Below are positions 1 through 64,000 of a stretch of 64,000 bases of DNA, piece by piece. Origin of the DNA: Trichoplax adhaerens (Eukaryota; Animalia; Placozoa); assembly GCF_000150275.1 (NCBI RefSeq), contig NW_002060943.1, forward strand, positions 12,042,522-12,106,521. The letters run 5' to 3'. How positions within the stretch are numbered: the stretch's first letter is position 1; the number at the start of each line of letters is the position of its first letter. The notes beneath the pieces are model-generated. The model searched no databases, was not told the DNA's origin, and saw only the letters and a program-made list of their open reading frames with translations. Position numbers and translations under genes: made by a program.

Positions 1-64
1 AACATTTTTGTTTCTTCCATTTCTCTTACTCTAGGAGCAATCTTCTCTTTACTAAATCGAGCAG
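1..64 (-). CDS. Partial exon of a second short/branched-chain acyl-CoA dehydrogenase (ACADSB-like) paralog; continues out of the window to the left; may be a pseudogene
   Basis: After acceptor ctaaag| at 65 the minus strand reads (A)ARFSKEKIAPRVREMEETKM in phase 1. This aligns with exon 2 of the ACADSB-like gene at 57960-58060 ([21 protein letters not shown]). The expected exon 1 (~105-240) shows only a trace (MLKE) and no clean frame. Confidence 0.7.
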
Positions 65-474
65 CTTTAGTTTGAAAGCAAGAGCAAAATTTGAATCCTA
101 TACTACCATCACATGAATACTCCTTCAACATAAACGTAATTGACCAATGGATGCTTGAACAGTATATGCATTTACGAGATAATATCAGTTGATTTCAAGA
201 ACCGTATGGAGATAGAAAGGATAAGTTTAACCAAGACTACTCGTAGCTTATCGTTTATTTACTTAATTAAGGTTTACATGCTGTGATTACATTTAACTCC
301 TATTCGTCACTGGCATTTACTACCGTACTCTATTCCAGTAGTTTTCGAAACATTTTCACTAAATAAATCAATCAAATTAAAATCGTGATCGAGTTTTAGT
401 AGTTTTCCTATCTTCCTGTTATACTTTCGTTAATGCTCGACTCTATGCTTAATAGTCTGAATGATAGCGACGAA

Positions 475-1697
475 TCTAGTATTCAATAATCTTGATGTAT
501 CAATTTAATACCAAATCGAGGAATAATTCTAAATAAGTTGAAGATGAGCAATTAGTATTTCAGTATTTACCGTTATCTTTTATCATCTGTTCTTCTTCAG
601 ATAATTCTACTAACGGTAGATTAGAATGAAAGGCTTGCTGGTAATTGTTGTAGTAATAGCACGATGATGATAGTTTGCTATAACGAGATAAATACAGTCC
701 TGTACGTTTGAATATCTGCCTGGTTACGAACATGGTGTTGATAAATTCTAAGTCACGATGATCACTAGAAGTTTTTGTAATGAAATACTCGTCTCACGTA
801 ATTGCACTAGATTAGAAATGGCTGATTTAATAACATGTTCCATTCACTCGATATCGCTATAATTAATATATAGTCTACGAGTATACGCATAATAAGATTA
901 ATATTCTACATCAATGGATAGACATATCTGTAAGACCACCTTAAGTACAAAGGTTGATGGCAATATGATATTAATTTATGCATGTGTTTATTTACCCCAC
1001 CTGCGACAATGCTAGAGATCTTAATAATAGCAGGAATGATTAAAGAAAAATTCCGTATTTTAGTATCCCCTGCTAATAGGATGGAGAAAGAATATCAAAC
1101 CTAAAGAAAAGGCGTGAATGAGTTCCGTCTAATTCTGCATCAATGACTAGTTAAGAAAAACAAACTTTTCATGTTGCATCAACAGGGTTTCGTGTAAAGC
1201 AATGTGGTGAAATCGTAAACATAGCCGTGAAAAAGAACGTTATACTCACATAAAAACATAACCAGAATGGATCCTTGCCATGCTATAAACCATTTAATGT
1301 ACTACATTGTCGCCACATTTATGGCATTTTTATAACGGTAGTTTAGTGTTGATAAGTTTAATTTACGGTAAAGCCATACAGAACATTTCATTGACTTACG
1401 GACGCTTACTTTATATATTAATGTGTTTTATTTTATTCATGGAGCAGGATTATGTAAAACGCAAATCAAGAAAAAATAATTTTTTCGAAGCGTTAATACT
1501 GTGATATACCGTATACAGCTTCTAGTTTAGTGTCTACAACTAAGAGTTTTTGTGAGAATACTATGTTGGAAATCATTTGAAATTTAAATTAAATTCTCGA
1601 ACTTCAATAATCCAAAATAATGAATATCGAATATGAGTAATGGACGACTGCAGTAATAACGCTAAACGCCCACTTTTCTACTTCTTTGGATCTACAA
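475..1697 (+). repeat. Diverged ~1.2 kb duplication, copy A (copy B 2847-4008); probable decayed LRR-gene relic
   Basis: Collinear shared blocks, e.g. gaggaataattctaaa.aagttgaagatgagcaattagtattt, cataataagatt, gaatggatc.t...catgctataaa, cactttt.ta.ttcttt.g.tcta.aa. Broken frames give LRR-like peptides (HNKINIL, LEILIIAG, FSNFNN). Confidence 0.85.
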
Positions 1698-2846
1698 TGC
1701 ACATTACCTTATGGCAATAACTGGGGTACAAGAGTATTTTACAGCTGAAGTATTTCATTATGTGCAAAGCAGTAAAGTGCTATTAAACGCTAATTAAAAA
1801 ATCTATTAACTTAATATATAACTGCACTAAGAAACCTGAATGACAGTAATAGCTAGAGGCACTTTAATGCTTAATACATTTACCGAATTTACACTCCGAT
1901 ACTATTAATTCATTCATTAATGCACATCTGCTATACATCAAAAATATAAAGTAGAAATCATTCTTTTGCTGCATACAATTGGTTTCAAATTTCTTGACAC
2001 CCTTGTTATCTTATACATCAAGAGTAATCGAGCAGTTCCATGATTGCTCATTAGCAAAGCATGATTTATCATTTCACGAAAAGGCATTTTACTCGGACTC
2101 GTGCATGTCACAATCTGAGTGCAGGTTGTATTTTCTCAATATTTCAGAATACTCGTATACATGCAAGTTTTTATATTGTGTGTACTTAATATACAAATTC
2201 TATGAATTCATTTTAGTTTATCGCTAAATGACATCTAGCAAGTAAACTCACAATGTAGTTCTATTAGTAATATCACGAGTTACCTATCACTGCATTGCAA
2301 CATTGTTATGTTTACTAAAATTTTAAAACGTGATTCCGTTGCTGTGATACTTTATTTGTGAAAGAATTGATTTATCGTTAGAAACATACTTATATTCTAC
2401 TTTTTTTAACATTATAATACTTATGAATCATTTGCTATGTAAATTTGAATTTAGCCTTATTAGTGTTCAAAATAATAATAAATAGCTTTAGATCTTATTT
2501 CGTACATGTAAGATATAGCCAATAAGACAAAGCTAATCTGTGCTTATTAATTTAACAATTCCATATTATTCTTCTATTTTATTAATTTTATATCCAAAAT
2601 TGATGTTTGAGTAATTATGTTTGCATTGCATTTAACTCACATCTCGCACTATCATATGCTGCAATGATGGATATCAACTATTCTTAGCAGGACAGAAAAT
2701 ACAGGAGTTTATCATATACCATGCATTTTCATTTGGTAATCATGCAATGCACTGTATTGCGTGGGAAATTTTCGGCGTTGCAATGACCTTGTAATATTCT
2801 CCTGCTATTAATATCCATAAATAGTTTAAGAATAATAAGCTCCGAC

Positions 2847-4008
2847 TCTAGTATCCAATAATCATATACTGTATCAATTCCATATCAACCCGAGGAATAA
2901 TTCTAAACAAGTTGAAGATGAGCAATTAGTATTTTTAGTATTTTCAGTATTCACCGCTATCTTTTATCATCTGTTCTTCTTTAGATAATTCTAATTACAA
3001 TAGATTCGAATAAAATTGCTGCAGTGATATCAAGGTGCTGATAGTTTGCCATTACGAGATAATTATAATCCTGCGCGTTTGAATATCTGCTTGGCTACAG
3101 ACATGATGTTGACAGACTCTTGCCCGTCATGCTCACTAGAAGTTTTTTAGTGAAATACTTATCCTACGGTGACCTGTGTGTGATTGCATGTAATACTGTA
3201 CTAGACTAGAAGTGGCTGATTTTTCGACTACTTATTCCATACAATATATTCCGTCATAATAAGATTGCTATTTAACGTCAACGGATAAATATATCTGTAA
3301 GACTGCCTTGATTACAAAGGTTAATGGCAGCATGATACTAAATTATGCATATATTTATCCCCCTTTAGCCAATGATAGAGATCCTGATATAATAGAGGAT
3401 ATCAAGGCTTAGCTAATAAAGGGCGTTAATAAGTTCTATCCAATTTTTGCTTTCGTCTTTTAACTCCGGTAATTAAGGAAAGTAAACTCGATTCTGCATC
3501 AATAGAATTTAGAGTAGAGTAGTACGATGAAATTGTATCGTAAATATGCCGGTTCAGAGACCTCCGTCGTGATATGCAATATAATTGGAATGGATCTTGG
3601 TTCATGCTATAAAACATTTTAATATACTGCCGTTACTTTTTTGGGAATTCGTACTAATGGCATAGCAATGATAGGCTTTATTAACGGCAAAACTACAGAT
3701 GATATTTCCGTGGACTATAGAACTGAGTAGCTTCTAAACTGATATGTTTTATATTATTCAAAGATGGATTATATTGCAACATAGATCATGAAAAATAATC
3801 ATTATAAAGAGTTAATACTGTCACATACTGCTTGAAGTTTATACGTCATCATCGACAAGCGGGAACTATTTGTAAGGACTGCTACCTCAGAAATCAAATA
3901 AAATTATCGCAGTTGAATAACTTAAAAATAATAGATATGGAATGTGAAAAATTAATGGCTATATTAATTGTACTTAAAACTCACTTTTATATTTCTTTAG
4001 GTCTATAA
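2847..4008 (+). repeat. Diverged ~1.2 kb duplication, copy B (copy A 475-1697); probable decayed LRR-gene relic
   Basis: Direct-orientation homology to 475-1697. The frame from 3901 reads KLSQLNNLKIIDMECEKLMAIL (LxxLxxLxxLDL-like). Many stops. Confidence 0.85.
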
Positions 4009-7000
4009 AAATTCTATTCTCTAAAGTTATAGCTCTGTTTATTAGTAATGGTACCAGTCATCAGTTTCGCGTTGTATTCTATAATATTGGTTTCACGGAC
4101 TGGTAGTAAGAAAAGTGCCATATCTACTGTTTTGCATCGGTACTCAGGGTAACATCTTTGATATGGAGAAATGTAAAAGGTTATAAAGGATTATATTTAA
4201 AATATTACCTAACCATTAAATTCTAGTTAAAAATAGCAGGAAATTACCAGAATAGAATTACCCCTTAACACTAGATGGTAAAATAGATGGATATTTTTGT
4301 CATGAGAGATAATTTTTCAAAGCAATCAAGTTTATTTAGGTTAATCATTTTATCCTTTCATACGACGCTTGCTAGCAATATCTGCTAAACTAACTCTGAT
4401 CAGAAAGTTAAAAATACGCAATTCTCGAAATCGGTTACTGATCCTGATGATAGCTATCTTAGCTGACTTACGAGTATTCCCGTACAGTATATTAACTCAT
4501 ATTTTCAAATGATCATGCTTTTACAATTGTGGTTTCCTTGTACTAAATTCAGCGGTTAATAGCCGAGAATAGTAGAAGTAAAATAATGAACTTAATATAG
4601 TAACTGATTGCTTTGTAAAGAATCTCTTTTTTATGTGGTATTATTGTAAATTGGGACGCTGAATTTGGCTTTAGCTTTATTGTAAGTCACGTAGCATAAA
4701 TTATACTAGATATACTTATATCGCTTGTAGCTAGATGTATATAGAATAAAGGTTAACTTCGAGTTAATAGTTAGCTCACACAGCCATCACCAAGATTATT
4801 GGTGGTGTAGGATAGTTAATGAAGACTTTTAGATAATATAGAATATCGTACTTCATTTACCGATTGAAATTAAGGAATCTTCCAATAGGTCTGCAAATGA
4901 AACAAATAAATTTTAATTCGTAATATATATAAGTGATTAGAGTTTTTAAATTTATTAATTTTCGGACAAACAATTACTTGTAAATGTTTAAATACGTCAT
5001 TTCAAAATTACGATAGTGACAAGGTCACAAGGTAAGCCCGAATAGCCGACAATTTTGATCGCAGAAAAAAGATCATTTCTTATTGTTACTCTCTTTTGAC
5101 TTTAGATAGAGAAAATGAACGTGATTATTTTATGAATACCACCATGTCAACGTCTTTTCATAGTTCCGGTAAATCAGAATACCTATTACGTGCTAATACA
5201 ATTAAATTCTTTCCATATTAATCACTTTAATCATCTTACATATTTAGTAAGAAGTGTCTATGCTGCAGAATAAACGTGTAGGGATACCTACAGTACATTA
5301 GTGAAGTAGAAATAAATCTACTGAATAACGTTATAAGACGTTTTAATGAGCCTTAACCTGTGTCGTTAAGCTAACAGCATCCAGTTTGACTGATTTATTA
5401 CAAAGGTGATAAGATTGACATTTCATTGATTACCGAAAATAAAAGAACTCCTAATATAAATTGCTGTATAATCTCTTCAAAATATGATATAGATAGATTT
5501 TAGCACAATCGTCCTCATAGTCTTTCCTAGAACTGTACATGTACATATGCTCAAGCACCATTTCTCAGAAATTATTTATTACAAGCAGGAAAAGTTTGAG
5601 TGTTTCCTTACTGTTACTTGAAGGTTAGTCTTTAGCCGCTAGTAATGCAGTCAGATGTGCTTATGATATTCCATAATTGTTCCAGACGAAAGCAATTAAG
5701 AGTTTCCTTACATGTAGGATCAAGATATAGTTTGGGAGGTATTAATAGTAGGTACTTAAGAAAACTAACAGACTTTATTGAACCGTCTCTTTTGAAGATT
5801 TTTCAATGACTGTGGAACGTTACGTAAGTTACCAAGTAGCTTAATTAACTTATTTAATCAACAGTTATAGCATATGCCAATAAACCTAATATATTATTAC
5901 AGTATCAACGAATTACTGATAAACGTAGCGGATAAGCAGGCAGACAGTTTTTCCATAGTATATACTATTGAATAGTTCATTAATTAGAATTAGTCTATGG
6001 CTATTGTACCGTACTGTCGAGAAATTTCAATCGATTTAATGAAATAATTCCAGCCGTTAGACATTGATAGTTACCGTACTATTTATTAAATTAGATGTAA
6101 ATAATAAAATTAAAAGCTTGATTATCAATCAATTATTCATGATAAATCACTACTTTTTCATTCCATTTTACGCGTGGTTGTGAATTTGCGTTTTATGTAT
6201 ATATACGCATACACGTAGCATCTTTTTATGAAGGCTTTTAATCGATATCATCATAGCTTGATGGCTGGTTATTACTAAAAGACTATATGTAATATGTACT
6301 AAATCATATTGGTGATTTATTTGAGACGCAAGGCCGACATTAATTTAAGATCTTAGGTGATTTTTGCGCGTTTGCTTTAATAATTATTATTGGTTAAACT
6401 GTATATTTCTGTGCTTCTCTTTTCGGCATCTTGCGGAATATCGCAGTGAACAAGAATTTAAGCAAAAATTTGGGGATTTTAGGACAATTAAAGGTACCGT
6501 AACATAATTAAATAACATTCTTTAATCTATTTTCTCTGATTGTTATCTTTCAGTGACTAAAAACCAGTTTAAATTTTGTATTCTGTAGAGTAATTAAGTC
6601 ATATTTTTTAATCTAATCCTTTATTAACTTAAACGTAGCATAAATAGAAAATTATTCTACTACACGAATGATTAACACAAACGTATATGCATTTCTTATT
6701 ATCTACTACAGTATGAAGACAAAAATGAGTAGATTAATAGGTATGTGTATTATTAGAAAAACTATAACCGCCATCTTTATTTGCCTGTTTTCTTTGTCAT
6801 ATAATTTCTAATCTACCAAATAATTACGAAGCAGTGAACTCGCCACCTATCATTAACAATCACTTATATTCTATTATACCTTCGTGAAACATTTACTTCC
6901 AAAGGAAGGATCGCTATGTACTTATTATTGATCCATTTTCAGTAAATTAACAAAATTTTAAATGGCATGCATTAACTGTACGCGAAATTTAATGAATGAT

Positions 7001-9220
7001 GCTTGAAATTTGCAGATTTATATCTATTAATCTCGATAGATGATTAAAGTAATTATTTATCATACATTTTCTATCATAACTACGTTATAAAATTCATAAA
7101 GCATCGCCATAATTACAGCAGTAGTAATTTGGAACAGCTTATTCTAAAGTATTAAAATCGAGCATTTATTTAGTTCTAAAATGAGACTATGAAATTACGC
7201 GTATAAAATCAATATATTACAAGAACGAAACAGTATCATAATATTAACTCTAAAAATACTAATATATATAGAGCAGCGGTTACTCGTCCATTTAGACAAC
7301 TGATCATGTAATAGACTTTCAGAAATTGCTTACAATTAACTTCAGGCGTAATCTTCCCTCTTTCACTTTCTAAACCTTTTCAAACTATTTTATGTTAAGT
7401 GGAATTTGCTAATAGTATTGATATCACAGCTGTCAAAGCATTACTCTATATATATGAAACTAGCCTCAATTGAGGTATTACAACTACAGCCAAAATCTGT
7501 AAGGAAATTATAATCTGCGATTTAATCTAAACAAACAATAAATAAATAAATGATTTTACTGTAAATAATCGATTTCCAGGATAAGTGTATTGCAGAAAAT
7601 GAAAAGTAGATCAATTGCGGTATCAAATTAAGTGCTGTTATCCATTGTGTTATCATCTACAGTACGAACTTCTACCTTAACAAAACTACCATTTCTAACA
7701 AAAAAGATTTCTAACCAACATTAGGTGGTTAGACTCATATTACCATCAATATAAACTAGCTATACATAACCTACAATCTAAATGAAACTACTATACTATT
7801 TATATCTGAAGAGAATGACTAGCTATCCTTTTAATAATTAAAATCGTATCTCCAATCTATCTGATCAAATTTTTTTATTACAGTTATCTTATTAACATCT
7901 GATTTATGAACTAAGTATCAAATACTTCTACTCTAATTTTGCATTAATAATCTCTAGTATTACTCGATAAAGGCTTTATTGATCAAAATTGGCGAAAAAT
8001 AAGACTAAAATTTTGATTTAACATTTCTTGTGCAATTTTTAAACGTAGCCAGTAATTTTACTTTAGTTTATACAAGTATGAGTATGCGCAAGAAATTATT
8101 GTCTACAAATTTGCTTAAAATAACTTTGTTATTCTATAACATTATTTTCTTGCTAATTTTGTCATAACAATACCATAGTTATCCTTATTTTAATAATTTT
8201 ATTAACGTTTGATCAAAATATCAATAAATACTGTAAGAGTATTTACAGGATAGTTAACTCTTGCTATTTATTATTAGTCAAAATGTTACACCATAGATTG
8301 TAACATAACCAATTTATTTATGAATCTTTTATTTAAATAATTCTGTCAAGATAAGCATACAATATCGTATTGCTCTCACAAAATTTTTAATGAGTGATAT
8401 CGAAACTATCTATCGTTCCAATTATTTCTTAAAGATATTTATAGTTCAGTAATTTCTTTAGATGTCGTATTTGAGACATATACTATCCATACTCAAGATT
8501 GAAACTAAGAATAATTTTCCTGAAGTAAAGTTCAAATAAGTTTATTTAATAATTGCAAATTTGACTATTAAATAAATAAATATAATCGACTTGATCGATT
8601 CATATGGACTCAATATAGTTGGGGTATTCAATAAAAAAGTAAATAATTGATGTTATTTCTCGACATTTTGGTAGCATCTGTATCTAATTCAGCTGTTTCT
8701 TCTAGGGTAAATAAATACCAATACATTATCTATCGGAAAGTACTAATTTTACTTTACGGACAAAAAAAATTAAATTCATCATACATTTTTATTACTACAA
8801 TAGCAGTTTTTCCTCGTTATTAATAGATAGAAAAGTAATGAGTCATATCTTGTACCCCACACCCCAGCTAATTCTATAGGTAATTATCTGAAAGTGAATG
8901 TTTCTTCTGTTGATACATGGCCCTCAAAAATGAAACGTCTTATTTCAGGAGATAAATTTTTTATTATAAGCTATTGCTAACTCATCTAAGGATGTCTATT
9001 CTATTCAGTTTTAGATAATGACCTGTTGTATTATACATGCATTGGCTGCAAAGCCTGTAATATACAAATTTTAAACAATGCTTATAGTTCTGTACAATTT
9101 ATATCTGAACTTTCTGCGGAAATTTTATAATAATTACGCGTTATTCCATCTTGAAATATGTATAGACGAAAATGAAATTTTTGATGACGTCAAAGATTTC
9201 GTTATTTGTAAATAATTGCC

Positions 9221-9758
9221 ACAACTACCCTTGCGACACAAGGAAACAACGCAGTAATTATAATAAACTTTAAGTTAATCCGCAGAACTACTTCCCTAGC
9301 CTACGGTATAGTAACTGGAATCCTTGCGAACTACTAACTCGCTGAACACACTATGCGATATAAAACTAACGCAAAACTTAGCCTTAACATGAAAATCACT
9401 ATTTATTGATCACAGTCCTTCTTATATACTCTTTCAGTAGTTATAAACATGTTTACTATGCTACCAACATATTTCAATAACAAACATGTTATTACGATTG
9501 AATTATCAAATACGGACATTCGAGCTAATAAACAACTTCATACGTAAATCTACTTCGACTGCAAGCCCTGTCAAGCTCCTATGTTTTCGATATAAGTATC
9601 TTGTAACATATTTCTATATCATCATAATATCATAATAGCTTAGAATATAACTAACAATAATAATTCCTAAAGTAGTAGTTCATACTTCTAAAAAGTTCGA
9701 AACAAAATGTTATCATAAATTACACGTCCGTATCTAAGTTATTTTGATGACTGTGACA
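9221..9758 (-). repeat. Dispersed ~540 bp repeat, copy 1 of 3 (others: 31759-32294 inverted, 45881-46173 direct with internal deletion)
   Basis: Shared blocks ctacccttgcgacacaag, cctagcctacggt.tagtaactggaatc, cctaaagtagt.gttcatacttctaa, and a common end at ...gtgaca. The LRR-like reading lies on the minus strand in this copy. Confidence 0.9.
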
Positions 9759-10713
9759 ATAATGTAGCGTTAAATTGTAAACTCCGGTTAAATTCAAATT
9801 AAAAATTAATACCAATGAAATAAGCGATATTATAATATAGCAGTTAAATTTTGATATTAGTAGGTCAGCCCAAAGACTCAAAACTATTGATTACCGAAAT
9901 CACAATTTCTCAGTGTCAATCAGAATCTGTGCATGCATAGTAATAAACTTATTTTACTTATTATTGTATCATAGATAACAGTCTTATAACGATCGTTTCC
10001 TTGTTTGCTAGTTTGATGTTATTTTAATTAGCTTTGATTAAAATTTTTCTCAGCAGATGTTATTGAATTAAAATGATACAAAATGGCTCGTACGAGCTTA
10101 TACATTGGTACATAAAATTCTGAATACCGCAATAGTAAGATTTGTTCGTTTTGCTATTTTAAGATTTAGGATTGATGTTACTGGTACTGTCTTGTCTTGA
10201 CTAGATACGGTACTTGCATCGTTTGCTTGGACAACGACATCTTGGTAGAGATGAATATTTAAATATTGTAGTATCGGTACTGTCTTTATGTTAATTTCTT
10301 TGATTTTAAACACCGATGAATTAATTAATTAATCATTAGGCGACGATTGAAATTAAATGAAATTTTGTCCCAGTTCATGTTATAATTGATACTTTGGCAT
10401 TAAAACTGTTTAGCTTATTGCTTATTATTGTGCATCTTACGTTACGTTAACCGTAATTTCAGTATTTACGTACGTCTAGAGCTAGTTTTTATGCAAGCTT
10501 TTGGAAGTGTCCTACCAATATAGCATTGATTGCTAGAAGATTCTAGTACCAGGCAGACATAGAATTGGTACTGTCGGTAGTCTAATCATATTAGCTTTGC
10601 TCTACGTTTTCTGACAGGTCTATCAAATGGTAATACTATCTGTTAAATGAGCACATTATCGTAAACCGTCAGCAAAGCGACCGGAGTTTGCACTAGTATC
10701 TATAAAGCGCAGA

Positions 10714-11715
10714 ATGAATAATTCCGCAAATAACATGACAAGTTCGGATATTTTATCCTATCTTTCTAAATATGCAGCTATTGTTTCTATTCCGCTATTC
10801 GTTGTTGGATTAATTCTTAATATGTTTATGCTTTACCTATTCTTTATCGATCGACAACTCAAAACGACTACTTACCGATTAATGAGTATGTGTGTTACTT
10901 CGGACACTCTAGCTACGGTGGCCACGATAGTATGCTATTCCATTGTATCCGATTATAAATTAAATTTTGCTCAGGGAGAATTATTCTGTCGTGTTACCGT
11001 GCTATTCATTTTTGCATCATATCTTGTATCTGTAATGAATCTATGTCTAATAGGAATAGATCGCTATTTTATGGTTGTTAAGCCGTTTTCAGTCTTCTAT
11101 CGAAGATACAAGAATAATTTCATAATTATCAGCGAAATTACGATCTGGGTCTTGGCAGTTTGCATTCATATACCACTATTCCAGTACGTATCAGTTCATG
11201 AAGAGGACCCGTTATTATGCGATTTTCCAGATATAACGGCATCAGTCTCGGTCTACCTAATATGCCATGCTTTCATTTTATTTATAATACCAGCAATTTC
11301 GCTAGCTACTATATATGGTAAAATTATTGCCCATCAAAAGTCTTATCAACAACCAGGACGACATTTACAAAGGAATTGGATAGAGCAGCAAGCAAGAAAG
11401 AAACGAATCATCAAAGTTCTGATTAGTATTTCTGCAACATATATCGCCTTAAGTTGGCCGTTTTTCGCGGGTAGTGTACAAATGGCAATAAGTGGTCAAT
11501 CTCTTATGCAATTGCGTCAACAAAGTATTTTTTTGTTTCTGTTGGCGTTTTTCTCTATGGCGGTAACAGTATCGGTAGTAGTCTTAAATCCACTTATATA
11601 CTTAAAGTTTGACCAAAATATACGAAAAAGAGCGCTAATAATACTTAAGCGAATGGAATTGCGTGTAAATCGGGTTGTACGAATATCCTCCAGAAATGCA
11701 GATGAAGATATTTAA
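10714..11715 (+). CDS. Intronless rhodopsin-like (class A) GPCR, 333 aa, orphan
   Basis: Seven hydrophobic segments. TM1 GLILN, TM2 SDTLA, TM3 NLCLIGIDRY, TM4 W..HIP, TM5 FIIP..IYGKI, TM7 LNPLIY. Cys at top of TM3 and in ECL2 (DPLLCD). N-terminal N-x-S/T sequons. Confidence 0.93.
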   Translation: MNNSANNMTSSDILSYLSKYAAIVSIPLFVVGLILNMFMLYLFFIDRQLKTTTYRLMSMCVTSDTLATVATIVCYSIVSDYKLNFAQGELFCRVTVLFIFASYLVSVMNLCLIGIDRYFMVVKPFSVFYRRYKNNFIIISEITIWVLAVCIHIPLFQYVSVHEEDPLLCDFPDITASVSVYLICHAFILFIIPAISLATIYGKIIAHQKSYQQPGRHLQRNWIEQQARKKRIIKVLISISATYIALSWPFFAGSVQMAISGQSLMQLRQQSIFLFLLAFFSMAVTVSVVVLNPLIYLKFDQNIRKRALIILKRMELRVNRVVRISSRNADEDI

Positions 11716-12363
11716 ATTGCACTTTCATCAAATTTATTTCGATTAAATTAGGAATAAAGTAGGGTAGTTCAAAGTGTAGTAGTAGAATTTTAAACAAAGT
11801 AAAGTATATAATAATTATCTTACTTAAATGCCAATTACTTTTGGTCATCCTCTAAAGTTTCAGTACACGTATACGTTACTTTCGGCAGACCTTCTTAGTT
11901 TGATAGTTTTCAAAATGCGTAGTTTTGTGATGTATGGTAGTTATTAGCAAGAGTCATCAAAGATCTAAATTAAAATATTGATCAAGTACTCGTATAATGA
12001 CATGAAGATTGTTATTTTTAATTGTCATTTAAAGTATTAATTACATATCATAAAAGAAATATTGATGCATTTATTATTATACATTGTACATCGTGTCGAT
12101 AATAATTTTTGTGACGTAAGAAAAATAGCAAGATATTAGGTCAATGCACAGTTTGCAATTTCGACTGATAAAATCTCTTTTGCTAATTCCGGGATAAATG
12201 AAATTTGGGTGAGAAGATATTCAATCATGTAAACTAATGCGATGTCATCATTGCTAATCTTTACACTTGAAGCTTCAATATAGCAGTATCGCATTTCTTG
12301 CAGTCGTGAGTTTATATTATTTGGTCAAGTCAGTTTAACCATTTATTTAACTTGGAATCAAGC

Positions 12364-13405
12364 ATGGATTCTCTGAATAATATGACAAGTAATGGTACGG
12401 TATTGGACATTTTCTCTATAGTTTACAGGTATTCAGCTATCGCTAGTATTGTAGTATATATCTTTGGATTCATTTTCAATGCATTTGCCCTTTACCTTTT
12501 CTTCATTGATCACCATTTGAAGACAGCACTTTATAAATTAATGGATATGTCGACCGTATCAGACACTATATCTACATTGACTTCAATAATTAGTCATTGC
12601 TTAATCGTGAATAGTAAATTAAATGTCTCCCAAGGAAAGTTATTTTGCAATGTATTCAGGCTAATCGTTTTACATCTTACCTTGTATCTATGTTTAACTT
12701 GTGCCTGATAGGAGTAGATCGTTATTTTGTAATTGTTAAGCCATTTTTAGCCATTTGCACAAAATATAAAGCCTACATCTTAAGAATAAGTGAAATTGCT
12801 ATATGGTTATTAACAATATTTGTTCAATTGCTTCTATTCGATCATATGAGCGGTTGTAAAGAAGATCCTATGCTCTGCGATATACCCAATATAACGCCTT
12901 CAGCTAAAGCTTTCATGATTACACATATAATTTTATTTGTCATTCCAACGGTTGCTCTTATCATAATATACTATAAAATTATTACTTATCAAATGTCGTA
13001 TCGACTATCTGGAACGAATATAGAAAATCTGTGGATAGAAGGACAGGTTTAAAAGAAATGGCTGATAAAAGTACTTGCTAGAATATCCTTTTCGTATATC
13101 ATTACGAGTTGGCCACTTTTGCTGTTACTACTGGAGTAGCTTTAAGTGGTAAGACAATAATACAACTACGTCGAGAAAGTTCCTTCCTTTTCGCATTGAT
13201 CGTATTTTCTATGATGGCAATGGTCTCCATCAATATACTTAATTCGCTAATATATTTGAAGTTTGATCAAAATATAAAAAATGGGGCATTAATATTACTA
13301 CAGCGAATGCATTTACTACAATGCAAACGCGGTCATGCTATCGAAATAATGTCCGTTGAGGACACAAACACATCTTTTTTAGAGTATCATTTCTTCCATT
13401 TCTAG
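12364..13405 (+). pseudogene. Class A GPCR pseudogene (paralog of 10714 and 19382)
   Basis: The full 7TM is split over ORFs 12352, 12645 and 13109. Lesions: frameshift near 12670 (gtt tt aca), premature TAA at 13050-13052, second frameshift near 13115 after TSWP. NPxxY has become NSLIY; GVDRY is retained. Confidence 0.88.
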
Positions 13406-13669
13406 CGAAATCTTTAGCGTACGGTTGCTTTGTATGTGTTCCGTAGAAAATTGGAATATAGTTTTGATAATGATTTTAATCAAAGCGGATTCTTATGATT
13501 ATATGCACTAATATTAATATAATAAGCAGTTTAGCGTAGAAATTTGCCTTTAATGTCCACTTCGTTTGTATTGTAACGATTTTTATTCTGAATTTGCTAT
13601 ATGGTATTTTATAGCTGTATAATATACTCTTAATGTGCTTCGAATAAGAATATTTGAATATTCATAATC

Positions 13670-14310
13670 TTGAGCAACCTTGTTTACATATTAATTTGCT
13701 CGATTCAACCCATGTTTTACATGCTGATGTTTAATATTCTCTCAAGTCTTGATAAATCTGAGAAACATTTATCATTAGCAAAAAATTTACGTTTCCATAC
13801 ATTAACTTCTACCATAGAGTCAACTTATGCTATTTTTAATTTATTGAACGTGGGTTCATGACGTTACTTTATTAGATGAGATAATTTTTCCGTGTAAGAC
13901 AGAGTATAGTACTCTGTTTGTACCATGTCTTGTGAAATGCCTGGTATTTACAGAATCATTTTTACTTATTATGCGTATATTTGTCAAAATGATATTAATA
14001 ACAGAAACAATAAATACCCTCTGATGGTAGTAATTCGTCGTTATTCTATTCTTTACTTGAGGTTCATTATTGCCCATACCACTAATTATTAGTTTACTAT
14101 TCATTCATTAACTTATCAAGCTAAATTGATATTTTGTTTTCTTTCGAATAAAACTTCTTTACTTACAATACTTGCTTATTACTATCACTTAAATATCTCG
14201 TTCGCTCTTAAGTTCTGGAAGGTAAGAAATATCTTAGTGCTACTCAGACTACTAATGTTTTAAGATAACTACCGTACTATGACCACGGCCGCAATGGCTG
14301 TCACACTATT
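13670..14310 (+). repeat. Local diverged duplication, copy A (copy B ~14540-15192); LRR-like relic
   Basis: Shared blocks agtactctg.tt.taccatgtc.tgtgaa, ttcgtcgttattct.ttctttacttgag.ttcattattgccc, cttatcaagcta, atggct..cacactatt. ORF 13670 reads LSNLVYILI...HLSLAKNL. Confidence 0.8.
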
Positions 14311-14539
14311 GAATACGCATTGAATAAGCATATTATGGCTCAATTCAAAGTCATAAACAATAATAATATTCAATTAACAAATGAGGATTGTTGTCTACAA
14401 CACGGCAATCTCTAATACTATTTTTAATCACACGACAGTATATCATTACAGTTATTCTACTATCGCAAATTACTACTAGTAATATGCAAGGAGCATCAAA
14501 CTCCGTAACAATCCCCACACTTAAAGATAACCTAGGGGT

Positions 14540-15192
14540 AGGGTATATTTTTTTCTAATTAAACTAGCCTTGGTAAAGCATCGGCTGTTGTGTTCTTTGC
14601 TCCAGGTCGATGCTTAATACTAAATTTATATTGGTCCACGGCCAGGGCCCATTGCATCAACTGATAGACTTTTACTATAGCATTAGTTCATCTTATTCAT
14701 AATTACTAGAATTAAAGTACATCATGTTACTTCATTATTCCAATGAGACGATCTTTTCACGTACTGCAATACCAGTACTCTGCTTATACCATGTCCTGTG
14801 AAGTCTTTAAAATTTATAGAGTAACTTTCACTTATTATGTATGCATTCATTATGTTGCTGCATTGAAGATGATATATAAATAATGAAAATAATAAATACA
14901 TCCTGATAGTAATAGTTCGTCGTTATTCTCTTCTTTACTTGAGATTCATTATTGCCCCTTCGGACACCTATCAATATGTTGATAATTCATTAGCTTATCA
15001 AGCTAATTGAATTTTTGTATTCTCTTTAACTTTTAAAATACTTACCATATAGGGTTTACTTCCATCATTTACACATCTCGCTGGTAAGTAAATAAGATTT
15101 AAGGGAAGAAATATATCCTAGTTTTACTCGAACTACTACTATTTCAAGGTAACTACATATCATGACTACAGCTATGATGGCTACCACACTAT
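14540..15192 (+). repeat. Local diverged duplication, copy B; LRR-like relic
   Basis: Clear nucleotide homology to 13860-14310 from ~14720. The frame from 14994 reads LIKLIEFLYSL*LLKYLPYRVYFHHL; near 14545 it reads IFSN*TSL. Confidence 0.75.
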
Positions 15193-18100
15193 TAAGGACA
15201 TAGCTTTGCGAGTAAACACTATATAAGATATTATTCAATGGTGAGAGTTAAATATGGAACACATATCACTAGATTGTGAATATTAACTTGTGCAACGTGC
15301 ATTCGTAGAAAATAATCGTAGTAACTGTGGTTACATTAAGATCAATCACAATCGCTTGTGATGATATTTTATGAATTAGCAAACTAATTTAAGTTTCACT
15401 GTATCTGTAGCTTGCAACTGCTGATGGAAAAAATGTGCTACAGTAAGCTTGCCTGTCCTACGTATCTTAAAAATATTTGTAATCTAGAGCTTATAATGAA
15501 CATATGTTTTTTAATGGCCAATTATTGATAAGTTAGAATATCAAACAGCTCATACTCTAATGTTAGATTAAACTAGGGAGAAACATGGTAGAGTACGTAA
15601 TCTTACTAAAAATTTCAGGCAAATCTATCACGAGCAAGGTTAAACCATGAATAGGCTTTGAAAATGTAGCCAGTTTAGTTGAAGAATTTATTTCACTTTT
15701 TTTTCACTAACCAATTACATGATACATGGCATCAAAATTATTCCATTAGTTCGCTAAAAGTATGGCTAATCCTTTAAATTTATTATCTTAGCATTAAAGT
15801 AGCTAAAATGTTAGGAAATCTTTAATAAAATGCCAGTATATTCGTAACTTTATCATCATAAAAAATTCTATCTAATTTAGAATTAATTCTTTCAGTTTCT
15901 CATATCAATAAGGCGAAGATTGAATTTCTGTCAAACTGGTCTGTAATGACAACCTTGAATTACCAATTTCTATATTAGGAGTTATTTATTCATCTAAGTT
16001 ACAGCTACCATTAAATCTGCAGCTATAACATAATTGCAGTTTGCTATTAGCTCGATGCAGTCATTTCAACATAATGTAAAAGTAATCTATAATATACTGG
16101 TTGTGGTAATTTACCTTGACATATTTTGGCGATTGTTGCAGTTTACACTCTAAGTACAGCATGCTACCGTTAAAGTGATATAAAATACTGTGAAGGACAG
16201 ATTAATAATTTAATCAGTTTAATAGATTATTTACTACTTAAGATTAACTACGGTACTTATAGTAAGAATCATCGTGATTATAATCATGATGCAAAAAATC
16301 GCAAGTTAATTTCTTACTGATATTCTTACATGATAGTAAAAACTAGTTGAGTGCAGTCTGAACCATATAAATATACAAGAAATCTAATTGAACGTACAGT
16401 AATACGAAGTATTTATTGTTTAGTGGTAAATAATACGAGGTAACATAAACAGGCTGATAAAACTTTCTACAACATCACATATATTTTTGAAGATTGTCTA
16501 TCTAATTTACCGACATGGTGATGTTACTCACGTATATTATGTATTTTATGTGTTCACGATTTTAAGATCATAAGCGGAAGTCTTATAAATCGCATTTTAT
16601 TCATTGCGATTTTTAAGACCTAACAACTATACGAATTAAAATATACATTAGCTTACTGCAAGAGTACAAAAGATGAATTATATAATGACGTTGTCGACCA
16701 GTAAACATTATAAAAACGATGAAATTCAATTATAAGCCTTAATGTGCCGATTAAATACCATAGAATTTGTAGATGTTATTATAGGTGGAAGGTGTCAAAA
16801 ATTTATAGAATAGGTGTAAGTCTATGAAAGCAAACAGTAGCTACATATGATATTTTTATACTGTGTGCACGTAGATCGTTTCGATGTTGTGATTAAAATA
16901 CTAAGATAGTGTACAGTAACTGATAGCTGCTATGTTATTGAAGAAAGCTGTTCCTTTTAAATTTAATTCTATGCTACAAGATGATCGAAATTATCGGCTG
17001 AAAATACATTATCTATAGGCGTAGCGGTCGAATTTTTTTATTTGAAATATAGTTCGCGTAATAATCAGGCATAGATTACGCAGTGATAGGTATTCCGTAA
17101 AAGATACATGAAGCACCTTATAAATATTTGTAATACACCGCAAAGAAGTCAAAAGACAAAGAAATTATATAGAAATTGTACTGATGTTGAATACTCGGCT
17201 GCTCAGTGTTTGCTGAGTAATTCTAATTTCTTTAACAATTTCGTAGGTAGGTCAAAGAAGTGTTGACGGTTCTTTTTGTTTTTAGTAATTTTAGTATTAA
17301 TTGTTACGCGTACACTACGCTTCTCTTTCCGCACTTTTATTGCTTATTGTGTTGGCTAGAAGAAGGAGACGTCAAAATTCTAATCCAAAAATTATTAATA
17401 AAAAAATCCACACCTTTACTGATCTTGCAAACTGTTCTATTTTCGATATGAATTTGATTAAAGCACAAAGAGCTTTATATTATACATCCAGTACAGTAAT
17501 GACGGCAATCATCCGATGCCTTAAAAAAAAGAAAAGCAGGTAGTCAATTCAGTTACAGACCTATTTGCATTGCACCTTTAATTTTGTCTTCGATATCAAT
17601 GAATTTATCATAACTGCTCTATCAGTAGGCTGAAAATTAAATTGAAATTGTGAACAGCTTAGAATAAAACTAATATTGTGGTTCACAACGGAATAAGTAA
17701 TGAATTGCCTCAGCTATTTGGTAACCATAAGTTTGTAATAAGTTTGTTTTTCATTACTGATCAAGAAGGTGATGTTTTAAACTTTATTTTCTGAAAGATT
17801 TTGTTTTAAGGGTTATGCTATATGAATATGTATTTAATCGTGCATGGTTTCGATCTTAGGCTAATCCTCTGATTCTGAAAGAAAATGCAAAATTAAGGTT
17901 TGCATCTAAAAATTTCTTGTGATCGAAGTTAACGATTATTTTATCGAAAAAGAATTTACGACTCACTTTAAATATATAGTACTACTTGATTCGCAGTAAT
18001 ATGTTCATCTAATATCCTGATATTTTCACAGATTAAGAAATATTGTAATCCATTTTTCTTTCAAACAAAATCGGATAAATTATTATGTTTGTTGTTATAT

Positions 18101-19381
18101 GAATATTTTATAATTAAAAAATTAATAATAGTTATCTAAGTTAAATTGTTTTAGACTTTATTCACTATATTAATCGTTCTATGGCGAAATTTCAAATTGT
18201 GTTAAATGAAATTCATAGCTAAGTTCTTTTTATGACAAGGTGAAAAGCATCCTCATATATTAATAATATGTAGGCATAGCATAAGCGATAAAATTTGTAG
18301 AGATTTCATTACTTGATCTATATGGTTGTTATTTTTATAAAATTTCAAATTCAACAAGATTAATATTTAGCATTTAGCTACTATGAAATGAATTTCTAGC
18401 TGTTGCTATTAGTGATGCTTCAATGAAAATAAATCAAAATCAAAATAGGACAATATCAATCAGAAGAAGGAAGCAGTTGGTATTTAAATAGCCTTGTGGA
18501 ATCATTTTGTCTTTCCTTTAATTTATGCTAACAATTTGTCAAATTTTTTACAATGGCATTCTACGATTCATTGTTATAATTTCTTATTCATTCATTCTAT
18601 AAGGTACTGATTTTAACTGAGCTAAATTTTTTACTCCATTACCTTCCCATTGTACTTCGATAGAATAATTGATTCCACTAATGCATTTAATCTAGAGTGC
18701 AAACCATCTGAATTTTAATTTACTCCTGTTATCATATCGAGGGTTAAATTAAAAACATGTAACAAGCTTAATGGAAAACTTCAGCATAGGTTAAATGGTT
18801 ATTATATGGCTTCCATCTTTGGATAAATAACGTACAGTATCTCGATTATAAAGAATATCGAAACTGTGTAAGATTGGTCGTTTTCGACTTTAAAATCTTT
18901 TTGAAGGAAAAACGATTATAGCTAGCTTATTATTGCTTCGGCAGTTGGTAATAATCCCATCGCCTTTTAAAATTAATCTTCAAATTTAAATTGTACAAGG
19001 CTAATAGGGCTTGAAATTTATCTTTATATCAAAATTGGACTAAGCTACAGAAACCTGAAATTTGCCTTTACATGTATCTTGTTTCGGCTATAGAAAATGT
19101 TGCTGCAATTAATTTCTTATGCAAATAATATACTGATTTGAATAGTTAATATCGACTGATTAAAAGCTTGTTGGTTACGGAATTATTTTTAAACTTGATT
19201 CAAGTGCTGAAATTTCGTTACTGTTATGCTGCTAATGGATACGACCTTATGAACTTATCAATGTTATACGCAGCTATTCGTATCAAATTTTGATAATATC
19301 TTAATAATTACTTAAAACATCACAGTCAAGGAATAAGTTTGTATCAATTCTTTGTTTCAGAAACTGTTAAAATTACATTAG

Positions 19382-20434
19382 ATGTTAAATTTATCTAGAC
19401 GAGATCGAAAATATGATATGAATAACTCTGCAAATAATGATACACCCGTAATAACTATATTTGCAATTTATCAATTTGCATCTGCTATTGCTATTCCAAT
19501 ATTTATCATTGGATTATTGCTTAATCTGTTTATGTTGTATATTTTCCTGGTCGATCGGCATTTTAAGACGACCACCTATACATTGATAGGTATATCAGTC
19601 GTATCAGATACTATATCAGTGTGCTCTATGTTAGTTGGTGTTTGCTTTATTAGTGATAGTAAGCTAGATTTTATTCGAGGACAATTGTTTTGTCGCTTAA
19701 CATTAATAATCATTTTCGCATCGTTCTTCGTATCAATGATGAATCTGTGCCTAATAGGAATAGATCGCTATTATTCAATTGTTAAACCCTTCTCAACGAA
19801 ATATAAGCTCCGTAAACCTTACATCATAGGAATAGCGGAATTTTTTTTTTGGCTACTAGCTATAGTAATTCATTTACCGTTGTACAAGTACGTATCAGTT
19901 TATCCACAAGATCCCTTATTATGCGATTTTCTAGTTATAACACCCTCAATATCGTCTTATTTAATAACGCACGCTGTAATTTCATTTGTAATACCTTCGA
20001 TTATTTTAGGTGTTGTATACGGTAAAATTGTTATATATCAAAAGTCTTACCGAAGACCAGGAAACGCTATCGATGGCCGACAGATAGAGAAGCAGTCGAG
20101 AATGAAACGAATAATAAAAGTATTAATTAGTATTTCGGTCTGCTATATCGCTTTGAGTTGGCCATTTTTTGCTTCCACCGTAGGAATGGCTATAACTAGT
20201 AAATCACTAATGGATTTACGTCAAGAAAGCTCTGCCCTTTTATTATTGGCTTATTTCTCTGTAATTATAACTTTATCAATTACAATTTTAAATCCGCTCA
20301 TTTACTTAAAATTCGATAACAATATACGGAAAAGATCACTGTTCTTACTTAATAAAATGAAACCAAGGCGATGTAGAGGACGCAGTCGCATTAACCCAAC
20401 CGAGTCATTTAGAAATGCATATAGAGTCAATTAA
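19382..20434 (+). CDS. Intronless rhodopsin-like (class A) GPCR, orphan; likely start ATG 19418 (MNNSANN, as in the 10714 paralog)
   Basis: GLLLN, VSDTIS, NLCLIGIDRY, W..HLP, FVIP..VYGKI, ALSWPFF, LNPLIYLKFD. Colinear with the 10714-11715 protein. Confidence 0.93.
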   Translation: MLNLSRRDRKYDMNNSANNDTPVITIFAIYQFASAIAIPIFIIGLLLNLFMLYIFLVDRHFKTTTYTLIGISVVSDTISVCSMLVGVCFISDSKLDFIRGQLFCRLTLIIIFASFFVSMMNLCLIGIDRYYSIVKPFSTKYKLRKPYIIGIAEFFFWLLAIVIHLPLYKYVSVYPQDPLLCDFLVITPSISSYLITHAVISFVIPSIILGVVYGKIVIYQKSYRRPGNAIDGRQIEKQSRMKRIIKVLISISVCYIALSWPFFASTVGMAITSKSLMDLRQESSALLLLAYFSVIITLSITILNPLIYLKFDNNIRKRSLFLLNKMKPRRCRGRSRINPTESFRNAYRVN

Positions 20435-21039
20435 ATTACAATTTTATTAATTTCTATTAGTTTAATTTGATAATTTTATTGGTCCTCATATAATATTAGT
20501 GAGTTTGTTTCAGCGTTAATTATTCGACAGTGAATGCTGACTTGAATTTCTTTATAAGGTTTTTTCTTTAACTGTATTATCGGGAATATTGTATTTCTTT
20601 GAACGTTCGCCTAAATGTTTACATCCATTAAATGGTTATTGGGAAATGCTTTGGTTTATCTAACATAGAGTCTGCAAGAGTCTGTAATTTTTGGCGCTGA
20701 AAATGATTGACTATGGCATTACTATTTAAACAAAAGGCTAAGAAATTTACTTTTATCTACTTTTACTTAAACTTGTAACATAGCTACTAAGATTATTAAC
20801 ACAAGCTATTATTCTGTGAGCTTTAAGAAGTTACTATGAAGCAAAAATTACTTTGATCTCTTGTTCACGAAGTAGAAACATTAAATGGTTCAAAATACAT
20901 GCTCCTACAATTAAATGTAATGATTTATTCCATGCGATATTTTTCAAATATTAGAATAGATGAAACTCAGCGGTAATTATTTACCGAATGGGAAGTAATA
21001 GCCTATGTTACCGCAACTATTTTATTTTTCAGTTGATCG

Positions 21040-21400
21040 TTTAGAAAATCAAGCGAAATGGTTTAGACATTTAATATGGCAACTGATTAAGTTTACTATC
21101 ATCCAAAAGACAGTAATGCAAAGAAAATTTCAACCTTGAAATGGTTGGACTTACTGTTGTGTTCGTAATGTAGGTCTAGCAAGCTAGAAATTTAATATCG
21201 CTATTTACGTATTATTTTGATCAACATCATGCCGCTCTTGAAATGATAACGTACATGAAAGAATTCTCTATTTCAAAATATGATATAACGGTAATGGAAA
21301 GGTCACACAAATTAATATTACATCGTGCCCCTAATCCAAAATGTTATGCCAATCACTGGGTTGTGTACTGTTTGAATGATCAATATCAAATGCAGGGATA
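21040..21400 (+). pseudogene. Possible decayed leucine-rich-repeat gene fragment
   Basis: Broken frames read LDI*YGN*LSLL (~21063), ISTLKWLDL (21127) and ITYMKEFSISKYDITVMERS (~21247). Boundaries approximate. Confidence 0.4.
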
Positions 21401-24400
21401 AAACAATTCGAAGATCAATCTGGTACTTATTTTTATTTTCTGCAATTTCCTTTAAATATTTAATACTATTTTAAAATTGCTGCCTACGCAGCCTTTTAAT
21501 CACATCAAAACTTATGGAGTGATTTCGCTATTTTGGATCAGCGTTGCTCAGTAATTAATCTCATGACTTAATTTATTGCCTATGGTTACTCTCTATCGCA
21601 ATTCGTAAAGGAAATTAATATCCAGAAAAAAGTGAATTTATATCATACATCATCGACGTCAATGTAGTATAGAAACTTAATTTCGTGTGCTGTTTCTTCA
21701 TAAATTAAATAATCATCATATCCACTCCGACGTTAAAGGATTCTAATTTGTATTTCGTTTGAGGGTTTTATTTATCTATGAATACTTTGCTTATTAAACT
21801 GATTAGCGAGTAATTTTGAATTTGCAATGTGTATTGTTTATAAAGTAGAATACTAAGAGCTTTCAGTAATTATGATACTTGAATTACGATAATATTAATC
21901 TTAGAGGGCTTTGATGCCATTGATATCCTATTACGATATACATGATATTTTCGTAATTTTAAGAATATAAGTGATATGGCATCTAAACTATAGCGTAATG
22001 ACATAAAACAATAATACTATAAAAATTATTTGTACTAATTTCACACATTAAATTTATTCTATTAGGTATGTTTATCTTAAAGTCAACATTAGAGCAAAGT
22101 TATGAGATAGAGTGATATACTGGTTTCAATACAGCACATGCTTGGAGTTAGATTAAGCTATATAATACTATAGATGAAAACAGAAACAATACTAATAAAT
22201 TCGTATGTCACGAACTACTCTCCTGACAAGGGATAAAGTATAGTATTTTGTTCCTCTAAGTTGCTACTGTCAACTACTATTTTAGTTTCGGCCTAGAACT
22301 TCCCTTCTAGACTGTAGTTTCGCAAATAAACTTCACAACGTGGAGCTACTTTTACTTTATTTCAACTAATTCGAGCAATACGATGCACTCGTAAAAGACT
22401 ACAGAAATCATCTACTAACGAGCAATATTCGTAGTCACAAGTCAAATCATAAAAGCTTAGTTGACCTAATTTACATAGATAAAACTATAGAGAAAAACAC
22501 CTTTCTTTGTTCAAGAATAGATAAGAGAAAGAGATAAGGAGTCTCGAATTCCGTTAACAGACTCCCCACACAGTTCATTAAGATTAAACATACTAAGTGG
22601 TCTAACCGGCACGGAAAATAAGTAAATGACTCATTAGTGTAACATAATAGGAATGCCAGTTATTCGGCTTACAGTGCAAGGCTAAGAAAAGAACACACGA
22701 AACAATATACATTTATACTACTATAGGACTCCAATTGAGTCATAAACGAAAGAATAAATGATATCGAATTAATAATAAGTATGGAAATATACCAAAACAC
22801 AAATACTTAATTTATACCGTATCATTCACGGTGTAGTTGCACCGTGACATCATAGTATACGGCACTGTGTACTTGTGCACAAGTTCCTGACGTACCGATA
22901 TTTTAGTGGGATGAAATTGCAATTCGGCTTTATAACGTATGCTGATCTTGCTATTACCTGTACATCTTTTTAATTAAGTTAAGATTAATTTTATCTTGCA
23001 AATAGATGCATGTTAGCGAATGTAAGACAAATTTAATCGGTAAAGAAATGTAGCAGTCTTTTCCAACATAATCCTATCGCTGTCGAGCATTATTATTCCT
23101 TTAATCAATATAAACAAATTTAGTTCTTCAAATAAGCAGAATTTTTTATAATCAACTCTATTTTAAAGTTTATTTTAGCAGTAATAAATCAATATTTAAG
23201 CTTAAAGTGGCCTATTTATGCCTATGCATATTTGATACCATTAATTGCAGTGATCTCTAAAATGTTGTTTTTTTCGTATTTCGCTAAAAGCTGTCTTTAA
23301 TCATTCATACAAGCATTAGGATAATTCTAACGGTACTAGAATATGAGAAAATTTAATGTCTGATTAAATATTTGCTACCGGTTTTCTTGTTGGATAACGT
23401 CAATTACCTCTGAAAGCTTTAAGACTGCAGCAAATTCTGTCCAATCTTCGCCGATAGAATTTGCGATCCAATAGAAAGAAATTATGAGATCTAAGATACG
23501 AATAGATTGATTTGGAGTAACAAGCGAATTGGAGGTAATCGTTATCAATTTAGAAAGCTATTTACTGTATTGTTCTAAATGCTTCTTTTCGATCAGACTA
23601 TGAAATAAGCCAGCATATAATTGCATTTATAGTACCATGGAGTGACTAATTATACAACCGTACCGTAGATACAATATTTGTATGAGAGCTGATTTCGGTA
23701 TAAGTTAATTAGGTAATATTGTAATTGTCTTAAGGAGGTAAAATTTAGTACTTTTAGATATTTATATAATAAAACCATTTACTATGAGAAACAGAACATA
23801 ATAAATTGGACTATTGTACATTACAGCTGAGCTTCATTGAATCATTTTGATACTGATAGCAATAAAATCGGTAGCTGGCTCTATTATTTCATAATATTAT
23901 AAGGCAGACTATATGATTTTTATTGGTTTTAATATTAGCAGTACTGTACTCCGCATTTGATTAGCTGTGGTTTGGTAGCAAAGTTAAGATTGCGTTAAGA
24001 CTATGATTATGCTATAAAAATAGATATTTTATGTAGAATTTAACAACTATATTTAACGGACACAATTAGACGGTTGGAAGTTTATCGTTTACTTGATTGC
24101 TATCATGTATTGTGTGATTTTTGCTGTTGATCTAACAATGGAAAGTGAGCAGTTGCTGTTATTAAATTGACCAAAGGGGAGGATTGTCAGCTAATGTGCA
24201 TGTGCAAATGAATTACAATTGAATTAAATTATACTGTCCAATACTGTGAATGTGAAATGCTGTCTGTGAAAGATTGCAGGTTATTGGTATAGAAGTGGGT
24301 ATTTCTATTGGTTTTCCTATAAATTTAAAAAGAAAATATAGAATTCATTTCTAGCTAATAGATATCAGTCAAGTATTAATAGATAGTAATTGCGCATGAC

Positions 24401-25599
24401 TTTGTTAATGGGATCTTAGTATTGCCGGAATGCAGATATAACTTACCACAACTGAATGTATCGAATGATATACTTTCTGCCTTTGAAAGAAGTACAAATA
24501 ATCGTAGCTCAATTCAGTAATAATAATATAGATCAAAGATAAAAAATATTAATTTAGCGGTATTTATTTTTATCCCTCTCTTACATTACGTATAAATTTT
24601 AAGGATACTAAAATGATATTGACTGTAAATCATATTCAAAATTTATGTACAATGAATACATCAATAAGTAAAAATACACTATTACTTATACGCGATAGCA
24701 CATATCAGGTAAGGAATCTTGGAAACTTTATTTATTACACGATCGTATTCGGAATCCACGTAATTTGGTGTTTAGAAAGATAAGCGTAACCGCAGTTACT
24801 ATATAAGTTATGGGCATTTCGGCTATTACCGAACTTCAAAATCTTATCCTTATCTATAATTATTTGTGAACAATGATAATGTATTGCTACGCACAAAACT
24901 AATAATAAGGCACCATCTCGATGTCTATTCATAATCTTGCGATATTACAGCAAGAGATTTGTACGGAATAAAGAATAAACATCAATACTATTATATAAGT
25001 TTTGAAAGTCTTTAATCTATGTGTATGTTTCAGCCACGCGTTAACCTTGATTTTCCGGTTCGGTTTTGCATTTTTGCTTTATTCTCTACTCTGGGTCTTA
25101 ATGGACAGGAAATAATTATTAGCACCGTCATTAGAACATCTTGCAGTAATTACAGGTGCGAGTATAACTCCTATTCGATGATTAAAATCTAAATCTGGAA
25201 CCTGGAGTGCACGAGCCTTTAAGTTCATTTTGTAATTCTGTTGCAGGCAAATTCAGTATTTTTTTTCTGGAATATTCATGTGCGAATTTTCGAATTATAA
25301 ACTATTTAATGATAGAGTCTATGTCAATGTTATTGCTTAACTCTTAATGTTAGTGTAAAAAGTAATCCTTCAAAATAGAAGTATAGCTGATACCGTACTG
25401 AATAATGTTAGTATGTAGAAGGTATATGTGCTCTCGCAATTAATTACAATTTCGATGCTAAAAAGATATTACACTGTCAGCTAAACTAAGTGAGAAAAAA
25501 TCAATAAAATATCAAAGGTTATCTGATCTTCCTGCTTGAAATACAAGATATTATACGATGTATCAATGAGAATAAAGAGGATGAGCAGTTTTAGCTTAA

Positions 25600-26657
25600 A
25601 GTAACAAATGATTTCAAGACATACTTTCCTTCTTTTGTGCAAACAAGTCCTACTCGATGATAAGTATTTGGGCTTCGATGTAATTCTCGCTATTGACTGA
25701 TAAATTAATTTTAAGCGCATTCTAATGCATGGATTCTGCTTCACTATACTTGCCTTATTTCATATACATTGTTCCATAATTATTATATAGAGTAGCAATT
25801 TCAGGATGATTACTACTGAGAATTAGTAATTGAATTTTGAGCGATTTATCATTCATTGCAAGGACATGGCCATATTTGCCCTGCTTTTTGTAGATGACTC
25901 CAGTGCTGTTGTATGATTTTACAATGTCGAGACGTTTATTTCCAAAGACTAAAACTCGAATGTTTCAAAACATATTGCTAAATGAATGAGAGTCATCATA
26001 ATTACCTTGATCATAATATACATTTCCGATGTCGTTATATAATTGTGCAATTAAGGGATGCATTTTGAATAAGGCAGGTAGTTTAATTTTAACTTCTTGA
26101 TTATACTTTTGTTGTCTGTAATAGATAAGTCCTAATTTATAGTATGAACTTGCAGCATTGAGACTTTTCTCCCCATTGACAAATAATTTAATTCTCAGCG
26201 TCTTCTTGTGCATGTAAATAGCCTCACCATACTTACCTTGATTCATGTAGACTGTTCTAATGTTGTGATATAGCCCAGTTTCTTCAGGATGGTTAATACT
26301 GTAAATTGATTATTTAATTTGAGCGATTTGTTATATATTGCAAGAGCATCATTATTTACCTTACTGTTTGTAGATCACTCGGAGGTTGTTACATGGGGTT
26401 GCAGTATTGGGATGTTATTCTTCAAAAACCGATATTCGAATATCTCGAGACTTTATAAGTAAGGAAAGAGCATGTTTATAATTGCCTTGATCGAAATATA
26501 TAATTTTTATGTCGTTTAATGTTAGTGTAATAGTAGAATGCATTTCTCCTAAAATTGGTAATTCAATTTCGAGTAACTCTTGGTACATAGAAAGGGCTTG
26601 ATTATGCTTGCCTTGTTCCTAGTAGGTAAGTCCGATATTGTAATATGATTGCGCCAT
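25600..26657 (-). pseudogene. TPR-repeat (42-aa, kinesin-light-chain-like) pseudogene
   Basis: From 26657 it reads MAQSYYNIGLTY*EQGKHNQALSMY...FDQGNYKHALS...E*HPNTAT..NNL.VIYKQ*GK, with several in-frame stops and frameshifts. Includes ORF 25965-26246 (HPLIAQLYNDIGNVYYDQGNY). Lacks the N-terminal region shared by the intact paralogs. Confidence 0.88.
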
Positions 26658-27599
26658 GCTTATTAAACAGTAGCGATTAGATGTACTATCACAATTTCAT
26701 AACTTTATTCAGGGTAAGGTTCATATCCTTGATTGCTTGTAAGATATCTTCACCTTACATTAGCCCTATTACTTGAATTTATTCCCTTTTATATGGATTT
26801 TACGCTATCTTTGCGATTGCATATCGATTTCGAAGCTAATATATAAAGTCAACTAATCAAATCTATTTATGTCATATCTTTATCAACAAGTCTGACATAA
26901 TACGAGGCTCTTAATGACGCAATTAGTTTTGATAAATATAACTAATCATCATAACATTTATTAATTGCATTATTAAAGAGACTCTAAGAGATTAGGAATT
27001 GCTTTGCCCCCAAAATGAAGCGACAGTCAGCCGGAAACAAGATATTATTTCTTTTCTTACATCTAATTGGCAATATATACTCTATTTGTTGCCTTAATGA
27101 CATTGATTATTTATTTTTGGATGTATGTTTATTTATTTTGCCCGGCTATAAAGGAATTTCTCAACGCACACAAAGTCAGAATGGTAAATAATAACTGTAA
27201 GTTAATGGAATGTGGTAGGCATCTGCTTAAATTTTATGTATTAGCTCGTTCTTATTCTTACTATCGCGTGCCGGTTGGTTTAAAATTTGAATCGATTGCA
27301 GCCATCTACTTCTGCTAGTGGATGATAAATTATTCAATCGCATACGATCAGTTTCTAGAGAAAGACTAGAGTAAATACAGGATTAGTTAAGTAAATTTGC
27401 ATAAACTGAAGGTCTTTAAAATATCGATAGCTGTCGTATCTATAAAATTAAAAACAGACTAACCGATTATGGTAGCACGCTCTATTGGTAGAATTTTTCA
27501 ATTAACCATTTATTGCTCCGTAGTTTTCTTTTGCTCCAGTCTGGCTATACTGATGATAGGCCTTGAAATAGAAGTAAATTAATTTGGTCACTTCTTTTA

Positions 27600-30100
27600 A
27601 GTTATGACAGACTCTCGCATGATGTGCTTACATCTTCATAAGGTGCGATTACGTAATCCTGTATTCGGTGATTTGCGTATTACTTATATGTTAAGCTTTT
27701 ACTCTTCATTACGGATGTCCGACTATATCCCATTCTCATGTCATAAGCTAGCACGGGTTTTCCTTAGTAGGACTTTGGTAAAGACCCGTATTTCTTTCTC
27801 ACTTTTCTGCTTAATTTGTTACCGATGCGATGACTCTACAAACTTTATCAATATCACATTATCGGATAAGAGGCATCATAACTTTTTGGCAAGAAGATTT
27901 TTCACCTACAAAAAATTCACAATTGACTTATTTTGTCTTGATAATTGAAGTTAAAGCCTTTCATTTCTAATAAATGGAGTTTCTAGATGTAAATTAAATA
28001 ATAATACTTAGTTATTGGACTGAAATTTGATTAATAGTAATCAATGAAGGAACGTTAATCATTCATCATTTGTTCTAATCCTGTCATACTGTAAAAGTGA
28101 CACTTCGTCCTTAATGTATAAAATGTACTTTAAACGCACGGATCGAGCAGGCACTACGATTTTAATGATAAGTGCTTGTTTGATGGCTCTCCATTTTTAA
28201 CTCCTACTTTTGCTTAACTTTATGACAATATTAAGTAAGATCTTAGGTCTACAGTATACCAGATGTAACTCTGTCAGTCGCTACTTCCATGTTTATACAT
28301 GCAGAAATTTTCATTTGTCGAACCCATCGCAACTCTTTTCATTATGACTATAAAATCATTACAATTATAAGTGTATTTTTTCCCTGTTTTATTAAAATTA
28401 CAATAATACTTATAAACCAAAATCCTGCTATAAGGTATAGTTATCGGGATGCAAATCGCTTTTATTGACGCAATCCCATGCAGCTCCGGTATTGAGTTTA
28501 TAACACCAGGTGGGATTTTTAGTGTACGATATTATTCACTTTAACATTGATAGCTTACGTTATGTCTGGAAATTGATCAATATACTGTGGTGTAGAGGAC
28601 GTTTTCAATTTATCCCTCGTTTTTATTCTATCACTATATTTGGCTTCCCTACTTGCATCTAGTGTCTGGAGCAAAATTAATTTGTTTGTCAGTTGATGTA
28701 ATGAGCGAATTTTTAAATTCTGAATCTCAATTTTATGGATGAAAATCCAATTGTCTTGCACTGGAATTAACGAATTCAAATTCCGTACTCGCATTTTTGA
28801 CATTAAAAAATCCTTAACTTCCTATTAAAATGTCTAAAGAGATAAGAAATGTTTCTTCTGTTTTGTAAAGCAAACGTAATTTGCAGGCTTGATGTCTAAG
28901 ATTTTATATAGACTTTAATTGTAGATGGACGTTCGATATTTCATCCTATATTACCAATGACTGCAGTAAAATTCAAATCCAAAGAAAACGTGAGCAGATA
29001 GCAATAGCTTTTATTACAAATTATTAATACTGTAGGAGTATCTACTGATACCATTGCACCATTTACTTCATTATCATCTATCATTCCAAATGCAGCATAG
29101 ATAATAACAGATTAGGTTGTTCATATACTTATTTTACGAATGGTAAATGCCGGTAAGGCTTCTGTTCTAGATAATCGTTCTTTCTGACCTTTCATTTGCA
29201 GTAGTATAAATATAATTTCATGCCTACAATAATTGGCAATCGCTCTGTATTGACCTTTAAGTTGAAGTAGAATAAAAAAGAACTTTATCACTTCACTATT
29301 TGGGCATTATTGCAGTACTACTAGTTATACGCCACATTCATATTCCCACGCATTTTAATATAGCCATCACGTATAGTTTCTTAAATGCCTCTGTTGATAA
29401 TTTTTCATAGCAATAGATTTCCAGCATCGCTTGCAAAAAATTGTAGTAAAGAACCGTTTAAGATAAAGCACTAGTTTCAAACTTTTCAGAAGGGTGCTGT
29501 TGCGTAATTCTTAGATGATGTAGTATATTCGTATTATGGGCCGCTGGTTAAGACCTTTGAGGTGTAGTACTCAGCAGCAACAATCCGTAGAAGCTAATTT
29601 GAAAACTGCCAAAGTGATTATTCAGTCATTTCAAAGGGTCTCATTTAATATAATAGGCTGACTACCAATTCATGTCCAGTTTTAGGCTTTTTTAACTTAT
29701 TTCGGTACATACTCTGTCGGGAAATAATATAGGCCCACGAAATAGTAATAGCCAATAATAATAAGTTAATGATGAAACTTTGAAAAGTAGATAACACAAT
29801 GACATAAATTGCTGAATAGATCTTGTGTCGTATTGTCGACTGCAAGATTTAGATTTCTTGATCATCAGGTAATTAGAAATAGTAGATTGACTGCTAGTAT
29901 ATACTCGTATATACAGTATTGGGCTTTTTAAACTTTTTTTAATACACAATCTGTCAGAAGGCAATATAGGCCAACGAAATAATAACGGTCAAAAGTATTA
30001 ATGAGTTATCCTTGAAAGTAGGTGATACAAACGCATAACTTACTGAATAGATCTTGTTTCAAATTGTCGACTTCAAGATTCAGATTTCATTGATCATCAG
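27600..30100 (+). pseudogene. Possible long decayed leucine-rich-repeat gene relic
   Basis: Scattered LRR-like peptides in broken plus frames: PVFGDLRITYML (ORF 27604), FIKITIILINQNP (~28390), PFTSLSSI..IDNNRL (~29060-29115), KNFITSL (~29280), VSFNIIG*LPIHVQF...TLSGNNIG (29638-29735), IDLVSYCRLQDLDFLII (~29816). Boundaries approximate. Confidence 0.45.
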
Positions 30101-30102
30101 GC
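29685..30102 (+). repeat. Two-copy diverged tandem duplication (~185 bp units at ~29685-29869 and ~29922-30102)
   Basis: Both units share ggcttttt.aactt...tctgtc.g...aatataggcc.acgaaata...ctgaatagatcttgt.tc..attgtcgact.caagatt.agatttc..tgatcatcagg. Confidence 0.85.
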
Positions 30103-30657
30103 AGTCATCTTTATTGATTTATCGACAATATCAACTATGTTAATGCTCATTGAGTAATTAAAGCGATAGTGATGTACAGACTAAGTGAAAAGAATCATTA
30201 GATTTCTAGTAATTATATTTTAAGTTCAATTGAGTAAATTTTAATTTAGAGGCGGCAGTGGGACGATTAAGACGGACAGGCTTTAATCTAACAAGTTATC
30301 TTGAGTTAATTAAATAGTTTTTATACTAATGTTTCCATATTACGGTCTTAAGGCCCAAAAGATAAATGGCGAAACTAGATATTTTTCCTAATACGTTTCG
30401 AAACAGATGATATTTACAAGTTGAGTAAATTTTTATTACCATTAATAATTTCGATAACACTTTCTAAGTACTTAGTAAATCAAATTATCAGCGTATCGAA
30501 GGAAAATTCTCATACCGCAGTTTGATAGCAATGGCTAAGTAGAAAATACTTCAATTTTAATAAATTTGGCAAAATTATTTCGGCGCCTAATTTCTATTCA
30601 ATGTCATGCTTCATCTCCGTGGAAAATAATATGATAGTAAGGCTCTATTGTCGTTTC

Positions 30658-30977
30658 TTACGAATCATTAGTGAAATTTCTAGCTTTAACTTCTAATTGC
30701 CTTCCTAGCTTTTGAACTCTTTGAATAGTATTATTATTTAATACATCACAAAATTCTAGGAAATCATTCCCATCAGCACGATTTTGTAAGATATTGAAAA
30801 GTCGATCTGCTTTTTGCTCTTCATGTGGAAGCCTTCTTATATCTGTTACTTCTCTTTCACTTAAAATATGCTTTGCTTTTAATTTGAGTAGTATTTCATC
30901 AGTAGGTATAATGCGAATGAAATCTTCATTATAATAGTTTAAGGCATGACACAGCTGTGGACGCGAAATTTCGTTAT
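30658..30977 (-). CDS. CARD-like (death-fold) terminal exon of the Roco gene, absent from the ORF track
   Basis: Acceptor tcttatttcctctag|. Reads DNEISRPQLCHALNYYNEDFIRIIPTDEILLKLKAKHILSEREVTDIRRLPHEEQKADRLFNILQNRADGNDFLEFCDVLNNNTIQRVQKLGRQLEVKARNFTNDS*. This fits the CARD pattern L..L...ILS..E...I......KA..L..IL..R....F..F...L. Confidence 0.8.
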
Positions 30978-33900
30978 CTAGAGGAAATAAGAGATTTTCT
31001 CAGAATAATAAAGATTTAATAAAGTGAATGCTTATTTTAAACACTCTAAATTGCAGAAAATGGCATCTACTATTCCTGGAAGATACACATTATTGATATA
31101 TTTTATTAATTCTATATTTATACTCCAAGTGGACGGCATGTACTATGAAAAATTTTGGTAAAGTATATAAATTTTAGCAAGCCTCAGCAGTATATTTTAC
31201 TGTGTTATTTACGCTATAATTGTCGTTCATGCCAGTATAAGCGTAGTAAAATATCTTCAAATATATACGGTTTATTCCGATGAAATTTAATAAAAGTATT
31301 TAAAAATTTAGCATTGTGTCTGCATAACGTAGTTTTTGCAAGTTATATTTGTAGAGTACTTCTACTGTTCTATTTGAATGTCTCATTCTCAACAGTTTTC
31401 ATTTACTATCTTTGAAAACGTAGTGGAAATGAAAGAATTTAAACCATTACATGTACAAATAATGAGAAAGTTATAGTGTACTTTCGATTTTTTAAAGTAT
31501 AAGGCGCAAGAAAAATTATGGTACGAAGTAAATTTAAAATAAAGTTAGTCCTGCGTCGCAGTATTGCATCTTCTATAGTCATTTGTAGCAACTTTTAATG
31601 CAAGCATATAAGGTTTAATTTACAACTTTATAAGATCTTACTGTTGTTGCTTGTTTGAGTATCCGACATTCGAAGCTTACCGTACCACCGATCTAAGCGA
31701 TATAAGTTTACAAAAAATGATTATGAGCATGTTCAAGATCGATTCCCTTAGAGCTAGTTGTCACAGTCATCAAAATAACTTAGATATGGATGAGTAGTTT
31801 GTGATAAAATTTTGTTTTGAACTTGTTAGAAGTATGAACTACTACTTTAGGAGTTGCAATTGTTAGTAATAAACTAAGTTTATTATGATATTATGACGCT
31901 ACAGTAATATGGTACAAGTAAGTACTGAGAATATAGGGGTTTGACAGGGCTTACAATCGAAGTAGATTTACGTATGAAATTTTTTATTACCTCGAATGTC
32001 CGTATTCGATAATTTAATCGCTATAACATATTTGTTGTTGAAATATGTTGATCGTATACTAAATATCTCTATAACGACTGAAAGAGCATATAGGTAGGAC
32101 TGTGATCAATTAAAAGTGGCTTAGATTAAGGCTAAAATGTGTGAGAGTTATATACCGTATATTGTGTTTAGCAAGTTAGTGTGTACTTCGCAAGGATTTC
32201 AATTGCTATACCGAAGGCTAGGGAAGTAGTTCTGTGAATTAAAGCAAAGTTTATTATAAGTGCTGTACTGTTTTCTTGTATCGCAAGGGTAGTTTTGATG
32301 CTAGTATTTACAGAATAAAAACTAAGGGAAATCAATGTATTTAGGCGTGTACACAACTGTGATATGATAATAAATATCATTGATATAAAAGGATAAGTGC
32401 CGTAATTTTATCATCAGGCTTGCTATAGACATTATATCCCTAATTCTAACATTAGCATACCTTTCCACAATTTCTTATCGTATGGTATCCAATCGCTAAT
32501 CGAGTTGCTTTCGAAATAATTATGGCAGTTCTGACATTGAATCCAATTTTGGATTTGTACATTGATTTTACATTTTACACTAGTTAATTTATTACAGTAG
32601 CTGCATTGAACATAGAATTGACAATTTTTATTTTTAAACTTTGGCATTCTTTCTTCTATTATCGATACTAATTTAGCCCTAATGATGGCATGGAGACGTT
32701 TACTATGTAAAGAATTAAAAACTTTGTCCATGATTTTATCTTCAATTTCAGATTCTCTTACTTTTTGATAGCAATATTGTAAACCGATGTAAGAGCCTTC
32801 TTTTTTGACAATAACGTAATGACCATCGTTTGCTAGATAATACTTTGCGCAATGATGATACAGTTCTACTTTAGTATTATTCCATTCCTTCATGCAGGCT
32901 GACAATAAACAATAATAGATTCCATCTGGGATATAAGGAATGTCCTTGTTCTCATATCCGATATAGAACCAATCTGATAAAAGATATCCTGTTAAATTAA
33001 ATGGATCAACATCGGAGCGTAGCAAGTATGGGGCAAAATATTTACTTTCATCTTCGTCATTATCATTTTTAATCTGGCATACTATATCATAAGTCTCCAT
33101 TAATTTCAGTATATTCTTCTTTGCATCTTCATCTAATTTTTGAAGAACATAATCAATGTAAGATCTTGATAACTTCCCTGTTTGGCTAGCCTTTTCATAC
33201 TCAGATATTATAGACGAGCTACCAGAAGGACATTCATGGCACTGGATAAGGCTACGAAATATTTTTAATAACCAATCAACATTTGTTACAACGATTCCTC
33301 CATAACCCGCTTTCTTGCAAAATATAATTTCTCCTAAATCATGTAAATAAGTCAGCATATCGATTAACTCTTCTTCATTCTCATATAAGCAGTACTTCTG
33401 AGCCAAATTAATTACTTCTTGTATGGTCATGATATTACTAATGCTATCAGTCCGAATTTGATTGATTTTTGAGGAAGTTGATGGATTGTCATGGCTGAAG
33501 GAGGCTACACGTAATATTGTTGCCATAATGATCCAACGTATAGGAATAGAACTCTTCATGAATGGTAACGATTGCGCAAATTTTTTAATTATGTGATGCA
33601 GACGAAAACTGCAATACGTCCGATTAATCTTGGTTGGTAGGCTATTGTCTTCAGCATTACAGTTAAAAACGATACCTGAAGAATAGATATTGTTTTTATA
33701 GATTGGCATATGCGATCTTATTTCACGCTCAAATTGATTAAATCGACGGATACGTTCTTCTTCTTTTAATATTAAATCGCCATGCGATGCGACTAAGATA
33801 ACGATGGGCAACGAATACTTAACATTATCATTGTCAATATTCGCTGTAATCTCACCACCATCTCTATGACTACCGATGATAGACGTCAACCATTCTTGCA

Positions 33901-36657
33901 TGGCGTGTAAATAAGTTGTGTTCAGTAATTGACCATCTCGCGTCCGTACTTTGTCATAAATATCAAGGGCAATATTGAATACAAGAATATATATACTGTT
34001 TTCGGACATGAATAGACGATGAGTAATATGGTAAATTTCATGACCGCCGAAATCCCATATTTTAGCATATTGGCTATCGTAGTCCAAGTAATTCTTTTTC
34101 ATTGGTGGCAGAGAAAAATAATATTGGAAGACATCTCGTAATTGTTGCATGCTTGATTTAGAATTCATTGTCTCTAAATCTTTTGAAGCAATGGGATCTT
34201 GTTTATCAGTTTCATATGTGAAATCGATAGATCCAGTGTCAGCTATAGTTTGGCGATAAACTGAACCAGCTGATACTTGAGTCGTGCTATCATTGTTGAA
34301 TGTTTGCATAATGGAATTTATATTAACTCTCCAAATTTGGCGTAAATCATCAAGCTGAAGATTTTGTAAATTATATGCTATTTCGATTACTGTTTCAGAT
34401 TGATGGACAATCTCCGTAGGAGGTTGATTTGGTTTAAGTACTTGTCGAGTAAACGCCCTCATGATAGATGATTTACCAACATTTCGTGGGCCAGTAAACA
34501 TAGCTCTTACTAAATTATTAAAGCAGCTCCCTCGGTCTAAAGCTTTGATATATCCACGAAAATATCGCTTTTCTTGAATATCAGTAACTGAAAGGAGAAA
34601 ATTATCAAGAGGCTTATTCAGCTTTGAAAGTTAATCAATGATTAGAAGAAGAATCTGTGATCAATACAAACCAGGAATGAATTATTAAATTTTACCTCGA
34701 TTATTGGCCCAATCTTGTTCGTTGCTGTGGTTTTCGCTGTCACTTGACCGCAATTGTGATTGATTATCTTAATTATTGTTGAATATTACATTAATGTAGA
34801 TTAATTTAAATATATATCAATTTCATGATGCTCTTGCATAATACAGAATAGGTAATGTTTGATTTTTAAACTGTACTTACTTAGAAATTGTGGCTTATGG
34901 TGATCTTGTCCTCGGCTTTTCCTTTTATTTACTTCTTCTTTTAATATATATGTTTACGAGTATATATAATTAATTATTAGTTTACAAATAGCGGAAAAAA
35001 TCTATTACTTAACTTTCAGCTAATTAGTCTTAATCATTAAGGTAAAGAAATTAGGAGAAGATAGAGAACCTTGTATTTTTCCTGATTGATTAGTTAATGA
35101 CTCAGAGATATTCATTTCTTGAGGTAAACAATTGCGAATAGTTTCTGATTTTTGTTGCATGGCAATAGCATCGTCAAAGTGATGTAAATGATTGTTACAT
35201 CCTGCTAGTTTTTCATATATATCAGCAATACTAGAATGATTTTCTCCAAAAGTTTTATGCAAAATATTTAGTGCTTCATTATATTTAGTAAGGGCCTGAT
35301 TATACTTTAATTGTTTGTAATACGAATTCCCCATGTCTTGATATAGCTGTGAAATATCGGGATGAGTATCGCCTAAGACTAATAATAAAATTTTAAGTGA
35401 TTTTTGATACATTGAAAGAGCTTCATCGCACCTGTTTTGATGATCATAAATATTTGCTATATTTTTATAGGATGCAGCGATACTAGGATGATTTTCATCT
35501 AGTTGTGCTAATCGTATTTTAAGGGACTTTTCATGCATAGATAGAGATTTGTCGTATTGTCCTTGATGTTCATAGACAACTCCCAAGTCTTCATAATTAT
35601 TAGCAACATATTGATGATTTTCACTATAGACCGATAATTGAATTTTGAGCGATTTGTTATGCATTGTTAAAGCATCATCATATTTACCCAATGAATCGTA
35701 AACATTTCCAATATCATGATATATCGGCGAAAGGTCAGGATGATCGTTGGCCAGAATTGATAAGTAAATTTTAAGTGATTTAAGATACTGGGAGAGGCAA
35801 TCATTAAGTCTTCCTTTCTTCTTGTATGCTACACCCATGCTAAGATAAGATGCTGCAACAGACGAGCGATTTTCTCCAAAGACTAATAGTCGAGCTTCAA
35901 GACATTTTTTAAATATAGCAAGAGCCTTATCATATTTGCCTTGACGTAAGTAGATATTTCCAATATTGTTATATGACTCGTCAACTATGGCATGATTATC
36001 ACCTAAATGATGGGATTCAATTTCGAATGACTTCTGATACATGGAAAGAGCATCATTATACTTGCCTTGTTGCTCATAGATAAGCCCCTTATTATGGTAT
36101 ACCCGAGAAATGTCAGGATGATTATCATCAAGTATTGATAGCTTGATTTCGAGTGATTTGTCATACATAGCGAGAGCTTCATAATTTTCTCCTTGTTTCC
36201 ACTTAACTAGTCCGATGTTATTATACGAATCACTGATATTTAGATTTTTCTCTCCTAGAGAAGTTAACTTTATTTCTAAAGCTTTATGAAAATCGTGTAA
36301 TGCTCCATTTAAATCGCCTTGTAATCTTTTGATACTTCCTTGTCTATCCCAGCAATTAGCGATGCAGACCTGGTCTTGTAGTTCATTTGCTACCTGTTGC
36401 GCTAGGTTGCAAAATTCGTAGGCTTTTGTCCAAATGCGTTCACGTCTGTAAATATCACTAATGTCTATGTAAATATTACACTTAAGTCGTTCAACATCAG
36501 CAGAGGAATTGGGTATTATTTCAATTTTATGTAGAGATTCCATATAGGAAGGAAGCGCATTTTTAAAGTCAAATTTTGTTTTACTCTCTTTAGCCATTTC
36601 AAATAGAGACTGAATATTTTGGGGAACAGTAGACTCCGTAGGTTGTTCTGTAGCCAT
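30658..36657 (-). CDS. Multi-exon Roco protein: N-terminal TPR array - linker - Roc GTPase - COR - CxxC/CxxC segment - C-terminal CARD (~1390-1404 aa)
   Basis: Hand-built exons (minus): 36657-35070 TPR; 34937-34881 EEVNKRKSRGQDHHKPQFL; 34767-34696 NQSQLRSS..WANNR; 34587-32461 Roc-COR; optional 31692-31642 or 31692-31681; 30977-30658 CARD to TAA. All introns are GT-AG and phase 1, and the joined frame has no stop. Roc motifs: YIKALDRG..RAMFTGPRNVGKSS, IWDFGG, VASHGD. COR motifs: IPIRW, LTYLHDLGEII, VDWL, YFAPYLL, PDGIY. The first donor (GTTCTC) is the weakest link. Confidence 0.8.
31759..32294 (+). repeat. Dispersed repeat copy 2 (inverted relative to 9221-9758), inside a Roco intron; LRR-like relic
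   Basis: Reverse-complement match along the whole of copy 1. The plus frame from 31996 reads MSVFDNLIAITYLLLKYVDRILNISITTERAYR*DCDQLKVA*IKAKMCESYIPYIVFSKLV. Confidence 0.9.
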
Positions 36658-39600
36658 GCTTTTCAGTTAAACTGGAATGGGTATACATATGGTCGAAATA
36701 ATTGTTCTTACAGAATAAATTTGTGATTAGAACTGAAGTATGAGCCAATTTTCCTAAGTTGATCGGAACTGAAATCACCTCACAGCCTTGATTCAAAGCC
36801 TGAGTTTTATTTTCAAATGAGAAATTACGGTTTCAACTGAGGTTAATTACAATGTAATCAAATTCATTTATTTACCAATGATGCTTGATGATTTGTTTAA
36901 TTAATGGAATCTTAAGGACGAATTATGGCGAGCTTTATTACATCAGCTTGATTGCAGTTTCAATGACTTTGCAACCCTATTAAGTTATCTTGTAATTTAA
37001 ATTTAATCCTCACTGCTCGACAATTCTTGTTCCAAATTTTAATAAAATACGGAAAACGTAAAAAATCGCTCCGTCAAGCTTCTAAAGCCTTCTAAATCGA
37101 TGATAATATATCTGTTAACGCCATAGTTTCCACTGTAGTTTATCATAAAGCAATATTATTTCTACTATAATTTTTATTCGTAATTAGCTGCTAGTTTTTA
37201 ATCAAGATTGCAGCTTTAATACTGAGTTATCTAAATATATAGTCAAATTTACGATCTTACGTTGCAGTTCTTAAAAAAACTAAGTTATTAAATTCTAACC
37301 TAAATAAAGTGGTCGGGTTTACGATAGACGGTACTAAACCACTATGTACTGTAGAATCTACGGTTATTAAACTAAATTGAGTCTTTTTAAAATTATAATA
37401 CTTACTGAAGTTGAAAAAAACTTGAAAGAGAATTCTAAAAATTAGTTTTCATTACATAAAGAGAGACAGAACTAAAGCTGTCAATAACGGACCATTCTGG
37501 CCAGAAAATGAACATTTTCACTTGCAACTTGTGGGCCTAGTTAGCTTTCTAATTTTAAACAAGTTCTTCCCAAAATCAATCTCTTTTTTTCTTTTTTCTT
37601 ATTTTCTGGTTGTACCACCTCTTATAGGCTTCGTGAAGCTTTTGGTGGTATTTAAAATAAAACACTTATCGACCAATCACTATTAGGATTAATTTTTGTT
37701 TATACACGTGCTTCACATCATTTCTAAAAATAAAAATCGTACAAAGTCTAGACATTATCGTGTTTACCTTACGATTTCCAAACAAAATGCTATAAAGCTA
37801 ACTTACTAATCATGAAATACACCAAATATTATCTCTGGTACCGTTTAAAACATAAGAACCTTTAAATTTTGACATGTCAACGTGTATCTATTGCAATTCT
37901 AAATGCTCTTATATCCATTTTACGTCCTACTTCAATAATAAAGAGCGATGGACATATATGAAAAAATGCCGGTTGAAGTAATTATGAATGACAGGGCTTT
38001 ACTTAAATTCTAAATAAATTTAACTTCGTAAAAGCTATCTAACGCTCTATCTTTAGATTAGGCGATCGCTGACATCTTAGATGCATGGGATTTGTAATCT
38101 AAGTTCCAGCTTAACAAAATAACTATTAAAATCACAGAGCACATTCTCAAAATCTAGTAGTAAATTACTGGGAAAATATAACAAAATTTTCTATTTTAAA
38201 CTACGTATGATTGCGTTCTATTTTTCTACAGTATTTCATAAAATCTTGTAAAATACGTAGAAGAAGAAGAAAAAATAGCAATGTATTATTTAAACAAGGT
38301 GAAATAAGGAATAATACTATATTATTAAATACAAGAAAAAAATACTACTAGTAAGCATGAATGCTAGTATACTAGTATACCACTAGTACCGAGTAGTGGT
38401 TTACGAATAGTTATGGTAATCCTCAGAATTATGATATCAGTGGTAACTGCGATATTATGATTGGGTTTATCTACTAGGCTTTTGGCATATTTTTTCCAGA
38501 ATGTAAGGGTATCAATAAAATACAGATAAATTTTTCTATTAAATCAATATAAAAATATAATAATAACAGTGTGCTCCAGCAAGAAAAATATTCATAGATT
38601 TATCGGTATTTAGTTCATCAATAAATATTTGAAATGTAAAGGATGACAGTAAAATATCTTTTTATTATCTCTGACGGCATAGTTCTATTCTACTACTTCT
38701 GTTTTATTTTTTGCGAACGATTCCTTGAATGTTGGATAATTGCATTGATATTCAATTTAACAAAAGATATGTATTATCAAGCATATTTAAAAGACTTCCG
38801 TAGGTTAACTGATTGATTCCTATTACGCCCGATGGGGTAGCTGGAGAAACACAAATGAAATCTAATCTTTGTTTACTAACTACCAACCAAAAGTGAACGA
38901 TAGATCAGGATAACGAATTGTTACATTTTTGATCTAACTTCAATTAAGATTTATCAATAATTTAGGAAGTGATAAAATTAGTGATTATTAGTGATTATTA
39001 GTGATTGATCTTTTTTCTTGCTGTGAGATGAAAGGTGAAAGTTATTTATGGTAGCCATTAAAATTTTTATTACTAGAGCTGATTCTGCAGCAGTTATTGC
39101 CATACTTCAAAAATTAAATTAATTTATCGAGCAATTCTCAATATTTAGTTGTAATAGTTTCAAACTTAAAGAAGATATTAGTCTGGTCGCAAAAAGGACT
39201 TGTAAATTCATCTTAGTCATTAAATTAAATGAATTCTTAACAGAAATAATTTCAAACATGGAAAGAGCGGTAAAACTAGTGCAGTTAGAAGGTAAAAGCA
39301 GATGCAGTGATGAATTGATTAATTGTAGTGATGCTTACATAATATGAGAAGAAAGTAATTTTATATTATACTTACGACCTGTAATTATGATTTACTGAAA
39401 ATTATGGCTCCAAATATATTATAAAGAGAATACTCAATTTGTAAACTTTGATTTCCTGTTATAAGATCCGATCACGAAAATATCAAAGTTATAGAAAACT
39501 AGAGCTTTATTATTTAGATCTAATACAAAGACTAGCTGCACACAGCGCTACTCGAGCAGAATACAACTGCTGATAAGCTTCTAGAAAAAAATGATCAGAT

Positions 39601-40579
39601 AATTTAATGTCACCTGCTTTTATACTCTTCGTAGCCTTCGCAGCTACGATCGGCGCAGCAGCATTCTCCTATCTTTTACACATATTCAGCTTATTATTAG
39701 TCATAATGTTTTACAGCGAACCGTCATTAATCAATATAGAAATGATTACAGTATTTTCGTAGATATTATTACTACCGTTCAAAGTGCAATGAATTAAGCA
39801 TATCCTATTACATGATTTACAATTCTATTTCTTCCTCTAACTTTATTAGTAGCTCAATATCTTACTGCATATAGTCATCTGTACCCTAGCATAGAGTCTA
39901 TAATTATAGGCTACTAAATATATCACAAGATAAATATAGAAAAGACACTACCGTACGCCATACTAAACATGGCTAATAGTTTACAATTACAATACTAAGT
40001 AACTTTACATTTCTTATTTAGTTAATATTTGTATCATATGGGAAAAATAACACGTTCGATTCAAAGATTGATTAAAATTCATTGCGGTATATTTTGCTTA
40101 CGTATCAGTAATGTTTGGATTTGAATATGCATCCAATAGATAAATAGCAAATTATTAACACTATTAAGTAGCCATACAATTATTAATTAAAAAAATACTA
40201 TAGAGAATACGCATATGTTTATTTTTAATTGAATGCTATAGAAGATAAAGATATCAGCTGGAGATAGCTAAAAAAATTGATTTACGTTTGCAAACTGCAA
40301 ACCAAAGGTAAACGATGGATCAGAATGGTAAATTGTTAACTTATCTAACATAAGTTTGAGTAAGATTTTATTGGGGCCAATAGATACTGACCATGTATTT
40401 TCATAGCTTTATTGACTGATTATCATGAGATCTTCAAAATTGCGCAACTTGAGAATGTTGTTCAGGTACAATAGTGCAAAGTGATAAAGTAAGTATTAGC
40501 GTAAAGAGCATTTGTATATTTATGGATTTTATTTTATATTATTTAATAAACAGTGCTTTTAATTAGCTTCAAGACGTAC

Positions 40580-42865
40580 CTGAGACCAGAAGGGAAGGCA
40601 TTTTCTTACATTGACTACTTTCTATTTCATTTCCGTTCATATCGTCATTATCGTAAGCAATAACATCTGCAAATGGATAATAGAGATTGTAATTGAGCAA
40701 AACTAAATAATCCCAAGCACTCTATGCAATCAAAGCCTCTTGATATTTTGGTCAATTACTACTTTTATATTCACGCTGTCATTTGAAAACAAATTATCAC
40801 TGACTAGTATGATTAATAAAATAGCTATAGAATTGCAGAATTTTAACATGATACAATTAACAGACTAGATTCGTACAGCATTCTAATTTTTTCAATTCAA
40901 GAATACTTTATTAAGGGTTCTAAAAAAATAATGATTTCAAGTCATTATAATTGCTGAATATCTGCCGGAACTACCAATCTAGACAATTTACTATTGATCA
41001 ATATTTCTTTTATAACTAGTAAGCGGTATTTTAAATAGTTATCATAATTTTCTTAGTAATTATCATTCTCCACAAGATATTTGTTAATATAGAGCATGTA
41101 ATTATTACGCAAACTATAAAATCATCGAATTAATTCAGTACTAATAACTGTAATGGCCGAATTTAGATGGTGCGTTGATATCACATGACAGGACTAACTT
41201 TTTAAAGTTATATTTAAACTAAAAATATAGAACATTTTTAATTTTTAGTTCATTTTTAGTAATGAGTTAAACTGCAAAGATTTAATCATTCTAACTCGAA
41301 AATAGCGAAGATGCAGAGTTCATAACTTAATTTCCAAGCGCTACCTACCCGACACAGCTGTGCTATTGCGATCCGATTCTCGATTAGTTCGTATACTATC
41401 TGTAAACGATACGAAAAGTAAATATTGAATTAATATTAGGGATTCTACGACCATAACTCAACTATATCATGGCATTACCGATGTCTTGATTTTCTTGGCT
41501 AGTATCATCGAGACCGTCATCACTGATTGCGTTGGGCCTTGGGGATATATTAATATTTGCTTCATTTTTTCGGAAAAACTTTTTAAAGACTTTAGTACCC
41601 TTTCTATTCGATTTTTTGATGTTTTCGTAAGCAGATTGCAGATCACGGCGTGCTAATTCAATATTGCTAAAGGTTCCAGAAACGCTTGCATGATTATCGC
41701 CAAATAATGGCAAATTAATGTTTAATGATCTTTCAAACATACAAACGGCCTCATCGTACCGACCTTGTTTATGATAGATAAGTCCTACATTGTTATATGA
41801 TGTAGCAACTTCAGGATGATTATCACCAAAGATCGATAATCGAATTTTAAGGGCTTGATCTAACATAGAAAGAGCCTCACCAAATTTGTTTTGATTGCAG
41901 TATACGACTCCTATGTTGTTATATGATTGAGCAACATCAGAATGGCAATTGCCAAGGACCATAGATCGAATTCTTAGTGAGTTATCGTACATGCAAAGAG
42001 CCTTTCCATAATTGCCTTGGCAGCAGTATACACTTCCAATATTGTTATAAATGGTAGCTATATCCGGGTGATGATCACCAAGCATCGATAGCTGAATATT
42101 GAGTGATTTATCATATAGTAAAAGTGCCTCATCAAGTTTACCTTGGTTCTTATAAACGCTTGCCAAGTTATTGTATGTTGTAGCGACATGGGGATGGTTT
42201 TCACCTACGGCAGATATTCGAATTTTCAGAGATTTATCATACATAGAAAGGGCCTTGTTGTATTTGCCTTGTTTTTTATAAATACTTCCTATGTTATTGT
42301 ATAATGTAGCAGTATCAGAATGATTATCACCAAGGCTTGAAGAGTAAATTTTAAGTGATTTCTCGTAAGCAGATAGAGCGGCAACAAATTTGCCTTGGCT
42401 TTCGTAAACGATTCCGATTTGATTATATGAGTGAGCAATATGTAAACTATTGCTCTCCAGCCATTTCAGTTTTATTTCCAACGATTTTTTATAGTCATCT
42501 AAAGCACCATTTAAATCGGCCTGCAATCTTTTGATGTTACCTTGTCTATCAAGACATCGTGCTTTATTGACTTTCTTCTGTGATGTATTAGCCAGTTGTA
42601 GTCCCATCTGGCTGAATTCGTTTGCTTTGACCCATTCACGCTGGCGTACATAAATATCACAGATATTGAGATTAACATCGTATCGAATTCGATCTATATC
42701 ATTTTCATTATTGGGCGTGGATTTTAGTTCATCGAGTACTTGTTTAAAACAAGAAAGGGCTTCTTGATGTCTGTATTCTTGCTTGTGTTTTTGGCCCATC
42801 TTGCATAAGGAGGTTACATGTTTTTGATTAATAGGCCTTGAAGTTTGATTACGATAAGCAAACAT
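40580..42865 (-). CDS. TPR-repeat protein (42-aa repeats), paralog of the Roco N-terminal exon; at least two exons; 3' end unresolved
   Basis: ORF 41462-42865 with repeated HP.VA..YNN.G.VY..QGK...AL..Y..SL.I units and the shared motif CLDRQGNIKRLQADLNGAL. Phase-1 donor ATC G|GTAATG at 41479/41478. In-frame exon 40666-40580 (ccatttgcag| DVIAYDNDDMNGNEIESSQCKKMPSLLVS |gtacgt). Confidence 0.85.
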
Positions 42866-45800
42866 TTTTCATTTAAAAGGCAGGATACGTAGTTTAAACA
42901 ACTTACGATTAATCTAATCTATTATCTGGTATGGATATTAGAATTAAGAATGATATTAAATTGTTTAATAGTATACGAGATTACTTCAATTTACCAATTA
43001 GAAATTAGAGATTAACCGATGATCTCATATTAGATAGTACTAGTATTGAGTTGAGAAATTATTTGGTATCTACGTAAAATAATGGTTTATAAATAATAAC
43101 GGATCTATCGGTAATGTGGATAATTTTTACATAGTATAAATGAATTTTTTCTATAAAGAAGGCATTGTCGCAGTCTATCATTACTTTACTTTCAAAGTAA
43201 ATGAATTAAACATTAGACTAAAGAGATTCATCCTACTCATTCAAAATATTACAAAGCAATCTATTATTACGGCAATATTTTAAATTCATTGCCTTGAGCT
43301 AATCGTTTGTATTTTCTATATAGTAATAACAAATGCGTTAGTTAGACGCCAGCACCCCTACTATGTGCAAGACAGTAGTCTCTTGAACATGATGAATTTT
43401 TAATAATGAGAGACACAATACAATATATCAATGAATTTAAATAGCAGCATGCTCAATTTATGTAGATGTTCGAATAATGTCGATGCAAAAACGTTATAAA
43501 TACACGATATATTAAAATACTTCAATCAGTAAATGCAGGTGTAAGATGGTTTAGAAAAGTATTCATTCGAATTGACTGCCATCTTATTGCTATTAGGATA
43601 TTCCGAATAGTAATCACTAATTTGCATTATCTATGATCATGATATCATCAATATTATTCATGGGTAAGTTAAAGTAATTTAAGGAAATACATTTAAGAAC
43701 AAATAAGATATAGTGGTTATGTTGCGGTATTACATAACATCATAAGTTAAACAAGTCACAAGATTATGTTTTTAATTTAGCAGTTTTCAACTTTTGTGTG
43801 TAAAAGTATTAAGCCAATAGCAATATAATCCTTCAATACCCCTGATTCGAGCAATTTTTACGTCTATTTATATGAGATTTTATAGCAAGGTAAAGTGGAT
43901 TATATCACTAGTATAGTTAAGTTCAAGTATGTCTGTGTAATCAAGTAAATGACTTAGTATTGAGCATCATTTAATATTTATTATGCAATATATCTAAATA
44001 AATCCGATATAGCTTTGATAAGAAATATTGTAAAAATAGGGTTTGCCTAAAAAATAAAGCACCCAAAAATAGAAGCGGTGAGTAAATGATAAAACCTATA
44101 ATAGATTTGGCTCCTTATAATAGAATACTAGCATAGAATTTAGAATTTAATAATTTATAGTTAATTTTTCAGAGCTGTCTTAAAGTTCATATGCTTCACG
44201 ACTCAGAAATCACGAATTAGAAACCATTATCCAACTATGCAAAAATACTTGGAAATAGTGATTGATTTTAATTAATATTCGATCTGATCAACAGCATAAA
44301 TGTTATCATAAGTAGATTCATGATATAATTGCAAATGAAATGCCATAATAAAAGTTCTTAGATAGTAAAACTGTGACGAAGTTCGTTGACGAGAAAATAA
44401 AAATTTTTTCTCCGATTTGGTGCCATTTACACAAATATATTAAATTTAAATTTGCTTCTTGATTTATTACTACCATGAAAAGTTTAGAAAATACTTAATT
44501 CCTATCTGTTGTACTTATAAGAATAATAATGTCAGTATAGAAAAATGATGTTAATTAGAATTCCAGTGACACAAGTTCTAGTATATAGTCTTAGCAAATA
44601 GTAAATAATAGATATCAAATTTCCTCTTTATATTTCAATCATTCCCAAAAAAGTAAGTTATTTCCTTTTGCTGATTATTGCTTTTTAGCTGCCTTTCTTT
44701 CGATTCAATCGGCACTGGCAATGTTTTTCACTGCAGTCATCAATTGAATTGCTATAATCAGTTGCCTTAAGGTGCATATAGGAAGGGAGGTCCACGCAAC
44801 TAATTTCCACAAACCAATAGAAGTGCTACTGTAGTGCACTAGAAAGAAATGAATTACAACACCGCATATAAGTGGCGCAATCAATCATTCTAATTAAAAT
44901 AGAGTACCTAGTTAATAAAATTTTATGCAATATCAAAATAGTATTTGTTTTATACACAGTTTCACAAATAGTCTGTGAAAGATTGTACGAGTGTATTAGC
45001 TCACTAAATTATTTTGTTTAACTAGAATCACAGATAGCAAGAATATATCAGATATTTACGTATTTACTTTTAATGTAAATATTTTCATGAAATGCTTCAC
45101 CTAAAGGACCTTGATCAAAATACAGCAAATACAGCATTACAAAAAATAGTCATTGCCGGCACACATTAAGGAAAGGAATGGCTAATGGTAAAATTACAAT
45201 TTAGTATATAGAGATGCAAATTTAAAATTATCGCGATTTTCCTAAAACCTACCGCAGATGTGTAATAAAGTCTTAATATGGCATTAGTGGCTAAATTCAT
45301 ATTCTTATTAAACTCTATAATTTAGGCAACGTAGAGCTGTAATACCTAGTCAACCCCTCGGTTTATTTCGTGATGATGACATGCAACAAATTATCTCTGA
45401 CGGCTAATGTAGAATCATTCATTCAGGTAGAAAATACGCACAACCTATTGATTTTTAATCTTTTTTTATTACGGCTACCTACCGATTAAATTTGGCACTA
45501 ATAAGAATATACTTTCCTCCGCGGTAATCTTAGATATGGATTAGTACTACCAAGAACTTTACCCGAAGTTGGTTTAATGTTTTACCATTGATTGATCAGT
45601 TTTGTAATATTGGATAGAACAACTTCTCTTTTATGAGTTATGCAACACCAATGCAACCGCTTACGTATATAAACAAATCGAATTCCCAGGGGTTTATTGC
45701 CCTTATACGTGTATAATCGTAAGAAAACGTTAATCAATTTCAGATGTTTCAGAATGTTTCCTAGAATGATTATGCATCGTTGTGAGAATCAATGATGTAA

Positions 45801-45880
45801 GATCGCGTCGTTTTGCACACACTACTGATACATGTTGTGATAAAATAGTATTAAGGTTAGAGCTGATTTATCTTACTACC

Positions 45881-46173
45881 ACAGCTACCCTTGCGACACA
45901 AGAAAACAACACAGTACTTATAATAACTTTACTTTAGTTCGCAGGACTACTTTCCTAGCCTACGGTGTAGTAACTGGAATCATCGCGAAGTACTAACTCG
46001 CTCAATACAATATACGATATAAAACTATCACCCAACTTAGCCTTAACCTGAATCACTTTTTTTTACTAACAATAACAATTCCTAAAGTAGTGGTTCATAC
46101 TTCTAAAAAGTTCAAAACAGAATGTTATCATAAACTACACATCCATATCTAGGTTATTTTGATGGCCGTGACA
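45881..46173 (-). repeat. Dispersed repeat copy 3 (same orientation as 9221-9758), with ~250 bp internal deletion
   Basis: Matches 9221-9400, then jumps near 46060 to the equivalent of ~9649-9758. Same gtgaca end. Confidence 0.9.
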
Positions 46174-46889
46174 CTTACTAATAGCCTGAATTCCATATTA
46201 ATTCCCTTAAAAAAGCTCTTGCTATAAATTGTAATATTACATGCACATTAATTGCAGGCTTAAATGATCATTTTAAAGCTCCTGCAGCGTGATGATACGG
46301 CATGAAATAATAGATAACGTGAAACTGTATGCAATCCCATTGACGACGTACTTTGTAGTAAGCAGTATAAAAGTTGTTCTAGTTAACATAAAAACTATGA
46401 GAATGCAATTATTTTAGCTAGAAAATAGACACAATATGATTGTCACAAACTTATGTTGCGATCTACTACACTAAACTAATAGGTTACTTATGCCTTGCTC
46501 CACTACTCCTGGAGTTCTACTGTATGGTAGTTCTATACTATTTACGGTCACATAGGGATAAGACTGTTCTACAAGATTAGTATAGTTTTTATTAATAGAG
46601 TAGCCGAGTACCTTCTCGTACACGATCTAATAAAGAAATCGGGAACTGAGCATTCGCTCGTCCTTTTATACCCTTCCATTAAATTTGTGGTGCGCACATA
46701 GTAACTTGACAATATAAGATTTACATGATTTGTACAGCATTCATCAGGACAACAGTCAAAAAAGCATTAGATTGAATAACATACTAAAAAGAAACAACTT
46801 AGTCCGAAATACGGTAATTTTACTTAGATTATTGGGCTTTAGCCGGGCATTATGCATAATGGCAGATATTGGGTTTTGGCTATAACCGT

Positions 46890-46975
46890 TGTACTGTCAA
46901 TATGGCTATAAGTGGTCAATCGGTAATGCAAATAAGAAGAAAGAAAATGCTTCATTTTTTGTTGTTCATCTACTT
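46890..46975 (+). pseudogene. Small remnant of a class A GPCR (end of TM6 / ECL3 / start of TM7)
   Basis: atggctataagtggtcaatcggtaatgcaa (MAISGQSVMQIRRKKMLHFLLF) matches 11482 onward of the 10714 GPCR (MAISGQSLMQLRQQSIFLFLL). Confidence 0.75.
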
Positions 46976-48123
46976 GCCGAAATTCCTTTTTTCCCAGTTA
47001 CAGTTTAAAAATTTGGGTCTTTGGCTTGCGGGGTACGTGGTATCAATTGAGAAACTTTCATGCTGAGAGATCCTTGCTCTTTTCAATTGTAAGATTGAAC
47101 GTGAAATTTGTTCAGTAAAGTTCGGGACTTTGGCAAATGTTCTTGGAAAAATTTTACTTCAAACCGTGTTACAACAAAATAGCATTTCGAAGACAGTTTC
47201 TTAATCGCTACCGTACGATCCTAATATTGAAATATGTCATAATTCTAATTCTTTATGAAAAGGGATAAGTACTTTTAAATAGCTAACAAGTGTTTTTTTT
47301 AAGAGAATATGGAAGGCATAAAGTCAAAGCTGAATGACTGAAGATAAATAAGTTAATTGTTCATCATCATTATATTCGTATTCCGATCCATAATTATACT
47401 GTACAGTATTTGACGAGTCAGTATATTTAGCCGTTAATTGCTTAATGCTTTTACCAATTAAACTCATCTTAAGATTAAAAAGTTACAGTTTATGTATTTC
47501 TGTAGCAATGATGATATGATTATCTTGTGCTTAATAGAGTCTAGTTGTTTGAGGATAATCTTTAGGAACAACAATACTAAGCTATATAAATTGAATATGA
47601 AGAGACCCAATTGTCCATTTCTTTTTTTGTAAAGTCGTTCTTGATTCTAAGTCTAAAATTAGTCTAGGATTAATAAATTTGTGTAGCTATCACGGGATAT
47701 GATTTTATCAAGAACAAATGTTGTACGTCTTCTTAGTTGGTTTCATTCTTGTAATAATGCGGGATTTTGAAGGTTTAGCTGCCGTACTTTCCATTTCACT
47801 CGGTTCTATAGTTAACTTCCGGTCACTTCCACAAATTTGCATAAATTGATTATATCGCGGACAGAAACATCCAATCTTCAGAAGTAAGGTTTTGCTTTAG
47901 GGAAAGAATGTAAAGCATATCGTTCATAACTTTAAAAATTTTTTTTAATAACTGATAAATAGCCTGATTAAGTAATTGATGCCCTACTTGTTAGTTTCGG
48001 CTGCATTTCGCTATTTTCGTTAAATCTATACTCTGTACGACAGTAGTTTTATAATTTATTGCTATCTGATATCTAATGGTGATTATTCTAGCACTATTAC
48101 GATCCACGCTTACCTTTATGACT

Positions 48124-49770
48124 TTATTGACAGATATCATTATCAAGTCTAGGGCAAATGCTGTTATTGTCCGATGGTTTATTTATTTCCGTATCATTTC
48201 TTTTAAATAACCAAACTAGGTTGTTAAGCGCTCTTCTTGTTGTCGCTTTAGCCTGACTATACCAAGATTGTTGAGCTAAACGTACATCATTGATGTAATT
48301 TTTCGTAAATATTGCATCGGATAGGCCATTGCTAATATGAGTAAGTGATACTTGAATTGTCAGAGCATTCTCAAACATAGAAATGGCCTCATTATACAGA
48401 CACTGATGATAGTAAACCAGTCCGATGTTATTGTACGCTTGTGCAATTTCGAGATGGTTATCGCCGAGGACTGATCGTTTAATTTGAAGTAGCTTTTTAA
48501 ACACATCAACAGCTCGATCATACTGTCTTAAATTATATCGGATAATTCCAATCTTGTCGTATAGATTTGCGATATCAAGATGATAAAAATTAAGAACCAT
48601 CAATCGGATGTTCAAAGCATCATGAAACATAGAAAGGGCCTTATTATTTTGACCTTGAGTAAGATATACATTTCCCATATGATAAAATGTATTTGCATCG
48701 TGAAGGTTCTCCAAACTATTAATTGACCAATGCCTGATACTGCTCGCTGTCTCATGGCTAGAAAGAGCCATATCATAATTTCCCAAATTACGGTAGACAA
48801 TTCCAAGACAGTCATATGAATTAGCAACGTGAGGATTATAACAGTCAAGAGCCAGTGAGCGAATTTTAAGCGCTATTTTATGCATAGACAGAGCTTTGTT
48901 ATACTTACCTTGATCATCATATACATTTCCCATTTTACTATATAAATAGGCGACATCAGGATGGTCATTATCAAGAAATAATAACTTGGCATTAAGTGAT
49001 TTTTCGTACATCGCTAGAGCTTCATCATATCTCTTTAATCTATAATAGATCTTACCAATGTTGATATAGATGAAAGATTGTTTAATATCCGGATAATTAT
49101 CATCGAGTAGCAATAAATAGATTTCAAGCGACTTTTCAAACAATTCAAGAGCCTTATCGTCTTTTCCTTGTGTCTTCTTGACTACGGCTAAGTTGTAATA
49201 AGATTGTGCAACATCCGTATGTTGATCATCAAGGATTGATAATCGAATTTGAAGAGATTTATTATAGTTAGAGACAGCATCTTCATATCTACCTTGTTTG
49301 AAATTAACAAGTCCAATTTGATTGTATGAATGGCTAATATCGAACTTTAAATTTTCACTTTCTGCCGATTTGATATTCAAACGTATGTCTAGCGATTCAT
49401 TATAGCAACGGAATGCACCTCTTAGAGAACCTTTTAATAATAATATCTCACCTATTCTGTCTATACTTTGTGCTGTTTTGACATAATCTTGTAGTCTATT
49501 AGCCATTTCTTCTGCCTTATTACCAAATTCATAAGCCTTATCCCATTCCCCAGTTTTTATATAAATATCACAAATGTGAAGGTAAATATTAAATTTTAAA
49601 CGATTAATATCCGCTGAATAATAAGCGATTAACTCGGCTTCATAGAGAGCCTGCACATAATAGCGTAGTGCTTCCTTGAAATTGCAAAGCTTGTCGTGAT
49701 GTTGTCCTGATTCATACTGGGATTGTATTTGTTGAGGAATAATCGGCTTGACGGAATTATTGATATCCAT
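48124..49770 (-). CDS. TPR-repeat protein (42-aa repeats), paralog of the other TPR loci; first ATG at 49770; probably truncated by a late nonsense change
   Basis: ORF 48124-49839 (the track uses a TTG start; ATG MDINNSVKP is at 49770). Repeated TPR units and the shared N-terminal region. TAA at 48126-48124 lies just upstream of an in-frame phase-1 donor AAA G|GTAAGC (48114/48113). Confidence 0.87.
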   Translation of the reverse strand: MDINNSVKPIIPQQIQSQYESGQHHDKLCNFKEALRYYVQALYEAELIAYYSADINRLKFNIYLHICDIYIKTGEWDKAYEFGNKAEEMANRLQDYVKTAQSIDRIGEILLLKGSLRGAFRCYNESLDIRLNIKSAESENLKFDISHSYNQIGLVNFKQGRYEDAVSNYNKSLQIRLSILDDQHTDVAQSYYNLAVVKKTQGKDDKALELFEKSLEIYLLLLDDNYPDIKQSFIYINIGKIYYRLKRYDEALAMYEKSLNAKLLFLDNDHPDVAYLYSKMGNVYDDQGKYNKALSMHKIALKIRSLALDCYNPHVANSYDCLGIVYRNLGNYDMALSSHETASSIRHWSINSLENLHDANTFYHMGNVYLTQGQNNKALSMFHDALNIRLMVLNFYHLDIANLYDKIGIIRYNLRQYDRAVDVFKKLLQIKRSVLGDNHLEIAQAYNNIGLVYYHQCLYNEAISMFENALTIQVSLTHISNGLSDAIFTKNYINDVRLAQQSWYSQAKATTRRALNNLVWLFKRNDTEINKPSDNNSICPRLDNDICQ

Positions 49771-52117
49771 TTTTTTTCTAAAATAGCTGCTATCAGTCGA
49801 TGATTTGCTGGACCACTTGCTCTTAGAAAGCAAATTCAAATTTCATGTCGGAAAAATTACTTGTAATAATGGGACGGCGAAATTATGACGTCTTCTATCA
49901 AAATCATTTCTACAGCTTCAGCTTTGATTAACGATTTAGATATGACTACGTGATTTTATAATTTGATATTTACATTATTCAATGCGATATTAGCTTTTTG
50001 TCTTTTTGCTGTACAAGAAAAAGTTCAATTTTTAAATCGAGAAATTCATTAGATTACACTCTCTGCTACCTTTTGAAATTTGTAACTTATTTCACAAGTA
50101 CCGTATTCATTATATCGATGATGTATTTCTTGTGTGCCATCCTTTATACCGAACTAAATAGTATTGTAACTTGTGAATAACAACTTTTATTCTATTCAAT
50201 ATTTTTGTCATAGACATAAGTCTGTAAAAATTATCATTTCTCTTTTCCTAGTAAAGGCTACATTTTTCTTTGATAGTTGATATACGGTAGTTGATGATTT
50301 ATCACCTTTGACATCAATCTACATTATTACGTGCCTTTTCAAACACGACGATCATAAACTAAAAGATTACATACTATTGAAGAATAATAAGGTCCACCAT
50401 TTTATATTTTGTCGCATATTATAATAATTACTCGTCAAGAATTATCATGACATTAACATAAATTAGCGTTTTGAATTTAGCCTAGAGCAACATCTTTTAA
50501 GTCTAGATAAGCCAATAATAAAGTCTTCAGGGCTTTCAGTAAATAATGCTTTGCTTAGATAAAAGTAATGACTAATATCAATTGATTATCAGCACAATTC
50601 TTCTATTTTGTGTTTTTGTTAATACGCGTAAATAGTATACATTTAATGTTTGCTTTTATTCAATTTGAGAAAGACTATTTCAATATATTCATGATACAAT
50701 TACTATTGGCGATCTTTATACTGGACGTAAAATGATGTAACCATTTTCCAGAATAAAAACTTTATTCATTGAATATAAAGACTGACAAATCATTAGCCCA
50801 CATTCTATTTCCCATACCTAACAAAAAATTTTATTGTAGTGACGTGAGTTTAGTACTTAAGTTAAATTCTTAATTAAGTATAGAATTACTAATATACGCT
50901 ACCGTAGGCTATGATACTTGCGTAGATTAATGCGATTAGTCGCTCTTGCCCGGTAAAATATGGTAATTCAATGCCCGTGCTTAACGTGTGGAAGCGTGAT
51001 AATGTTACTTAATACCGTTACTAGATAGGTCATGCGCTAGGATTTATAAGCTTATGCAATGAATAGATCGAGAGTTCTTCTTGTTCATAGTTGGTTGTAA
51101 ATACAGTTACGGTTGGTTTCTATTGTAATAAAACTTAATTCGTGGTTTAAATCCAGTTAGACTGATTTATTGTGGCCCTTAAAAATCGACTAATTACAGT
51201 GATTTTGTTATGTCATTGCAATAAATCTGTTCTTTCTAATTTCCAATATTTCTAATCCAAAACGATTTGTAGTCAACAGTTTATTACGGGGTTCTCGTTA
51301 ACGAAAGTCTTCTATTACAAGCTATAATCTCAAGTACGAAAAACAATCTCTAATGAGTCACCTTGATTACTTATATCTTAGCCTGTTTACAATCCGAAGA
51401 TCATAAACAGGAATAACTGAATAACATCTATTAACCTCTAGACTAAGTATAAGAACGAAATTATATGATTACTGTAGTTATATACGAAACTTAAACTGAA
51501 ACATCCTTTGTACTAACAACAAGACCGTACTTGTTATTGCTAGCTCTACAAGTTGTCAACAGTATTATAATCTACACAATAACACAATATCATTACAATT
51601 ACATCTGCCAATCTAAAGTTCCCCAGCTAAGCTTGTTGGTATATCCTAGTATACACAATATTAAAAAAAATTTAGCACAGTTTATCGTTCATATTTCTCA
51701 CAACAGAACATAGATAATAAGCTGTAAGAGCCGAAACGAATGCTGAAGGCATTAAAATATGTAGTGGTAAACTAGTTTTGGTTAGATGATCTTAGCCTAA
51801 TTAATCTCTCCTTCTATCTTCATACCACAGTCGACATAAACACTATCGATTTTTATATCCCTTTATCCGTAGCATGGGCATATTAATTGTACAATACTTC
51901 CTTTCTCTTTTATATCCGTTTGATAGCAAAAATTTTTTTAATATTGCGGGATAATACAGTTTAGAATGAAGTAGCTGCATTGAAGCTCATTAGGTTTACT
52001 TCAATTATCTACGTAGAAAATATGACAAAATATCATCTATGCCGAAAGCGGAATCATACTGCTAAAATTAGGTCTTTAATATGTTAATGATTTAGATATA
52101 ATGAAAGAAAATCTTAT

Positions 52118-52700
52118 CTAATTATTAGTATCTTTAATGTTTCTAGTAGATGGCATTTGCACTATACGATTACGCCGTATGTATCTCCATATTTGAAGTT
52201 GCTTTAGCAATATTAATGACCTCGTTCTGATATTTTTATCGAATTTCAAGTATATTAATAGATTCAGGATAACAATTGATGTTATCGTAGTCAATGAATA
52301 AGCAACCGAAACAAAGTAAACAATATTCCTTTGCCTAATTTTCATCAAGGATTGGTCAGTTATAGCTATTCCTATGTTACTAGCAAAATATGGCCAAGTC
52401 AGTGGGGTGTATGAGATTGAAATACTCACTAAAACTCTGATAAGTCGTTTCTTTTTAGCAAGTTGCTCCCTCCATTGCGTTTCTAGTTGGTGTCCTGGTG
52501 ATTTATGGGACTTTAGATAGACGATACTTTTATAATAGATCATACATAGAGAAACTGATGGTATTATAAATGAAAAAATAGCATGTACAATCAGATATAC
52601 CGAAGCTGATGGTGTAAAATCAGGTACATCACATAATAAAGGATCTTGTTCATGAACTGAGATATACTTAAACAAATCCTGATGATATAACTAATCAGAT
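52118..52700 (-). pseudogene. 5'-truncated class A GPCR pseudogene (ECL2 to C-terminus)
   Basis: ORF 52118-52675 aligns with the second half of the local GPCRs (SVHEQDPLLCD, FIIP, TWPYF, NLLIYLKFD). No ATG; the TM4 Trp appears as TGA just upstream; TM1-TM3 not found; NPxxY proline lost. Confidence 0.82.
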
Positions 52701-54674
52701 CTAAAATTTAATTATTTTTTTTAATCGCTAAAATTTCAATGGCATAAAATGTCTAAAATTCCATTAATACAAGTTGTGCTGAAATGCAAAGATTTCAATT
52801 TTCTACTTCCGGTTAATCTATTTAAAAGGAACATTTTCTTATAAGTAGTGTCATAGCTTCATCAAGTCTCATACATTGCTTAAATTTTAATAGCTTAATA
52901 TCATAGCTTTAGATCTCTATCGGTATAAGTTGTGGCGAAATATGAAAATTTCGTTCTGCATTTATAATTATAATTGTGATAATTTCTAATATTTCTTTGT
53001 TGATATCTAATTTAAAAGGGTGAATATTATTTAAAAAGGTATTAAATTCTTTAGTTCTCTCTTTTCAAATATGAATATGTTTAATATGCAATGTAAATCA
53101 ATCTTTCTATACTAGATAACTCTTGGCATGATTAATTAAGAAAAGGATCTTATTTCCTTTAGCTGTTGAAGACTTGCTATCATACAGTCGTCGTTCGATG
53201 TACCGTAAATTTTAAGGAAACGTGGATATATAGAAAAAATACTATAATTTTCGATGCTATCTATAACTTGTTCTCAGTAATGATTTAATGCAACTCTTTG
53301 AATTGTAGAGAAAAATAATCTCGTCAGTTTAGGTAAATGTAAGCTATTAGGGAAATGTTTTCCTTATTCTCTATATGCGATAAACGGCCATTGTGGTTTA
53401 GTTTTTATTTCCTGCCCATTCTGCGATGCATCATTTGTCATAAATAAATACTATCATGGGAACTTATATCTGAAAATTATAATCGGCTAGTCGACAACAG
53501 ACCAAAGAACGATCACAAAAGTCTTCGGCTAAACTTCCTTCAAATCTTTACTTAGTCTTGACGACCAAGATCAAAAAGGATGCATTCCAGAATTAGCAGC
53601 GGGTTTTACTTACTCTCGTACGGTTAGCTTCGGTGCATATAAAAAAAATTATGATTATATAAAATCATATGTATCTGTATGCGAACTGTCAATACGATTC
53701 AGTAAGGTAGACGGTTTACGTAATCCTAATGAGCTTCGAACTAATATTATAACACTTAATTAGCTAATTATAATAATGAAATTTGACACAGTGCAATAAC
53801 AGAGTGTAATTAATTGCATTTAAGTATTATCATAAGATAAAAATTTACTATTAAATCAACTATAACTCCAATCAAGTGTGAAAGAAATACAGTTACTTTC
53901 ATTGTTATCATGACTACTTAGTTTATGTCCGAAATTTATCCTGTTGTGATACAGTGATCTTCAAATAAATAAATCAAGAACCCCAATTTCTTGTAAACTA
54001 CACTTTATTACATAAGTTAGGTTCGCCTAACTTCTACCAATACCTGTCCTCAATGAAAAGGTGCTAAGCTAGTTTATAGTCAATTTAGAAGTAACATTAA
54101 ATTACTGCTGTAGAAATAAGTATTGTTGAATAGGTTTAGACGTTAATTTTTCCTTCTTCAAGTATACGTACGAGTATATTAGTGCATCAAAAACGTACTT
54201 TTAATGTGAAGTTAAGGATCTCTGTTCCTTTTACATTTGTAGGTTATTTTGCATAGGTAAATAGTCCTTGATAAAACTGTTGCTTTCATGTGAATAGAAA
54301 ATCAAACTCAGCTTGAATGTACTATTTAATTTTTATTTATTTACCGATGCATTAATTAAAGAACATTGAACAATATCCAATTATCTATGAAACCAATAAT
54401 AAATGACGACTAAATCGATAATAAGATTTGGTTCTAAGGGCCTACTGACAAGCCGACCAGGTTAGCTAAATGAAGCGTAGTATAAGCCAATAAAGTATAA
54501 AATACAGATTATAGATTAATACCTATTAGTAGCGTTTTCCACGAAATACTAACAATCGATATAGCTCTATTGGTGAAATTTTACCATTTTACTGATTAAT
54601 GGCTTACATGGGCAACTTACGACGGATACCTTAGGCTAAATAAACGTACCATCATTTCACCATAACAAAAAAAT

Positions 54675-57600
54675 TTACTTATATTCATCTTGAACAAATT
54701 TCGCGATAGTGTTCAGCATTATATTGCTTGTACCCTCATAGATAACTCCTAAAAGTAATAATCAATCAGTTATTGCATGAGTCGTAAGGATTGATCTAAA
54801 GTCTCAGTAATTACGCAAGCAAAGACTAACTAATTCGTTATGTCATGATACGATTTACGTCTCCTTATGACAATTTTCTGCTACATTCCAACAATGGACT
54901 GATTATTATCTAATACATAACTACAGCTACTCCATATACCTGGGATAGAGTCCCTCAGTAACTTTTCTACAGGAGCATCCTTCATGTAGCCTAGTGCTCC
55001 AAGCCATTTGATACCGCTCAGACCAACCTGTACAGCCAGCTAATAATTTTTTTGGAAAAATAGTGAAACTATTAATTTAAAGGTATTTTTGCGCAAAAAT
55101 CTAACTTGTTAAAAGTACTTCTAGCTTAATTTAACGACAACTATACCTCGGTAGAATAATATTTAGCTATTGCTGCTTCTTTAGCATAAGGTTTGTTGCT
55201 ATCCTTAAGTCTTGCTGCATTATATACGAGTAAACGAGCCGCTTCTATCTTTGTACATGCTTCAGCTATTTGGTGTTGCATTGCCTATTCATTCCATTTT
55301 ATAGAACAATAATCGGCTGGTATAAGTTGATATTATACGTATATCAGGTAAATATCTAGTTTTATGTAAAAGCATCTACAGTATAAATGATTCTATTTCA
55401 GCTTATGCCGAAATTTTTTTACCTGAAAATCAAACAATCGCTTCCCGAATTGTTTTCTTTCCATAGTATATGGTACAACGTAATCCATAACGCCTTGAGA
55501 AGCCCCTAACATCTATTGGAGAAAATTTGTGCTTGTAAGTTGCAACATATTAACAAGTAACAACAGCTCCAGGTGCTAGGTTCGTGTTAAAGCTATGTCG
55601 TTGTAAATGAATCGTATGGCTTTGCTGACATCATGAATATGGTTAATTTACCTGAGCGCCTATTCCGATTCTCCCTTCATTCAGCATACTAGCAGCAATC
55701 TTGTAGCCAAGACCAATTCCCCCAATGACATTACTAGCCGGAACCTGTTTCAATAATGACAAATTTAACGAATGGGCTAATAAAATGATATACGCAATAA
55801 AAATACAATGTTATACTTTACCCTAACGTCTTCAAAGATTACAGGACAGTTCGCAGCTGCATGTTGGCCAAGCTTTGTAAAAAGATAATAGTTTTAGTAT
55901 TAGTTTATTCCATAGGATGGTAACATTTTTAGAATATTGTGCAAAATGTTAGTCAATGCCGTAAGAATAAAAATATATCATTATGCCTGCAATAAGACGT
56001 ATTAAAAGAAAAATGGCATTATTCAAGGTGTAGTATACAAATTTATACATCCCTACTTTCTTTTCTCTTTGTGATACGGTTACTCCAGGCGTACTAGCGT
56101 CAACAATAAAGCAAGTAATTCCTTTATAGCCCTATGCCGGAAATTAAACATTAAAATATATTTTACAGGGCATAATTTGTCATGGAAGTTTTCCATACCA
56201 ATGGTGCTATTAATTAATTAACAAATAAAAGCACCTACAATTGTAATCCTGAACTTTTAGGTTGCATTACAAACTAAACTGCTTACGTCAATGACTACAT
56301 GTTATTTTTAAATCAAAATAATAACGTATATTATCGAATTTCGACATTACTTGATCAGGTGCGGCATTGGCCATAACAAACATTAAACCAGCAATGTCCG
56401 CATTAGTGATCCATAATTTGGTGCCATTAATGACATAATCATTTCCATCACGTACAGCACGCGTTTGCATAGCAAATGCATCGCTACCGGAACCTTGTTC
56501 AGAAAGACAAAAACAGCCCACCTAATAGTATAGCATAGGTTATACAGTATAGTATTAATATCGTTTCTAAATAGTGAACTGATATAATATTGTTATGCCG
56601 ATATATCTTAGAAAGGTTAAACCTTGCATTAAAGTTTATTTGAGTATCGGACTAAATAACTAAGGTGTTGGACCGATTAGTGCATCGAAAATTATCCTTC
56701 CTTCTTTTACGCCTTAGTTTTGCAAAGCGATGATAAAGGACTATTACTGCATGGCATAATCATGCCTCTAATGCATTAGAAAGACAGCAACTGTAGTCAA
56801 TTGCCAACCAACTAGTCATTAGCTGTTCTATTTCGCTTTTCTGTTCGTTAAAACACTAAAGAGAATACATGTATTACTTTTTAGAATCGGTATCATTCCT
56901 AACACTAATAGTTATACGTATCGATAATTAATATATTAGGAAGAATAGATTAGCAGATAGCCCTTAGCAGATGATCATTCCTAACATTAATAGTAATACG
57001 TATCGATAACTAATATATTAGGAAGAATTGATTAGCAGATAGCCCTTAGTAGATGATCATTCCTAACAATAATAGTAATACGTATCGATAACTAATATAT
57101 TAGGAAGAAGTGATTAGCAGATAGCCCTTAGCAGATAATCAATCCTAGCAATGATAGTAATAAGTATTGATAATGAACATATTAGGAAGAATTGATTAGC
57201 AGATAGCTCTTAGCAGATGATTTATAAAGGTCATGGCATACTGTAGTTGAATGTCGAAAACTGCATTAATTAAAAAAAGGCTCCTTCAGTGAATAGGAAA
57301 ATACGATTCCTACATGAGAGTTTCTACTTAATCCCTAATGATTTTCTTACGAGTGCAATATTTTGGCCGATGTTAAAGTCTAGCCTACCGCTTTTATTCT
57401 TTTATCAAGTCACATATTGATTTTTCATGTCAAAGCTTATTCTAATTCTATTCTTCAAAGAAGCGACATACCGTTGACGTCGATAATTTGGTTAGATATT
57501 TCTTCTTTTGCTCTTCATTAAAATAATCCAAGGCAATGCCAAGGACTAAAGTATTTTGGACGTCAAGCATACCACTGATACCAGGATCATGTTTTCCTAA

Positions 57601-58370
57601 TTCCTCAATAATTAGGGTGGCATTAAAAAGACTGCCTCCAGGACCGCCATACTCTAGAGGTGATCGTACACTCATCCACTAAGATAAGATAACCATTGGA
57701 GTTGATTAGTTTTATATTACACGAAAGAAATGCAACTAAACCATGGGTCAATCGACATTGAATACATCGTATGCACAAGTATAAGTTTTTCTATCTGATA
57801 TCCATCATCTCATTTCCTTGTTGATGATCGTTCTTGCTTTAATACGACCATGGGTACAAATTAGTAACGCCATTAGAGAACTACGAGCGTATATCGATTA
57901 CATACTATCACCTACGAGTCGATAACATATATGAATTAATTCGCTTATCTGAAATGTACCCCTTGGTCGAATAATTCTTGGATGAGATCCATTGGAACCA
58001 TTTCGTTACGTTCAAATTCTCTGGTTCTCGGGGCGATTTTATCTTTGCTATAACGGGCAACTACATGTGTTGTATAACAAGCGAGATATTAACGGATCGG
58101 TGTTAATATTGCGTACGTGAAGATGAAGTCATTTTCCAAGTAAGAAATTTATTGTATCTGTATTTACTAATACGAGGACTGAAAATGACTTGAATATGTC
58201 ATACGATCCCTACCGGCATCCTTAAGCATTTGCTCATCTTCCGACAGCTGCGTTAGAGGTGCAGCTGAGAAAAGACGTTGTTGACGTACCATCTTGCCAG
58301 GATGGCTTAGCCGTCTACTTTGACGGAATAAACCACTCGCTAATCGTCTCGATACTAAATGAGATGTCAT
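54675..58370 (-). CDS. ACADSB: Short/branched-chain acyl-CoA dehydrogenase, mitochondrial (ACADSB-like), 11 exons, 418 aa
   Basis: Exons (minus): 58370-58214, 58060-57960, 57678-57472, 56521-56351, 56131-56057, 55872-55822, 55744-55652, 55512-55423, 55284-55147, 55039-54940, 54748-54675. All GT-AG, 1257 nt in frame. Arg-rich transit peptide. Motifs [60 protein letters not shown], catalytic IYEGTSNI. Confidence 0.93.
56892..57220. repeat. Minisatellite, 4 x 82 bp, in ACADSB intron 3
   Basis: Units start at 56892, 56974, 57056 and 57138 (atcattcctaaca.taatagt.atacgtatcgataa.taatatattaggaagaa..gattagcagatagcccttag.agatg). Confidence 0.95.
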
Positions 58371-59067
58371 GATAGTCCGATGCTGGTATGTTTCAGTCCA
58401 GTTTAAAATGAAACTACAGTAGAAAAGGTAAGTAGATGAAAGCAATCAATAAGTTATATGTTACAATCCATGCTAAAATGGCATACGACTGAACACGGGA
58501 TAGACAGTCAACAACTTTAGTATTAAGCATTGAACAAGGTCATCCATCCCATCTTAAGGCAGGCATGGCCTAACCCATTTGGATCGTAGCGACCCTATTG
58601 TACAATATCGGATTCTGATCCACTTGTTTCAGTTTTTGTTTGACTGACCTAAATTGCTCTGGCTTAAGTAGCACTTCCAAGGAGGCCAAAAGGAAAGGAA
58701 TAGAAAGATCTAAGTAGACTCGTCAGCGTTGTAATAATCGGTTCTACAGTTGAACTTTTGCTTCTTAATTTTTGACTAGTGCGCTATCACGACTACTGAA
58801 GGTCAAGTTAGGCTGGAGTTTGCGAGAACAGATTGTTTATTTATTGACATAGAGTAGTTCTGTTATAGTATACACTATACAGTACGGTATGGGAGGAGCT
58901 GCTGTGCTTTTCTTTTCCAAGCATTTGCGATGGAGCATTGCATTCTATATACAGTAATTCATTATTAGCAAATCGATTAGTGGTATTATTTCTTTAGCCA
59001 GTTGTTGTATACTGTAGGTAACCTCATGGTGCATAGTGCAATAGACTAGATGTTATTACGATGTTGG

Positions 59068-59605
59068 AGCACATTCAGTTTGCATCATGTTGCGTGCTAA
59101 GAAATGAGATAGGTGTACAGTAATTTGACTCATTTGATTGCAATCTGTATTGAAGGCATTCCAGCTTGAACCCATTCTGTTTAGACTACAACAGCCTCTT
59201 TGTGGAAGCTTCAAATTTGCAATAATCCACAGAAGGTAGAAACCTGTTTGTCATGGGATATATTGCAAATGGTGGACGACCAACGTATCCAAAAGTTATT
59301 GCCAACTCTATCTATCGAGAGTGATGGAAGTCAGCACATTCAGCTCGCATCATGTTGCGTGCTAAGAAACTAAGAAATGAGATAGGAGTACAGTAATTTG
59401 ACTCAATTGATTGCAATCTGTATTGAAGGCATTCCAGCTTGAACCCATTCTGTTTAGACTACAACAGCCTCTTTGTGGAAGCTTCAAATTTGCAATAATC
59501 CACAGAAGGTAGAAACCTGTTTGTCATGGGATATATTGCAAATGGTGGACGATCAACGTATCCAAAAGTTGTTGCCAACTCTATCTATCAAGAGTGGTGG
59601 AAGTC
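59068..59605. repeat. Near-identical tandem duplication (265 bp + 273 bp)
   Basis: 59068-59332 is repeated at 59333-59605 with a few substitutions and an 8-bp insertion (ctaagaaa). Confidence 0.95.
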
Positions 59606-59840
59606 ATCAGCTATAACAATGTTGTAATTAGTACGGTACTGATAATCAGTTTTAAGTAACTATTGTGTAGCGGATTCGATTAACTCATTTGACATACAAA
59701 AATTCATACGCATACAAAACAACATTACATTTCATCTTGAGAACGATAGAGAGGTCAATGAGCTGTAGTAAGACAATTAATACCTAATATACAGTAGATA
59801 TTAGCTGTACCAAGACAGTTAATATCTGATATCAACAACT

Positions 59841-60072
59841 AATACCTAATATACGTCGCCATAACTATTGTTATTACTATCGTGGACTGAAGTCGGGTAG
59901 ATGTAACTTAATATAGTATATATTGTAAGGTATACTCGTATATCAAATATTTGGATACCTAATATAGATTGCAATAACTATTGTTATTACTATCGTGAAT
60001 TAATGTTATATAGATGTAACTTAATATAGTAGATACTGTATTTTAAGATAGACTGTACTTGTATATCAAATA
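59841..60072. repeat. Diverged two-copy tandem repeat, ~115 bp period
   Basis: atacctaatata...ataactattgttattactatcgtg...tagatgtaacttaatatagta...gtatatcaaata occurs twice. Confidence 0.85.
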
Positions 60073-60184
60073 CTCAAATCGTTTCCATCCATAAATCCAA
60101 GTGGAAGAGAAACAGTATAAAAGTAAGCGCGCTCGGCGGAGTGGGTGGCCTAGGTGCGGTGATGTACAGTGTTGGAAAAACCTC

Positions 60185-60386
60185 TACGGTACCGTACTGT
60201 ACAGTACAATAAGTAATAGTACTGTAAGTATCGATGCAATTCTGTATGGAACACTTCCTATACTGTACACTGTACAGTACTGTACACTGTACTGTACAGT
60301 ACTGTACTGTAGAAGAACAGAGTACTGTACAGTACAGTATATGACACTGTACTGTACGGTACTGTACTGTAATCTACAGTACGGTA
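60185..60386. repeat. Degenerate (ACAGT/ACTGT)n pentanucleotide microsatellite with units in both orientations
   Basis: tactgtacactgtacagtactgtacactgtactgtacagtactgtactgta... It generates the spurious overlapping ORFs 60101, 60184 and 60258. The same motif recurs at ~63030-63066, 63336-63428 and 63710-63875. Confidence 0.9.
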
Positions 60387-60406
60387 GCCATCTTTGCCAG
60401 ATCGAT

Positions 60407-60416
60407 ATGACGTCAT
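60407..60416. promoter_or_regulatory. Palindromic CRE/ATF-type element (ATGACGTCAT) upstream of the GRHPR-like gene; AP-1-like TGACTCA at 60484-60490
   Basis: Exact consensus ~105 bp upstream of ATG 60521. Function not shown. Confidence 0.4.
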
Positions 60417-60520
60417 TTCGGTCCATCGAGGAACTTTTGGTAGTTTCGTTCTAGTGTCCGACACAACATCATCAGCGTAGGATTGACTCATTCATCGGAG
60501 AACTCATCTTGTCTTTCATC

Positions 60521-61181
60521 ATGGATGCCAAAATTTTGATTACTACCAAATTACCTGAAGGACCTAAGCAACATTTTCTCAATTTGAGGTCAGTTCTATT
60601 GATACATTCCAGTGCCGTTCTACATAGAGGTCAGAAAAAAAAAACATACCATGACAAATACTGTGGCATTGTGCATGAAAAACAATACATTGCAATATTA
60701 TTGACCAGTCATGGCGGCCATTTTATGTTGTTAAACCTCAATGACGATCAAGGCGATGTAGTCGATGTATTTGAATAATCCTAACGATCCAATCGAACGG
60801 GGATTCTCGTTAAGACACTGTCAATTCATTGTATTATTGTAGTGATGAGGTCAAGATACGAGATAGCGATGGCGTTACTCCAAAGGAAGAGCTACTTCAA
60901 CAAGTGGTTGGATGCGTTGGCTTAGTTTGTTCTTATAAGGATGTGATCGATGTCGATGTACTCAATGCTGCAGGTATGCAATGCTAGCCAAGCTTGTTGC
61001 TTGAATGAAAATCGTAGCAAATGATTTCTGTTCCTTCGGATTATGTCATGTTTCTAATAGCATCCTAGAAGTGCCTAGCTTTGTTTTGATTACAACATTC
61101 TTCTCCAGGTCCCAAACTCAAAGTGATCTGCACCATTTCTGTGGGTTATGATCATATTGACGTTGAGGAGTGTAAAAAGAG
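60521..61181 (+). CDS. GRHPR: Glyoxylate/hydroxypyruvate reductase-like (D-2-hydroxyacid dehydrogenase), exons 1-3 only
   Basis: Exons 60521-60588, 60843-60973 and 61109-61181 (GT-AG, in frame): MDAKILITTKLPEGPKQHFLNLSDEVKIRDSDGVTPKEELLQQVVGCVGLVCSYKDVIDVDVLNAAGPKLKVICTISVGYDHIDVEECKKR. The remainder is not visible; a gap follows. Confidence 0.88.
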
Positions 61182-61496
61182 GTACGCGATAATATTGCAT
61201 TCCAATGTTTTAATACCAGATTACTTTATGTCCAAATCAGGGAAATTAGTCCATGTTTTGTTCAAAAAATCACTATGCTGCAGTACAGTACTGGCAGTAC
61301 TTTAGAGGAAGGTAGGTTAGCTAAAACTAGCATAGCCCACTGTCTGTTTATTCATCAATTGAAATAGTAAGTCGATAACGCAGGCAAGATTAAGATACGG
61401 GCCCATACGGCCAGTAGGCTATCGAAATAAAGAAACAGCGATAGAAACTAAAACTCCAAAGACTAATTTGTGATAGGATAACAATTTCACTATTAG

Positions 61497-61546
61497 NNNN
61501 NNNNNNNNNNNNNNNNNNNNNNNNNNNNNNNNNNNNNNNNNNNNNN
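61497..61546. other. Assembly gap (50 N)
   Basis: Run of N. The round length suggests a placeholder of unknown true size. Confidence 0.99.
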
Positions 61547-62185
61547 TTTGATTATGTCGTTAATTAATTATAGTTATTGAATCAAATACGAAAAAATCAC
61601 CAACAGCAACAATTATTGGACTACCGTCATTACTTCAGACATACCGAGCATTCATGTAGGACGGTCAACACAGCATAAGCCCTAGAATTGCTGCTCTGAC
61701 AGTTAACATGAAGCATAGAGTAACTAATAGCTATAGATAACTTGAAGATTATTGAACGATAATAATTTATAATATGAACATGTAGTACAGGGCTCGAAAT
61801 AGCGTAATCGATTGCAGAAAGTCGCTAAGTGATATATCAAAATGTAAGATTGACACTGTATGTGCGAGATTGTAGATTAACTGAAATCAGGAGATTGTGT
61901 TAAGTGCGTATCCGTGTTAATAGTTACAGTAAATATTATAGCTTTAATTAAGAATATCTTATTTAGATGATTGGACATCAGAGATTATGCAAGTAATTTA
62001 ATACTAGATTAATCAGAAGTTATAGATGTAAGCAGGGTTTCATCATGATATACATGAGCGGGAAATTTCTTCTCCCAGAGTTAGTTAGTCTTGTTCTTGG
62101 TTGAAGAAGTAGTTTATATAATAAAGTGAACTTAATAAGTTATGGGATTTCAATCATTTCTGATTTTGAGACACTTGTCACATAC

Positions 62186-62314
62186 CAGCAAAATTGAAAT
62201 CCCTGATCTTGTCCTCCATAGCATTACATGCAGCGGCAAGGTAATTACGTAATATCAAACGTGATGTACTGTACTGTAGAAAGAACACTGGATGTGATAT
62301 AATGGATTCCTTGT
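62186..62314 (-). other. Candidate orphan coding exon of an unidentified gene or pseudogene
   Basis: aatacag| ... |gtatgt, 129 nt, phase 1-1, open: KESIISHPVFFLQYSTSRLILRNYLAAACNAMEDKIRDFNFA. The adjacent exon-like stretch 62392-62549 contains stops. Confidence 0.3.
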
Positions 62315-63070
62315 CTGTATTTTAAATTTAATTTAAATTGAAAGTATAAATAGATTAATTCAAGACAACTAGTTGTTTTGCATTATGTTACTTGAATTGC
62401 ACTTTGATTCTGCGCCCGAGGTCATAATATTTTATTCAAAGCTTTTACAGGGGTTACATAATCCCTCCCATTTTTGTCGTTTCTTTCCCCTCCAAGGCGC
62501 GGAGCTTTAATTTACTTTATACACCATACTGCTTGTGCTGATATTTCAACTGACATTTCAGAAAGTAAGTGCAGTATGACTCAGCACACAGAATAGCTAT
62601 GCTATTTAGGAAATCCAGAATGATACCACTGCTTTGTAGTAATATTTTGAAAGTTGCTAAGATTAGTGCAGTATCTATGATACAGAATGCCTACCTACAT
62701 ATATAAGGATCATCGGGAGGAAACTGTATGGTTAGGACAGGGACTCTTCAGACAGACGGATATTTTCAAAAATCTCGAAAAATTGACTTACTTACAGTAG
62801 AAAACAGTAGTTCTTGTGCATCTACTTTTCTTAATCATTGAGCATAATTGTAATTTAAGAACATTCATGACTTTATTTAACTGTTTTGAAGCAGATGTTG
62901 ATAAAATAGAATAGATTCGATTTCAATTGAATATTACTTAATTTAGAAAAAACAAGCGAATTACAGAATCGAGCAACCGCTCATGGACATTATCACAAAT
63001 AGAAGTGTTTGGAACAGCATTATATGGTCCTGTACTGTACACTGTACACTGTACAGTGTACTGTACGGTA

Positions 63071-63332
63071 GGCCCAGCAATAATAACCCCTAATACTCAG
63101 ATACTCAGCGTAAATAGCTTAAACGATGATACATTATTCTAAGAGTAGGAAGATTTACGTAAGTCAGAAAAAGTTTTTAGACGGTAGTACCTAACTTTCA
63201 TTGCGTTGGTGCAACGTCTTACTCTTTGAATACTCGCATGAAATTTGAGGTACAGACTCTTAGAATAATACATCATCGTTTAAGCTATTTACGCGGAGTA
63301 TCTGAGTAATCGGGATTATTATGGCTGGGGCC
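63071..63332. mobile_element. MITE-like non-autonomous DNA element with ~75 bp terminal inverted repeats and TA flanks
   Basis: Left arm 63071-63146 (ggcccagcaataataacccctaatactcagatactcagcgtaaatagcttaaacgatgatacattattctaagagt) is the near-perfect reverse complement of 63256-63332. TA at 63069-63070 and 63333-63334. No ORF. Confidence 0.85.
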
Positions 63333-64000
63333 TACTATACACTATACAGTACACTGTATAGTATACATGAGGTCGTAATGTCCGACTGTCCGAACAGTGT
63401 CCATCATATACTGTACTGTACTCTACAGCAACATTAGTTTCGTATCAGATATTTTAGTAGATATTGCCATAAACTACTGTATTCGCACGTTAATTTTAGT
63501 TTCATTTTTTCCCAGTTAAAGTATCTAAAATGAAATTAAAAGGCGCTGTACAATTCTATATTGTACTCCATGCACTGTCAGGGTCCTCTCGATAATAAAG
63601 TAACTGAAAGAGATATTGTGCAGTATACTGTACTCTAGATGTAAAGCAGATTGCTGTCTTGTATACTAATGTATATAGTATACAGTAGTCATAGAGTTAC
63701 TTCTGTCTTACGGTACAGTATACAGTACTGTAACAAATTCCAAATTTCTGCAACGTACTGTACGGTACAGTGCTGTACAATGTCTCTATCAATTATAAAT
63801 TTCTATACTATATACAGTATTGTACAGTCCGCAGTGGAATTGTAGGACAATGTAAAGACTGTACCTACAGTACTATTGTTATTATACTGTAGTTTTGGGC
63901 TCAATGATAAAACTTGATTTGGCAGCCCTCTTAATAATTTACCTGCACACACTAATATTATTATTCTGCCTTTATTTTACTTCTGTACACTTTCATAGGA

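What the first reader, a model, noticed from the sequence alone, without database searches (positions are those of the whole stretch)
30658..36657. Hidden TPR-Roc-COR-CARD gene: an NLR/Apaf-1-like layout built on a Roco GTPase
Seen: the TPR ORF, two small linker exons, the Roc-COR ORF and an unlisted CARD-like exon join through phase-1 GT-AG introns into one stop-free frame of ~1400 aa. Established: Roc-COR is a dimerising GTPase module (LRRK2, DAPK1, MASL1); CARDs recruit caspases or adaptors homotypically; TPR arrays are binding surfaces. Inference: this is a sensor-switch-effector protein analogous to NLRs/Apaf-1, with a GTPase instead of NACHT/NB-ARC, no kinase, and the CARD at the C-terminus, so a candidate intracellular immune or cell-death receptor. 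I recall an expanded Roco family being reported in placozoans, so novelty of this exact architecture needs checking.
Basis: partly seen in the sequence, partly recalled or inferred. Interest (0 to 1): 0.88.

Follow-up and report, generated by a model that had tools for sequence, protein, structure and literature searches.

The report
Known placozoan TPR-Roco-CARD gene
This is a real, transcribed six-exon Trichoplax gene encoding a TPR sensor array, a Roc-COR GTPase switch and a C-terminal CARD, but it has been in public databases since 2008 and belongs to a placozoan Roco family already described in print.

Summary
Six minus-strand exons join through GT-AG, phase-1 introns into a 1404-aa frame. 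Every junction appears in spliced contigs of public runs; one run is on record as RNA. The small exon between Roc-COR and CARD is 51 nt (31692..31642).

The gene is not hidden. The exons tile exactly onto TRIADDRAFT_52746 (XP_002109080.1, UniProt B3RK79, 1404 aa). Trichoplax sp. H2 has an ortholog, RDD40856.1, misnamed "Nephrocystin-3".

The domains are real:
- TPR_12 scores 8e-89.
- Roc and COR-A pass the Pfam cut-offs, and the model matches LRRK2, LRRK1 and CtRoco (7e-16).
- The last exon misses the Pfam CARD cut-off alone (23.7 vs 23.9 bits). However, 16 of 23 aligned family members, this exon included, hit CARD. The model (pLDDT 95) matches Apaf-1 CARD (TM up to 0.89).

Civiero et al. 2014 (PMC4104024) reported at least 17 T. 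adhaerens ROCO genes carrying CARD, death and TPR domains.

New here:
- The genome gives 72 Roc-COR matches, about 40 of them long.
- The closest paralogs end in a Death domain, so the CARD looks like an exon swap.
- A CxxC...CxxC motif follows COR.
- A sea-anemone relative has Roc-COR fused to a caspase.

The NLR/apoptosome-like function remains inference. Two first-stage notes on other pieces of this genome gave a similar reading.

The parts
35070..36657 (-). Exon 1: start codon (36657) and the N-terminal TPR array (residues 1-529 plus the first base of a split codon)
   Evidence: ORF. Pfam TPR_12 8.4e-89, TPR_10 1.9e-57, TPR_NPHP3 1.4e-51. In-frame TAA 12 nt upstream. Donor at 35070/35069 used in X5 and X10 contigs.
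34881..34937 (-). Exon 2: 57-nt basic linker exon, phase 1-1
   Evidence: AG/GT flanks. Both junctions in X5 and X10 contigs. Tiles P0151 residues 531-548.
34696..34767 (-). Exon 3: 72-nt linker exon, phase 1-1
   Evidence: AG/GT flanks. Both junctions in X5 and X10 contigs. Tiles P0151 residues 550-572.
32461..34587 (-). Exon 4: whole Roc-COR module plus a C-terminal Cys4 motif (P0151 residues 574-1281)
   Evidence: Pfam COR-A 4.9e-13 (49.6 vs 35.3 bits) and Roc 1.3e-11 (45.2 vs 27). AF2 model pLDDT 79.8, pTM 0.84. Foldseek hits LRRK2, LRRK1 and CtRoco Roc-COR at 7e-16 to 1e-8.
33551..34528 (-). Roc GTPase domain (about exon-4 residues 20-345). G1 is GPRNVGKS, G3 is DFGGH, G4 is SHGD. Low-confidence insertions lie between G1 and G3.
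   Evidence: Motifs read in alignment A2. Segments with pLDDT below 50 at residues 49-67 and 100-141. The domain limits are my estimate from the model's secondary structure.
32636..33550 (-). COR-A and COR-B (about exon-4 residues 346-650)
   Evidence: Pfam COR-A covers residues 376-522. Structural matches to COR of CtRoco (3dpt, 3dpu) and LRRK1/2. The domain limits are my estimate.
32501..32623 (-). CxxC...CxxC motif after COR-B (about exon-4 residues 655-695), followed by a conserved S..DW motif; probably a zinc ribbon
   Evidence: The four Cys align in most placozoan paralogs of A2. Short beta-strands 655-692 in the model. Weak Pfam Zn_ribbon_Elf1 hit, 0.015, below cut-off. Metal binding is inferred.
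31642..31692 (-). Exon 5: 51-nt linker exon between Roc-COR and CARD, phase 1-1
   Evidence: Junction 32461/31692 in X5 and junction 31642/30977 in X5 and X6. Tiles P0151 residues 1283-1298.
30658..30977 (-). Exon 6: CARD (P0151 residues 1300-1404) and TAA stop (30660-30658)
   Evidence: Pfam CARD 5e-05, 23.7 bits vs cut-off 23.9. 16 of the 23 members of alignment A1 (this exon plus 22 paralog exons) hit Pfam CARD, best 4.7e-12. The family profile hits CED-3 (residues 2-85, 6.9e-05) and, more weakly, BCL10, RAIDD and Apaf-1 CARD entries. AF2 pLDDT 95.2, with helix breaks consistent with six helices and a kinked H1. Foldseek top hits are nearly all CARDs, Apaf-1 CARD TM 0.78/0.86-0.89, rmsd 1.3 A.
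31759..32260 (.). Dispersed ~500-bp repeat inside intron 4 (not coding)
   Evidence: 41 matches in the genome including this copy, the others at 77-86% identity. Very deep coverage and loose ends at 31758/31759 in X1.

Best explanation
The locus is the annotated Trichoplax adhaerens gene TRIADDRAFT_52746. It is a six-exon, transcribed gene for a 1404-aa protein laid out as TPR array, two short linkers, Roc GTPase, COR-A/COR-B, a Cys4 motif, a linker and a CARD.

It belongs to a large placozoan Roco family. The genome gives 72 Roc-COR matches, about 40 of them long. In this family a TPR sensor and a Roc-COR switch are joined to interchangeable death-fold effector exons. Its closest paralogs end in a Death domain, and this gene carries a CARD in the same phase-1 terminal position.

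Shown: the gene structure, its transcription and splicing, the domain identities and the family context.

Inferred mechanism:
1. The TPR array binds a ligand or partner and probably holds the protein off.
2. Nucleotide state of Roc changes COR-mediated self-association, as in CtRoco and LRRK2.
3. This brings the C-terminal CARDs together or exposes them.
4. The CARDs recruit a CARD-bearing caspase or adaptor homotypically, starting a cell-death or immune signal.

The protein therefore works like Apaf-1 or an NLR but on a GTPase core. In layout it is closest to DAPK1 (Roc-COR followed by a C-terminal death-fold domain), without the kinase.
For: - Gene structure and splicing. Exact tiling on the public 1404-aa protein and its H2 ortholog, which differs at 10 residues, none in the CARD.
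- TPR, Roc and COR profiles above cut-off. The Roc-COR model matches LRRK2, LRRK1 and CtRoco.
- G1 and G3 are present and G4 keeps its Asp (GPRNVGKS, DFGGH, SHGD).
- CARD identity.
- Family size: 72 Roc-COR matches and 53 CARD-like exon matches in the genome.
- The closest paralogs are TPR-Roc-COR-Death.
- The three proteins with a C-terminal CARD fall in three separate Roc-COR clades. This one is nested, with 100% SH-aLRT support, in a clade of 10 rows of which 6 carry a C-terminal Death domain.
- The terminal death-fold exon has a phase-1 acceptor in this gene and in all six paralogs checked.
- Link to caspases: Exaiptasia XP_020902336.1, a relative at about 30% identity (its cluster representative KXJ13106.1 scored 4.8e-24), is HEPN_DZIP3-AAA-Roc-COR-Peptidase_C14.
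- Roc-COR-Death proteins occur in echinoderms, amphioxus, a brachiopod and a scallop.
- Established knowledge: COR-B mediates dimerisation, and CtRoco cycles between a GTP-bound monomer and a nucleotide-free dimer (PMC6337361). CARDs act by homotypic association.
Against: - No experiment on this protein or any paralog was found. No paper names its accessions.
- No CARD partner was identified. The CARD-family profile finds nothing at the caspase loci, and the C1408 caspases are short caspase-7-like models.
- The position equivalent to Ras Q61 is His in this clade (DFGGH) and G4 is SHGD, so GTPase kinetics may be unusual.
- Roco proteins are known as dimers rather than wheel-shaped oligomers, so the apoptosome analogy may fail in stoichiometry.
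- Kamm et al. 2019 did not list Roco genes in the placozoan immune repertoire.
- The CARD score of this exon alone is just under the Pfam cut-off.
Confidence: 0.6

Rival explanations
1. The CARD does not recruit a caspase. It couples this Roco protein to other CARD-bearing receptors or adaptors, such as Apaf-1-like NB-ARC paralogs or a BCL10/MALT1-type module. The protein would then work as a sensor or helper in a receptor network, or in NF-kB-type signalling, rather than as an apoptosome-like caspase platform.
For: - The CARD-like exon family has 53 matches in the genome. Several lie next to NB-ARC exons, for example C1411:7.88 Mb, whose CARD is 37% identical to this one.
- The family profile also hits BCL10 CARD.
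- A locus with a caspase-family (Peptidase_C14) match, a nearby Death-domain match and an immunoglobulin-like stretch lies at C1412:5.38 Mb. I read it as MALT1-like by eye, without a test.
- No CARD-caspase partner could be defined.
Against: - The best sequence-profile hit is the CED-3 caspase prodomain, and the best fold hit is Apaf-1 CARD.
- A cnidarian relative fuses Roc-COR directly to a caspase domain.
- Kamm et al. 2019 report two CARD-caspase genes in Trichoplax sp. H2.
Confidence: 0.2
2. It is a non-immune TPR scaffold of the nephrocystin-3 or kinesin-light-chain type, as the Trichoplax sp. H2 annotation names it. It would act in ciliary or transport processes, with Roc-COR as a general regulatory GTPase.
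For: The H2 ortholog and paralogs are named Nephrocystin-3 or Kinesin light chain. Pfam TPR_NPHP3 matches the TPR array at 1.4e-51.
Against: The names follow from TPR similarity only. To my knowledge neither nephrocystin-3 nor kinesin light chain has Roc-COR or a death-fold domain. Here the TPR array is joined to Roc-COR and a CARD, and in paralogs to Death domains. The gene belongs to a lineage-specific expansion with pseudogenised copies nearby, which is typical of conflict-type families and not of housekeeping scaffolds.
Confidence: 0.05
3. It is a transcribed but functionally decaying duplicate: one of many recent copies, on the way to the pseudogene state seen a few kb downstream.
For: A decayed TPR array with many in-frame stops and a Death remnant with four stops lie 4-7 kb downstream on the same strand. 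Several family matches in the genome contain stops. The catalytic-position residue is His rather than Gln.
Against: The 1404-codon frame is intact in both T. adhaerens and Trichoplax sp. H2, with only 10 amino-acid differences. All five introns are spliced correctly in contigs from three studies. The G1, G3 and G4 motifs and the four Cys are kept, and DFGGH is shared by the whole intact clade.
Confidence: 0.07

Closest known systems
Trichoplax adhaerens ROCO family (Civiero et al. 2014, PMC4104024), e.g. paralogs TRIADDRAFT_61714 and RDD45494.1
   Same: Same genome and same Roc-COR family (44-53% identity over the 708-aa module). Same TPR-Roc-COR layout with a terminal death-fold exon entered in phase 1. 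The review already lists CARD, death, TPR, LRR and AAA domains around Roc-COR.
   Different: The closest paralogs end in a Death domain, and this gene ends in a CARD. The review counted at least 17 genes, whereas six-frame searching gives 72 matches, about 40 of them long. I could not check whether this particular gene is drawn in its Figure 1.
DAPK1 (death-associated protein kinase 1)
   Same: An animal Roco protein with a repeat array N-terminal to Roc-COR and a death-fold domain at the C-terminus, linked to cell death.
   Different: DAPK1 has a Ca/calmodulin-regulated kinase domain and ankyrin repeats, and ends in a Death domain. This protein has no kinase, has TPRs in place of ankyrin repeats, and ends in a CARD.
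Apaf-1 / CED-4 and NLRs (STAND NTPases)
   Same: Three-part logic of repeat sensor, nucleotide switch and death-fold effector. The predicted CARD is closest in fold to Apaf-1 CARD. Placozoan NLR-like genes also use TPR or WD40 repeats with CARD or death-like domains (PMC6321704).
   Different: The switch is a Ras-like Roc GTPase with COR, not a NACHT or NB-ARC AAA+ ATPase. The domain order is inverted (sensor N-terminal, CARD C-terminal). The expected assembly is a dimer rather than a ring.
LRR-Roc-COR proteins (MFHAS1/MASL1, Chlorobium tepidum Roco, LRRK1/2 core)
   Same: The Roc-COR tandem has the same predicted fold, with a repeat domain N-terminal to Roc.
   Different: TPR replaces LRR. 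The Roc domain carries large insertions between G1 and G3. A Cys4 motif follows COR-B. A CARD effector is present, with no kinase or WD40.
Exaiptasia diaphana XP_020902336.1 (HEPN_DZIP3-AAA-Roc-COR-caspase)
   Same: The Roc-COR module is related (about 30% identity; its cluster representative KXJ13106.1 scored 4.8e-24), and the C-terminal effector belongs to the caspase pathway.
   Different: The caspase domain is fused directly instead of being recruited through a CARD. The N-terminus is HEPN plus AAA rather than TPR.
Bacterial AP-GTPase (Roc-COR) conflict systems (Kaur et al. 2021, PMC8195603)
   Same: Variable repeat sensor plus Roc-COR plus a variable C-terminal effector, interpreted as an immunity or cell-death system.
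   Different: Those systems are prokaryotic and LRR-based, with about 24 unrelated effector domains. Here the gene is metazoan and TPR-based, with death-fold adaptors.

Membership tests
Roco proteins | A Ras-like Roc GTPase domain with G1, G3 and G4 motifs | tested here: met
   Pfam Roc 45.2 bits vs cut-off 27. GPRNVGKS, DFGGH and SHGD in alignment A2. His replaces the usual Gln after DxxG, and Ser-His replaces Asn/Thr-Lys in G4.
Roco proteins | A COR domain directly C-terminal to Roc (the Roc-COR tandem) | tested here: met
   Pfam COR-A 49.6 bits vs 35.3. The AF2 model matches LRRK2, LRRK1 and CtRoco Roc-COR, E 7e-16 to 1e-8.
Roco proteins | Guanine-nucleotide binding and hydrolysis, and COR-mediated dimerisation | not testable with these tools
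   Needs purified protein. A homodimer prediction of the COR part gave no verdict and is not evidence either way.
CARD (death-fold superfamily) | Sequence match to the CARD profile | tested here: inconclusive
   This exon alone scores 23.7 bits vs cut-off 23.9. Within the full protein it scores 17.5 bits. However, 16 of the 23 members of alignment A1 (this exon included) match CARD, best 4.7e-12. The family profile hits CED-3 at 6.9e-05 and, more weakly, BCL10, RAIDD and Apaf-1 CARD entries.
CARD (death-fold superfamily) | Six-helix antiparallel bundle with a kinked first helix | tested here: met
   AF2 pLDDT 95.2. DSSP helices at 5-14, 16-22, 25-34, 40-47, 52-66, 69-80 and 85-100; I read the first two as a kinked H1. 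Foldseek top hits are nearly all CARDs, Apaf-1 CARD TM 0.78/0.86-0.89 at rmsd 1.3 A, although Foldseek E-values are weak (at least 0.019) for so small a domain. This is a predicted, not a solved, structure.
CARD (death-fold superfamily) | Homotypic CARD-CARD binding to a partner | not tested
   No stored sequence of a Trichoplax CARD-caspase could be obtained. Needs a pull-down or two-hybrid assay.
NLR / Apaf-1 (STAND NTPases) | A central NACHT or NB-ARC AAA+ NTPase domain | tested here: not met
   No NACHT or NB-ARC hit in P0151. The only STAND-named hit is nSTAND_NTPase4 at 19.9 bits, below cut-off, inside the CARD exon. The protein is an analogue, not a member. A paralog, P0018, does combine Death, NB-ARC and Roc-COR.
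DAPK1 orthologs | N-terminal Ser/Thr kinase domain, ankyrin repeats and a C-terminal Death domain around Roc-COR | tested here: not met
   No kinase or ankyrin hit. TPR replaces the repeats and CARD replaces Death.
Nephrocystin-3 (the name given to the H2 ortholog) | Overall NPHP3 architecture beyond the TPR region | tested here: not met
   Only the TPR region matches (TPR_NPHP3). The rest of the protein is Roc-COR and CARD. That NPHP3 lacks these domains is from my own knowledge.

The most novel reading that the evidence does not exclude
The placozoan TPR-Roc-COR-death-fold genes may form a GTPase-based counterpart of the NLR/apoptosome system. In this reading, nucleotide-gated COR dimerisation brings two CARDs or Death domains together and activates initiator caspases by induced proximity. 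Effector exons would be swapped between receptors by phase-1 exon shuffling. The sea-anemone Roc-COR-caspase fusion and the Roc-COR-Death proteins of echinoderms, amphioxus, a brachiopod and a scallop would then be remnants of an old, overlooked animal cell-death and immune receptor class.
Probability: 0.3. Interest if true: 0.7.

Novelty: already known. Interest (0 to 1): 0.33.

Why it matters
The gene itself adds nothing to the catalogue. It is annotated, and its family has been described. Three points still matter:

- Public domain annotation misses the CARD, and the H2 ortholog carries a misleading name. The placozoan immunity survey (PMC6321704) mentions neither Roc nor GTPases.
- The family is larger than reported, and its members exchange Death and CARD effector exons. 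That pattern fits a receptor repertoire under diversification.
- Relatives in other phyla tie this Roc-COR clade to death domains and, in one case, directly to a caspase.

If the inferred mechanism is right, animals would have a second nucleotide-switch receptor class beside the STAND NTPases. That would also bear on what the Roc-COR module of DAPK1 and LRRK2 originally did. It can be tested with ordinary biochemistry on a small, culturable animal.

Tried and rejected
1. A 12-nt micro-exon (31692..31681) also keeps the frame open. I rejected it because the contigs use the donor at 31642/31641, giving a 51-nt exon.

2. I considered that the Death-domain remnant at window 23252-23476 might be the former last exon of this gene. 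I rejected that reading. The remnant lies downstream of its own decayed TPR array (25695-26615, many in-frame stops), with no Roc-COR remnant detected between them. It is therefore the relic of a separate neighbouring paralog.

3. CARD-caspase partner. The CARD-family profile finds nothing significant at the caspase loci on C1408, C1402 and C1412. The C1408 caspases have public models of only 296 aa, caspase-7-like. A possible CARD upstream of one of them is split by an intron, so it has no reference. The pairing was therefore not tested.

4. Complex prediction on two copies of the COR-A/COR-B/Cys4 part returned 'no answer' (score 0.00). This is no evidence for or against dimerisation.

5. A sequence search of the Roc-COR part against solved structures gave only short switch-II matches. 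The fold comparison was needed.

6. Searches that found nothing: papers naming the accessions, supplementary files of the 2014 review, and scan notes near this place.

7. Joined spliced model. Exons were searched one by one by reference. Full-length work used the stored public protein P0151, shown to be identical exon by exon. The script joined the exons only to count length and stops, and printed no sequence.

Full report
**What is there**

The window is AT-rich (about 27-36% GC around the gene). It maps to contig C1414 of a 105.6-Mb, 1414-contig genome. Cluster look-up of the encoded protein names the organism as Trichoplax adhaerens.

On the minus strand there are two long ORFs, 545 aa (TPR) and 689 aa (Roc-COR). 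All introns are phase 1.

The exons are:

| Exon | Coordinates (minus strand) | Content |
|---|---|---|
| E1 | 36657..35070 | TPR array, start codon |
| E2 | 34937..34881 | 57-nt linker |
| E3 | 34767..34696 | 72-nt linker |
| E4 | 34587..32461 | Roc-COR |
| E5 | 31692..31642 | 51-nt linker |
| E6 | 30977..30658 | CARD, stop |

An in-frame TAA lies 12 nt upstream of the ATG at 36657, so the frame starts there unless an upstream exon splices in.

**Transcript evidence**

Sixteen public runs hold the stretch or part of it. I laid four of them, from four studies, on 30658-36657.

- X1 covers the introns and looks genomic.
- X5, X6 and X10 give spliced contigs. X10 is on record as RNA.
- Junctions 35070/34937, 34881/34767 and 34696/34587 are in X5 and X10.
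- Junction 32461/31692 is in X5. Junction 31642/30977 is in X5 and X6.
- All skipped segments end CT..AC on the plus strand, which is GT..AG on the minus strand.
- A 2477-nt X5 contig joins E4, E5 and E6 and runs about 326 nt past the stop. A 604-nt X5 contig joins E4, E3, E2 and E1.

TPR, Roc-COR and CARD are therefore linked in spliced contigs. These are assembled contigs, not single molecules, so one continuous isoform still needs long reads.

The small exon is 51 nt. A 12-nt alternative that also keeps the frame is not used.

**Not hidden**

An exhaustive HMMER search with exon 4 found a 1404-aa protein at 99% identity, with the match at residues 574-1281.

Its cluster holds RDD40856.1 of Trichoplax sp. 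H2 (named "Nephrocystin-3"). It also holds TRIADDRAFT_52746 / XP_002109080.1 / UniProt B3RK79 ("COR domain-containing protein"), seen on a contig of 13,260,704 bases, the length of C1414.

The in-frame translation of each of the six exons is an exact substring of that protein. The exons tile it with one split codon at each junction. The two species differ at 10 residues, none of them in the CARD.

The joined model was sent to no search tool. Exons were searched by reference, and the stored public protein P0151 served for full-length work.

**Domains**

- **TPR.** TPR_12 scores 8.4e-89, and other TPR families match.
- **Roc-COR.** COR-A scores 49.6 bits against a cut-off of 35.3, and Roc 45.2 against 27. 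Sequence matches to solved Roco structures are short and weak. An AF2 model built on 28 family sequences (pLDDT 79.8, pTM 0.84) matches LRRK2, LRRK1 and Chlorobium tepidum Roc-COR at E 7e-16 to 1e-8.
- **GTPase motifs.** G1 is GPRNVGKS and G3 is DFGGH. The His, in place of the family's usual Gln, is shared by this clade. G4 is SHGD. Two low-confidence insertions lie between G1 and G3.
- **Cys4 motif.** After COR-B there is a CxxC...CxxC motif, aligned in most placozoan paralogs and modelled as short strands. It is probably a zinc ribbon.
- **CARD.** The last exon alone scores 23.7 bits against Pfam CARD, just under the 23.9 cut-off. Within the full protein it scores only 17.5. That explains why the precomputed Pfam list for the H2 ortholog lacks CARD. 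The call is nevertheless secure, for these reasons:
  - The exon has 53 matches in the genome, itself included.
  - 16 of the 23 aligned family members, this exon included, hit Pfam CARD, best 4.7e-12.
  - A profile of the family hits CED-3 at its N-terminal residues 2-85 (6.9e-05), then BCL10, RAIDD and Apaf-1 CARD entries more weakly.
  - The AF2 model has pLDDT 95.2, with helix breaks I read as six helices and a kinked first helix.
  - Its Foldseek hits are nearly all CARDs, led by Apaf-1 CARD (TM 0.78/0.86-0.89, rmsd 1.3 A). E-values are weak, as expected for so small a helical domain.
- **Absent.** No kinase, NACHT or NB-ARC is present.

**Family context**

The Roc-COR exon has 72 matches in the genome, about 40 of them long. 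All strong protein relatives are placozoan.

The seven closest paralog loci (47-53% identity) that I examined have a TPR exon directly upstream. About 1 kb downstream they have a small exon that is a Death domain, not a CARD.

Other arrangements also occur:
- Death-Roc-COR-CARD (RDD40155.1; C1414:12.75 Mb)
- CARD directly upstream of Roc-COR (C1372)
- CARD-Death-AAA-Roc-COR-Death (TRIADDRAFT_59581)
- Death-NB-ARC-Roc-COR (P0018)

In a quick maximum-likelihood tree of the Roc-COR module, the three proteins with a C-terminal CARD fall in three separate clades. This gene is nested, with 100% SH-aLRT support, in a clade of 10 rows of which 6 carry a C-terminal Death domain. That tree is the quick search only, with no bootstrap. 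Rows without a C-terminal tail are truncated models.

The nearest relative of this CARD (48%) belongs to the Death-Roc-COR-CARD gene, whose Roc-COR is only 40% identical. The terminal death-fold exon is entered in phase 1 in this gene and in all six paralogs checked.

The simplest reading is exchange of effector exons between family members by exon shuffling. That is inference.

**Relatives elsewhere**

At 24-30% identity, Roc-COR-Death proteins occur in several phyla:
- a brittle star (Amphiura)
- a sea urchin (Diadema)
- amphioxus, with an N-terminal OTU domain
- a brachiopod (Lingula)
- a scallop (Mizuhopecten)

In the sea anemone Exaiptasia, a relative is HEPN_DZIP3-AAA-Roc-COR fused directly to a caspase domain. 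This fusion is the best indirect evidence here that the clade feeds into caspases.

**Literature**

- Civiero et al. 2014 (PMC4104024) report at least 17 T. adhaerens ROCO genes whose Roc-COR is surrounded by CARD, death, TPR, LRR and AAA domains. I could not see their Figure 1 or any accession list.
- A 2024 paper repeats this (PMC11378527).
- Kamm et al. 2019 (PMC6321704) describe placozoan NLR-like and Apaf-1-like genes and two CARD-caspases. The paper does not mention Roc or GTPases.
- ROCO domains combined with TIR and Death domains are reported in Aplysia (PMC9334734).
- Sensor-Roc-COR-effector "AP-GTPase" systems are described as bacterial conflict systems (PMC8195603).
- No paper names this gene's accessions.

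**Mechanism**

Shown: the architecture and its transcription.

Inferred, from established properties of the parts:
1. The TPR array binds a ligand or partner.
2. The Roc nucleotide state alters COR-mediated self-association. COR-B is the dimer interface, and CtRoco is monomeric with GTP and dimeric without nucleotide (PMC6337361).
3. The paired or exposed CARDs recruit a CARD protein.

Initiator caspases are activated by induced dimerisation (my own knowledge). A dimerising GTPase would therefore suit that task, and the anemone fusion fits this picture. The trigger, the partner and the output are unknown.

The layout is closest to DAPK1 without the kinase. The logic is that of Apaf-1 or an NLR, but the protein is not a STAND NTPase.

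**Verdict**

Two first-stage notes on other pieces of this genome give similar readings.

Noticed in passing
window 23252-23548 and 25695-26615, minus strand: Relic of a neighbouring paralog, 4-7 kb downstream of the gene. It has a TPR array with many in-frame stops and a Death domain with four stops. No Roc-COR remnant was detected between them.
   Followed up: partly
window 41462-42865 and 48124-49839, minus strand: Two intact ORFs (467 and 571 aa) whose N-terminal region and TPR array are about 40% identical to exon 1 of this gene. Each ends in a stop, and no Roc-COR follows within the window. They may be TPR-only relatives or first exons of other genes.
   Followed up: partly
window 31759-32260 (intron 4) and window 9258-9759: A ~500-bp dispersed repeat with 41 genome matches, this copy included, the others at 77-86% identity. 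It is probably a non-autonomous transposable element. Its type was not determined.
   Followed up: partly
window 19382-20434, plus strand: A 350-aa ORF that looks by eye like a seven-transmembrane receptor. It was not searched.
   Followed up: no
P0018 (1343 aa, placozoan-family relative; organism not looked up): Death, NB-ARC, APAF1 helical domain and Roc-COR in one protein. A STAND ATPase and a Roco GTPase are fused in a single predicted receptor.
   Followed up: partly
P0171 = XP_020902336.1, Exaiptasia diaphana (1429 aa): HEPN_DZIP3, AAA, Roc, COR-A and a full caspase domain in one protein. Another member of the same 90% cluster is annotated 'Caspase-8'. I did not check whether this fusion has been described.
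   Followed up: partly
G000:C1404:1.70-1.81 Mb and C1391:0.65-0.71 Mb: Dense clusters in which CARD-like, Death and Roc-COR exons alternate on one strand. They look like tandem arrays of this family.
   Followed up: no
Trichoplax sp. H2 proteins RDD40856.1, RDD45494.1, RDD43187.1 and others: Roco-family proteins are named 'Nephrocystin-3' or 'Kinesin light chain' in the H2 annotation. The names derive from the TPR region only and are misleading.
   Followed up: yes
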